Positions 1-64,000 of a stretch of 64,000 bases of DNA are shown in pieces. The stretch is taken from NCBI GenBank assembly GCA_001949185.1, contig BDGG01000004.1, forward strand, positions 1,885,620 through 1,949,619. The letters run 5' to 3'. Position 1 is the first letter of the stretch, and each line of letters opens with the position of its first letter. A model generated the notes under the pieces. That model did no database searches and was not told the DNA's origin. It saw only the letters and a program-made list of their open reading frames with translations. This DNA comes from Ramazzottius varieornatus. Taxonomy: Eukaryota > Animalia > Tardigrada. A program made the position numbers and the translations under genes.

Positions 1-1226
1 CCGAAGCCTTGCAGCCAGCTGACTGGGTTGTTGGTCAGACACACTTTGAGAGATTCCAGGCACTTGAGTGTCTTCTCCGACAAGTGCTCCGTCTGGGCTA
101 AGTACAGGCGGAAGTCTTCGGGTGTGTCGAACTTGTTGCTGCGGTGCTGTAAAGTAGCTTCCCCAATCAGATACTGAACACTGCGGAAAACCCAGTGTGA
201 AGCCAAGTATACCTGTGATTTCTCTTTATGCCGTAACAGAAGCATATTGCGCTTTTGTTCTTGCGGAAACGCCAGCAAGTTCGATCTGGCAGTTCCTTGT
301 AGATTCATATCGTCCTGCAAACAAACACGAACTGACATTTTGAAGTTAGACTTTTATCGCATGTCCGATGTCTTCTTCATTAAATACAATAAGCGTATCT
401 GTTATTCCAAATTTTGGCGCCATCCATTCTATTTCGCAACGTGGGTTTAATTCTAACGATTTTACATAGAGCCTCTGAGTTTGTTGAATGGAGAGTGACA
501 TCTGGAGAGCCGATCAAACACTCTTGTTTACGGGTGTTTGCCTTCGCTATCAATGCGAGCGCAAGAGCCGGCCGAAAAGCTAGTTGTGGTTTTGTCGGCC
601 ACACAAAAGATAAATAGTTATGACGGAATGTTGAAAAACACTCTTAGATTACACGTCTCTTCACCATACTCCGTACGCACCGCAGTCAAGCATAAAGATG
701 CACAAAAATCACGCATCTATCTTTGTCCTCTCAATCGCCGTCACGTATGTACCCTAACAATGACCATCGAGTGGACACGAATGAATACGTCGTTAAATTA
801 AAGAACTACCAATTACTATGCAGCAGATGGCGGAAAGAAATCCAAAACAAAATCCAGAAATGGGAGGCCAGCAGACGAAACGTACAAGATCTCCATGTCA
901 AGTGGCGCGCGCTTCCATTGTTACTGGCCAGAAGCGTGCGCCACCTGAGACATCGATGTTGCGCGTTCGTTTACAGGCTTCTAAATTTGATTCTGAGATA
1001 ACAAGTTCGGAGAAATTTAGCTCTGATTTACCAGCATCTTGTCGAACTCCTCGTTAAGCCTTGATTCGTCCAGGCTCTGGACGACGCGTTGATGTTCGGC
1101 CATGTCGGCTGCCGCGGCATTTGGGTCGTCCGATCGGAAAGCATTTCCCGTCGATCGTTTCTGATGCGTCTTTTCCTTTCCCTTATCTTTTCCGCTGAGC
1201 AATGTCGTCAACTTTCGGTTCAGCAT
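1..1226 (-). CDS. dia: Diaphanous-related formin, 5' part (GBD/FH3 region); gene continues beyond the left edge
   Basis: Spliced exons 1226-1032, 314-213 and 146-1 read MLNRK...LNEEFDKML|DDMNL...|...LKCLESLKVCLTNNPVSWLQGFG, matching the DIAPH motif LESLRVSLTxNPVSWVxxFG. Confidence 0.85.
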
Positions 1227-2431
1227 CTGAAGATATAAAATAAACAGCGCGTTACAAACGGGCGATTGTATGCATATTACTCACGTGGTATAACAGTCAC
1301 TGCCAAGTGCAGGAAGGTATTTCCAAGAGCCCTCATTCACGCCGGAAGGAACACAAAATATAACAACGCCTTTTGACTCGATTATGTGATTTATGTCCGT
1401 GGAATGTACCGAATCAAGTCTTGATGATAAATAACGACCCTACAATATTCTATCCGATGTAAGTTGCCCGTAATATTCATTAAAATAGCCTTTGCTCAAT
1501 TAGAATAACGATCGCCGTTTCATCAACATAAAATATGACCTCGCCATACTTCTGCAAACACGCTGGCGTGCGCGAGCACAGGATTTGACAAAGTGGATCG
1601 GCGGAGTGCGAGCTTGACGTACCTTAGAATTAACGATCATTAGCATAATTTTCATAACAAACTGAAAGCAGTTCAGCGCACTAAATGTCTCTAAATCTTA
1701 CTCCAGGTTTTGGTACTTTCTTGGTCTCGGAGCTGTGATCCATGATTCTTCTTAAAGGCGAGCGGTAAACAGGTTACACGGAGTATGGGTAGAGTCGTAG
1801 AGATGATCAACGTCGGGGAGATAGGAAGACGATCTCATACTGGAGTATCCATCCAAGGACGACGTCAATTGTACAAGAGTCTCGAGATTTCTCCGGAAGG
1901 TGCAGTGTTCACTGATTGCCGTAAGGAAAACTTTGTTACGATCAACCGTTAAGATAACAAGATTACGATGCCTCAACAAGTGGTTCTTCCACCAACAAGT
2001 GCGAGCGAAGGTGCGTGTTCTGATTTCCGTCTCTATCAACTTTTCGAGTCTTCATTCATCATTCCAAGGGTGATTCACAAATCCCCACATGACTCACAAG
2101 CGCACAGGGTAGACCACGGGGATTTCGGAGCAGCACCGCAGCAGCCGGACAGCCCTGAGGGCGTCACGAACCTGATCGACCAGACCGGGCACTCCCTCTC
2201 ACCCCAGCTTGGTGCAGGGGAAACCGAAACCCATAAAGTGAAGGTCAAACTACGGTACGACCGTACGAGGTACGTACGGCAGTTCGCTTGTTAATCAGGA
2301 TTGCAGTGCATCATGGACGTCTTCCTCCTCTACCCGAAATTGTTCCCTCGTCGTCATATTGTCTAATTTCAGGATCGATTACAGCGACGGATTACGCTCA
2401 TGAAGGACTGAAGCAAACCAGGAGCGAAGGC

Positions 2432-5107
2432 ATGCATCGACGAATTGGACTAGAGCCTGCGGGGCCATCAACCCTGTCTAGCAGAGCCAAGGAAGCATCG
2501 TTCATCCAATGTATTCCTGCTGCTTCAAGATACTCCCGACTTCTGCTGACGGGGATACATTTCCGTGTCGCTTACCAGTCAATGAGGAATGCTCATAACG
2601 GCTCGCTCACTGCGGATGGAAGGTTTTCAACCACACTGCATTCCTTATACAACAGAATCCCCGTGCGTCGCTTGTTATGGGTCCCCGTAGTCCTTGGTAC
2701 TGTCTTCGCTGGTGGGGTGTACCTGTCAGTACATCCGGACTACACAGAGAAACGCCGAATAATCCTGACGGCAAAGGGATTCCAGCGTTTTCTCAGGTGT
2801 GTTGCAACACGATTAAGAAACCCACCTAATAGAATCTTATACACTTTGGGTTTTCTAGAACAGCAAGCATTGGCACGACCATCTCGTGGGACTACTACTG
2901 GAGCCTGCGTGGTCTTGATTCCGTGAGTACGTCGAGGCAAACGAGAGGCAAACGAGAAACCGCAAGATAATGCTAAATATACCGCCAGTAACATTATGTC
3001 TGTTTGGAATATCGTAGAGCTCGCCGGAGTACGAAAGAGCACTGTCTGCTTGCCATGACAGGTCCAGCCACAGACTTCTTGCCGGATGCCTCCTCAACGT
3101 CAGTACAAGCTTTTGACCTTATGTAGGCGCTGGTTCGCGCCTGCGCGTTTGCGAATTAAGAAATGTTGGGAAACCTTTGCGGCACCAAATGGACAGTTAC
3201 TGACGTGATGACTTGCAGGGTGGTCTTTACGTTAAGCTGGGACAAGGACTATGTTCGATGGACCACATCTTGCCGAAAGAGTACATCTCGACGTTAAGCA
3301 CACTTCAAGACCGCGCCCTGGCACGTCAGTACAATGAGATTGAGCAGTTGATGGTCGAGGAGTTTGGTAGGAAGCCGGACGTGGTGTTCAAGACGTTCGA
3401 TCGGCTCCCGATTGCCGCTGCCAGCCTAGCGCAAGTACACCGCGCCACTACTCACGACGGCTATGTAAGTTCCTGTTGTTAGATTCCACATACAGTACCG
3501 TATCGTTGGTTGTACAGTGTACGACAAAATTAACCGTTACAAAACTAATGGGCGTAATACGGCAGCCGAAGCTTATTTACGACGCAGTTAATGAGAATTA
3601 TATTTTGCTGCATGAGTAAATTTCATTGGCTTCATACATCTGGCTCCATCCAACACCCAGTTTTAACGGTTTATTTTCGTTGTTGTTGTAGGATGTCGCC
3701 GTCAAGTGCCAGTATCCCGACCTGCGCGATCGCTTCGTCGGTGACTTGCGAGCAGTAGACATATTACTTCGAGTCATCGAGACGATGCATCCCAAGTTCG
3801 GCCTTCGTTGGGTTCTCGACGAGCTCAAAGACACTCTGGCCGAAGAACTGAACTTCGAGCATGAAGCAAAGAATTCAGAGAAATGTCGGCGCGACCTGTG
3901 GCGGCTTAAGCGGTTCCTGCACATACCGGATGTTCACTGGGACTTGACCACACAACGAGTCATGACTACCGAGTTCATCGGTAATACCTGTACTGTGACC
4001 GATGTGACGTCATTGAGGAATATGGGGTTGAACGTGGCCGAGGTGAACAAGAATTTGATTAGGATATTTGGCGAGCAGATTTTTATTTCCGGGTTCGTCC
4101 ATGCTGATCCACATCCCGGGAACGTCCTGGTGAGGAACGTGAAGGGGCGAGCACAAATGGTCTTGCTGGACCATGGCTTGTATGAGAGCATGAAGGACGT
4201 CGACAGGCAGAATCTTTGCCGGCTGTGGAAAGCCATAGTACTCAACGATAAAGCCGAAATGAAGACATACTCTTCTTTGCTCGGCGTAGAAGGTGAATAC
4301 ACACGTTCGATAAGTTTGTTAGTTGGAAATACTGTAATGCTAGAATGACAAGGCTTACTTTTCCAGACTATGAGATGCTGTGCGAAATCCTACTCCAACG
4401 GCCTCTGAGTCTCGATATAGGTGCGAGTGCAAACGCGATGAAGTCTGGTGGGAGCATGAAAGATGCCTCTGATTACATGCAACAGATGGCGCAGGACCGT
4501 TTCGACCAGGTAGATAAGTCGAGTCTGGATACCTCAGTTTTGACCTGAGACTTGAACTAAGTCGGCACGATTGTTTTTTCAAGTGGCGCACGATCGTGAT
4601 GTTATTGGCTGAAAACTTGCACCACTGGGCGAATAATCTTACCGAGTCTCTTTGTCGAACTCTCAACTGTCTTTGCATTCTTCCGTTACCTTGTACCGCC
4701 GAGAATTAACTTACGTCGCTTCGTAGATAATGAAGGTTTTGAAATCAATGCCCAAAGCCATGCTGCTGATAATGCGCAACTTGAACACTGTTCGCTCCAT
4801 CTGTGCTGTGCATGGGTTCCCGGTGGACCGTTTCACAGTCAATGCTCGAATTGCTGTCCGCGGCATCCATCATGAAAACCTTCCGGAAGTTGTACTGACG
4901 GATGGCAACCAAAGCGTCGTCGCCGTACAGGAGCGCCCTCTACGGACCAGGAAGTGGTCACTGCGGAAGTTCTTCTCTCGAGTATTCTTCGAATGGAGCC
5001 TGTTCCTGCGGCGGCTATACATCACGTCCGTAATCACATACCTTCGGGCACTTCACTTCCTGGGACGCATACCTGACGTTGAGGGTATTATCCAGTTCTT
5101 GCGCTAA
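2432..5107 (+). CDS. ADCK5: aarF/ABC1 (UbiB) domain kinase, ADCK5-like; multi-exon, start codon uncertain
   Basis: Motifs [48 protein letters not shown] and LLDHGLY; GT-AG introns; stop at 5105-5107. Confidence 0.85.
3515..3690. mobile_element. MITE family A, degenerate copy inside an ADCK5 intron
   Basis: TA followed by CAGTGTACGACAAAAT at 3513-3530. The body is clearly similar to 24899-25067, and the right TIR is eroded into the splice acceptor at 3690-3691. Confidence 0.8.
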
Positions 5108-5576
5108 TTTCTTGCTCCCTACGATGAATCTTACACGAAAATTTCGAGCAGCCGCAGTGTAATATTGTTTACAAATATTATTTTGGTTTCAAACCTTTTA
5201 CGTTGACGGACCGTGTAGTTTTGCTCAGTGCGTATTGCTGTGGCTGGCCGGTGTTGTTTCTGTGATTTATTGTCACATTTGTTTGTTTTTTATGGTTTGT
5301 TCGTTTCTGGTGCTGTCAGTTGGAGAAGCAGACGTAAAACCCAAGGCACAAAGAGCTCAAAGCTAAACATTTAGAGTGCAGCAGTATGGTGCCAGTATTG
5401 CACAGAGTCAGACAGAGTATCAAAGGTCTGGTTAGCAACTCCGGTATCAGAACTTGAGCAATATGATTTGTCAGTATTATCAACAAGCGACTAAGAAAGT
5501 CGTACAGGAAGCCGAAGTATCAACAGAGTAAAATCAGCCTTCAGTTTCGAAGATGAGTTAACGACGCCGCCGGCAT

Positions 5577-8500
5577 TCACGGGTCAACAAAACTAATCAT
5601 GATGTACCGAGTCCCTTTGGTTACAGGTAGTCCTTCGTGAAAATGGGTGAGCCTTCCGGGATGAATCAAAGTCCAACCGAGACGAGTCTCAACAACGGAG
5701 CAATTGTAACGGACAAATCGACATCCGCCACCCTAAATCCGACAAGAAATAGTTACAAGCAACGGCTACCTATGTAGATGAAAATGTGAGACGAACCGGA
5801 GTGAATCTGTCACATTTTATACCTCGTAATCAACATTGGGAGTGTTCAGAGCGATATTGATGGTGTATGTAGACGAGTCGTGATGTGGTCGAAGTGCCGG
5901 CTGTTCATCGGGCTTATACCGCACAACGAAGTTCATTATGGCTTGTGGTGGCTGAGGATGTAGAACCACTGTACGTTACGAGCGAATATAGTTCTACCAA
6001 AGCACGAATTGTCTTACGTCGTGGTAATAACCCGTGTACAACTTCTCTTGTATAGGTCTAACATAGTCCTTGAGGAACAGCAGCCACTGTCGCTCCAGAC
6101 CGACTTGCTTCATGTGGATGTCCCGAGTGGGAACGTTCTCATAGCCATTTTGCAACCTTGCATCCTGTTTTTTAAACAAAGAAATCTACAGTCGTAAGTA
6201 AGAAGGGTGGTCTCGGTACCTTCCACCATCCCCGATACATTGGTGAGATGAGTTATATGCAAAGAATTTAGTACTAACGTCGTTTTTCCCGTTGGACCAT
6301 TTGCCGTAACCTTCCATGATGGCGATGAGGTCGGTAGCATATGCGGGAGTCACCAATGGGAACCAGTAGACATCTGTTCGCAAAAACAGCATTTATCAGT
6401 CTTCGAGAGAAGGACAATGCATGGTCATTTGCGGCTAATTACCTGTGCACGGCTGTTCGACGATCGTGTCCGGCTGTTTAACTGTGTTGTAGTCCTGATG
6501 AATGTACCGATATTCCCAGTCCTGTAGAAGGCATGTTGAAGTACGCACTTATGTGTCTAGCCAAAGTAATTACCCGACGACATCCATCCGACGCCTTCCT
6601 TTGCAGACGAAAGAACTTACCAGCTTGTTATTGACCAGTTGGTAAAATTCCGGTTTTGTAAGGGTTATGTCGAAACTCTCAGAGTTGACCAGATGGCCGT
6701 AGTACTGCAGGTTGGAGAGGTACATGAGTCTTCCCTGTAAGACAAAAACTCATTGTAAATCCGTCAACATTACCGAAACAGAAGAACGGGTCATCGTGCC
6801 TGTTCTCGCATGTTCTTGCACCAGGTAATATCGACGTCGGCGACCCCTTGCTCGACGAATGGGACGAAGTGGTTCTTGATCACATCCGACCTTATCATGT
6901 ACGCATTTCGGATATAAGGGACATTCCAGATGCCTCTGAAAAGAAAGACACGACATTAATACCAACAATTCTCAACGACGTCATGTCAGCACCCAGCAGG
7001 CTCGTTATTCATTTTCAAAGACCAAGGAAAGGTCGCCACGCCCGCTGAATACAATAACGCAGGCGACATTCCCGGCTCGTAGAGAAACGGCCACGCCCAT
7101 GGGTCTCGCGACTCGAGGCGTTATACAGTTCAACCACACCATCCGGGAAATTTCGAGAGCGGTAACAAGGACGGTTTATCGAGAAATCGTTTCAAGTTGG
7201 CACAAGCGAAGGAAATCAGTGGAGGAAGTGGGGACAGGAATATTTAATTGCTATTTAAATATTAAATGAAGGATTCCTCTCACACAACCCGCTGTTCTTC
7301 CCACAATGCAAAAGGATCCACAAAGCGGAAACCAATCGTTAGCTCCTAACAAAAAATCTATGGCACTCAATGCCGACACACAGCACAATGCAAAGTACCC
7401 AGAATCCCTCCTCCTGAACAAACTTCCAAATTTGACCATCTGACAATCTAACAGTGCGGGACACAAATCGATTACTGGAATATTGAGGAAGGTTGCTTTT
7501 TTTCGCCACCGTAAAAGGAGCGACTTGGATCTGCCCATTTTGCTACTGTATCCCACTTCATAATCGAATTTACTGAAGTGCACTTCGCATTTCATTTTAT
7601 CACCATATCGGTGACTGTAAAATGATCATGCGTTGTGTGGTACTCGGAATGATACTTTTTCTTGGATCAAGCCGATTTGGGCTAGATGCCGCTCGACCAT
7701 GGCGATATGATTTACCCCAGGAGCGAAAGAACTACGATTCCCAGTGGGTTTATCGGCCATACCAGGAAAGGATCGACAAGTATTACCAAAACCCGAATGT
7801 AAGTAACTTCCCTCCGTTTCGAGAAAATGTTACCCGAAATTATCCCAAAAACTAGAATAATGTTCTCGTTTCTGTGAGTCGCGAAAGCGATTGTTCATTT
7901 TCCTGTTTCATTTTCCTCGTGTTTCGGACGTTGAAAACGCTAGCCTATGGCCTAGAGGTTCCACTACATCATTCAATTTTAGGGTGCCAAAATTATACGG
8001 CAGTCTCATTTCGCCTACGAGTATCGTCTAGGGCATAAACTGCAATTTCTCTGCGTGGCTACTGGAAGTCCCCTGCCGCGCATCACTTGGCTGAAAGATG
8101 GGCTCGAACTCAACAATCATAAAAACCTGGTGGTAGGTCCTCCCTCCGACAAGTTTTCAATAACACCTGACCCCTCTCACCGACGGTGAGAATTTGTCAG
8201 CAATTTGACACCGATATTGTCTGGCCTGACAGATCCATGAATGGAAACTGAAAGCTCGCAAACACCGAGGCAAAGATGACGAAGAATCAAAGAAACGGGT
8301 TAAATCTAAACTGGAAATTGACCCAACGACGCAGGGCGACCAGGGCATATATACCTGTGTATGAATTTCATACAGCTATAATCGTCTTAGTATGCCCTCA
8401 TTTCTGAACCTGGGTGTTTTTAGGTTGCCGAAAACAAGTACGCAGTCGACGAGCGAAGATTCAAAGCCGAGTTCGTCGCAAACTAATTGACCCCCATAGA

Positions 8501-11190
8501 AATTTATGGACTCCCCTTACCGCTTAGTATAGTCCAAAATTTCACCGTAATCTTCCGAACGCGCATAGAATCCTTCGTCACTTAGTGCACCCCAGAAGTT
8601 TGACCTGGAAAATCAACGGACTCGTTATCCAACAGACACATTTAATTAGCGGGTTCAGTTTCTAACATTTTGCTGGACGTACGTACCACAGGAAGCCGGG
8701 TCGTACCAACATTGGCGCCACAACAGTTCTGCAATAAATTTAATTATGCACAGCAAACCGTTTCCGCGAACCGTTTCCATCGAGCATGCGTTTACCGATT
8801 GAGTTGTACCAAGAGACCGATCGTTTTCGATTCTGTAAGCATGGCTTCAGAATCCAAGGACAGGTGAAAATCGCAATCATGGGTAATAGTTTCCTGCCTG
8901 AAAAATTCAATAAGCAAATGAGAAAATACACTTGGTGGACCGAGTCAAATGTTGCCGAGTCTTTTGGGATCGAGACTTACGCAGCCTGGTTTCGTGCTTC
9001 CGCTTCGCTCAGCACGTCAGTCGGCTCTTTACTCGCGACTGACGCGTATCCAGCAACGTTGTTCGTAAAGTTTGTCACATGATTGCGGTGGTACTCTTCC
9101 TACAACATAAAAACTGTAGAGATCCTGACGACCCATAGCCAAAGAGACTCACCGTGTTATGAATAAAAAGGTGGATTCGGTCCTTCGGGTAATCTTGCTG
9201 GGTAATACGCTCGAAGAACTCCGTCAGAAACGGGGTCGGCTTTTCGATGAAGATTCCCATGCATACGGCTGGAAGTGTCTGATAAGATACCAAAATACTA
9301 GAAACTGTGCAGATACGTAGAATGGTTGTAGCCTACTAACATCCAGCTTGGTCAGATCGATCACATCTTCCTGACACTTCATGCAGCCTTTCACTGGTGT
9401 CCATGATCGAGCCAGGTAGTTACCCAGCATGTTCAGTGTTTCCTGTAAGGCAGAGCTCATTGTGTTATGTCACCAGGTCTTCAGTCTGTTGATTGTTCAT
9501 TAGCAGTTGCTCTCTTCGCGGATTGCGGATAAAACTTGCCTTGCTAAGTCCATTTCCGTGGATCAAAGCCGGTTCGGTGTTATGCTCCACATTGAGGATA
9601 TAGGCGTCGTCCTCTCGGAAGCGCACCTTGACGTCGTCTGAAGCAAAGTGAGCGTTATGCTTATGGCCGTACGAAATCAGTTATGGAAAAATAAGTGTCA
9701 TGTAGGGCTTTCAGGTAGTCGTAAGTGTAAATCTTACTCACCTTCTGATCCGTAAAGTGCTTGAAAAATCTCGTTCTCATAATCGAGATTGATACCCAGA
9801 TCATTCTGTTTGAACAAAGGCAAACCGGTTTGCAAAGGGCTGCTGATCGGTCTAAACATCGTAAACTGGACAAGGAAGAATGTGCAACACTGTTAAATCT
9901 TACTCGCATGTCTGCGTCCAGAAAGAGCTTTGTGTAGTACAACTGTGTCCAAAGCAAACGGCAAGTTAGCTTAAATGGCTAATGTAAATATTATGATAAC
10001 CAGCCAGCCGCACCTGATCGTCATCGGTATCAGCGACGTCGTGCACCGTCAACATCTCGTAGATGCTCTTTCCATCGCCCAGAAATCCTACAAGACATAT
10101 CATTTCCTGGTACGGTTCACTAAGTGAAAACCAGGTCGTGTGCCTCTTACCGCCAGAATTCAAGTACTTGGACGATCCCATGACGGGAGGATACTGATTC
10201 TGCAAGAAGAATGATTCGTCGGAGACAAAATACAAGACAGAAACCGCATTAGCGATAAAAATTTTAATCAGAAATAAGCAGAAATAACTGTAGAAACTAA
10301 CAGCGGAATGATTGGCAATCTTAGAATTGGTGGTCAAATGAGTGACGGTCAACACGAAGTACACCTACCGAGAGAGTGGTGTCCGGCCAGCAGAATCGTT
10401 CGGCCGTAAATAATATCCGCGACTTCGTCTGATGAAATTTCTTTATGACGCTTTTAGACGAGGCCGTAATTATGACATCGTAACTACGAGATGCGAAGAT
10501 AATGGTCAGTTATAAAATAATTAGGTATGCAGTGGTGCGTGAAGAAAAGGCGGAGAACCGCATACAATGGTATGCAGTACGATACTTCGCAGTTGCAAAC
10601 AGCGTACCTGTCAGTGAAAAGCACCAGGGTCTTGCTGTCATCCTTGTATTTCTCCATAAATCTTTTCAGGAGGTTGATCTTGTATCCACCACCGGCGCTA
10701 TTCATATCTCCACCGGCCCATGGTTGGTTCATTCCCAGAGTCTATTGGAGAAAATAACAACGAAAATAAGCGCCACACCAGTAACCCTTCATTTAAATTG
10801 GGAGGCCGGCAAACAATGTCTTGATGATCTTCTTCTCAAGTGGCGCACGTTTCCAACCAATGACAATGGAAACTGCGCCACTAAAGATAACGATCATCCA
10901 AGTTTGTTTGCCGACCTTCCAAATTATGCATACTCACCTCGACATTATAACCGTAGATCCGGGCTGATCGCATAAACCGGTGGTATCCGTCCGTGGCATT
11001 CGATGCCACCGTAACCATTAGTAATTTCGCCTCTGATAAAAAATACGATTTACAGTACGATAGACTAGGTCAGGGAGTCCGATATGTTAGATATGGGCTA
11101 AATTCTTCGGGACGTGCCTGGTTCCGTTCTGCATATCACAGTCCATATTAGGAGAAGCGTCAGGTAGGTGAATTCCAGAACTCCGCGCAT
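5577..11190 (-). CDS. PLOD: Procollagen-lysine 2-oxoglutarate 5-dioxygenase / glycosyltransferase (LH3-type PLOD), many exons
   Basis: Signal peptide; [20 protein letters not shown]; WAGGDM...GGGYKINLL; YLNSGG; SNFWGALS; [12 protein letters not shown]; [16 protein letters not shown]; [23 protein letters not shown] (HxD...H Fe-binding residues present). Confidence 0.95.
7622..8486 (+). CDS. oig-4: Secreted single-Ig-domain protein, OIG-4-like, nested antisense in a PLOD intron
   Basis: Four phase-0 exons: signal peptide...YYQNPN|[40 protein letters not shown]...|IHEWKL...[20 protein letters not shown]|[17 protein letters not shown]. Canonical Ig C-W-C core and oig-4 family motifs. Confidence 0.85.
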
Positions 11191-11384
11191 TTTTGTGCGG
11201 TCACAAAGAGCACCGGCATCCGCCTTATTGTTGGATCAGGAGATCACCAAGCATAAAATCCTCAAATAAGTTCCAAACATTGGACCGATGCTGCGCAGCT
11301 GGCAAACATGCCTCGGTCAACGAATGATCTTGCTCTACATTAGAAAGAGCAACTTCTGCAAACTGCGCAGACCAACTTGCTCTG

Positions 11385-11729
11385 TCAATCAGGAAGATGT
11401 AATTTTAGAAACGCAAATCTGGTCCAGCTGGGTTGGAAACGAGACATAGTTGCAGTTGGCACATCTGTAAACATATTCGACTGTACAGAAAGCGTCTTCT
11501 AAATGTGCCATATACTGTAGTTGCTTACCATAGGAATATTCTCGAGTGACTACCGAATGACGGAGGAAGGCTTTGCTGTGGCTCAGCCACAAATCGCGGC
11601 AAAGCTTGTCGTCTGACTAATCGATCAAAACGAGCATAGTTGCGGGAACTTACAAAGAGATGCAAAAGTCGATAAAGGCTGCTTATCATCCACCAGGTCC
11701 AAAGCTGTCCTTGTTGATCTGACGTCCAT
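11385..11729 (-). CDS. Possible small 3-exon orphan ORF (~79 aa), or PLOD 5'-UTR exons
   Basis: Two short introns with GTAAGT/GTAAGC donors and matching phase 1 join MDVRSTRTALDLVDDKQPLSTFASL|YDKLCRDLWL...REYSY|DVPTATM...LHLPD*. No recognisable family. Confidence 0.3.
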
Positions 11730-12707
11730 TTGCCACAGTTATGATCTTAAAATTCGTCGGAATGTCCATTCGAGAGTCAAGAGTCCTCGTGACGGCCACT
11801 GGTCAGTCCAGTGGGTGAGAGTCCACGTCTTTCCGAAGTCCTGCTGTTTCGGCAACGTAAATAGTAATAATAAGGTTGTTCATGGACAGAACCATAGTCC
11901 TAGCCAAGCAGCGCGAGTACCTTCCAGTAACTCCCCAGTCCACAACACTAGTACAGAGCTCTGCTACAAACGAAAGCTCAAAAGATCTGACAAACTTCCA
12001 AATGGTTCTGAAATTTGAACTTCGAAAATCGGAAAGCTCAAGTGGTGTAGACTAGATAGCTTCATGTAGCCATTGATTGATCTATCCAATCCACAAACTC
12101 TACGGCACTCTATCAATCAATAAATCATTCGAAAGGCACAGCTGTTCAACCGGAAACGTAGCTGCCGCGCGCTTCTTTTGTGTGAAACTGAGAATTCATA
12201 ACATATTTCAGCTCTCACTTCTCATGTTATCTGGCTTCCCTGCGATGTCACACCCTTTTAATTTTCTTTCGTTTCTTCGGTTCCATATTTATGACATTTA
12301 GAAACGCCCGGCATACCTTCTAACGCCAGCTGCGGTCCTAAGGTGGGGCATTTCACGTCAACTAAGCGAAGTGATTACTAATAACTATTATGATCAATGA
12401 ATAAAACTCCAATGCAATACAATAATTGCATAAATATCTGTAGAGAGCGTAAATATTGCATAAATAAGTAGCCAGCGCTGAAGCATGTCTATTAGGAAAC
12501 GTGGTGGGATCCCTCAGGCACGCATTGTTCCACTTTGCTGCATTGGTTCGCAGAGTTTGACGGCCGAGTGTCTCACAATAACCATACAAACATCGCAGTG
12601 ATTCAAATTCAGCTGGCAGACAAAAGAATAACGACCACGGTAAAGTTCTTATGTAACCAGCCGTACACCACACGAAACCCAATCTTAACCCCAATATTAC
12701 TATAATG

Positions 12708-14088
12708 CTAGTAACGGAGTTCCTGCGATCGAGGTGGATGTAGCTGCTGTAAGGGGGTGAAGTTCATCTCTGCACATTTTCCCATCTCCGGTCGGCGGTA
12801 CCTGTGGGCAAAAATGCTGCTAAGCATATGAAGCAACAGTGATGCAAAGAGCGAGGCGTACTTAGATGGACTTACATGACAAGAGGTTTCTGTTTAGGGA
12901 GACATGGTGGATCGTGGTAAACAAAACAGTTTTCGTGGTACTGCTGTTCGGGTCCGTACGCAATTCTGTAAGTGGTAACGTAGTGGTGCTTTCGCTGGTA
13001 TTCTCGTGAGGCCTCTTGCTTCCGGTACTTTACTCCAAGACCCCAATTTATATTTACGGGGAAGAAATCTGTTCCAAAGTCAACATGCCATCAGGTTGCA
13101 ATTTCAGGATACTGCCGAGGAATTTCTTCAACTCGGCTTACCTCTTTTATGCTGGCAAATTTTCGGCATCTTATATGCGGGTTCATAGCCTTCGTACCTA
13201 TGGACAGAATCCCGAGTTAGTATCTCAGCATGCCGGAAAAAAACCCCTACAGAGATCACCTCTGTGGCAGTCTGTGCAATGCACCGTATGAAGATTGCCC
13301 TCCGGTGGGTACTTACATATGGTGATTCTGTCTTTCCCAGCTAGTCTTCATCCCGTTTGACTCATCTTCGTCTCTTTTGCTGAAAACGTGGTTCCACCGA
13401 GCATCCTTCACGCAAAGGGCCGTTGACTTAATCATGAGCAACGGAAATTATGCACAAAAGCCACTCACGTCCAGCTCGTTGTAGTGAGGAGCTCTGTGAC
13501 GGAGAGTGGGCATCTCACCTTCCATGCCTAAAATTCGAAACCGGTGGAAAACCCAAATGTATCGCATCCACAACGTCGGGGATGAAGAGTGCACCGGGTT
13601 GAAGTTCGGCAACGCATCCTTACCAAACTTCGGCTTGATCCAAGAGTCACCGCAGTCGGATTCTGAATGAGGAAATTCATCCTTCCGGCACGCCATTTTT
13701 TCTACTATCTAACCGAAAAAACACGTATACAGTCTCCCGAACAGAGATGAATATATAGGAGACTGCTTACATGATCTTGGTATTCTTTCTTGCGAATGTG
13801 GTCTTCGCAGCTCCCCACTTTGCCGGTTATGACCCAGTCAAAGGTAGGCGGCACGGTGTTGGCCAGTAGCTGCAACCACAACAACGATTGAAAGAAGTCG
13901 AACGAAAAATCGACAAGGAAACATCAGGGCCAGTATGGGACACTTACGTCACCTTGGAGCTGGTGCTGAATCCGATCCTCCCTCCAGTTTCCGATCTTGA
14001 CCGCATCGGTGTACCGATTGACTGGCTTATTGGCTAGTCCAATGCGCGTTAGATTAAGGTAGTTATCATTGCCCGTGGGATGAACCAT
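12708..14088 (-). CDS. NWE-motif ciliary microtubule inner protein, CFAP107 (C1orf158)-like
   Basis: Seven exons with consistent phases. N-terminal RYTDAVKIGNWREDR, then IRKKEYQD, DFFPVNINWGL and YVTTYRIAY, in the same order as the CFAP107 motifs KYSTKVLTGNWMEER, IYRKEY, DFP...TNYGL and STYTSSY. Confidence 0.6.
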
Positions 14089-14585
14089 TTTAAGTGATTA
14101 TTCTGCTTCTCGTCAGATGAAAGAACAGCCGCAGCTCGCCACTAACTGGCGGCGCAGACCATCTACGTCAAAGATGACCAGTGGTTCTCGTTAAAGCTGT
14201 AACCAAGTGACCTCAAAGTTCAATTTGACGAACAGTCCCCGTACAAAACTTTAACAGGAGGGAACTTAGTTCTTAGATGTAAAAAAACACAAGAAGAGAT
14301 GAGAACCAAAGAGTTGTAGTACACCAGATTACATAAATGTTCAAAGGAAATTAACATTCGCAAAGAGGGTAGATCTTGAATCACAATCTCAATTGAAATG
14401 GTCAACGTTTTATCTTTTGAGGAAATTTAACGATATACACTGCATGTATAGAAAAATTATAATGGAGTATTTGAATAAAATGTACACGCTTTGTACATTT
14501 TCCCAAAACATCAACTTAAGTGAGTTAAACGAGCGCCAAATGTTGGCAGAGGAATAGGTTTGGAGTTATTGCTTTGAAAGGACCA

Positions 14586-16614
14586 TCAATATCCTGGGTT
14601 AAAAAACAAGTTCTTTCGCAAAGTGGAGCTGAAGACCATAGTTTGCATCTCGCCTTTGTGCGACAGTTGGCCCAGCCTATTGTTCACCTAAAATATTAGC
14701 GTACATCAAGGGTTCATCCTGACTAGTTTTCGAAGCGACAGTAAACAAAACGACTTACGTACCTCTGCGAGCATCGTCTGGAAGTCATACATGTGAGCTT
14801 CCTCCGCCAACACTTTCACAAACTCTTGGACAAAGAACGTGCCGTCTTTCGTATGCCGAAGTGACAAATGATCTACAATAGAAGATACCATAATAGGCAT
14901 AATCGCAAATCACGTGCCGTTCTCTCAGCAACAATTACCGGGCACTGTGGAATGGACTGTGATGAAGTCAACGCTGTTGGATATCTTATCCTGAGGACCC
15001 GAGTTGTTCCTCATCCTAGGTCCACGTTCGTCTGTCTGGACCGACCAGGTCAGCATTTCTGATGGCAGAGTATCGGCAACCACGTCGGATCCATCTGCAA
15101 ACGCAGACGAGGAAGCCAGCGATGGGGGACTTTCCCTCAACCGATCCGTACTTGCAGGACTGCTTTGACTGATCTTCATTCCCAGGTCTCTTTCTCCTGA
15201 AGGTTATACTATTTAGTACACATGCTCATAGGCGCTTCTCACCAAACCCGATGGAGTAAATCAATCCTACCTCCACGGCATGCCACAAACAGGAAAATCT
15301 TTGGCTTGCCTGCCAGACCTTTACATTCGTTCGGACCAAAATATCCTTCGATCTCACTATCGGTAACATGCTCGCCATCCGTACCAGATATTCTGCCCTT
15401 CGTTGTCCCGTGAGAGAGTATACACACCACCACCGCGTCTGCATTGTGGTGGATGGAACTACCAGCAAAGTCTCGAACTATCTGGACCATTTGCTGCAGC
15501 AACCACACCATGAAAGATCACAAATCTGACGTCTGCTTTTGACATCAGGTTTTACTGTAAGCGAGATATCTTACCGTCTTGGTTTTGTTCCAGAACTGTC
15601 TTTTTTCAAAAATTTCAAAGCCCAACTGGACGAACAAAGCGCAGAGGTTATCGCCGTCAACATGCGTTCCTGCCCTGTCGCCGTAGGCTCCTCCGCTGTG
15701 GGTGAACTCTTCGTTGTTGATGAGCAGAACGTAGCCGCGAGGGCGCGACTTCATGGGATATGTGCGCGAACCACCCTGGTAAAGTCCAGTCTTTACATGT
15801 ATATCACCTGGCGTCATTCGAGACTCGGACAGATATGCGATCCTTTCTGCAAATTGTCGAAACTAAAGAATAGTGTTAGGAATACCCCGTTAGAAACACA
15901 AGTACGTTCTGGTGATGTGGTCTCGTTCGGGACGTATCCTCTCTTGGCGATGTGCTCCACAATGCTGACCACGGCCTCCAGCTTTTCTTCTTCGTAAAGC
16001 ACCATGGTGAAGTTCAGAACTGCGCGTATTCCCCGGCGAAACAGGTAATCCAGAAAGTCGTCACCTGGAGTTGATTTGATACCCTGAAGTAAAAAGAAAC
16101 ACATTAAGCATCCCCAAAACACTGACAGAAGCCAAACCCAATTTCACACCTGCGTCTGGTATATCTCCATTTGTTGCGGACTTATGACATGCAGATCCTT
16201 AAGCCTTTCCAACATGCGTGAGCCTTTCTCGCCTTCCAACTTCAACATCCATGCAGGATTTCTGATGAACAACTCCCTGACGTGAGTCCTCAGATCCCGA
16301 GGAACGCTGATGGTTTTGCAGCTTGACCCCATCAGCCAGTTGGTCAGATTGCCCATGCAGATGTTCAACCGCCTGGTTTCCTCCCGAGTCAAATCTGCAC
16401 GTGTTTTGCCATTCGATCTGCTGCCGTTTTCGTTGGACTCGGGTGAACTGGAAGACACTGGCGGCGAAGGCGGCTGTTGCGAAGAATCATCCCGTTGCGC
16501 TTGTGCAGGAACTTCTCCAGTAGAATCTTGACGCTCCCACGGGTATCGTCTTTGGATTCGGGCTTCGGGATGACCTGCGTCCGATTCCACCAAGCCTTCG
16601 TGATCGAAGTCCAT
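14586..16614 (-). CDS. Initiator-type caspase with a long CARD-like prodomain and an atypical VACRG active site
   Basis: PRGYVLLINNEEF, DRAGTHVD, ILSHG, PKIFLFVACRG; small subunit DFITVHSTVP..SLRHTKDGTFFVQ...STLRKNLFFNPGY*. Helical prodomain ending FLDYLFRRGIRAVLNF. Confidence 0.9.
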
Positions 16615-18536
16615 TCTCCGCAGGTTCAGAGACGTCAATCTAGGCCCCAGTCGTCTGGTGGACAAGGCGGCTCGCGTATACGTTCTGCTTAAAGCTTTGT
16701 TCTGTTAGCTATACGGACGTCGAGGCGATTAGAGTCCGTATGAATGATGTGACATTCATGATGTCAGATGCGAAGAAGATTTCGGCAGCTTTCCTGCAAC
16801 ACAGAAAGTCGTAAGCAAGTGTTTATCCGCTATCATCCGAGATCGTTTTCCCTCTTCCTCGTTCTCACCTGCTAAGCTTTGTGAAGTCATCCGTATGCCC
16901 GAGTTCCTGCGGGTGCCCCTTGCCTCGGAAGAAAAGAATCAGGCAAACTGCGGCGATCGTATTCCCGTTTCTAATTCTGACTCAACTAACACAAAACAGC
17001 AAAAGCGGTGACTCACGATGCGTCAATGACATCATTTGGAATTTGACGAGGGACCACAAAGACCGGGTGACCTTCGTTAGTCGAGGGGCGCCCGGCATAC
17101 TGCCAGCTGTGTCGAACTAACCCCTGAGCGTAGTTTACGGGCCTGTATCTACATCGCAAACTCGCAATTCAGAATGCAGATGGAAAATCAGAAGGAGGTG
17201 CACTGGTGCAGGAATTATTCATGTTCTCCGACCGTTTGTATTCCCTACTGCTGCTGAAAGTATCATCTTTTCTCCTACGTCCAGGATTCGGGATGCACAC
17301 GAACTGTGCTTGATACCTCGGGACTAACCTGCAAGCTCAACGTGGTTTCCCAACAACAGGATACAGGTAAACAGGTTTGCCTATTTAGCTGGTTTGCTCC
17401 ATTGATTGCTTGACTATATTAGTGTGCGCGACATGTTTGCTGTATGGCCAAGAAGGTATGCAATGATGTCGTCGTTGATATGAACGTGCTACAGATGAAT
17501 GGGATTGCTAGCTTCTAGCCTCGACATAGGTGCTATTGTGGACAGGCTGCCGTGCTGTTGCGATACGATGTCGAAGCGGTGGATTAAGTTAATAGGGAGG
17601 CTCACTGCTGGACATGAAGGCGATGGACTTCCTGTATGCATTCTTCTAGTATACAGTTAATTCGAGTCGGGTACGCCGCAAAGGACAACATGGACAAACC
17701 TTCAACATGGTGATATACTTGCTGGTATCGGACACTGGAGATCGTAACGCGGTTGGAGCGAGGCTTTGCTTTGCTGCTGAGCAGGAGGAGGATGGTTGCA
17801 ATTTTTTATGGTTTTGTTGTGCAGCTGAGCCGGATAAAGGCTGCAGCAGTTATCGCTCACTAATTTTCTGTTCATGGTTGCAGGTCGGCTATGCACATCA
17901 GGAAAAAGGCAGATGCGATATGCGAAGGTTTTGCCAAAAGTGTTAGCTTCACGCGGCGCCAAACGCGTTTGACGTGGCCGTATATGCAAGGGAACACAGC
18001 TCTTTCCAGTAGCTGGAAATTATCTTGACGGGGCCTTTGTCCACCGTTTTCTTGAACTTACGAGTTTCGAAAGTAGGCAGCAACAGCTAGGCACTTCACA
18101 ATTTAATGTGTGATAATATGATATTGTATTGTTGCTCTCTTCTATGCTCCCGGTTTGGCGGTTTGTTGCAGCAAAACAATACGGAAAGTGTCTCCGGATC
18201 GCCGTTGGCTCTTGGAAATATCAGGGCTTCGAGGCTTGAATTAGAGAACTGCGAGCATCGCTGCTACAATAGTATGGTATTTCTTTGCAGTTTTAAATTT
18301 CCACTAGAGGGCCGGACACTCCCGATCCTGGATGAAAAGGAAAATGTTTGCATTTATCGTTCATTTAAACACAAAATCAACTTGGGAAACGATGTAGAGG
18401 TTATCTCAGGCGACGTTTCCTCGAATAACTTTTCGAGGAGAGTTCCAGGGACACACGAAGAACTGAGCAGGTTCATGGTTCGGAAAGAAGAAAAGTGCCC
18501 GCGAGACATTCGCCGGTGGTAGCTTGAACAGTGCGA

Positions 18537-18568
18537 GTATCGTATCGTATCGTATCGTATCGTATCGT
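18537..18568 (+). repeat. (GTATC)n pentanucleotide microsatellite, about 6 units
   Basis: gtatcgtatcgtatcgtatcgtatcgtatcgt read directly. Confidence 0.95.
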
Positions 18569-20149
18569 GCGTCTGCCGAGGTACTGTCGGAGTACTATGC
18601 AGTCCAACTTTGTTGGAAGTTGTACTTTGAGTGGGGAACCCAACCAGTTTCACGTTGGAGGTTAACGCAGTAGCGAGTAACTGTTAGCCTGTTACCACCG
18701 AGGTCGCTGTGCACGTGTGGCCGCTACTAGGGACCAAGGTTTATCGAAGGCAGTAGCAGCTACTTTGGGGGTTCCGTGTATTACCAGATCGATAATACCG
18801 TCGCATACGCCGTGGTTTTAGAGTCGTTACTCTCCTTATCCAGCAAATTCAGCCCAAGAAGCTACCCCGAGTCATAACAATACTTGGTGGATTCGAGTTC
18901 GCCGACAGGAGGCGGAGGACAGCAGCGGGTTCGGGCTTCCACATGCATGCCATGTTCCTAGGACGTCGAACCTTTCCGTTCAAGAGACATCCATCACCTA
19001 AAGAAACCGCGGGCTTTTCGATAGACTTTCACGATGAGTGTAGAAATCAAAGAGGTGAAATTTTGACTTATTGTATGCTGCCACAGAACGGTGGACGAGA
19101 TTCAGATAATTTTGTTTACGGCTTTTAGGTGCGGCTTGGTCGTGAATGAAGGCTTTAAATTGTGGATGATTTTAGAAGCTGGGCGCGAGCGTTCAAAAGA
19201 TTCAAAACTGCTATTGTTTACATGAATGGAGCACAAGTCCATAGGCTAGACGCTGTTCTGGTTTCATCGGCATCATGGGCTGATATATATCTGGCAGTTG
19301 ATATCCTTGCTTCTTTGTGGGTGATTTTGCTGCATGCAAAGTGTGCTGTCTGCCTGTGTTTTTGCGTAGGAGTGCTTGTACATTGCATCAGGGCATGCTG
19401 CTGATGCAGTTGCTCCTGCAGATCCTTGCCTCGATCTTTTGCCTGTCAACGGCATTACTCACTGCCTGACTGGCTGCGTTTCCGTCGGACATGTAGTGGA
19501 AAAGCGGCTGGAGGGAGAAGGGAGCGCAGTATATTGTACGTATGCTGCTCTCTCCTCTGACGACAATTTTCCATCCATCTCGCTATATCCCGTGTTCATT
19601 TTAATCGCTTGCCCCATTCCTAGTACATATTACGATACGGCGAAAAAGCTGCACAGCTAGTAGCCCGAGCTTCCTTCCATCGCGTCAGTCAGTGCTTGGT
19701 ACAGATGCAAAACACGCTTAGCTTCTCCATGCTGTGGAACTACAGCTAGAGCTAGCTTCCTATTCTGCTTTATAGGCCTCTTCGTCATTCAAGCCTTCAT
19801 CGTCGTGACTTGTATATGTTCACGATCCTCGTGCTGAATGCTTATTACGGCCAAAATATGCCGCTGCTTTTTGCGGTTTAATATATGATTTGTCTTCTCT
19901 ATGCAGTTTGAAGGATGTCTTGATATCATTGATTGGAGCTGGAGAAACTGAATATCTCGACCATCTTGACCATATGCTCAATGCTGCCTTGGCTGCAGCT
20001 TTCTCATGCCTAATCTTTGCCCCATTTATACTTGCAGCCCTTCTCATTGACCCATCGCCAAGCTGAGACCCCTCTTCTGTGGATTTTTTTGGATTAACCG
20101 TTGCGGATTGCCATTCCCCTGACAAAACGTCCAAAGATCAAGACATAAA

Positions 20150-23871
<3,722 letters not shown>

Positions 23872-24898
23872 AGGCGGAAGTGCCCGTGCCAAAAGTGTCC
23901 GAATCTCATCATTCGGATCAAGCAACACATTGTCATACCGCGAAACTGTTACTATACAAACAAGCAAACGTCGCCATTCTAGCCTCAACCGTTTACACCC
24001 CCATTTTTAGTCAGAAAACCCCATATTCAAGCTACTTTTATATGCATTCTCTCTTCTTTTCTTCTTGGAACCAAATCAACCACTCTTTTGATTCTGTTTG
24101 GTGTTGTCAGTCCACAGCATGCAAGCAAGACCGTAAGGTGACGGTGGCGTATCGGGCGATTCCCTGGCATACATTTCTGACTGTTTCTTTCGTCGCTGCT
24201 CCATGTCAGGGGATTCTGTCTGTCATTGTCCTCCTCGTTCAGCGTCATCCAACCAGCCAAGACGGAAGACACAAGACTACCACTTTAACCTGCTCCAATG
24301 TCGATACATTTTATCCTCTTTCTGTTTTTTGCGTTACTTGCGCTATTAGCTTTTACGTTGGGGCAACGGAAATTACGGATAGGCGCGTTTCCGCACTTCA
24401 CCGCTGCATTTCTCTCCACTCTCGTCGATGGTGTACCTGTCTTTTTACTCCACTATAAAATAAACATTTATCGGGAGGGATGGCTGGATGGAGAGGAGTT
24501 AGCCTGATCTGAATGGGTATTTCCAGAAAGCGCAGCTGAACCGGCCGAAAGACTAAAGAGTCGGTGTGCCGATGGATGGGAAACGAGAATCGATCGATTG
24601 CAACTGTGCATTGACTCGTGCTCTTCAGCGTGCGTCGATGAGTTCAGCGTTCAAGCGATGCACGTTCTTATACTGTTACTCCTCTCTCCATGTAACTTTG
24701 TTGTTTAGCTATCCGCTATTGTTACTAGCATTTATCCATCGCTCTCCCACCTATTTACAACCTATATCGTCCCATGTTTTATTATGTCGGTTCTTTTTTA
24801 CATTCATTTTATGTTTTTACCTGACCAGTCGATCTATAAAATGTATTCGTCCGAACTACTTTCTTCGGCAGTTATACGCTTTCCGAGTGGGGAACATA

Positions 24899-25067
24899 CA
24901 GTGTACGACAAAATTAACCGTTAAACATGGGCGTTATACTGCAGCTGGAGATTATTTACGACTCGGCCAATGAGAATTATATTTTGCTGCATGCGCAAAT
25001 TTCATTGGCTTCATCCATCTGGCTCCATCCAACACCCATTTTTAAACGCTTATTTTGTCGTACACTG
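24899..25067. mobile_element. MITE family A, intact 169-bp copy (Tc1/mariner-like, TA TSD)
   Basis: Perfect 16-bp TIR CAGTGTACGACAAAAT / ATTTTGTCGTACACTG, extending imperfectly to ~37 bp, flanked by TA at 24897-24898 and 25068-25069. Confidence 0.9.
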
Positions 25068-25362
25068 TACACAAAGCAACGTTCAGACGTGGGTCAAGTT
25101 GAGAGGAAAGGCGAAGTAGTGGTCAGAAAAATCTACAATGAGGAAATAACTTCTTGCCAATCAACACAATCAGATTCCGCGCCTTCACATTCTTGAACAA
25201 GGGAGGAAAACTTCCCAAAGATCACTGATAAACCACAAGTTTCGTTCGGGCGCTCAATACGGACGCAAGAGAAAAGCGTATTGTTCCTGGAAAAAATCAA
25301 CGAACACGTCTCGTGTAAAATTCAGGTTCTACAGGAATCGTCCACACCTAAAAACCGAAGTA

Positions 25363-26516
25363 CTAATGAATTATTAGAGCTTCGTTTTGAGCCTCATTCT
25401 GGACTTCCATGAGAGCGTGCTGTACAGTTTGAAGCTTGTTCCTCAGGGTCTGAATTCCGCTTGTTACAATCTTTTGAGGCATCAGAGATCCATTACTCTC
25501 AACGGTGAAGTAGAACCGGTCGGCTATTCCAAGGGGATTGAAAGGTGCTTGCGCCTCCTTGGTGGTTTCAGCCAGTTTGGTGTGATTGCTCTTGGGCCTA
25601 GAAAAGCAGCAGAATCATCGCAACATCCGGAAGTTAAATCTATGTTAAGAATTCACGAGCGGTATCACAAGAAGTTGAACTTCACGTACAAGTTACTACG
25701 ACATACCATTCTTCCGGCTTCGCATACCAGGTGTGGCGAAGCTCATTGTCAGGATCGTATTCGAAAGAGACACCACAGGTTGGATTCCATTTGGCGTGCT
25801 CTTTTCCGATTCCTTTCTTGCAGTACGCCGTGAACTTCAGTTCCTGCCCTTTTCTGAGCTTTACAATAATAATGTCTGAAACCGAAGATATTGTTCATTA
25901 GAGCAAATCATTGGCAGGATAAAACAACTTCATCCACAAGCGCACTTACGATCACTGTCCGAGGCGTACTCATCATTGTTATCAGCTCGCTCTCGCATGG
26001 AAACCGGCATGATCCGTCCGGTTTCGGGGCATTTGATGTGTGCGGAAGACACGTGCATTGTATCCGTCTCCCGACAGACAACATTACAGCTCACTCTCAC
26101 CGAACATTTATCGCAGAAGTCAGTACAATCACAGTCCTACAACCGAATAAGCAGTTTGAAACGAACCTTCTGAATACCTGAATTGGTATGTTCGACTAAC
26201 CCGACTGTAGATGATGTTGTCAATAACATCGTCGCAGATGAAAGGAATCAATCCAAGCCGATGAGCCAGAAATTCGTCGTGAAGGACAGAAGAATTCGAC
26301 TCGAACTCCACATGATCGATGGCCATTACAGGAACCTCAGCCATGAATACTCGACGCAGGCTGTTCGCTGTGCTGTAAAAAAATGATGCTCAACCAAGAG
26401 TTCTCACAAGGGAAAGCTCAGAAAACTTACCTTAAGGATGTGTTCTCGATCACGAACTTGACTACTTCATCATCCAGCTCCATCACCTGCACGCGAGGCT
26501 GGTTAGCGTACGGCAT
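25363..26516 (-). CDS. POLR2C: RNA polymerase II subunit RPB3
   Basis: [14 protein letters not shown]; [11 protein letters not shown]...[17 protein letters not shown]; [12 protein letters not shown]; KEHAKWNP; ends AQNEALIIH*. Confidence 0.95.
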
Positions 26517-26963
26517 GTCTACAGAGATCCAAGATCCGGTTTGCTCCCACGAAGACCGAAGAGAGACTGTGCTATTGGATATCCAGAAAGATGTACGATG
26601 GTAACTCGGAAGTCTGCTCTGGAGGCGCTCTGGTGAGCAAGACGGAGGAGCAAAATAATTCTGAAGGAAATAATTTTGGAAATTCTTAAAGGTCGACTTT
26701 GTGACCCGCACTGCCACAACCCTGGGCGTGCTTGTCGTTATCCAATCACTACGGTGCTGTCCGCCGGTCTCATTGGGTTAGCATGGTTATGGTATGAGGG
26801 GGAAACTAGCTTCTAGGCGGGGTTCCCTACCATACCGTATAATTTTCGGAAATTACGATGTGGTTTCGTCAGCCATCGAAGAGAAAAAAAGATCCAATCT
26901 GGCTTCTGGAAGTGTTTATCCTCCGACATACCGTGCTGCAAATCCCTGCATCTTCTTTTCAGG
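26517..26963. promoter_or_regulatory. Probable bidirectional promoter shared by RPB3 and eIF2-gamma
   Basis: About 450 bp separate divergent start codons, with CCAAT boxes on both strands (ccaat at ~26742, attgg at ~26772). Confidence 0.5.
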
Positions 26964-28666
26964 ATGGACGGGATAGCCGCTCACAATACCCATCTGGCTT
27001 TCCAGGACTTAAGCAAGCTCAACGTCAAGGAGCTGACACCGCTTACGCACGAAGTGATTAGCCGTCAAGCTACTCTCAACATCGGAACTATCGGTATGCA
27101 ACCGCGCACTGCTCAAACTTATTGACTACGCAACACACTGCAGCTCTGTTCCAGGTCATGTCGCTCACGGAAAGTCCACCATCGTCAAGGCTATCTCCGG
27201 AGTGCAGACTGTACGTTTCAAGAATGAACTGGAAAGGAATATTACCATTAAGCTGGGTTATGCAAATGCGAAGGTAAGTCGTCAGCTTATCGATCTTTGG
27301 ACGCCGGTTGCACCAGGAAATCTCTGGGAAAGTGCAGTTCGTGAATACCGGTCCTGTTGAGTGAAAGGAAAAACGTCGGTGATGGTGATGCCGGTTTAGT
27401 GATGGTGCTGGTACTTTAAGACGGATCCTTTGTAGATTTACAAATGTGACAATGATGAATGTCCTCGGCCTGGATGTTATCGTTCAGCGGGCAGCATGAC
27501 CGAAGACGTTTTTCCATGTTCACGTGCAAACTGCGGAGGAAAGTTCCGTCTACTCCGACACGTCTCCTTCGTCGATTGCCCCGGTCACGACATTCTGATG
27601 GCCACTATGCTGAACGGTGCAGCAGTTATGGACGCTGCCTTGTTGCTGGTAGCCGGAAATGAATCGTGTCCGCAGCCGCAAACATCAGAACATTTAGCCG
27701 CTATCGAAATCATGAAGCTGAAACACATTATCATTCTCCAAAACAAGATTGACATCGTCAAAGAGTCACAAGCAAAGGAGCAGTATGACCAGATCCTGAA
27801 GTTTGTCCAAGGAACCGTGGCCGAAGGCGCTCCCATCATCCCCATTTCTGCCCAGCTGAAATACAACATTGAAGTGCTGTGCGAGCTCATTGTGAAAAAG
27901 ATTCCAGTCCCTCTGCGAGATTTCACTTCCGATGCCCGTTTAATCGTCATTCGATCTTTTGATGTCAACAAGCCTGGTTGTGAAGTGGAAGAACTGAAAG
28001 GGGGTGTCGCTGGTGGAAGTATCTTGCGAGGTGTCTTAAGAGTCGGTCAGGAGGTCGAGGTAATCACTCTAGTTGCCACTAAAAACTTGTGAAAGCAATG
28101 TAGAGTTATGTCTGCAGGTGAGACCTGGGATAGTTTCAAAGGACTCCGAAGGGAAGCTAACGTGTCGACCCATCTTTTCTCGCGTCATTTCGCTTCTGGC
28201 CGAACAGAACGACCTGCAGTACGCCGTTCCCGGTGGGTTGATCGGAGTGGGCACTCGCATCGATCCAACCCTCTGCCGAGCAGATCGCATGGTAGGTCAG
28301 ATTCTAGGTGCTGTGGGAGCGTTACCAGCCATCTTCACCGAGCTGGAAATGTCCTACTTTTTGCTGCGACGCTTGCTGGGTGTCAGAACTGAAGGTGACA
28401 AGAAGGGAGCTAAAGTACAGAAACTATCAAAGAACGAGATTCTGATGGTCAACATTGGGTCGCTGTCCACTGGCGGTCGAGTACTGGCTGTCAAGGCCGA
28501 TCTGGCCAAGATCAGCTTGACCAACCCTGTCTGCACCGAAGTCGGCGAGAAGATTGCGCTCAGTCGACGTGTGGAGAAACATTGGCGCCTCATCGGCTGG
28601 GGACAGATTCGTCGAGGAGTAACCATTACACCAACTCACATGAGTGCTGATCAACCCACGAAATGA
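26964..28666 (+). CDS. EIF2S3: Translation initiation factor eIF2 subunit gamma
   Basis: [69 protein letters not shown]. Confidence 0.97.
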
Positions 28667-28877
28667 GAAGCGAAGTCCCAAGAGTTGTAGTTTTTTACTA
28701 TGGTAAAGCAGAGCGAAAGCGTCTAGTTAGCTAATCAATTCAATGTTTTAACATATTAATTTCGTTTTATCGTTAATCGTTGATAGTATCCGTATAACAA
28801 AATGCAAAACAAAGTACAACAAGGAAGTATGGCATTGTTCGGACATTCTCCCTGGCTAAACGGTTACTGCGAAAGTA

Positions 28878-29825
28878 TTATATTAGAGTCGATTCTTGTC
28901 TGATGTATTCGCCAATATCTGCTTGGTGAAAGATGCCGGTGGCGATGGGATCGGTGTGGCGAATCTCATGGCTTGACTTGGCCGCAACTCCGAATCCCTG
29001 CGAAAGACTTCGATGAAGTTAAAGTGAACATTAGGCGAAGTGTCGGGCCAAATAGTCTTACCAGAGCAACCTCTCCAACGGAATAAACGATTATTCCAGC
29101 ATACTTGGGCGTATTGTCTGATATCCTGTGTATTCCGGATACTGAGATGTTGTGGCCATAGAGAAACTGTTGTTCCGCGTTAGGTTTCAGGAGTACCCGG
29201 TACTGCAAAGAAAAACTCCGTTTGAACCACTTGGACATTCCATTGTCTTCAGTTATCGGACTTACCGTTGCGTAAGGGGCTAGGAAGTCCAGGGCGGTGA
29301 TATGGAGTCGAAACTTTCCACTCTTTGTGAATTTCCCAAAGCAAGTCCCAAAGCTGACTAAGTTCTCCCGGCTTATTACGGAAGCTTGTTTGAGATGGTA
29401 TTCACTTAACAAAAACGCATAACAAATAAATGGAGTGTATACGAAACTTGTAAATAAAAACTATGAGCTTCCGGTTCCGTTCTGCACAATCCAAATGATT
29501 TCACCAGACATATCAGTTATCACGACCGGCACTCGGATTAATGAAAGAGGTCGCCCTTATTAATTTTCGAACCCGAATGCTAGGAGTACAGACAAACCTG
29601 CAGTAGAAAACGCGATCGTTGTGAAGACGGAAGCAGTACAGTCCATCCGACCGCTCAATCAGTCTCTGAATGTTACTCCCGATACTGAAACGAATAAAAA
29701 CGTTATTGCCGAAGATGCCGCATAGCTAGCATAGCCAACGGGAGAAACAATGGAGTTCAGTTCACATACTACTTGCTAAGTTTCTCGAAGAAATCTTTCG
29801 TTTCCGCATCCGTCAAAGGCCGCAT
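28878..29825 (-). CDS. NIP7: 60S ribosome biogenesis protein NIP7
   Basis: [19 protein letters not shown]...[11 protein letters not shown]...[24 protein letters not shown]...GFGVAAKS...[11 protein letters not shown]. Confidence 0.95.
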
Positions 29826-30547
29826 CGTCGTCTTGACTTCCGGTCAGTCCGCAGGAACAAGTTAACCCGAGAGTCTGCTGCGCACTTCGGGCTGGCACTG
29901 CAGAGCTTGCACTCGTAGGCGGTTCTAATCCTTCCGACTTCTAACGAGCCGCTAACAATCCACAAGACCTGGTAAGATCTACGACGAAGAGCTAAGAACG
30001 TTTTTGTCTCCCAAAAATTCCGATTTCCAATTCCAAAATTAATAAATTTGCAAATTATGCGATACCGCGTTCGACAAATTGCGAATAAAAGCGACATTCC
30101 GTTGTGCCAGTTGATCGACTGAATGGAAAGTCCGTCTCCAGTTCATCAGTGAATGAAGCTATGTTCGTAATATGCTGATTTACATCTGCTTCCGATTTTA
30201 TGCTGTATATCGATTTTCGTTGACGTGTTCTGAAGTCCGAACTCCGGTTCGTCTTTCTCTATCTCGGTATCTGCAATCAGAGATTTGAACAGGTGGTCAT
30301 TATCTGGCATTTTTGAACTCCGATCTCCGGAGACAGCATTATCAGGATCGGCGAGAGTACGAGCAGCTGGCTGTGCGAGACGGCGAACCCAAGGACACAT
30401 CCCTTCGACATTGTGGGATCACTGTCTCGATGTGTTGATGTTCTTTTGTATGCATTTCTATCAGGTCTGCTTGAATAACTATGAGACCAGGACTGGAGGA
30501 TGAAGTGGGCGCCTGCCAGTCGGGACAACGTTGCTAGTTGTTGGAGA

Positions 30548-32573
30548 ATGTCCTTTCCAGACTGGGAAGAGGAACTAGCTGCTCAGAAGTCCCTGTTGAA
30601 CATTGGCAGACAGATGAACAAGAGGCGTGTTGGATCGAGAACCCCCGCGGTGGTGGTGGACAGTCCGGCTGCCGGAGATAGCGTCATCGCTGATGGAAGC
30701 CCAGGATCCAAGGACAGGAACTGGGATAATACGGAAGAAACAACACCTTCGCTGAAAGGAGACTGGAGCAATGTTACGCTCCTGCTGGTACTATACATCC
30801 TTCAGGGAATCCCTTTAGGACTCAGCGGTAGCATTCCCATGATTCTCAGCAGTCGTCATGTCTCCTATCACGATCAAGCCTTCTTCAGTTTGGTCTTTTG
30901 GCCGTTCAGTCTAAAGTTACTCTGGGCTCCCATCGTCGACTCCCTCTACTCGAAGAAGTTTGGCCGAAGGAAGAGCTGGTTGATTCCGACGCAATATCTC
31001 ATTGGGATCTTCATGCTGGTATTGTCCGTCACAGCAGACTCGGTTCTGGATCGCTCTACGGGTGGGTCGCCCAACATCCTCGTGATCACCGGGGTGTTCT
31101 TCGTCCTGAACTTCCTGGCTTCGATACAGGATATCGCGACGGATGGTTGGGCGCTCTCACTCCTCCGTCCGGCTAATGTGGGATATGCGTCGACGTGTAA
31201 CTCTGTCGGACAGACAGCTGGATACTTCATCGGCAATGTCTTGTTCCTGGCGTTCGAATCGCCGGACTTTTGTAACAAATATATTAGAAGTGTTCCGCAG
31301 GCGGAAGGTATTCTCACGTTACCCGGTTATTTATGGTTTTGGGGACTGACATTCGTTGCATGCACCACGGTCGTGTGGGTGATCAAGAGGGAGAAAGACG
31401 ATCGCCATGACGCTTCCGCCGGAATATACTCAGCATATGGGACGCTGTTGAATATTCTGAAGCTCCCGAGCGTGCTGAGGCTGAGCGTTGTCTTGTTAAC
31501 AGCAAAGGTTAGTCCACCCCGTACATTGAATCGCAAAGCTTTTTGGTGTCACAAATTGGAATTACGGTTTGGTTCTAATAGGCTGCTTTTGCTGCAGCGG
31601 AAGCTGTTGCTGGACTGAAGCTGATCGAATATGGCGTCCACAAGGAGCAACTTGCTCTCCTGGCGATCCCGATGGTCCCTCTGCAAATCATCCTACCTCT
31701 GCTCATAAGCAAATATACGGCTGGTCCGAAACCTATGAATATTTTTCTCAAAAGCTACCCTTTCAGGTGAGTAGCTTGTGAACTATTAAGTGAATTAAAT
31801 AGTGAAAATCGAAAGTTTTTTGGTCGGAAAATTAAAAGTGTGAAAGCGAAACGCAAACTGAAGCAATTCAAACAACGTATGTTTGTTCAGGGTAAGGTTT
31901 TTACAGAATGTTAATGGGACTGGAGTTCGCACTGATCGTCTGGATAACGCCCAAGATGCAGTCTGCCGATGGAACCTTTCCCACTTACTACTATGGACTG
32001 GTGCTACTTAGTTATGCTGTACATCAGGTAAGTGAATGCGACTTGCGGACCTCTTGCTGCTTCGAAAACGGCAGGCTAGGCGTTAGAGAGTGATCGTTTT
32101 CGGATGCTGTAGATTGCTCTTTATGGAATGTTTGTTTCGGTGATGGGCTTCTTTGCACGCGTCAGTGACCCAAAGATTGGCGGGACGTACATGACACTAC
32201 TCAACACAGTGTACAATCTGGGCGGAAACTGGCCTAATACTCTGGTGCTGGGTCTTGTTGACGACCTAACCTTCGCGACATGCAAAAGTGGCACACATGA
32301 AGGGCTAAGCTGCAACCAGAAGGATAAAAAAGAGGTTTGTTAACTTCGTTTCCTTTGATTTTTATTGATTATGAAATATGAACGGAGTGATTAATGACCA
32401 TTGGTATACAGGCATGTGACTCCGGTGGCGGAACATGTGTCGTTGACGTGGATGGATTTTATGTTCAAGTGATTATTTGCTTTGTTTTTGGTTTGTTTTG
32501 GTACCGGTTTTTCCGAACGAGGATTCAGCGCCTCCAGAATCTCCCTGAAAGTGCTTGGAGGCTGCAAAAATAG
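30548..32573 (+). CDS. SLC33A1: Acetyl-CoA transporter AT-1 (MFS); start codon uncertain
   Basis: LLLVLYILQGIPLGL, WPFSLKLLWAPIVDS, GRRKSWLIPTQY, ASIQDIATDGWAL, DPKIGGTYMTLLNT, DGFYVQ...LQNLPESAWR. Confidence 0.93.
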
Positions 32574-34476
32574 CACGCATATGGCATCAGTCTTTTCCTT
32601 TTTTCTTATCCGTCCATTCCACATTTCCGAGTGCGCGCACTCAGTCTTAGGAACTGTCGTCCCTAGTGCGTTTGCATAGGCTAGTGGGTCGTTCTATTGA
32701 TCAGAGACATATGTTTGTACAGCTCTAATTTACAGAGTAAATATGTTCAGATCGACGCTTCTTTCAAATCGTTAACCGTAATGTTCAGTCATACTTGATC
32801 AAACCCAAATCCGCGCTCAGAAATTTGACAAATTGCCCAAAAGAAAATTTTCAAAAGTTCTTGGAAGGTTATAACGATTGCCGGTTCTTTCGCATAGCAG
32901 AAGACTGTGGCTACTTCCGTATGAACACATACTTTCTATGTATGCTTTTGGTACGAGCGCCACAGATCTCTCAGGGTCCATGGATTTGCGCTCGGTGCGA
33001 AATCTTCTCTTTGGTGGGACTACAGTGGACAGGAAGAACCGCCTTGAAAAAACTGAATGGGGCTGTAATACGATCTTTGGGCGTACATTGCATGTGACAG
33101 TTATCGCATGAAATGATCCGTTGCTTCAATCGTTCGCCAGCTCTGTATCTTTGTGGGAGGGCGAAAAAATCAAGACCGAGAGATCTCCCCAAGCCATCGT
33201 CTTTGTGTCCCGCTCGTACATTCCTTTGATGGAAAAACGACACATCTTCAGTGTGTCGAGATTTTTGAATGGGTGTACTATTGGATGTACTGAATCTGTT
33301 GATCCGATAGGGGACAGCGACCCGCATTGCCGAGGGACCGAAGGAAATAGGAAGGAGGCTCTTCCTGATTTCTTGTCAACCTTCTCAGATCTCCTTGTGG
33401 TAGATTGTTTAGGTTCTCCTCGAGGCAGGTCCTTCTCACAACTTAAGTAATTGGTTTTTGACACTTCAAGAATTTGACAACATCCGCAAGAGAGCCCGTG
33501 AGGAAGTGCACGTATCCTGTGCAGCTGTGGGTGTCCGCGTTGGCTGCACCAGCACCAATTCTTTTCACAGTATTTTCTGAAACGAATCCCTTCTTTGATT
33601 CCATTGCGCCGCCTTGGATTGCTTCCTAACTGTAGAGGACTTTGTCTGCTTTGCAAGAAGGGAAGATTGGCTGTCATCAGCCATCTTTATTGTTTATTAG
33701 TCCATCCAACACAGTTTGAGTTATCGTATTTGATAGATTTGCCAGCTCGATCAATATTGCAACGGATGTCCATCCGGTAGTGTCTAGATCCATTCCCGTT
33801 CTTTGCGCTGTATTTGCAAAGATGATGCCTTATATAAACCACAAGCCTGATTCTGGCCCTTATCAGTTCTTCCAGCTCTTCCAGTGGGTCGACTCATTGT
33901 GGTCCAGCGAAACAAAGTTTCATGGTACCGGTGGCTCCTCGAGCAGCTGTTTATGTCCTGTTGTGAAGGACTTATCCGGCTTATTTCGTACCTGTGAGGA
34001 ACATTGCTGAGGTTGTCCGGTGACATCCTGCGAGTTATTATCGGCTGTATGAGCAGCTTGACGGACGTGTAAAGTTGGTTGGAGGGCTCAATTGTCAACA
34101 ATTTTTGCGGCAATCCACCGGATTAATTTTACATCCATATTTGCACTTGGACAAGTTTCATCACTGCGGTTTCCGGATTGTTGTTGAAACTAATGGCAGC
34201 AACAATGCTCAATTAAGCATGCAGAGCAAGGCCCATTTTCTGGACTTTTGATGACCTGGACTTCCGGCAGGCGAGATGGACCATCTGCAGCGCCAAATGC
34301 TGACAACTATGCCTTTAAGTGCTCTCGCTTTCGACGGAAGTTTCCTGCTGCGTATGCTATGCTTATGGCCGAGATGCGTGATAGCATTCCTTGACTCTTG
34401 CTGAGGTTTCTCCTTTCATCATTTTCTGCCGGAAAGCGCGGAACGGAAATATACATCGCGCAGGACAAATGTGACC

Positions 34477-37400
34477 ATGCCCAGTGTTATCCATTCCATA
34501 ATGCGCCTGACTACTTCCTGGTTCGTCATAGTCCTTCCTGGTATGGCCATCATGATGAAATCTGCTGTGTTGTGACGGTCTGCCAAATTCAAGCTATCGT
34601 ATTTGACGTTAAACTGTGATTTGATAATTCAGTTTTCTTTCTAGTGGCGTCTCAGTTGGCGAACCCTATTCAGTCAAATCGGCTTTATGCCGATTACGCC
34701 CGATCGACACAATCAAATTTTGGAGCACTGGCAGATGTAAATGTTTTCTCAACTAATCCCAACGGACCAACGCCATTTCACATGAAGTACAGCAATACCG
34801 GATGCGAATTACAACCAAATTTCCGGTGTGCATCTTTGGATGTCTGCATTCCTCTGAATCAGGTCGATTACTGAAACACATGCTTCTCTGTCATGGTCTC
34901 CCGCTTATTACTATAGTTTTCAAATTTTTCCCTACTAATTTTTTGTTTCAGGTTTTGAACGGATACAAAGGTAGGAAAATGCTACGCCATAATCTTAACG
35001 AGAATAACATTTAATGAATATTTCGCCCAGATTGCCCCGATGGCTCGGACGAAGAGTCGAGACTGGTAAGGGTCGTTGAACTTAAGCACCTGTGAAAAAT
35101 TGTGATCATTATTTTCGGCTTTTGGGATTTTTTGATAGCAGTGCTGATCGAGAATCCTTGTGATGTTGTAGATGGATTATTGTACACTTGGCTCTGCGTT
35201 TCATCGGTGTGATGCTAATTCCCGCTGCTTGACAACTGCTTTCGGATATCGATGTCAGTGCAAAGACGGATATACCGGTGATGGCTTCTACTGCGAAAGT
35301 AAGTGCTAATGAAGGACGTGTGGTTCCAACCATGGGCGGCACAATAGGGAAGGGAACCGAAGATGAGTGTCGGCTGACATTAAATTCATAACTTCGATTG
35401 ACCCACATATTACCATAACAAAAATCACTTTGACCAAGTCTCTTTTCCCGGCAGAGTTCCCTGTGGGAATTCAAATCGCGGCTACATTTGGCGAAGACGA
35501 TCTCCATCAGACATTAGAAGACGTGCCAGTGCGCTTCAACGTATCACTGGTGGTCGTTCCCGCCGCTCCCGACGGATACAATACCAACCTCACCCTGACT
35601 GTAATCGGATTACCCAAGGAAGCTTCCTTCGATATAGGCAGGTGATCGTTATGGTGATGTCACCTTTTGTTTCTTTAGCACAACTGGTATGAACCTACGG
35701 CAAGCCATAAAAAATACACTGAAAAATTCTTTCAAACACTTGCATACACTAAGCTGCGTTCTTGCTGGTCTGCGGAAGTATGCAGGCGCGTGAAAGAGTC
35801 AGACTCGTCGCTTGTGAACTCTCACTTGGAAGAGATAAGCTGGTTCTTCACAATAAGGCTAGTCTCTCTGAAAATTTGCATATGTTGCGACTTTGGTCGG
35901 TTTCCGTTTTCTGCAGGTAGTCCATGCAACATGACTTCCTGGTGTTTCACGGAGGCGGACTTTGTCTTTGGGACCTACGTGAGCTCGCTATTCTATCCGC
36001 CCAGAGACTGGTCGGGCACCATACCCTTTACCATCGTGGCAGAGATGGTGGTGCAAGGATACTGGATTACGGGGTACTCGGCCACGACCCTTACAGTAAT
36101 ACCCGTTCCTGATCCCCCGGTTTTACGAGTCGGTACAGCCTGCTTCAAAGACGGCGATGATACGCAAGTGGAGATTCCTGTCAGTGCTCGTTTAACCGAC
36201 GAAGACTCTGAAGAGCTGGAAGTTGATTTGGATGGACTTCCTGAGGGATTTGATGTTTCCACATGGACAGACCAGACGGGTAATTAGGAGATTAACTTTA
36301 ATCTGCCTCTTTAATTGTGGTATCTATTGTGGCCAAGCAGTTCGTGTGTTCGACTAGGTCAGGAATATAGTATGGCCGACAACGGCAGCAGCGTCCTCGG
36401 ACAATCGTCGCTCGTCACGCGGCTGATCGTTAAACCCACTGGACAAAAGATGGGCCCATTCAATGCAACTGTCATTGCTATCGCTCGAGAAAAAAGCAAC
36501 GGACTACAAAATCAAACAGTACGACACATTACGGTGGAAAAGTGCCCTCCATGTAAGAAATGAAGTTAGATGGATGACCATGAACACACTAGTCGACCAA
36601 AGAATATTTGCTGACAAACATAGGGAAAATTCGATAATGAAATCCGTGTTGACGCCCCTCGAGTCAAGAGCATGGATTTATCAAATTTCACTTATTATTC
36701 AATTTCTGGAATTACCCATGCATATAAGTGTTTGATGAACGAGCGAGAAGCCGGCATCTGAATTGTAATGGTAGATCAGTATATCATCACTCTTGATCTT
36801 CCTTGTTTGTTCTGTCTGAATAGATCCGGATATGAGCGTCATATTCGTGGTGCCACCTACGACCCTGGAAGATAAGAATATTCCTTTTCAAGTATCAGTC
36901 AGGGTATGTCCAATATATATGTTTGGCTGTAAGAGTCTGCGAACCTTCCTCTCTGAACGAACTTGTTTGTAGTTTGGGCTCGACGAAAGTCCGCGGCTAA
37001 TGGCCATTCACATTTTGGATTTGCCCCCAAGCGCTTCCTTCAACCGTGGCCATCGAGCGATCAATGACTCGTGGATACTATCGCGGAAAGATCTGGCTGA
37101 GGAAGGCCTGGAGCTTATTCCTCCACGTCGGTATTCGGGAGATCTAATTCTGACGGGCAGGACGGATGTGTTGTATCGTGGCTTTGAATACCAACTGAAT
37201 TCAAGCGCCACAATAACAATTTTGCCTGTGGTCAATGCGCCACGGCTATCCATATCGCCCGAAGTAGTTTGTCTATCAATCAATACCACAAACATGACCT
37301 TCTCTGTGGATGCCGCCCTGACCGATGATGACGGATCGGAAAGCCTCATCCTGACTTATAACATCCCAGAGGAATGGATAGGTTCAGTTGGGGATGCTTA

Positions 37401-39282
37401 TCACGGAAGTTACAGCTCCATGATAACCCAATCAAGTCATGAACTCATTAACGTTACAGTCGCCTCACCCGCCGGCTTCATTTATCCCATAGAAATACCA
37501 GTGGTGCTGATGGCTGTGGAGAATGCTAACGCTGACCAAAATATTGTATACAAAGTTGTCCGTGTCCAAGTTTGCGATGCCGCTCAAGCTGCTGCAAGTG
37601 CAGGTAAGAAGAATATTTTCGAAGTAGAACGTGGAATTTTAGTCATTGGTATTACCGATTAGCCTTTTCGGTTCTGCAGGATTGAGGCAACGAACTACCA
37701 TAATATGGAACGTGACCACGCCCCAGCCGTCGTTCATCCACGAGGATATTTGGTCTCAACCGCGTTCCTTCCTCGCACATTCCAATGCTACGTTGACCAA
37801 GGGACAGTCAGGGAAGAACATATCTGCATTGGCTCTTTATCGCACAATTGTGAACTCTTCATCGGTTGAGAAGGACCAAAGGATAAACAGTAGCAGTATG
37901 ATGAACCTCTCGTCCGCGTACTGGTACAAGAACGCCTCTCGAGCCAACACAACTGGAAACTACCTCGTCGCCGAATCCAGCCTTATCACTGTAACACAGC
38001 TTCCTGACCAAACGCAGGACGACGAGTCGGTAATCCGAGTGAACGATAGCAACATTGTTACATCTAAAAGGCGTACTACAGCCGGTAAGATCAAAACGCC
38101 GAAGCAGAACAAGGAGCACGGCAGTACCAGAAGCCGCGATAGGTCCAAGCCAAGGACCCGGAAGCCGAAGCTACCACAACTGGTTGCCGTGACCGGTAAG
38201 GCGAAGTTGGACGATATCGAGCTGGAGCAGCACGTTAGCATCGATAACGGCACGGAAGATATACCAATAAGAATTAACATTTCGGTCACGACAAGGAATG
38301 CCCCCCGCAATGCCGCCGTCCAAGTCAGGATATCGGGACTTCCTACTGGATCCTATCTGGACAAGGGCGAGAAGGAAGCTAGTAGTCACGCCTGGCTCCT
38401 ACAGTACGAGGACTTGGGGTCTTTGTTATTGCACCTGCCCCAGCACCAGGCAGGTTTGCTGCCAATAATCATCACTTCGACACTGGAGCTGCAAAGGAAC
38501 AAGTCTCTCTCCGCTCGACAGAGTTTCGAAATTTCTGTACGACCGGAGACGGACTTTGGCCAGATCGATATAAAAGGTCCATACCTTGATCGAGGGTGCG
38601 TGGACAAGTCGGAGAAGGAAATTCGTCTTTCCTTGAAAGTTGTGCTGGAAGACAACGGTAGGTACGATCACAATGCTTTTCACTGGTTTCGTTGGTACCG
38701 CTTTCTTAGTTATGGTTCTCCATTTTGATTGCAAAATTTTTCAGACGGGTCGGAAGACGTGGAATTTCTCGAAGTGACCGGCATACCGAAGAGTGTTCGC
38801 ATGTACCCAGGGCGTTACATAGGTAGGTCCTCCGTTCGTAGTTCCCGGCTTGCGGCAGCTTAACGAGCCCGATTGATGTTAGGCGGCAGTGACTGCCTCG
38901 AATTTTATAATTATTATATCTGACAGGAAGCGAAAGCTCCCGGATTATATTCCCAAAAGAGCTGCCTGGTCTGGTACTGCGCACTGACACCGTCTTCTCC
39001 AAATTCCGAATGACGATAGACGCTAAGGTCCGGGAGAAGGACACTGGAATTCGCTCCTCAGTTTCCCGCCAGTTATTTATCGAAACCTGCACGAATGGAG
39101 CTGCGAGTAAGGAATCAGGTAATGTTCAGATCGCACAGTCTTAGCAGAATTTTCTACCTGGTCTTTAACACGCTCATTGTTTAGTAGAAAGAATCCAAAG
39201 GAGCAACGGATCAAGATTTCCGAACGTTTTCACTGCACTGTTACTTTGCCTTCAAGTTTTGTTAGTACTGTGCTGTAGATGA
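34477..39282 (+). CDS. Chimeric cell-surface protein (~1,080 aa): signal peptide, LDLa, EGF, three bacterial-adhesin-like Ig modules, GPI-like tail
   Basis: About 14 exons with compatible phases. MRLTTSWFVIVLPVASQ signal; CELQPNFRCASLDVCI...DCPDGSDE; six-Cys EGF ending CQCKDGYTGDGFYC; repeats with ED.P, GLP..G...W, P..WSG/YSG, PV.D.P.L and LTDDDGSE; hydrophobic C-terminus. Confidence 0.8.
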
Positions 39283-39555
39283 CAGGTAAGATTAAGATCT
39301 TCAAGCAAGTAGTCTTCTCAAGCACGAATACGACTGTGATAGAATCCAAACATGAATTAGGATGATATCAATAAATAATTTACTCCTAGCTAAAAGTTTC
39401 TCCTTTCCAATATATCGAGGGTGTCAGCAGAAAAAGCCCGATTTACACATGAAAAAACGGTTTTTGAGAAAGCTCTTGCAGGTAAAGTTCACGGTTCGCC
39501 TGACCGCCGAACAAAATAACTCAGAGTAATCCTTGTTGGTTTTTCGGGCTGTAAC

Positions 39556-41880
39556 TCAGTCCATGCCATCTTCATCGTCGTCGACATCTAGGAAAGAAAG
39601 TAGTGAAAATAAAGCTCTTGAGTGTACAACCGTGAAAGTTCACCGAAGGGGACGGAAGTGAAAAGCACGAACCTGGATCTGCTGGGATTCCATGAAACGA
39701 CAGAACACCATCTTGCAGTTTCGCTTCCACTTTGTCGCAGTCGGGGAACTGTTCGATGAGATACTGCATCAGCCTACACGGAAAATGCTTCATGGTATAG
39801 TTCGCGACTCCGAAAAGGACACCATGAGCTAATATAATTAGGCGGTTCTTACTCGTCGGATCTCAAGTTGTACCAGTGCACGATTTCTTTGCACACGGCG
39901 CACTTCCATCTAGGTTCTCCAGACTGCTGGTGCATCTGAAGAAAGCTAGCACCTTCAAAGCAGGTCGCGTGGCGGCACCTACTGCCCTTGCAGGCTACTT
40001 TCATCTTGGTGTAAGTTATCGGGCACGTTAGAGAAAGGGATATCTTGTCCAGCGGTTCGATGTCTTTGTTCGGTCCAAGAAGAGAATTGAGAACTACAAA
40101 ACAACACACGTCGTCATTTGCTCACAACTCAACAGATTTTGACTGGGCACTTGAGTCAAGCTTACCTAGTTCGATAGTATCCATCACAGGCGTGCGGTCC
40201 ACAGCACCAGTCACAGAGTCTAAGCTGCGGACTGCGGCCAGGAAGACATACCCTTGATACTAAAAACAGAGTCTACAATCCTCTTAAATACATGTACAAC
40301 CGCATTACTGCATCAAAAGGTAGAAAGGATACCTTACGTGGGTGCAGTACTTGATGGACTCAGGTATGCTCGGAAACGAAAACTCCAGTTTGTTGGAGGC
40401 GTTGCTTATGACGGAAGAAAGCTCCAGCGGTACATCGAACACTGTTGCTTTCTTAATCCATATCTTGGATGTCAAAGACTGCGGCTTCTGAAAGAAGACT
40501 AGAGTAAGTATAATGTCGGAAAGACTTGATCGGCGAGTAGCTTACTTGGCTGCAGATTTTTCGTTCTCCACCATTCAAAGCATATTCAAAACCGACGGGC
40601 AGATCCGCTTGGCGATTATCTCGCAAGGACCCAACAGACCGGAAACACAGCAGAACCCGTTCAGACGCTTCGATGTCGGGCGCCATAAAAGACAACGCAC
40701 AAGAGTTCGTTTCCCCGAACGAGGCTGCAGCTGCAATACCCAAACGAATCATTATAGTCTCTAAATAACATGAATTTAATAATTAACCGCGCCATTCTTT
40801 AACAGCGTAACTTACGCACAGTAAAATTTACCAAGCAGGATTTGATTTGGTAAAAGGCTGGTTGTGCTAAGCCAAGGACGCACGGTGCATCTTCGGGCAC
40901 CACAAAATGATCTAAAGCCGACGCGTGTTTCTTCGAGTTCCAAACTCTTTCGACGAGGTCCCCCACTCGACATTTGACCGATCGGAGACCCCCTTCATCG
41001 ACATCCGTGGAGAACTTGCTAATTAACAAGGTAGGTTCCCCAGCATGTCCTCGGGATGGGGAAGGAGCTGGATGTGGCACAGTCAGGCCGCTTACAAGCG
41101 TCACACCTTCCAAGTTGCTCAGATCTATTGTCATCTAAACAATAAAAGGTACGCAGGAAAACCTGGCAAAGAGTGCTGATGCAACCAGTGACAGAAAAAT
41201 ACGAAGTTCCTACGCCATTCGTATCTTGCTCCACCGTCCGACTATAAGAAAGGAAGGTGCAGTTAGATACAAACACTGGGAAAAAGCGTATCAGAGACTT
41301 TACTTAATGGAAGTATCCATTTCATCAGCAGAAGAAGAAGAATCCGGTATGGCGTTTGAGAACCTACATAAGGAGCAAAAATCCCGACACTGCAGTAAAC
41401 ATAAATATTGGTGGGTGGAGGGACGACCAAACTTACGATCCGTCAGTTTGGCTCCCTAGGAGCTGCACTTCTCCCAATTCGGAACGTATCTCGTCGCGCA
41501 CAGTCTGAAGGGGCCGGTCGAGGTAATCCACGCAACCGCGACAGGTCTTGAATATCTCTAGTGCCTGCTGACGGCTGCTCTCCGAGCCGCGATAGAATCG
41601 GGTGAAGCACATATCCATTGCTTTCTTCTGTGACAGCGACGAAGTTTTCGTCACGCTAAAGTAAGCTAGAAATTTTCGTAACTGCGCAAGGGGGGTTTCT
41701 GCGAAGAGTCTCTGTAAGAATAGCGATATGGGTTTACAATAATGTGCATAAATGCTTAAACTGTTCAAGGTACCACCGCGAAGGCTTACTTACTCGCACA
41801 ATGGGTTTGTCCAGCCTGTCCAAATGTCCCGAACGCTTGTGCTGCATAACCCATTGTTTCAGCGTAACCTGTTGATCCAT
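39556..41880 (-). CDS. Divergent SP-RING (zf-MIZ) SUMO E3 ligase-like protein, PIAS/Siz family
   Basis: ISLSLTCPITYTKMKVACKGSRCRHATCFEGASFLQMHQQSGEPRWKCAVC; SAP-like N-terminal LAQLRKFLAYFSVTKT; acidic tail DVDDDEDGMD*. Some exon boundaries are uncertain. Confidence 0.7.
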
Positions 41881-42654
41881 TTAATAGCAGTCGAGGCAGT
41901 GAAGGAGTTTACGAGATCTAGCTGACCGCCGGACATTGACGGGCAAGCAGAACGCGTTGGGGTTAACGTTGGGGTTAACCGTGGTCTGGATATCCTTGTT
42001 CGGCTAGATCACAGACATGGTGAGCGGCTGAACGGATAGGAGTCTGCCTCCTGAACCTGCATCAGCGCCAGAATCTAGAACTCTAACCAAAGTGTCGACA
42101 GGAAATGGCGCTAAACGCACAGAAACGTCCTGATCAGAATCCAGAAAGAAAACTTTTCGGTTCACAGAGCGTGCGGCCTGAATCAACGTCTCTTGCAATC
42201 AACCAACAGACTAATAGTCTTAGCCATCTGTATGCGTCACCGCCGATACTTTAGGGCATTCGCTGTAGAGCTCACAGACTGGCGCAATACGTCATGCTGG
42301 GCCAACAAACAGGAAGGTTTATCCAGCCGTGCTCAAGCAAACAACGACGGATGCCAAGGGCGTCAGAGACATCCAATAGTGTACCGTCAGTGAGGACTGC
42401 CAATAGTAAACCCCCTATTTCGCTGTCTGGTTCTGACAATCTGACGTGGCTGAAGTTTCAAAGTGAAGTGACAGGCTCAGCTATCACAGCATCATCGCTC
42501 TCATCGTTCTCCGCCTCCGGTATCTTCCGGCTGTTTTGTAGGATTAGGAAGAAGGATTGACCCGAATCGGACAGTCGAGAAGCAACGCTTGTGAATTCCT
42601 CGGGACAGCTGCGTTCATCGTCTGCTTGCTCATTGCACCTCTAGCAATCCAACC

Positions 42655-45600
42655 ATGGTAAGAGTTTGATGGTGGAACATCCGGAATGCGCTACATGCTC
42701 ACCCTTCGTTCTCCATTGCTTCAAATTACTTTTCGTTGTAGCCTCTGCGGTTAGACATCAAGCGGAAGCTGTCGTGCCGTTCGGATCGTGTGAAAAGCGT
42801 GGACTTGCACTCGACTGAGCCGTGGATGTTGGCCAGTCTGTACAATGGACAAGTCCACATCTGGAACTACGAAACTCAGGTAAGCAACCAGATCTCGCTG
42901 TATTGAAAGGTATAGGCCGTATAGAACGCGCTCGGAACTGTGCTGTTATAGGTGATGGTCAAGACTTTTGAAGTCTGCGATCTACCAGTGCGATGCTCCA
43001 AGTTCGTCATCCGCAAAAGCTGGATAGTCACGGGCTCAGACGATATGCAAATCCGAGCATATAACTATAACACCCTGGAAAGAGTCCACTCGTTCGAAGC
43101 GCATTCCGACTACGTCCGATGCCTCGTCGTCCATCCAACTCAGCCGTATGTTCTGAGTAGCAGCGGTAAGAGTCGTTCGCGAACTACTGTGTCGATTTTC
43201 CCCGCTCAGCGATGGACATTGTGATTTCGAATTCCATTTTTAGATGACATGTCCATCAAGCTGTGGGACTGGGACAAGAAATGGCAGTGTATCCAAACCT
43301 TTGAAGGCCATACTCACTACGTGATGCAAGTTGTTTTCAACCCGAAAGACAACAACACCTTTGCCAGTGCCTCGCTCGATCGAACCATAAAGGTAGGGTC
43401 TTTTTAATGGATCTTCAGATGCAGTTTCTTGATACGGCGTTATGTTTAGGTGTGGCAACTTGGGTCGTCGCAGCCCAACTATACCTTGGAGGGGCATGAA
43501 AAGGGAGTGAACACAGTCGACTACTACTATGGTGGAGAGAAACCCTACTTGATCAGTGGTGCTGACGACCGTCTGGTCAAGATCTGGGATTACCAGGTAC
43601 GAAAGATGTGCAGTTCGTGTCTTCCAGCATGTCTGCCGAAATACAACTAAAGATGTGGTTTCAGAACAAAAACTGTGTGCAGACTCTTAGTGGCCATGCG
43701 CAAAATATATCCGCCGTCTCGTTCCATCCTGACCTACCCATCATCCTTACCGGTTCCGAAGACGGTGAGATTTAGTTCCGGTCACTTTAGTTTCTGATGT
43801 AGCCGGGTTTGATAGTGATAAATTTGTAGGTACGATTCGGATATGGCATGCGAATACTTACCGTTTGGAAACCACCCTGAACTACGGGCTGGAACGGGTG
43901 TGGGCGATCAACTGCATGAAGGGATCGAACAGCATTGCCATTGGGTATGATGAAGGTAGCGTGGTCCTGAAGTTGGGTCGCGAGGAGCCAGCCGTGTCCA
44001 TGGACAACAGTGGCAAGATCATCTGGGCGAAACATTCCGAAATTCAGCAAGCTAATCTGAAGACTGTTGGCGATGCCGAAATCAAGGACGGTGAAAGACT
44101 TCCGTTGACCATCAAGGATATGGGCGGATGTGAGATCTATCCGCAGACCATCGCTCACAGTCCAAATGGCCGGTAAGAAATCCCAAGTGCGAATCCTCGA
44201 AGTGCGAATAGGAGATAAGCTTTCATGTGAGCAACCTTAAAGCCAAAAGATCGTAAGGTGGATGTTTTTGTCAGGTTCGTCGTTGTGTGCGGAGATGGCG
44301 AGTACATCATCTACACCGCGATGGCACTGCGTAACAAAAGCTTCGGACCCGCACAGGAGTTCGTTTGGTCTACGGACTCATCGGGCTACGCCATCCGGGA
44401 GAGCAACTCTTCGATCAAACTGTTCAAGAACTTCAAGGAAACCAAGTCCTTCAAACCCGACTTTGGTGCTGATGGTAAGAGTAACCACCTCTGTTGACGC
44501 TCTATGTTCGTTATTATAATTTTATCGTAAGCGATTGATACTTTCAGGTATTTTTGGTGGACCTCTTATTGGCGTCAGATCCGCAAACAGCCTGGCATTT
44601 TACGATTGGGAGTCTTTCCAGCTTATTCGTAGGATTGAAATTCAAGCAAAATTGGTAAGAAAACAAGCGTTCAGTGTTTTGCTGTCATACATACAAACTT
44701 CACCGAAAAGGCGAAAACCCTCATAATGGATGAAGATGTCGTCTAAAAACGGTGCCGGATGAGTTTCTTGTGTAGGTTTACTGGGCAGACAATGGCGAGC
44801 AGCTGGTCATTTCAACCGAAGACAGTTATTTCGTTCTCAAGTACGACGCTAAGGCAGTTACGGCGTTTGTCGAGCGCGGCGAACCTTTGCCAGAGGAAGG
44901 CATCGAAGAAGCGTTTAACGTGGTGGGCGATGTCCAGGAGACTGTCAAAACTGGTTTCTGGATCGGAGATTGCTTCGTATATTCCAACTCTGTTAACCGA
45001 CTGAATTATTTCGTCGGTGGAGAGATTGTCACAGTCGCTCATTTGGATAGGTAATCTTTGAGTGCATTTTAAACCTGAGTCTGGTTACGCCGAAATGAAT
45101 ATTTATCATGGTACTTTTACAGGACAATGTATTTACTGGGATACATTCCGAAGGATAACCGAGTTTACTTGGCTGACAAAGACCTCAACGTTACCAGCTA
45201 CCTTCTTCTCCTCTCAGTCCTTGAGTACCAGACCGCAGTCATGCGGAGAGATTTCCAGACCGCCGATCGAGTTCTGCCGAGCGTTCCAAAAGAGCAGCGT
45301 ACCAGAGTCGCACAGTTCCTGGAGAAACAGGTACATAATTTGAAACCAGGAGTCTTACAGCTGTTCGTTGAAAGATTGGCTGTTAACAGCAGGTACTTAT
45401 TCTACTACTGGTACTTGCAGGGTTTTAAGTCGCAAGCGCTAGCAGTCACTGCTGATCCGGAACACAAATTTGAGCTTGCACTTCAGCTGAAGGACCTGAA
45501 AACTGTGTATGCGTTGGCCAAGGAATCCGAAGTAAGTTCTCCAAGCTTAGTCATCTGCGATGTTTTGCATAACTAACGAATTTGCTTCGGTTGCAAAATT

Positions 45601-47014
45601 GGTGTGGTTTGTATGATTGTAACGTGAACCGACTTGCAGTAATTCAAAACTGCATTTTTTCTCTGATTTTCCTGATTAAGCCCACTCCTCGTTTTAGTCT
45701 GTGACGAAATGGAAACAGTTGGGAGCGCTAGCGTTGAAAACGTCGGACTTCAAGCTAGCAGAAGAATGCATGATTCAGGCGGAAGACTACATGGGTCTTT
45801 TGTTGTTGGCCAACTGCAGCGGTAATCGTGATTTGATGAAGCGCTTGGCTAGAATGGCAGAAGATAAGCAGCGCTTCAACGTGGCTTTCACAGCCAACTG
45901 GAGTTTGGGAAAGTGAGAAAAATCTCCTTATCAGTTCAGTGGCCTTGTTGTACATGTGCTGTGCTCCTCTCTGTTGTAGATTAGAGAACTGTTTAGACAT
46001 TCTCATCAAGTCCGATCGCCTCCCAGAAGCAGCCATTTTTGCCAGAACGCACCTCCCAAGTCACGTAGGCCGTGTCCTACTCACATGGAAGGAAAAAATG
46101 AGCCGAACGAACGTCAAAGCTGCCCAGGCTCTAGCTGATCCTGTACAATACCCCAACCTATTTCCTGGTTTCGAACAAGCTCTTCATGCTGAACAGTTCT
46201 TCAGACAAGAAAGAAGTCAGCTGACTCCTGCCAGCATGTATTCCCAGATACCGGTAAATATTAACATAAGACAAGACAAACAACTAGAAATTACTAAAAG
46301 CGTACCATTCTTTCAAGCACGTGCATACAGGAACTTGTCATCATGGCCGTCTATGCAGGTGTATGAAATGGCTCAGTCGAATTCGCATGGATTGTCAAAA
46401 GGCTTGACAAAAGCCATACCCCGTGTTAGGGCGCGCCTGTCATATATAGCAAAAACTATACGTTCCGTGTATGCAGGTTCATGAAATATTGTTCTGCTTT
46501 TCTGCCGATTTGCATTGGCTATTTGGCTGCATGTACTTCGGAATTATGATCACTCTAATAGGGGAATCTAATTGCAGAGACCTGACGATAGGCACCTGAT
46601 TGAAGAAACGCAGGATGCCGAAAGTAGCGGTCAGTTTCACTATTCACCGGAAGCGCCACCTACGAAAGCCGACGAGATGGATGCTGCAGGTAGAAGGTCT
46701 GTCAGATCGGAAGATAGTTCTGAGACGGAGCGCGCAACTTCCAGGCCGAAACCTTACGAGAACGGGGAGACTCCGACAGTCATCCGTGATGCACCGCCTT
46801 TACTCAACTCACAAGCCCATCAGCCCGCCCACAACGGAACAGACACGGATGATATCGACCAGCTGCAAGAAGAGCTGGACGACCTGGACTTCAATGGCGT
46901 GGACGGGCATGTGAGAAAGGAAAATTTCGTTTGCCTTTTTACGTATTGAATATTGATTTCAGTGAGAACCATCTTTTGCAGGATCTGCAGGAGGACGACG
47001 GCAGCCTTATCTAA
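42655..47014 (+). CDS. COPB2: Coatomer subunit beta'
   Basis: The first coding exon is only ATG, followed by [23 protein letters not shown]; WD40 repeats; [11 protein letters not shown]; [13 protein letters not shown]; [15 protein letters not shown]. Confidence 0.97.
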
Positions 47015-47239
47015 TCGCTTTCTCATTTTATTACCGGTACATCCCAGCTACACTCGTTTTTTACAATCAAGATATTTTATTCTGCGATTCGTAAGGGATA
47101 GAGATAATACGAAAACGGTAAGACGGTTGGCTTTATGCTTCGTGAGTAATTTTCCTGTTTGAAACATTCTTATGCACGAAGCAGACTGGTATCAGTAGTA
47201 AGAATAGCGCTTGAGTTTCAAAATCGAAATCCTTTCTAT

Positions 47240-48691
47240 TTAGTGGAATTCAGGCTTGGGGATTCCGAACTGATCGTAGAAGTATCCACGAAGCGTCGAC
47301 TGGCTGAAGGGGAACGGGCTGCTGTTCGAGCTAGACGTTAGGTTATGGGTATAGTTCTTCCACGGAGAGGGCGAACCGAGGTCGCCAAGCGATCCGTTGA
47401 CGTGGTACGTGTGGGAGCCACACTGTGGGACGAAAGCACTGCAGGCGGAAGAATGCGGAAGTCCGACCTACAGACAACAAGGATGTTTCTCGAGTGTTCG
47501 TACGAATACAAACAGGAGTAGGGAGATCTCTCCGGATTAGATAAAAAAACCCTCCAGGCCAAAATATATCCAGGCGGTCGAACAATATGTTAGTACATTC
47601 GTAGCTGACTGTATTCAGTTTTCTATCAGATTTAAAGTAGCCAAAGTTTTTTTTCTAAAGATGTACTTCAGGCAAAAACCCACCTTGAATAACGGAGTTG
47701 AAACTTGAGCCAGTTTTTGACATTGTTGATGGATGTAGGATGCGTAATTGGCTTGGTTGAACTGCATGGCCTGATCAATGCCCAGGTTCAACGAGTGCGG
47801 CGGGGAATGCGCGGGAAGTGTGCCGAACATGGATTTCGCGGAGAAGACCTCGTTGTAAGGACCCAGGGTGCGTTGTCCTGACCCGCCTGAATAAAACGCG
47901 CGCTTCATGCGACGACGGCGCTGATAATTGCCGTCTTTGTACATATCCAAACAGCTACTGTCCACTGCCCAGTAACACCCTAAAAAGCGGTACAGTAAAG
48001 ATCCAAAACTCTTAACAACAAACTGCGGACTAGCATCTCTATTTTTTGAGTTTTCCATTAAAGGACTTGGCTAAACCATCAAAGCTGAACAACCAAGCTC
48101 TAACAGAAACCGACCTTTCCGTTCTCCCATTCCAGGGTCGCGCGGTAGCTTGATGAAGCAATCGTTTAGGCTAAGGTTGTGACGGATGCTGTTCTGCCAG
48201 CCCTTCTTGTTCTTCAGGAAGTACGGATAGTTCTTCACGATGTAAGCATAAATGTCACACAGCGGCAGTTTCTTCTCCGGCGACTCCTGGATGGCCTTGA
48301 AGATGAGCGCCACATAGCTCAAAGGAGGGCGCTTCGAGTCCTCGGATTGGTCTTCGGATACCTTGTCTTCCGTATCCGCCTCTTGGTCATCTGGCTGGGT
48401 CTCCATTTGATGGCTCGTGAACGATGAACTGGAAGGGCGTTGAGATCCGAAACGATTAATTTGAGGAGTTTGGTGGATGACGGTCTCGTGCTGTTGCGAT
48501 GAAAGATAATTACCATCTTGTGGGGAGTAATGTATTTCTTGTTGCAGTTGTGGTAAGGAATTTGGCGAGTAGTCGGCAAAGGTCTGGTACTCAGCGGGAA
48601 GATGCTCAAGTGCGCCAGAATGATTACCTCTCAGATTCAACTCAGGTTTCACGAAGGGAAAGCTTCTCTCTACTTCCGCTAATTTGTCCAT
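47240..48691 (-). CDS. FoxL2: Forkhead transcription factor, FoxL2 class; 3 coding exons
   Basis: [10 protein letters not shown]...[34 protein letters not shown]|[40 protein letters not shown] and RRRRMKR are FoxL2-type signatures. Confidence 0.85.
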
Positions 48692-49960
48692 GTTCAGTTC
48701 ACGGACCAGAAGGAATAAGGAATGTTAAAGTAGAGAACAGACGGCGAATATTCCGGGTCTTTTGTTTCTAAAACAGCAAAAGAATATTTTGGAAACGACT
48801 GAAGTAAGAAAACACTAATAACTTCACGATATGAAACGCAACTGAAGTGGAACTCGAACGATTACTATCATGCATATTTTCGTAGCGATGAGATGGGTTA
48901 GCGCGCTTACTAAGACCAGGGAAAATACGCAAGATAGGGTTTGAGTTAGATTATGGAAAGCAAAAGATGAAAACAATGCAGCCTGAGATAACACAAGCAG
49001 GATCGTTTTGCTTGGTACGACCGCGAAGTATTAACGTTGGTATTTGGGTTGCTGATCATTTGACGACCACCGGGGTCCCGATAAGAGTTAGTGTACAAAA
49101 CCATGTCGTGTATGCGGGACTGTCGTACAGTTTTTTGTCACGGTTGTTTGAGCATCGAAGTATGGTCGGGGAGGTCATGCTAAATTTTCCCACACAGGGC
49201 GAGCCTTCTAATCTTCGGAAAATTCAGGAGACCGCTGGTCTCTGCGCATTCATTAAGTGCTATTTTTTTATGGGAAAGTTGTGCGGCGAAAAGTTTTCCT
49301 CGAAATGAAATCAATGTCGGAGTGCATATTACAGTTAATTACACTGGGGTCTTTCGCCGGGACGTTTTGGTCTGGTGTCAGCCGGCAGGTGATTGCGACG
49401 GATTAATTAACCTGAACATAGCAATCATGTTGACGTGTGATGTCAACTGAGAAGGCAACAGGTGTATACTTCACACCCAAGATTGTTTACACAGCAATGT
49501 TATGTCATACGCATGCGCTGATTGCACGGAATGCACTTCCATATGCATAATTAGAGAATTCTGTCTTATATTTCTGCTCTAGAGCTTCCTCTGCATAATT
49601 ATCTTCGTTTGTTTTCCTGAATCCCGATTTTCTGAAGTTGGCAGAGCTGAGGTAGAGGGATACGTTTCGGTGAGCTAAGATGTGAGGAATGTGAGGCGCT
49701 CGTTGTAAGAAACGGCGGTGAAGCTGTATCGCATGCAGAGAGATTTGGTCAATGGCCACGTTGACGACTTCGTTGCGTTCCTAATCTTCTGAACTTCGCA
49801 GGTAAGTTTACTTCGTATTCGAGTCTTCCTTTAGTACGTCCTGAGAACGGGTCTGCATGCATATGCGTGTGCTGCAGCTGATGGTTTTACACCTACATGT
49901 TGGATTTGCGTGTCGCTTTGCAGAGTCTGACAACGACGTACGTCGAATTGTTGCGAATGG

Positions 49961-51397
<1,437 letters not shown>

Positions 51398-51503
51398 CTT
51401 TTCATGAAAACTACTGAGAAAATGAGCCTTTGTGTCTCTTGTCAAACTTCATCACAATACCCAAATCAAAATTATTCGTACATGTAAAATCCAAGAAGAG
51501 AAT

Positions 51504-54500
51504 CTAAGTCTTGATTCTTTCATAGAGATACAGGTATCCTAAGGTAATCGGAGGCTTTTCGGACAAGGCAACTTTCTCATCATTGAAGATCACCCAGCGA
51601 TCGTCCTTCAGGATGTGGCACACGTAGTGACCACTGGCGGTTGATGAGCCCATGTGACTGATGAACGCGCGAAGACGATACACTGCCAACAACAGAGGGT
51701 TTTCGCAGAAGGTCCTTAGACCACAAGAGCCCTACCAAACTTACCTCCAGGTCCATCCCGAACAACTGATGCATTCTCCGTAGAATTCGCTGCGGCGACC
51801 GAAGCTGGCTGCGCGGGAGCATCTTCAGGATCATCTGCGTGGTTGAAAATCCAGTCAATCGCTCGTTCCACGTTATTGTCCTGAAACCATCAAACCAGAT
51901 AGGACTCGAATTCTGTATCTATCCCTTCCTCCTTTAGGAGATGTGGTTTTATGTGTTCCGAAAAGCCAGGATGTCCTACCGTGCTCTGAAGCGCTTTGAC
52001 AGCTTGTGCTCTGGTAAATCCCATGCTCGTTATTCCTGCTATGTTGTCTTCAGAAGGAACTATTTCTTTCTTGGCGCTTCCGCTGCCGGGTACGACGAAG
52101 GGGGTATCAAAGTCTGTTAAAAAGAACAAAGTTAAAAAACCAGTCCCATCAGAAGGATTTTTCGTGAACTCACCAGGGTCTCCCATATGCTCTACTATCC
52201 AGTTCATCGCGTTTTCCACACTGGTGCTACCCGTACTGTACGCTGCTCTCAAACATCCCTCACGAGAAAAGCCCATTTCCATCAGTTGTTGTACGAGAGA
52301 CTCATCAACTAAACGCCCATAGGTTAGCCAAACTGTCCCGCAGAAAGTTGAGAAATTTCTCCCAACTTACTATGAACGACAGGTGCGGCAGTCCGCGCGT
52401 CGTCTTCCGGTAACAACTCCTCGTCTGGTTTCTTACCGTAGGCGCGAAGGAATCCAATGTCCAAACTGAGCGGCATGTCCACAGCCACATCTGTAAAGCG
52501 GGATTGGTTAAGATTATACGCTAGCAGACTCAAGTCAAAATTCAGTTAACTACATGCGAACCAAGTTTCTTTGGTGTCCAATCAGAGCTCAGCGTAAACT
52601 TCTTCAAACGGATCAATAAATGATCTGGAAAAGTGGCAAACCGGGTCGACCTGAAAAACGAAGAGGAAAGCTGCGTAAATGCGGTAACAAAACCTACTGT
52701 ACCAAGAGCGAACAAGATAATACTGACTGAGATTTATTCACATACTTTGTTGCTCTGGTCTTCGCTTGGAAGGCACTGCTGTAAAAATCGTCCACGTCTT
52801 CGGTAGCGGCGAAAGCTTGAATACAGCTGTTGAAGCTGATTAGTGGTCGTACTAGTTCCACCGAGCTGGACTTTTCACCTGCTGCCGTGGCAGCCGCTTT
52901 CTTCTCTTCGTAAGCAGCAATCTCGTGCTTATTCATAGCTGCTTCCACCGGGATCGGTACGGACCATACGTAGTCCGGGTTAGACTTATAGCGCACTTTT
53001 CCGCTCTGTCCGCACTGCAGTCGTTCTTCCACTTTGAACCGGAATGAGTCAGCTGGTGAAGGCGAATTCCGATTGTTGCGCTAGAGAACAATTACGGCAT
53101 CAAAACCGAAGCGGAACATCATTTTGACTCAGAAAAAGCTTCGACTAACAACCATGTTATACAGTTGTACCTCAACTAACGTCATCAGATGCGAAAAGAA
53201 CTCTTCCGCGTCCTGTTGACGCTTTGTGCTGAACTCAGGATGGCCCTTGCCGACTAGTGATTTAAACATGAACGGTCTGATTCCTTCGGGAGGAGGTACC
53301 TGAAATATAAACCCTTTGGTCAATTCTTGCATGGAAATATTCGGAGAACCAAACCAGCCTGTCATTGGACTAATACATGAAAGTAAGGGCTGTAAGGTTA
53401 CGTACATCGCGGTTCTCCGCTTGACTTGCTTCAACAACCGGCTTCGAATGCTGACCAGACCATAGTCCGACCGCGATCTTCGCCCTAGAACAAACCATAA
53501 TAGAGTTAGAAGCATAGTCTAGGTCTAACGAGGACATCAGAACCTACATTTGGGTGTTGAAGTCTTCGGGAGGTGGAACCGTCAGTCGTTTGCTGTAAAT
53601 GTCCTCTGCACCGTAGAAATACCTTCAAAGTACCACGCTTATTGTTTGCTGGATGTGTCTTCAAATAGTTTTAATACACCGAAATTCTTCATTGGACTGT
53701 GAACAATCGACGTACTTCTGTTTGACATCGTGCAGCACGAACAGAACTTGTATGACAGAGTTCATGTAGCAGCTGTTGCCCAGGTTGATTATCCCAGTGT
53801 ATCCTGGTCCGTACAGTGGCTGAAGCTCCGAATTGCTCTCCTGCATGACTGACCATTCGTCGTACCGTTGGTTGAGATCTAGCTCCAGCTCGGCCATATT
53901 TTTCTCAGTCTGCACGACAAATCGCCAAAAAGTCAACCAATATAACCGGTTCATATTCGAGCATGGCACTACAAGGCTTCTGGCTTGCGGACCTTCTCCA
54001 TTTGTTGCACGTTGATGCCAAAATGCGCCAGATGTTCTGACAGCAGCGGATCAAGCACCATGTCGTCCTCATCGTACGAGTACACGTCTATTAAAGAAGC
54101 ATCAAATTATCATCGTGCGGACACTCGCGTTCTAGGACCTACGCTAGACCAGCATGACAATGCACGTACCTCCTCCTGTAGGTGTGATTGTTCCCAACTT
54201 GACCGCGAGCGGGTATTTTGTGTTGTTGTAGTGGTCAATGGCGTGATTATTCCCACCAGTCCCATCGAAAAACTTCCGTCCACACAAAATCTTTCCGTCA
54301 GTGAGATTCATCCACAAGTTGTCTTTCAAGTCACACTGATCGCATCTCCAACCGGAAGTCGGAATTTTGGTTCCGTTATCCAGTTGCAGCAGTTCGTAAG
54401 CATACCTAGCGATATATCAGAGTCATTCCGGCAGTACAAGTGGAATACAGTATCGTCAGCATAAAATTCAGTTCGAGTCCGAGAAAGACAATACCAACGT

Positions 54501-55382
54501 ACTTGCTCACTATGCGCTGTTCTCCATCCCAAGGCTGCAACTCTTCGACTTTCCGTGCAGAATCACTCGTCTGGATGGCTGTCACACATTGGAGAACCTG
54601 TATCAGTGCAGACCTGTTGTAGCGCACGGGAGCCCCTGAATTGTCGGTCAGACTAGGGACAATAGGACGGTTTCACGCCGCTAAGACGTACCTTGGCCGG
54701 AAGTGTTTCCTTTGGAAGCGTAATCGACTGGAAATCCGGCAAAATAACAACAGAGTACCGCTCTTCGATGTCGTACTTTGGCTCGTTCAAGTTAAATCCA
54801 CCTTCCAGACCTGGTCACGAAACACATTCATATTAGCTAGAGATTCGAAAAGAAAGACTCGCTTTCCTGTGTTCCAATAGCGTTCCAGGATCTATAGTAT
54901 GTACCAATTGCTAATCTTTTGGGCTGCTGATTTCCGTCCGCATCGTGCTTCTTCTGTGCAACCTGCGATATAAAGCGGAAGTCAGGACGGGCTACCTGAC
55001 TGCTATAGAATTCAAAGTCGAAAGTAAGAAAGAAAATGTCTACCGGAACGTTACGCACAGGCTTCTTTATCCGTCTAATATGCAGGAACACGGCGTTCTC
55101 CGTTTTAGCGAAATGCTTCTCGACATGTTGTCGTCCAAAGCCCAGAAACGTGTTCAAGCAAACGAAGAGACCTGTTTCCGATTCCTGAAACACACAACAT
55201 TTGGCCAGATGTGACAGAACATGGAGTGTGCGTTGCTGTGCTGTGCCTACCGGTGAGTCGAATGAGTAAACACATTCATCCTTATAGATCTTGTCGTTTG
55301 GACCGGGAACACGAATGCTAGGCAGATGTCGTTCCAGCGCCAAAACCGAGCCTTCCGTATCACCAGACTTTTGTGACAACAT
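51504..55382 (-). CDS. USP5: Ubiquitin carboxyl-terminal hydrolase 5 (isopeptidase T)
   Basis: [13 protein letters not shown]; Zn[19 protein letters not shown]...NNHA; Cys box [14 protein letters not shown]; two UBA domains (MGFSRE, MGFTRA); His box [16 protein letters not shown]. Confidence 0.95.
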
Positions 55383-56090
55383 CGTTTCCCCAGCCCGGAA
55401 GTGAATTTGGCAGTCGAATGCAGCTTATGCTTCCCAGATCGAATCAGCTTTCGAACAGAACAGGAAGAAAGATTTGAAACCTTTTCGCAGCCTTTTTTAG
55501 GGATTTGCGAACAGCGGTGGACGGATGATTTTCTCAGCCTAAAATCAAAACTTTCGCATCTGGCGCATACGACCTGGCCCCCATCTAAATGCAACGGGAG
55601 ATTGATTATCTGAAGAAATTCATTTCGGACTGGGTGATTTGGTCAAAATGTTCAGGAATAGATTTTTTCATCTGGGGCAGTTAGGAGTGAGTTATAACGG
55701 CTGATGCAGCCTTGTGTAGCACTCATCGGAGTATCTCATGGTGCGAAGCTCATGGGTGGCAGATGAACATTAAGCGAGATATCACTTCGGCAGATGAGGG
55801 TCCAACGTGATGAATGAAGGGATATGTTACACCACCACCTAAACATTCCAGTCTTATTTCCACTGCCAACAATAGTCCTCCTCACGACGAGCTGTTTAAG
55901 TCGTTAGCGGCTGATTTAAAATTTAAGTTTCATGATCACCTGAAAGTGATCGTTAGTGACACAAAACTCAGTTTTCTCAAACTTCGGATTACGAAGCCTC
56001 CGCTCTACTCTAACTTTCGTGAAATGTATCTTTTCTATTCTGTTTCTCATTGCTGTACACTTTCGATTTTTACCCTATTTCGACCTTGTA

Positions 56091-57397
56091 ATGCCGAGCA
56101 CTTCCGAAAGAAAGCGTCTTATCGGGGATCTGGAAGAATGGGTGGTTGGACGGAAGTTAATGAAAATGAACCTAGACCTTGACGAAGATGACGACGACGA
56201 CGACGATGAAGTGGACGTTCCCACCATGCTGCTGCAGCTCGTCAGTGCTACTCGATACATCCAACGACCGGAAGTTCCCAAGAGTAAGCACTTCGTACAG
56301 CACGTGCTTCCAGTTCTGGATGATGACCGCTTTAAATAAGAAGTTAGGATGTCCCGTGAGTCGTTCGAGACAGTACTGCGAAAGATCGAAGGACACGACG
56401 CGTTCCATCGACCAAGTAACAACCACCAATCTGATCCGCGACTACAGCTTCTGATCTGTGCCTATCGTTTCGGAAGTTCGGGAGGCTCCTCGTCCGTGGG
56501 GAAGACAGCAAGACGCTTTGGAGTGTCAGAAGGGTTTGTGATCCTGTGCACTGGTAGATGTATTGAGGGTCTACTGTCATCGGAAGGAAGCGAAGTTACC
56601 TGGCCGAATAAGAAGGAAAGAGCTTCCATCAAGGTGCGCGTGCTGGCTCTTGGAAATTTTGTAACGCGAATTAAATCGCGGTTATAGTCTCGTATTGCTT
56701 AAAGGCACGTATTCTTGGCGATTCGGGATTTCCTGACTGTGTTGGGATGCTTGATGGCACTCTCATCCCACTGGAACACAAGCCTGCAAAAGACGGTGAG
56801 GATTACTGGAGCCACAAATCCCGATATGGAATCTCGGCCATGGTTGTGTGTGACGACAAACGTAAAATCCGTTACCTGTGTGTCGGATTCTAAGGTTCAG
56901 CTCATGATATGAGGGTTTACAGAAATTCACCCATGGCAAGTCGAACTTCGAAGTTGTTCTCGCCCGGGGAATATCTTCTCGCTGACAGCGCTTACACCAC
57001 ATCAGCTTGTACCGTCGCATCCTACAAGAAATCAGCCGCAGGAGCCATGTCGACTGATAACGAGCTTTTCAATCGATACCACTCTCCCGCAAGAATCAGA
57101 ATCGAACACACTATCGGTATTCTGAAGGGACGTTTTTCCTCCTTACAGTCCCTGAGGATCAAAATTCACGATAAGAAAAGCCACAGAGTAGCTGTAAACT
57201 GGATGAAAGCCTGTGTCGATTTACGCATCATGTTACTGACGGATAGCTACTATGATGACAACTGGACAAAGTACCGAGACCCGGAAGCAACAGACGTTCC
57301 ACAAGACGCAGCTCTATTGAATGGAAAAGGGTTCAGAGAGAACATCAAACAAAGAGTCCTCAGCATCAAAAAGTCGAGTCGACGTTTTATTCAGTAA
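56091..57397 (+). pseudogene. Harbinger DDE transposase (HARBI1-like) with two in-frame TAA stops
   Basis: FK*EVRMSRESF; intron 56633-56704; GFPDCVGMLDGTLIP; GF*GSAHD; YLLADSAY; RIRIEHTIGILKGRF. Stops at 56337-56339 and 56891-56893. Confidence 0.9.
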
Positions 57398-58640
57398 AAC
57401 GATTCTTGGATAATTCAAGTTGTAAAGCAAGCTTTTTATGTTCAAATTCACGTATTTCATTTCTTTCTTCTCGGTCTCTCTGTTTCTCATCATACTCGAA
57501 CTGCCGTTGTGACCGACGTTCTTCCCGTTCTTCTTCGGCAATCTTCTGTGCCAGCTCCTACTTCTTTTCTTTTAGCAACAATTTCCTTTCCGCGATGGCT
57601 AGCTGATCCCTTGTACTGGCATGTAAAGCTTCGGCGACGCTCAGTAGTTTCTGTTGAGTTTTGCTTTCCTGCACCTTCTTCTCCGGATTTCCTGACAACT
57701 TACTCTGCTGGGTGGAGTTGACCGAGCCGGGAGTACAGCGAGGTGGACAGCTGAATTGTCAGCCATGTCGAGTTCTCGGGTCTAACATTTTCTTCCGCTC
57801 ACTTGAATCTTAGGACAATCAGAAGATTCGAGTGAGCGAAAGTCATTATTTTCGGCCTGAGAACCTTGGCATGGGTGACAAGTTTACTGTTCACCTCGTA
57901 ACATGTTGGGTAGTCGCGGCAGGAAAATCATCTTCGGGTAAGTCCGGTAGGCTAAAGTCAACTTCCGGTGGCACGGATTCATTATACGTCACAGAATTAC
58001 TTGCTTCCATCTCGCCTTCTTCACCCTCTGAGTCTCTCGGGTCAACCGACTTACGCAGTGTATCTGACGTGTATGCTGGTTCCATGGCAGCTCGATCGGT
58101 AAAGACTGGACGTAGTCTGAACCAGTAAGGACAATAGTTCAGCACGATGCCTGTAAAACAATAGTCTGCATTAGTATTGAATTAGGCTGCGTATGACGTA
58201 ACGTGCACGATCGTAAATCCAATGGGTAAAAGCTACCTCGAAAACCGCGCGACTTCTGGGTACGGAGTTACCTTTGTTCGTTGGATCTTCCATATTCTCC
58301 TCAATAGGTCTCTCAGGATCAGGATTATTGCAGACAGAGCCGCTGGCTTTTAGAAAGGCCAGAGCGAGCTTGTACCCCTTTTCCAAGTGGACCAACTTGT
58401 TTTTGATCATGGTGCTGTCCCGTCGAACGCCGAGCTGACCCAAGTAAATGGATATCTTCCGGTAGACTGCAGCTTTGCTCACTTCTGTCGTCTTCATTTT
58501 TCCCGTCAATTTGATCTTCTTCCCAGCTCCTTTGAGCAGCGCGTAGTTGGCCTGATCCTCGACTCACTGTATCAGATGTTCTTCCTCTCCTGGCATCCAG
58601 ATTCCGTAACCGCGCGTCTCGCCGTTGTCAGAGCCAGCGG
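57387..58640 (-). pseudogene. Harbinger accessory Myb/SANT (trihelix)-like protein with a coiled-coil tail and two in-frame stops
   Basis: IWMPGEEEHLIQ*VEDQANY...IKNKLVHLEKGYK|...CPYWFRLRPVFTDR|...E/K/R-rich coiled coil. Stops at 58564-58566 (TGA) and 57558-57560 (TAG). 5' end approximate. Confidence 0.75.
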
Positions 58641-58955
58641 ATGTCTGATCGTTGCTTGTTACCCGCTTATCTTGAAAGCGAAATTTCGTAATCCACTTTC
58701 AAGATCAACACAATCAACGGAGTTTTTTGGCCTGTCGTGAGGAGGACTAATGACATGGACTCACCATGTCCAGTTGTACGGAGAATCAATGGCTAATTAC
58801 AAGTGTAGTTCCGTATTTCAACTAGGTCAGAAATTACGCTGTCCCTACCACGTTCGCACTCCTGCTCCTCTGACTTCACGCAGATATCAATAGTACACAC
58901 CTGACCGCAGCAAGAACTCTGCAACAAAAATTCTTCCCAAAAATACACTGCTGTA

Positions 58956-59099
58956 CACGCGCCTGGCCTAACTGTTGGCATGGACAAAGAGTTGGCAGCC
59001 GGCCGAAAGCGGTAATGGCCACCTTAATTTGATGTACGTTGCCGCTTTTGACGGGCTGCCAGCTGTGTTTTCCATGGCATCAGTTAGGCCAGGCGCGTG
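58956..59099. mobile_element. Fold-back MITE family B (~144 bp)
   Basis: CACGCGCCTGGCCTAACTG ... CAGTTAGGCCAGGCGCGTG is a perfect 19-bp inverted repeat, with imperfect pairing over ~60 bp per arm. Flanks are TA and CA. Confidence 0.75.
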
Positions 59100-61107
59100 C
59101 ACACCCTTGCATAGGGGAAACTCTTTCCTTGTACAGGGGCAGGTGTTCAGCCAAAGGGTGGCCACTGGTCAATCGTTACTTGTGGGTGCGCAGAGGTGCG
59201 CGTTGGTTATCGAATGCCTCTCATTAAAACCAGCAACTTGATGTTGTTAGATGCGTTCTTTAGCCCATAGGAGCAAATCACCCAGTTCCAAATGATTTTT
59301 TTTCATCTACGCGCAAATTCCACTCAATAAACCGGAGAAGCGGTTTTCGAACCACGTTCGGAACGCTATTTTAGAAAGAGTAAAAATGATGATTGGTTGA
59401 ATGACAAGCTAAGTTGGGCTGTACTTGATCTTGCTGGGCCTATCTGTGTCTCCGATAATTCGCTGAGAAAATCATCCGTCCACGGTCTACCGGTGTTTGC
59501 GAAAGTTATACACAGCGTTCATCAAGCAGTTTGCGATTCAGATAGATCATTGATTATCATGAAACGATGGTACGAACAATCAATCAGCGCCTGGCTTGAC
59601 GCTTCACCCGCGTGTCCGTCTATCCGAATACCACCGTCTTCGTTGTTCGACTTGCGGTCAGGCAACAGACGCTTTCTTCTAGACGGGAAGAGACCGCTCC
59701 ATGCAAGCTTTGACTTATCGAGATCAGGACTTCACCACTTGTTGATTAATTCTGTCTGCGCAGCCGCCTATTTCAAGCTTGGTTGCGGGCCCGATGGAGG
59801 ACTGTAATTAAGTGCAAAGAGGAGCGGCAGCTTTGCCAGTCTCTGAACCTGGATGGTTCGTTGCTCCTAACACAATGGTTCGGCAGCTTCATTTGAATCA
59901 TTAACTACGTATATGGTATGTGGACAGTCATTCTTAACACCCTGATTACCACCGTACTCATTGTGAGTACAATACGGCACTTTTTCGCTCCCCATAATTT
60001 CCATTTTGCCCGGTTTGAATCAAACTTTTTTTGATTGCCTGGTCTGCGGTCATATCACCGAAACGCAGCTGATGACCACTGGTCAGTACAACTTCCGCAG
60101 GCTGGAAAAAATCCTTACGATTTCGGGCAGTTTCGGGAGTATTTTAGGTTTCCTGGGAAAGTTGATCGGCATGACGTCCGGTGGGGAAGATACCTTTTCA
60201 TGACCAAAACCATACTTTTAAAATTCCGTGTTCGGTTATGAAGCCCCAGCTTGATCTTAACGCACGTGAGACTGTCTAGCTTGTAATTTAAAACCAAATA
60301 ATACCATAAAATAGCCACACCAACTTGGCAAGAAAATTAAAACTGTTGAATTTGGCCATTTTGCCGGGAAATCCTCCTTGCGGCAAAAATTGTGACTCTC
60401 GCCTCAAACGGTAGATTCATGCTTTCGACCATTTTTCATGTGGCCAGGTCCTCGTTCTATTTGTTTTAAATAAGATCACCGCAGGCTGTCAACTGCAAAC
60501 TCAGAAATAAATTTTGGAAATGGACTCCGAAAACTACGAAAGTTGACTGCAGTTTCCACTGTTCACCATGCCTGGTTTCACGCCGATTTCGACGTCCACT
60601 GGGCAGATTTCTAACCAGTTATTTTTTAGGAGGTTAGAAAGAGTATTTTAGACCAAAGAAGATCAGTTTCGAAGTTGCGCAAAAATCCGGTCGAAAATTC
60701 TCTAATCTTATAGGTGGTAGTCACTTGGCCGCATCGGGCTGTAGTTACTTTTCACAGGACAGGACCACTGCTTCGGGCGTGGGAACTGCCGGCTGATAGG
60801 AGTGCCACTTAAAACATTGCCCCACGCAACGGAAACGACGACCCGCGCCCTCTCGTCAGTATCAACCGGATTAAGGAGAAAGGAATTTGAAAGGCTGGAG
60901 CAGTAGATTTTCGATTGGACATCATTCGCACGCCAGCGAACGCAACGTCGGAAAGAGCGCGTCACCTCCAAGCTTCAAGTGCGAACGCATGCACGATACG
61001 TCTCAATCGGGAAGGCTGTACATCACTTCCGCGTTCTCTTCCAGCTGTGGACTTGCAGTTCTTTTCTGATCCTTGCCTTGCAAAAGTTGAAAACATCCCA
61101 CTTCAAA

Positions 61108-64000
61108 ATGTATGGTTTACTTTTAGAAGCTATTGCTGACTTCATCCGGAAGAGTTACGGCGAGGAAGCGTGGAATAATATCCTTGTTGATTCCAACATT
61201 GGAATTACCACTTTCGGAATCCACGACGTGTACTCGGAGGCCTATATTCCCAAAATAGTCGATGTCGCGTGCTCTTCGCTCGGCGTCACGAAGAACGAAC
61301 TGCTGATGCGGTTTGGCGCCAGTTTTGTGGACTTCATTCACGAGTATGGATATGAGAAAATCTTGCGGGTTCTGGGTCGTCACTACCGGGACTTTCTGAA
61401 CGGACTCGACAACCTGCATGAGTAAGGATCCTGCTTCATAGTTTCCGAACACTTATTAGTATACACTTCCAGTTGTTGCAGATACCTCAGGTTCGGCTAC
61501 CGGCATCTCCAGCCGCCTTCCTTCTTCGTCGAAAAGGAGACGAGTCACGGTCTTATCTTGCATTATCGAAGCCGCCGACGATACTCAGGTACGAACGCAA
61601 TGAGTTGACCGCTGTTACTAGCTTGTTTCTGGCTTGCAGATACCCGCAACCGTAACGATGGTTGATGCTTGAACAACGGCGACTCTAAAAAGGGGTGAGA
61701 CTGATACCTTGTGATTTTCTGCTAACAGGGTACGTCGACTACGTCTGCGGACAGCTGAAAGCCGTCGCCAAAAAATTTTATCGGAAAGATGTCCACATTG
61801 AAGTTCTGTCACGTAGCTTCATTGGGTCGCGGGTGCGTGTCATCTTCGATGTTCAGGTTAGACCTAATGGGTTTCTTCAGTTTGACCATATGGGTAAAAT
61901 CCCGTATATAAGTAATCAAAGTGTGCCCGGAAGATTACATTCCTGGATGATTAAGCTTTAAACGGGTAACTTGCATTTTTACTTCAGTTCGACAACGAGG
62001 AGTTTCTTGGAATCAAGCTGCCGAAAAACAGCTTTGTGCGCGACAGGAGCTTGTCAAAAGTTCGATCCGACCTATTCTTCCGGATGTTCCCATTTCATAT
62101 TGGTAAGCCAGGTTTTTACGAAGTTGGAAGACTAGGTGCAGGACATGCCATTATTTACTGAGTATAATTATGATGACCTGTCCTGAAAGTAACCTCCTCG
62201 GCTTCACTCTAACCTTGTTAATCACAATGCATGACCGCTGATCCGTTTTGTTTCTTCCAGTTTTTGATAGCGAAATGCTGATTACACATGTCGGGTATGT
62301 GGACTGCCGTAATTACTACCGTCCTTTCATTAGTTTTCTTATTGACGAGCTCGAACCTAGCAATCATTTTGCAGATCCGCGCTTTTTGCAGTGAAACCGG
62401 GTAAGGGCTGAATGAGGGATCTCCCGCCAAACTGTATCCTGAATTTGCAATGTCTTCACTCCTAAATATTGACCTTTTATTCGCTGCAGATATAATTGGA
62501 TATGATATAACGCACGTGAGTGGATATTAGCTGAGCCGGAAGGTTGCATGCACTGATCCGCGGTCTCGCGCTTGCACTTTTTCAGGTATTCGATCTGATC
62601 AAGCCGCTCATCAACTTCAGCTGGGATCAGCTGTTGATCCACGGTAAGAATGGCTGTGGGATCCGTATAACGAGGTGCCATCGGCACTGGCGCTTCTTAT
62701 TACGCTCCCTTCTTTAGTGAATAACGCCTTTGAGCTGAAAACAATCGATCGAGTACAAAGACGAGGAACCCCTGTGAAAAACAGTCAGGAAAAGGATGAG
62801 ATCGATACCGGTGAGTGCGTCTATCTCCATCGCCTTCGCTGTTAACGCTCAACCCAGAGCACGTCAAACTTAAGGCTCGTATTTCTTTAATGGGTCGTCT
62901 GATTGAAAAACAGGAAGTAACAGGGTCACATCATCAAATAAGTTTCACGGCTAAGGTCACGGGCCCCTTGCTCGATTACCGAGATATCTGAGCTGTTTCT
63001 CTTTCCAGAGGACGGTAGCTTAGATGCGGACGACAGTGACGACGGTGTTGCGCTTTCACGGAGCGGTGTGCATCTTCAATTAAAAGGAGAAATGAAGCCT
63101 ATCTCAAGCCTAAACTGCTTCTGTTTTTTGGGAACCCTTGTGTTAGTATCTCCTCTGGGTTTCCGCTTTCGCGCTGTTGACTGTAATTTAATGCCTGATT
63201 GAATTTTCAGCATGTCGGATCTTTCTGTTCTCTTCAAGGCAGGACTTTACCTCAACGACCTCAGGTACGCAGTTTCGGTGTATCGTACGCACTCGCTTCA
63301 CCGTGCTGACGCTGCTGAGATATGGATGGATGTAACTGAAAGCCAAATACCTATTTGCAGCATGCACGATTCGAGTCGGGACCTCCTGCTGGCGGGGACC
63401 CAGCAGGTGATCATGAATGGACAACAAGACAATAACAGTGCACGTTGTCCATTGTTATACTCATCACTATTTTCTGGTGGCTTAGTCAGCCGAACTGAAG
63501 CTGGCTCTGGATCAAGAACAGCAAAAAAGCAAAATTCTGGAAGAAAGTATGCAACGGTTGGAGGTGAGTTCTACAGTGGAACCAGACTACTGTATTAGAC
63601 TGTTTGTCAGCATGTACAGTGCGTAGTAAGTGGCACTGTGGCTTTTTCAGGAAGAACGAGAACGAACGGCGGAACTGTTGTATCAAATGATACCTCGAGA
63701 GATCGCAGATAAACTTCGGAATGGAGTCCCGGCTGAAGACACCTGGCAGGTCTTTTCATCCGTCAGCATCCTCTTCAGCGACATGTACCAGTTCGTCAAC
63801 ATCTGCGAGAGTTTGAGTCCTCTGGAAGTGGTGTCGCTGTTGAACGCCATGTACGTCACCTTTGACCAGCGGACGGAACAGCATCATGTTTACAAGGTGA
63901 AACTTCCTGTGCTACCCAAGTGAAATAATTTTTGGCGCCGGGTTGTGGTCTCTTGGTATTCTCAAACTCATCGTGACTTTTCTCGCAAGGTGGAAACGGT
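61108..64000 (+). CDS. Atypical (O2-sensing type) soluble guanylate cyclase, Gyc88E/89D-like; continues beyond the right edge
   Basis: H-NOX MYGLLLE...LGRHYRDFLNGLDNLHEYL...HYRSRR; PAS/HNOBA MFPFHI...GLYLNDLSMHDSSRDLLLAG; LLYQMIP; VSILFSD...VYKVET. Confidence 0.9.

Follow-up and report, generated by a model that had tools for sequence, protein, structure and literature searches.

An expressed mosaic surface-protein gene of the tardigrade Ramazzottius varieornatus with repeats resembling those of giant bacterial adhesins

In this study, we analysed a gene within a 64,000-nucleotide stretch of the Ramazzottius varieornatus genome (the window, to which all positions refer) and found it to be a genuine tardigrade gene, transcribed and present in one copy, that encodes six repeat units. 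These units appear homologous to the ~108-residue tandem-95, or bacterial cadherin-like, repeats that build the stalks of giant surface proteins in bacteria, including RTX-type ones. Its product is probably a secreted protein of 1085 residues that is probably N-glycosylated and probably GPI-anchored. The best reading of its origin, to which we assign a probability of roughly 0.65, is that a bacterial repeat cassette was transferred, and that intron gain and cassette duplication followed. Gene transfer into tardigrades has been a disputed claim, and most accepted cases concern whole enzymes. In the present gene, only a structural repeat cassette seems bacterial in type, and confirmed splicing places it within a mosaic surface protein of an animal.

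The coding region (34477..39282), which like all features described below lies on the forward strand, has 14 exons totalling 3258 nt, or 1085 codons and a stop. Spliced contigs place exons 1–7 at 34477-34540, 34645-34862, 34952-34970, 35031-35065, 35172-35298, 35455-35637 and 35917-36279, and exons 8–14 at 36358-36552, 36824-36903, 36973-37603, 37680-38657, 38745-38822, 38927-39118 and 39188-39282. All 13 introns were absent, at the predicted places, from transcript contigs of four runs belonging to four studies, and one contig of 5007 nt begins in the 5' UTR, takes in the LDLa, EGF and repeat exons and ends in the 3' UTR. A preliminary description, made from the sequence alone, had proposed about 14 phase-compatible exons between the same start and stop, with the LDLa/EGF and repeat exons on one transcript rather than on separate ones, and the RNA-seq contigs bear it out on each of these points. 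Twelve introns are GT-AG and one is GC-AG (35638-35916); exon 3 is a microexon of 19 nt (34952-34970), and the open reading frame is kept in phase across all 14 exons. The start codon at 34477 is the first in-frame ATG downstream of an in-frame stop, and the stop codon ends at 39282. Differences between strains comprise 11 synonymous and eight non-synonymous changes (pN/pS ~0.23) and one 3-nt insertion that keeps the frame. No paralogue was found in the genome (55.8 Mb, 200 contigs) using a single-exon query and a profile query.

The protein begins with a signal-peptide-like N-terminus (34477..34655; exon 1 and the start of exon 2), which by translation and hydropathy consists of a basic residue, a hydrophobic W-F-V-I-V-L core and small residues. 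The LDLa module that had been described next to it (34803..35065; exons 2, 3 (the microexon) and 4), identified from Pfam and by-eye reading, is interrupted by two introns and is degenerate; by eye it keeps cysteines 1, 2, 3 and 5 and the D-C-x-D-G-S-D-E calcium cage, and is without cysteines 4 and 6. With exons scanned singly, its C-terminal half (exon 4) was seen by Pfam below the cut-off (PF00057, E 0.02, 15.6 bits against 24.1), and exon 2, which encodes the N-terminal half, gave no PF00057 match. The EGF module (35172..35298), with six cysteines on a single exon, was fully upheld by scores above the Pfam cut-offs (PF12947 EGF_3, 1.1e-8, 35.6 bits against 28.5; PF00008, 23.8 bits against 21.5). 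Between repeat units 4 and 5 lies a linker of ~178 residues (37680..38215), delimited by composition, the first part of which is rich in S, T and N and has nine N-x-S/T sequons, followed by a 45-residue basic stretch (15 K/R, two D/E) that includes K-R-R; the linker has no match among Pfam families. The C-terminal exon (39188..39282) encodes, by translation and hydropathy, S-N-G-S, a short spacer, a 17-residue hydrophobic tail (hydropathy 2–2.9), one Arg and the stop, and this tail looks like a GPI signal.

The six repeats form three A/B pairs, in which an A subtype without DGSE alternates with a B subtype that has D-x-D-G-S-E. The preliminary description had recognised three two-domain modules starting near 35518, 36868 and 38256; those starts agree with ours, but a single repeat family, represented by six units, describes the architecture better. 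A 108-position HMM trained on bacterial units only, and searched exon piece by exon piece, detected all six tardigrade units (42.3, 29.4, 28.4, 25.1, 12.2, 8.2, 6.0, 5.0 and 4.3 bits), a resemblance well beyond chance expectation. Unit A1 (35511..36101) was detected in exon 6 (profile 15-51) and exon 7 (profile 74-91), and the GC-AG intron, of phase 1, lies within the Gly codon of its s-a-G loop. Unit B1 (36102..36536; 28.4 bits over profile 1-55 and 12.2 bits over profile 58-104) has a T-D-E-D-S-E-E variant of the acidic motif and a phase-1 intron (36280-36357) within the Gly codon of its s-a-G loop as in A1, and its exon 7 portion gave a faint match to PF17803 Cadherin_4 (12.4 bits against a cut-off of 25.1). 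Unit A2 (36832..37224; 5.0 bits in exon 9 and 29.4 bits in exon 10, profile 33-87) holds a phase-0 intron (36904-36972). Unit B2 (37225..37572; 25.1 bits, profile 1-101) lies whole on exon 10 and has the acidic motif T-D-D-D-G-S-E; the unit and its D-x-D-G-S-E motif are kept in three probably orthologous fragments. Unit A3 (38216..38551; 42.3 bits, profile 13-104) is whole on exon 11. In unit B3 (38552..39081; 4.3 bits in exon 12, profile 34-54, and 6.0 bits in exon 13, profile 66-102), splice junctions confirmed the intron that had been read as splitting the acidic motif at 38657/38745 (D-N-D-G-S-E, phase 1, 38658-38744), and a second phase-1 intron (38823-38926) lies within the Gly codon of the s-a-G loop. 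The A-to-B linkers are P-V-P-D-P-P in module 1, P-V-V-N-A-P in module 2 and, in degenerate form, R-P-E-T-D-F in module 3. Phase-1 introns border each of the three A-B cassettes, whose lengths (741, 711 and 1248 nt) are divisible by 3. In total the repeats hold five spliceosomal introns, spliced out in transcripts of four studies, and the s-a-G loop intron is common to three units (A1, B1 and B3).

An exhaustive phmmer search with exon 10 as the query against 1.84 billion representative sequences gave 331 matches, the best 150 of which were listed. The top matches are proteins 1–6 kb long, with 0–0.2% Cys and up to 36 matched stretches each, at E values down to 3.8e-195, and the best single stretch (48.4 bits, E 6.7e-15) is in a Magnetospirillum protein carrying RTX nonapeptides. 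Among the 150 listed, all but four exon-sized fragments look bacterial, as judged from the source names of 30 and from composition alone for the rest; of those 30, four are tardigrade-like fragments and about one third of the remainder had no name. Where a source name was available, the matches belonged to Rhodospirillales or to further groups of Pseudomonadota and bore the labels tandem-95, cadherin-like, Ig-like or calcium-binding. Examples are Pikeienuella ('tandem-95 repeat'), Paracraurococcus and Azospirillum ('Ig-like'), Haematospirillum, Elioraea, Aliarcobacter ('hemolysin-type calcium-binding') and Magnetospirillum ('calcium-binding protein'). Bacterial matches carry Cadherin_4, Cadherin_5, Big_9, NF012211 and HemolysinCabind, pass NF012211, PF17803, PF17892 and PF17963, alternate between units with and without DGSE as the tardigrade protein does, and contain more than 1700 near-full-length units, compared with one gene in the tardigrade genome. 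The nearest ESM Atlas clusters were bacterial in 30 of 30 cases. Identity to bacterial units was 35–46% in local matches of 38–81 residues, which is higher than the identity among the gene's own units. The four short fragments, at 52–64% identity, are probably tardigrade orthologues.

Pfam at E<=1 gave no match of the repeats to metazoan Cadherin (PF00028), CSPG-type Cadherin_3, Calx-beta or He_PIG, and NCBIfam, searched exon by exon, gave none at E<=1. With exons searched singly, the repeat units were under the curated thresholds of all Pfam and NCBIfam repeat models; since exons had to be searched one by one, the scores of split units were lowered. The RTX nonapeptide (PF00353) was absent from ten stretches scanned with Pfam, and exon 13 had no RTX-family match in NCBIfam. 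A separate search for homologous proteins returned nothing. The full-length protein itself was missing from the best 150 of 331 phmmer matches, so that some eukaryotic entries are clearly lacking in the library or withheld from it, and homologues in other animals are possible. In a repeat tree with weak support, the tardigrade A and B units did not form one clade and no donor could be named. The earlier view that the repeats are bacterial-type rather than widespread metazoan domains is one on which the phmmer, Pfam and PDB profile results all agree.

AlphaFold2 (AF2) predicted all-beta, beta-sandwich models (pLDDT 84.5 and 84.9), A2 included, with values of ~85–94 for B2 and 93–97 over residues 1–110 of A3, and no unit in these models had an inserted ligand-binding module. 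The Ig-like split domain of the Aeromonas RTX adhesin AhLap (9cse_A) was the best match for B2 (Z 11.9) and tied best for A3 (Z 10.2), at 17–20% identity. A sequence-profile search of the PDB also led to AhLap and to no other entry (E 5e-5), with S-L-T-D-R-D-G-S-E as the aligned stretch. The likeness to bacterial adhesin repeats first noticed in sequence motifs extends to the predicted fold. The beta-sandwich is common, with many unrelated chains at Z 8–10, and protocadherin and cadherin-23 were generic fold matches only (Z ~8).

The sequence of events that we favour begins with a piece of a bacterial gene, containing at least one A-B pair, that would have entered the genome of a tardigrade ancestor. 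The acquired repeat would then have gained spliceosomal introns, the cassette with its phase-1 intron borders would have been duplicated, and exon shuffling would have brought the cassettes together with a signal peptide, a GPI signal and the LDLa and EGF exons of an animal. The intron common to the loop of three units suggests that unit duplication postdates intron gain, which is a poor fit with the import of a ready-made A/B alternation. Criteria used for horizontal transfer in tardigrades are non-metazoan affinity, expression, introns and presence in a second tardigrade (PMC5531438); in this gene we found non-metazoan best matches, expression and splicing, and the four fragments (52–64%) bear on conservation. 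Horizontal acquisition, as the preliminary description had it, is supported by the bacterial best matches and the spliced single transcript. Its basis is distribution and similarity, not a well-supported tree, and transfer is not proven because the repeat tree is weakly supported and the coverage of eukaryotes in the libraries is uncertain. The fuller proposal, that tardigrades captured the stalk repeat of a giant alphaproteobacterial RTX-type adhesin, which gained introns and was then domesticated as duplicated cassettes, yielding a GPI-anchored, calcium-stiffened LDLa/EGF surface protein, is one to which we would give even odds.

Vertical descent, from an ancient beta-sandwich family of eukaryotes or metazoans, kept by tardigrades but lost or diverged past recognition in most sampled animals, or a source in another eukaryote, is unlikely but not negligible; in that case the likeness to bacterial repeats would go back to a distant shared ancestor or to a transfer that ran the other way. 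It gains from the uncertain eukaryote coverage of the searched libraries, with the protein itself and annotated tardigrade orthologues missing among the best 150 of 331 phmmer matches, from the empty homologous-protein search, from a repeat tree that does not resolve, from the typically animal LDLa and EGF partners, and from the intron position common to three units, which would imply a long stay in a eukaryote. It is difficult to reconcile with zero metazoan repeat families at E<=1 in Pfam, with listed matches (150 of 331) that look bacterial except for four exon-sized fragments, with an identity to bacterial units (35–46% over 38–81 residues) above that between the gene's own units, and with more than 1700 bacterial units set against one gene without a paralogue. 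Chance or convergent likeness without homology, arising from brief acidic and G-L-P motifs carried by a generic Ig-like fold, is highly improbable: even though the curated family models stayed under threshold and the Ig-like fold is very common, full-unit alignments reach 25–48 bits per single unit or stretch (E down to 3.8e-195) and the register is kept over 108 positions, including the P-V-x-D-x-P linker, the central W and the P-P-x-x-(F/Y)-S-G strand. Bacterial contamination has a history in tardigrade assemblies (PMC5531438), but a contaminant or chimeric misassembly that fused bacterial DNA onto an animal gene is for practical purposes excluded here because the spliceosomal introns are confirmed and the neighbouring genes, of eukaryotic housekeeping and developmental kinds (acetyl-CoA transporter, eIF2-gamma, coatomer and forkhead), are animal, both as had been argued at the outset. 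Five introns inside the repeats are removed in transcripts of four studies, the LDLa/EGF and repeat exons occur together on one transcript, GC content equals that of the flanking animal genes, no close relative was found among 185,579 bacterial and archaeal species genomes, and the units are ~30% identical to bacterial units, far from near-identity.

Judging from the bacterial relatives, the D-x-D-G-S-E loops and P-V-x-D-x-P-like linkers would bind extracellular Ca2+, which would stiffen the units into rods, a calcium role that leans on the published RTX adhesin extenders (PMC7493085). Such rods could keep the LDLa/EGF end, or the repeats themselves, at a distance from the membrane, where they would adhere to matrix, cuticle or microbes, a putative role that had been suggested at the outset. 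Given the same origin, the protein might instead be shed or cleaved at the basic linker and then work in soluble form, either within matrix or cuticle or, through LDLa/EGF, in pattern recognition or ligand trapping. This is a distinctly improbable job for it: the 45-residue stretch with 15 K/R, K-R-R included, between units 4 and 5 is in keeping with cleavage, and the nearest domain of solved structure, that of AhLap, is of the 'split' kind, which presents ligand-binding modules and is no plain extender (PMC12077191), whereas the AF2 models show no such inserted module in any unit.

If bacterial transfer of the cassette is true, parts of bacterial adhesins can join the exon-shuffling pool of animal extracellular proteins, and this would be the first known animal protein using a bacterial tandem-95 adhesin stalk. 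If the repeat instead proves widespread in animals, it would still define a metazoan domain family, so far overlooked, with kinship to the bacterial cadherin-like repeats. The system is testable, as the units are small and their calcium dependence is directly measurable, and R. varieornatus is reported to be editable by DIPA-CRISPR (PMC11175437).

The closest known systems are the tandem-95 and bacterial cadherin-like repeats (NF012211; PF17803, PF17892 and PF17963), exemplified by Pikeienuella WP_165100303 and Magnetospirillum WP_002726886, with which the tardigrade units have in common a ~108-residue period, a predicted beta-sandwich, an E-D start, the D-x-D-G-S-E loop, a G-(L/V)-P-x-G turn, a central W, the P-P-x-x-(F/Y)-S-G strand, the P-V-x-D-x-P linker and the DGSE/non-DGSE alternation. 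Similarity to accepted members, a tandem period within ~95–110 residues and an Ig-like fold were all found, with scores under the curated cut-offs. Bacterial proteins have tens of units, whereas the tardigrade protein has six, which carry cysteines, N-glycosylation sequons and spliceosomal introns unlike their bacterial counterparts, and it has a signal-like N-terminus, LDLa, EGF and a GPI-like tail in place of a retention module. The RTX/T1SS-adhesin likeness first proposed holds for the repeat and not for the whole protein, whose identity as an RTX adhesin or T1SS substrate we rejected since it has no RTX nonapeptides, T1SS signal or retention module and only six units. The Ig-like domain of AhLap, an RTX adhesin of Aeromonas hydrophila (PDB 9CSE), is similar in sequence profile and fold but is interrupted by an RTX beta-roll ligand-binding module (PMC12077191), whereas the tardigrade units are uninterrupted. 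The extenders of MpIBP, SiiE, MhLap and AhLap (PMC7493085) are likewise tandem beta-sandwiches with acidic residues near their linkers; these families differ in sequence from one another and from the tardigrade repeat, whose putative Ca2+ rod is modelled on them. Among animal proteins, cadherin EC and FRAS1/FREM CSPG (Cadherin_3) repeats are also tandem beta-sandwiches of cell surface or matrix that bind Ca2+, as is predicted for the tardigrade units, although the tardigrade repeats had no PF00028 or CSPG-type match at E<=1. A precedent for a bacterial surface-toxin module combined with EGF in animals is provided by the teneurins, which are reported to be adhesion receptors on the cell surface (PMC6297184 and bioRxiv 10.1101/2025.11.11.687626). 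The teneurin module is a YD-shell toxin, unlike the tardigrade repeat, and teneurins are ancient and animal-wide, whereas the present gene is so far seen only in tardigrade-like sequences; if its bacterial origin is true, it would parallel the way teneurins arose, but at a later date and within a restricted lineage.

Alignment of contigs assembled from four runs, each from a different study, to positions 34300-39500 revealed that the gene at 34477-39282 on the forward strand is composed of 14 exons. The contigs skipped thirteen stretches which, once their cuts had been moved within the aligner's stated ambiguity, comprised 12 GT-AG introns and a sole GC-AG intron (35638-35916, forward strand), while fifteen extra contig letters at 34864-35029 were resolved as a 19-nt microexon (34952-34970, forward strand) in the LDLa-like module. 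The runs carried no RNA label, but a contig without any of the introns can derive only from spliced RNA. The combined exon length is 3258 nt, the reading frame stays open from each exon into the next, and 34477 is the earliest in-frame ATG downstream of a stop. A single 5007-nt contig in one transcript contig set (X5) spans the 5' UTR, every exon and the 3' UTR, and a contig in another (X4) joins the earliest exons straight to the first repeat exons. Therefore, the LDLa/EGF portion and the repeat portion form one transcript rather than two separate ones, and the spliced contigs, splice cuts and open frames bear out all coordinates of the preliminary description. Low-depth contigs also contained intron sequence adjoining exon 7 (35713-35922), and one such contig read through the exon-2 donor (34863-34915), representing unspliced or intron-retaining transcripts in both cases.

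Comparison of the contig sets with the assembly showed that the 2016 run (X1) has the assembly sequence with no differences. The sets X3, X4 and X5 (2022-2023, three studies) have 24 substitutions in common relative to the assembly within 34417-39461; they also share an in-frame insertion of TAC after 38073 and the loss of 1 nt from the 3' UTR. This suggests that two strains or haplotypes are carried under one species label. The coding differences between the strains comprise 11 synonymous and eight non-synonymous changes and one in-frame insertion, and the pN/pS of about 0.23 indicates that the gene is under constraint.

The encoded protein begins with a signal-peptide-like sequence (residues 1 to ~25, as read from the sequence), followed by ~50 residues with no assigned domain and an LDLa-like module distributed over three exons. 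This module retains the D-C-x-D-G-S-D-E cage and four cysteines (1, 2, 3 and 5); cysteines 4 and 6, which are normally paired together, are both absent, and the Pfam match to LDLa, with exons searched singly, covers only the C-terminal half and is sub-threshold. The EGF module has six cysteines and passes the Pfam threshold. C-terminal to it are six repeat units in the order A1, B1, A2, B2, A3 and B3, the B units having a D-x-D-G-S-E-type motif. Units four and five are separated by a linker of ~178 residues with nine of the 24 N-x-S/T sequons of the whole protein and a basic stretch of 15 K/R in 45 residues. At the C-terminus, S-N-G-S and a short spacer precede a run of 17 residues that is hydrophobic in the hydropathy profile, and the last residue is Arg. 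Overall, the initial observation of this gene was confirmed.

The preliminary description had also proposed that the repeats are of a bacterial RTX-adhesin type and horizontally acquired. All our searches and fold predictions were made with single exons, and intron-split units thus score below the level of whole units; the sole Pfam/NCBIfam match of the repeats was a faint one to the bacterial Cadherin_4 (E 0.23). In a phmmer search of 1.84 billion representatives, the 229-residue open frame of exon 10 (36973-37603, the end of A2 and all of B2) had 331 matches, 50 of which were below 1e-30. Among the best 150 of the 331, nearly all are proteins of 1000-6000 residues whose cysteine content is 0-0.2%, and as many as 36 stretches match within a single protein. 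Source names were looked up for 30 of these 150, four of which are short tardigrade-like fragments. About a third of the other 26 are nameless, mainly from metagenomes, and those named are from Pikeienuella, Paracraurococcus, Azospirillum, Magnetospirillum, Haematospirillum, Elioraea, Aliarcobacter, Candidatus Magnetoglobus and unclassified Pseudomonadota, with annotations such as "tandem-95 repeat protein", "Ig-like domain-containing", "cadherin-like", "hemolysin-type calcium-binding" and "Ca2+-binding RTX toxin-like". The bacterial matches pass the models Cadherin_4, Cadherin_5, Big_9 and NF012211, and some have RTX nonapeptides. The top single stretch (48.4 bits, E 6.7e-15) is in a Magnetospirillum calcium-binding protein with terminal RTX repeats.

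Alignment to the bacterial proteins stays in register across two entire units, including the G-L-P turn, the central W, the P-P-x-x-(F/Y)-S-G strand, the P-V-x-D-A-P linker and the D-x-D-G-S-E loop. In addition, a 108-position HMM built from about 2000 bacterial units alone detected all the tardigrade units, piecewise, in the expected profile segments, and the nearest ESM Atlas clusters were bacterial in 30 of 30 cases. Judged by these sequence comparisons, the tardigrade repeats are bacterial in type. The bacterial proteins and the tardigrade protein also have in common an alternation of units with and without DGSE; in Pikeienuella piscinae WP_165100303 (4106 residues), 18 near-identical 216-residue modules at residues ~195-4060 each pair one DGSE unit with one that lacks it, giving the same alternation. 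Other searches returned little: a length-windowed homologue search with exon 10 had no match, a blank that means little since the window excludes full-length kin and known fragments were also missed; a metagenome-scan locus had a 20-residue match with the rest of the gene absent and was dismissed as chance or unrelated; and a single-exon PDB sequence search returned a peroxidase at E 0.28, a chance match.

Confident beta-sandwiches were predicted for exon 10 (mean pLDDT 84.5) and for the end of exon 11 (37680-38657), which encodes all of A3 (mean pLDDT 84.9). Foldseek gave only generic Ig-like matches. In a scan of 48,161 PDB representatives, 9cse_A was the top chain for B2 (Z 11.9, 112 residues, 20% identity) and joint top for A3 (Z 10.2), and it was the sole PDB chain found with a profile of the tardigrade and bacterial sequences (E 5e-5). 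The 9CSE structure shows a "split domain" of Ig-like type from the RTX adhesin AhLap of Aeromonas hydrophila, where a small RTX beta-roll interrupts it (PMC12077191). As many unrelated sandwiches also reach Z 8-10, the fold lends support to the sequence comparisons, on which the case itself rests.

The gene lies among ordinary animal genes, with open reading frames for eIF2-gamma (27496-28663, GTP_EFTU and eIF2_C), an acetyl-CoA transporter (30500-31615), a coatomer TPR domain (45939-46481), a forkhead domain (48074-48691, reverse strand) and an ABC1 atypical kinase (3746-4345), and GC content is even along the whole window. No close relative was found in 185,579 bacterial and archaeal species genomes, which rules out both contamination and a recent transfer. 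Queries of the 55.8-Mb, 200-contig assembly with a single exon and with a profile revealed no paralogue besides the gene itself. A multi-exon gene on contig C15 (50789-53977, reverse strand) with repeated T-D-x-D-x-P type motifs and a PF17803 Cadherin_4 score of 24.3 bits (cut-off 25.1) was rejected as a paralogue, since it was missed by the repeat profile and, by eye, resembles a CSPG repeat protein of the FRAS1/FREM type. The only non-bacterial-looking sequences among the best 150 of the 331 phmmer matches were four exon-sized fragments (135-177 residues, 52-64% identity) from Logan, ENA and JGI contigs, which keep the D-x-D-G-S-E motif. One starts precisely at the exon-10 acceptor, and the fragments diverge from the tardigrade sequence beyond the end of exon 10. 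We take them for candidate orthologues from at least three other tardigrade-like genomes. Our literature search found no paper describing the protein, and the gene could not be identified, searching without a gene id, in the supplementary tables of published tardigrade HGT candidates (PMC5531438, PMC5034306).

We consider a transfer of the repeats from bacteria to be the probable origin (about 0.65). The reading proposed initially is supported, with the limits on the searches and the tree that are given here. Vertical descent, or an origin from another eukaryote, seems unlikely. The phmmer evidence consists of the best 150 of 331 matches, the gene's own full-length protein was absent from that list, indicating that some eukaryotic entries are absent from the searched set, and a second homologue search was blank; for these reasons, homologues may exist in other animals. 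The repeat-unit tree places orthologous B2 units together (support 1.0) and A2 with A3 weakly (0.33), and was not counted as evidence because the tardigrade units do not fall into one clade and no donor emerges. For every unit, the nearest sequence is a bacterial unit rather than one of its sisters, a biased comparison (1755 bacterial units versus 10 pieces) that was not used for dating the duplications.

The gene structure bears on how a bacterial repeat would have become the present array. Each of the three A-B cassettes lies between phase-1 introns and has a length that is a multiple of three, the pattern expected if exon shuffling duplicated them. In A1, B1 and B3, a phase-1 intron interrupts a Gly codon in the one s-a-G loop that these units share; the remaining two introns within units have another place or phase. 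The common loop position suggests intron gain ahead of the multiplication of the units in the animal, although insertion may also have occurred repeatedly at a favored site. It fits uneasily with import of an array in which A and B already alternated.

Classical cadherins and FREM-type CSPG proteins were rejected as identities, as no such Pfam model matched single exons at E<=1. Calcium stiffening is a principle of cadherins. The same principle applies to RTX adhesins, in which extenders made of beta-sandwiches in tandem take up Ca2+ in or close to the linkers and form rigid rods that project binding modules off the cell (PMC7493085). In the tardigrade protein, the acidic loop is retained by the B units and Asp/Asn by the linkers; given the secretory features and GPI-like tail, the units would face millimolar calcium outside the cell. 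Possibly, pairs of units form two or three stiff rods with a flexible linker, glycosylated and basic, between them; these rods would be lipid-anchored through the GPI-like tail and may present LDLa/EGF, or bind via the repeats, to matrix, cuticle or microbes. It is not itself an RTX adhesin, as it differs from these in having no nonapeptide repeats, T1SS signal or retention module. Both bacterial cadherin-like repeats and domesticated transfers in tardigrades are kinds already known.
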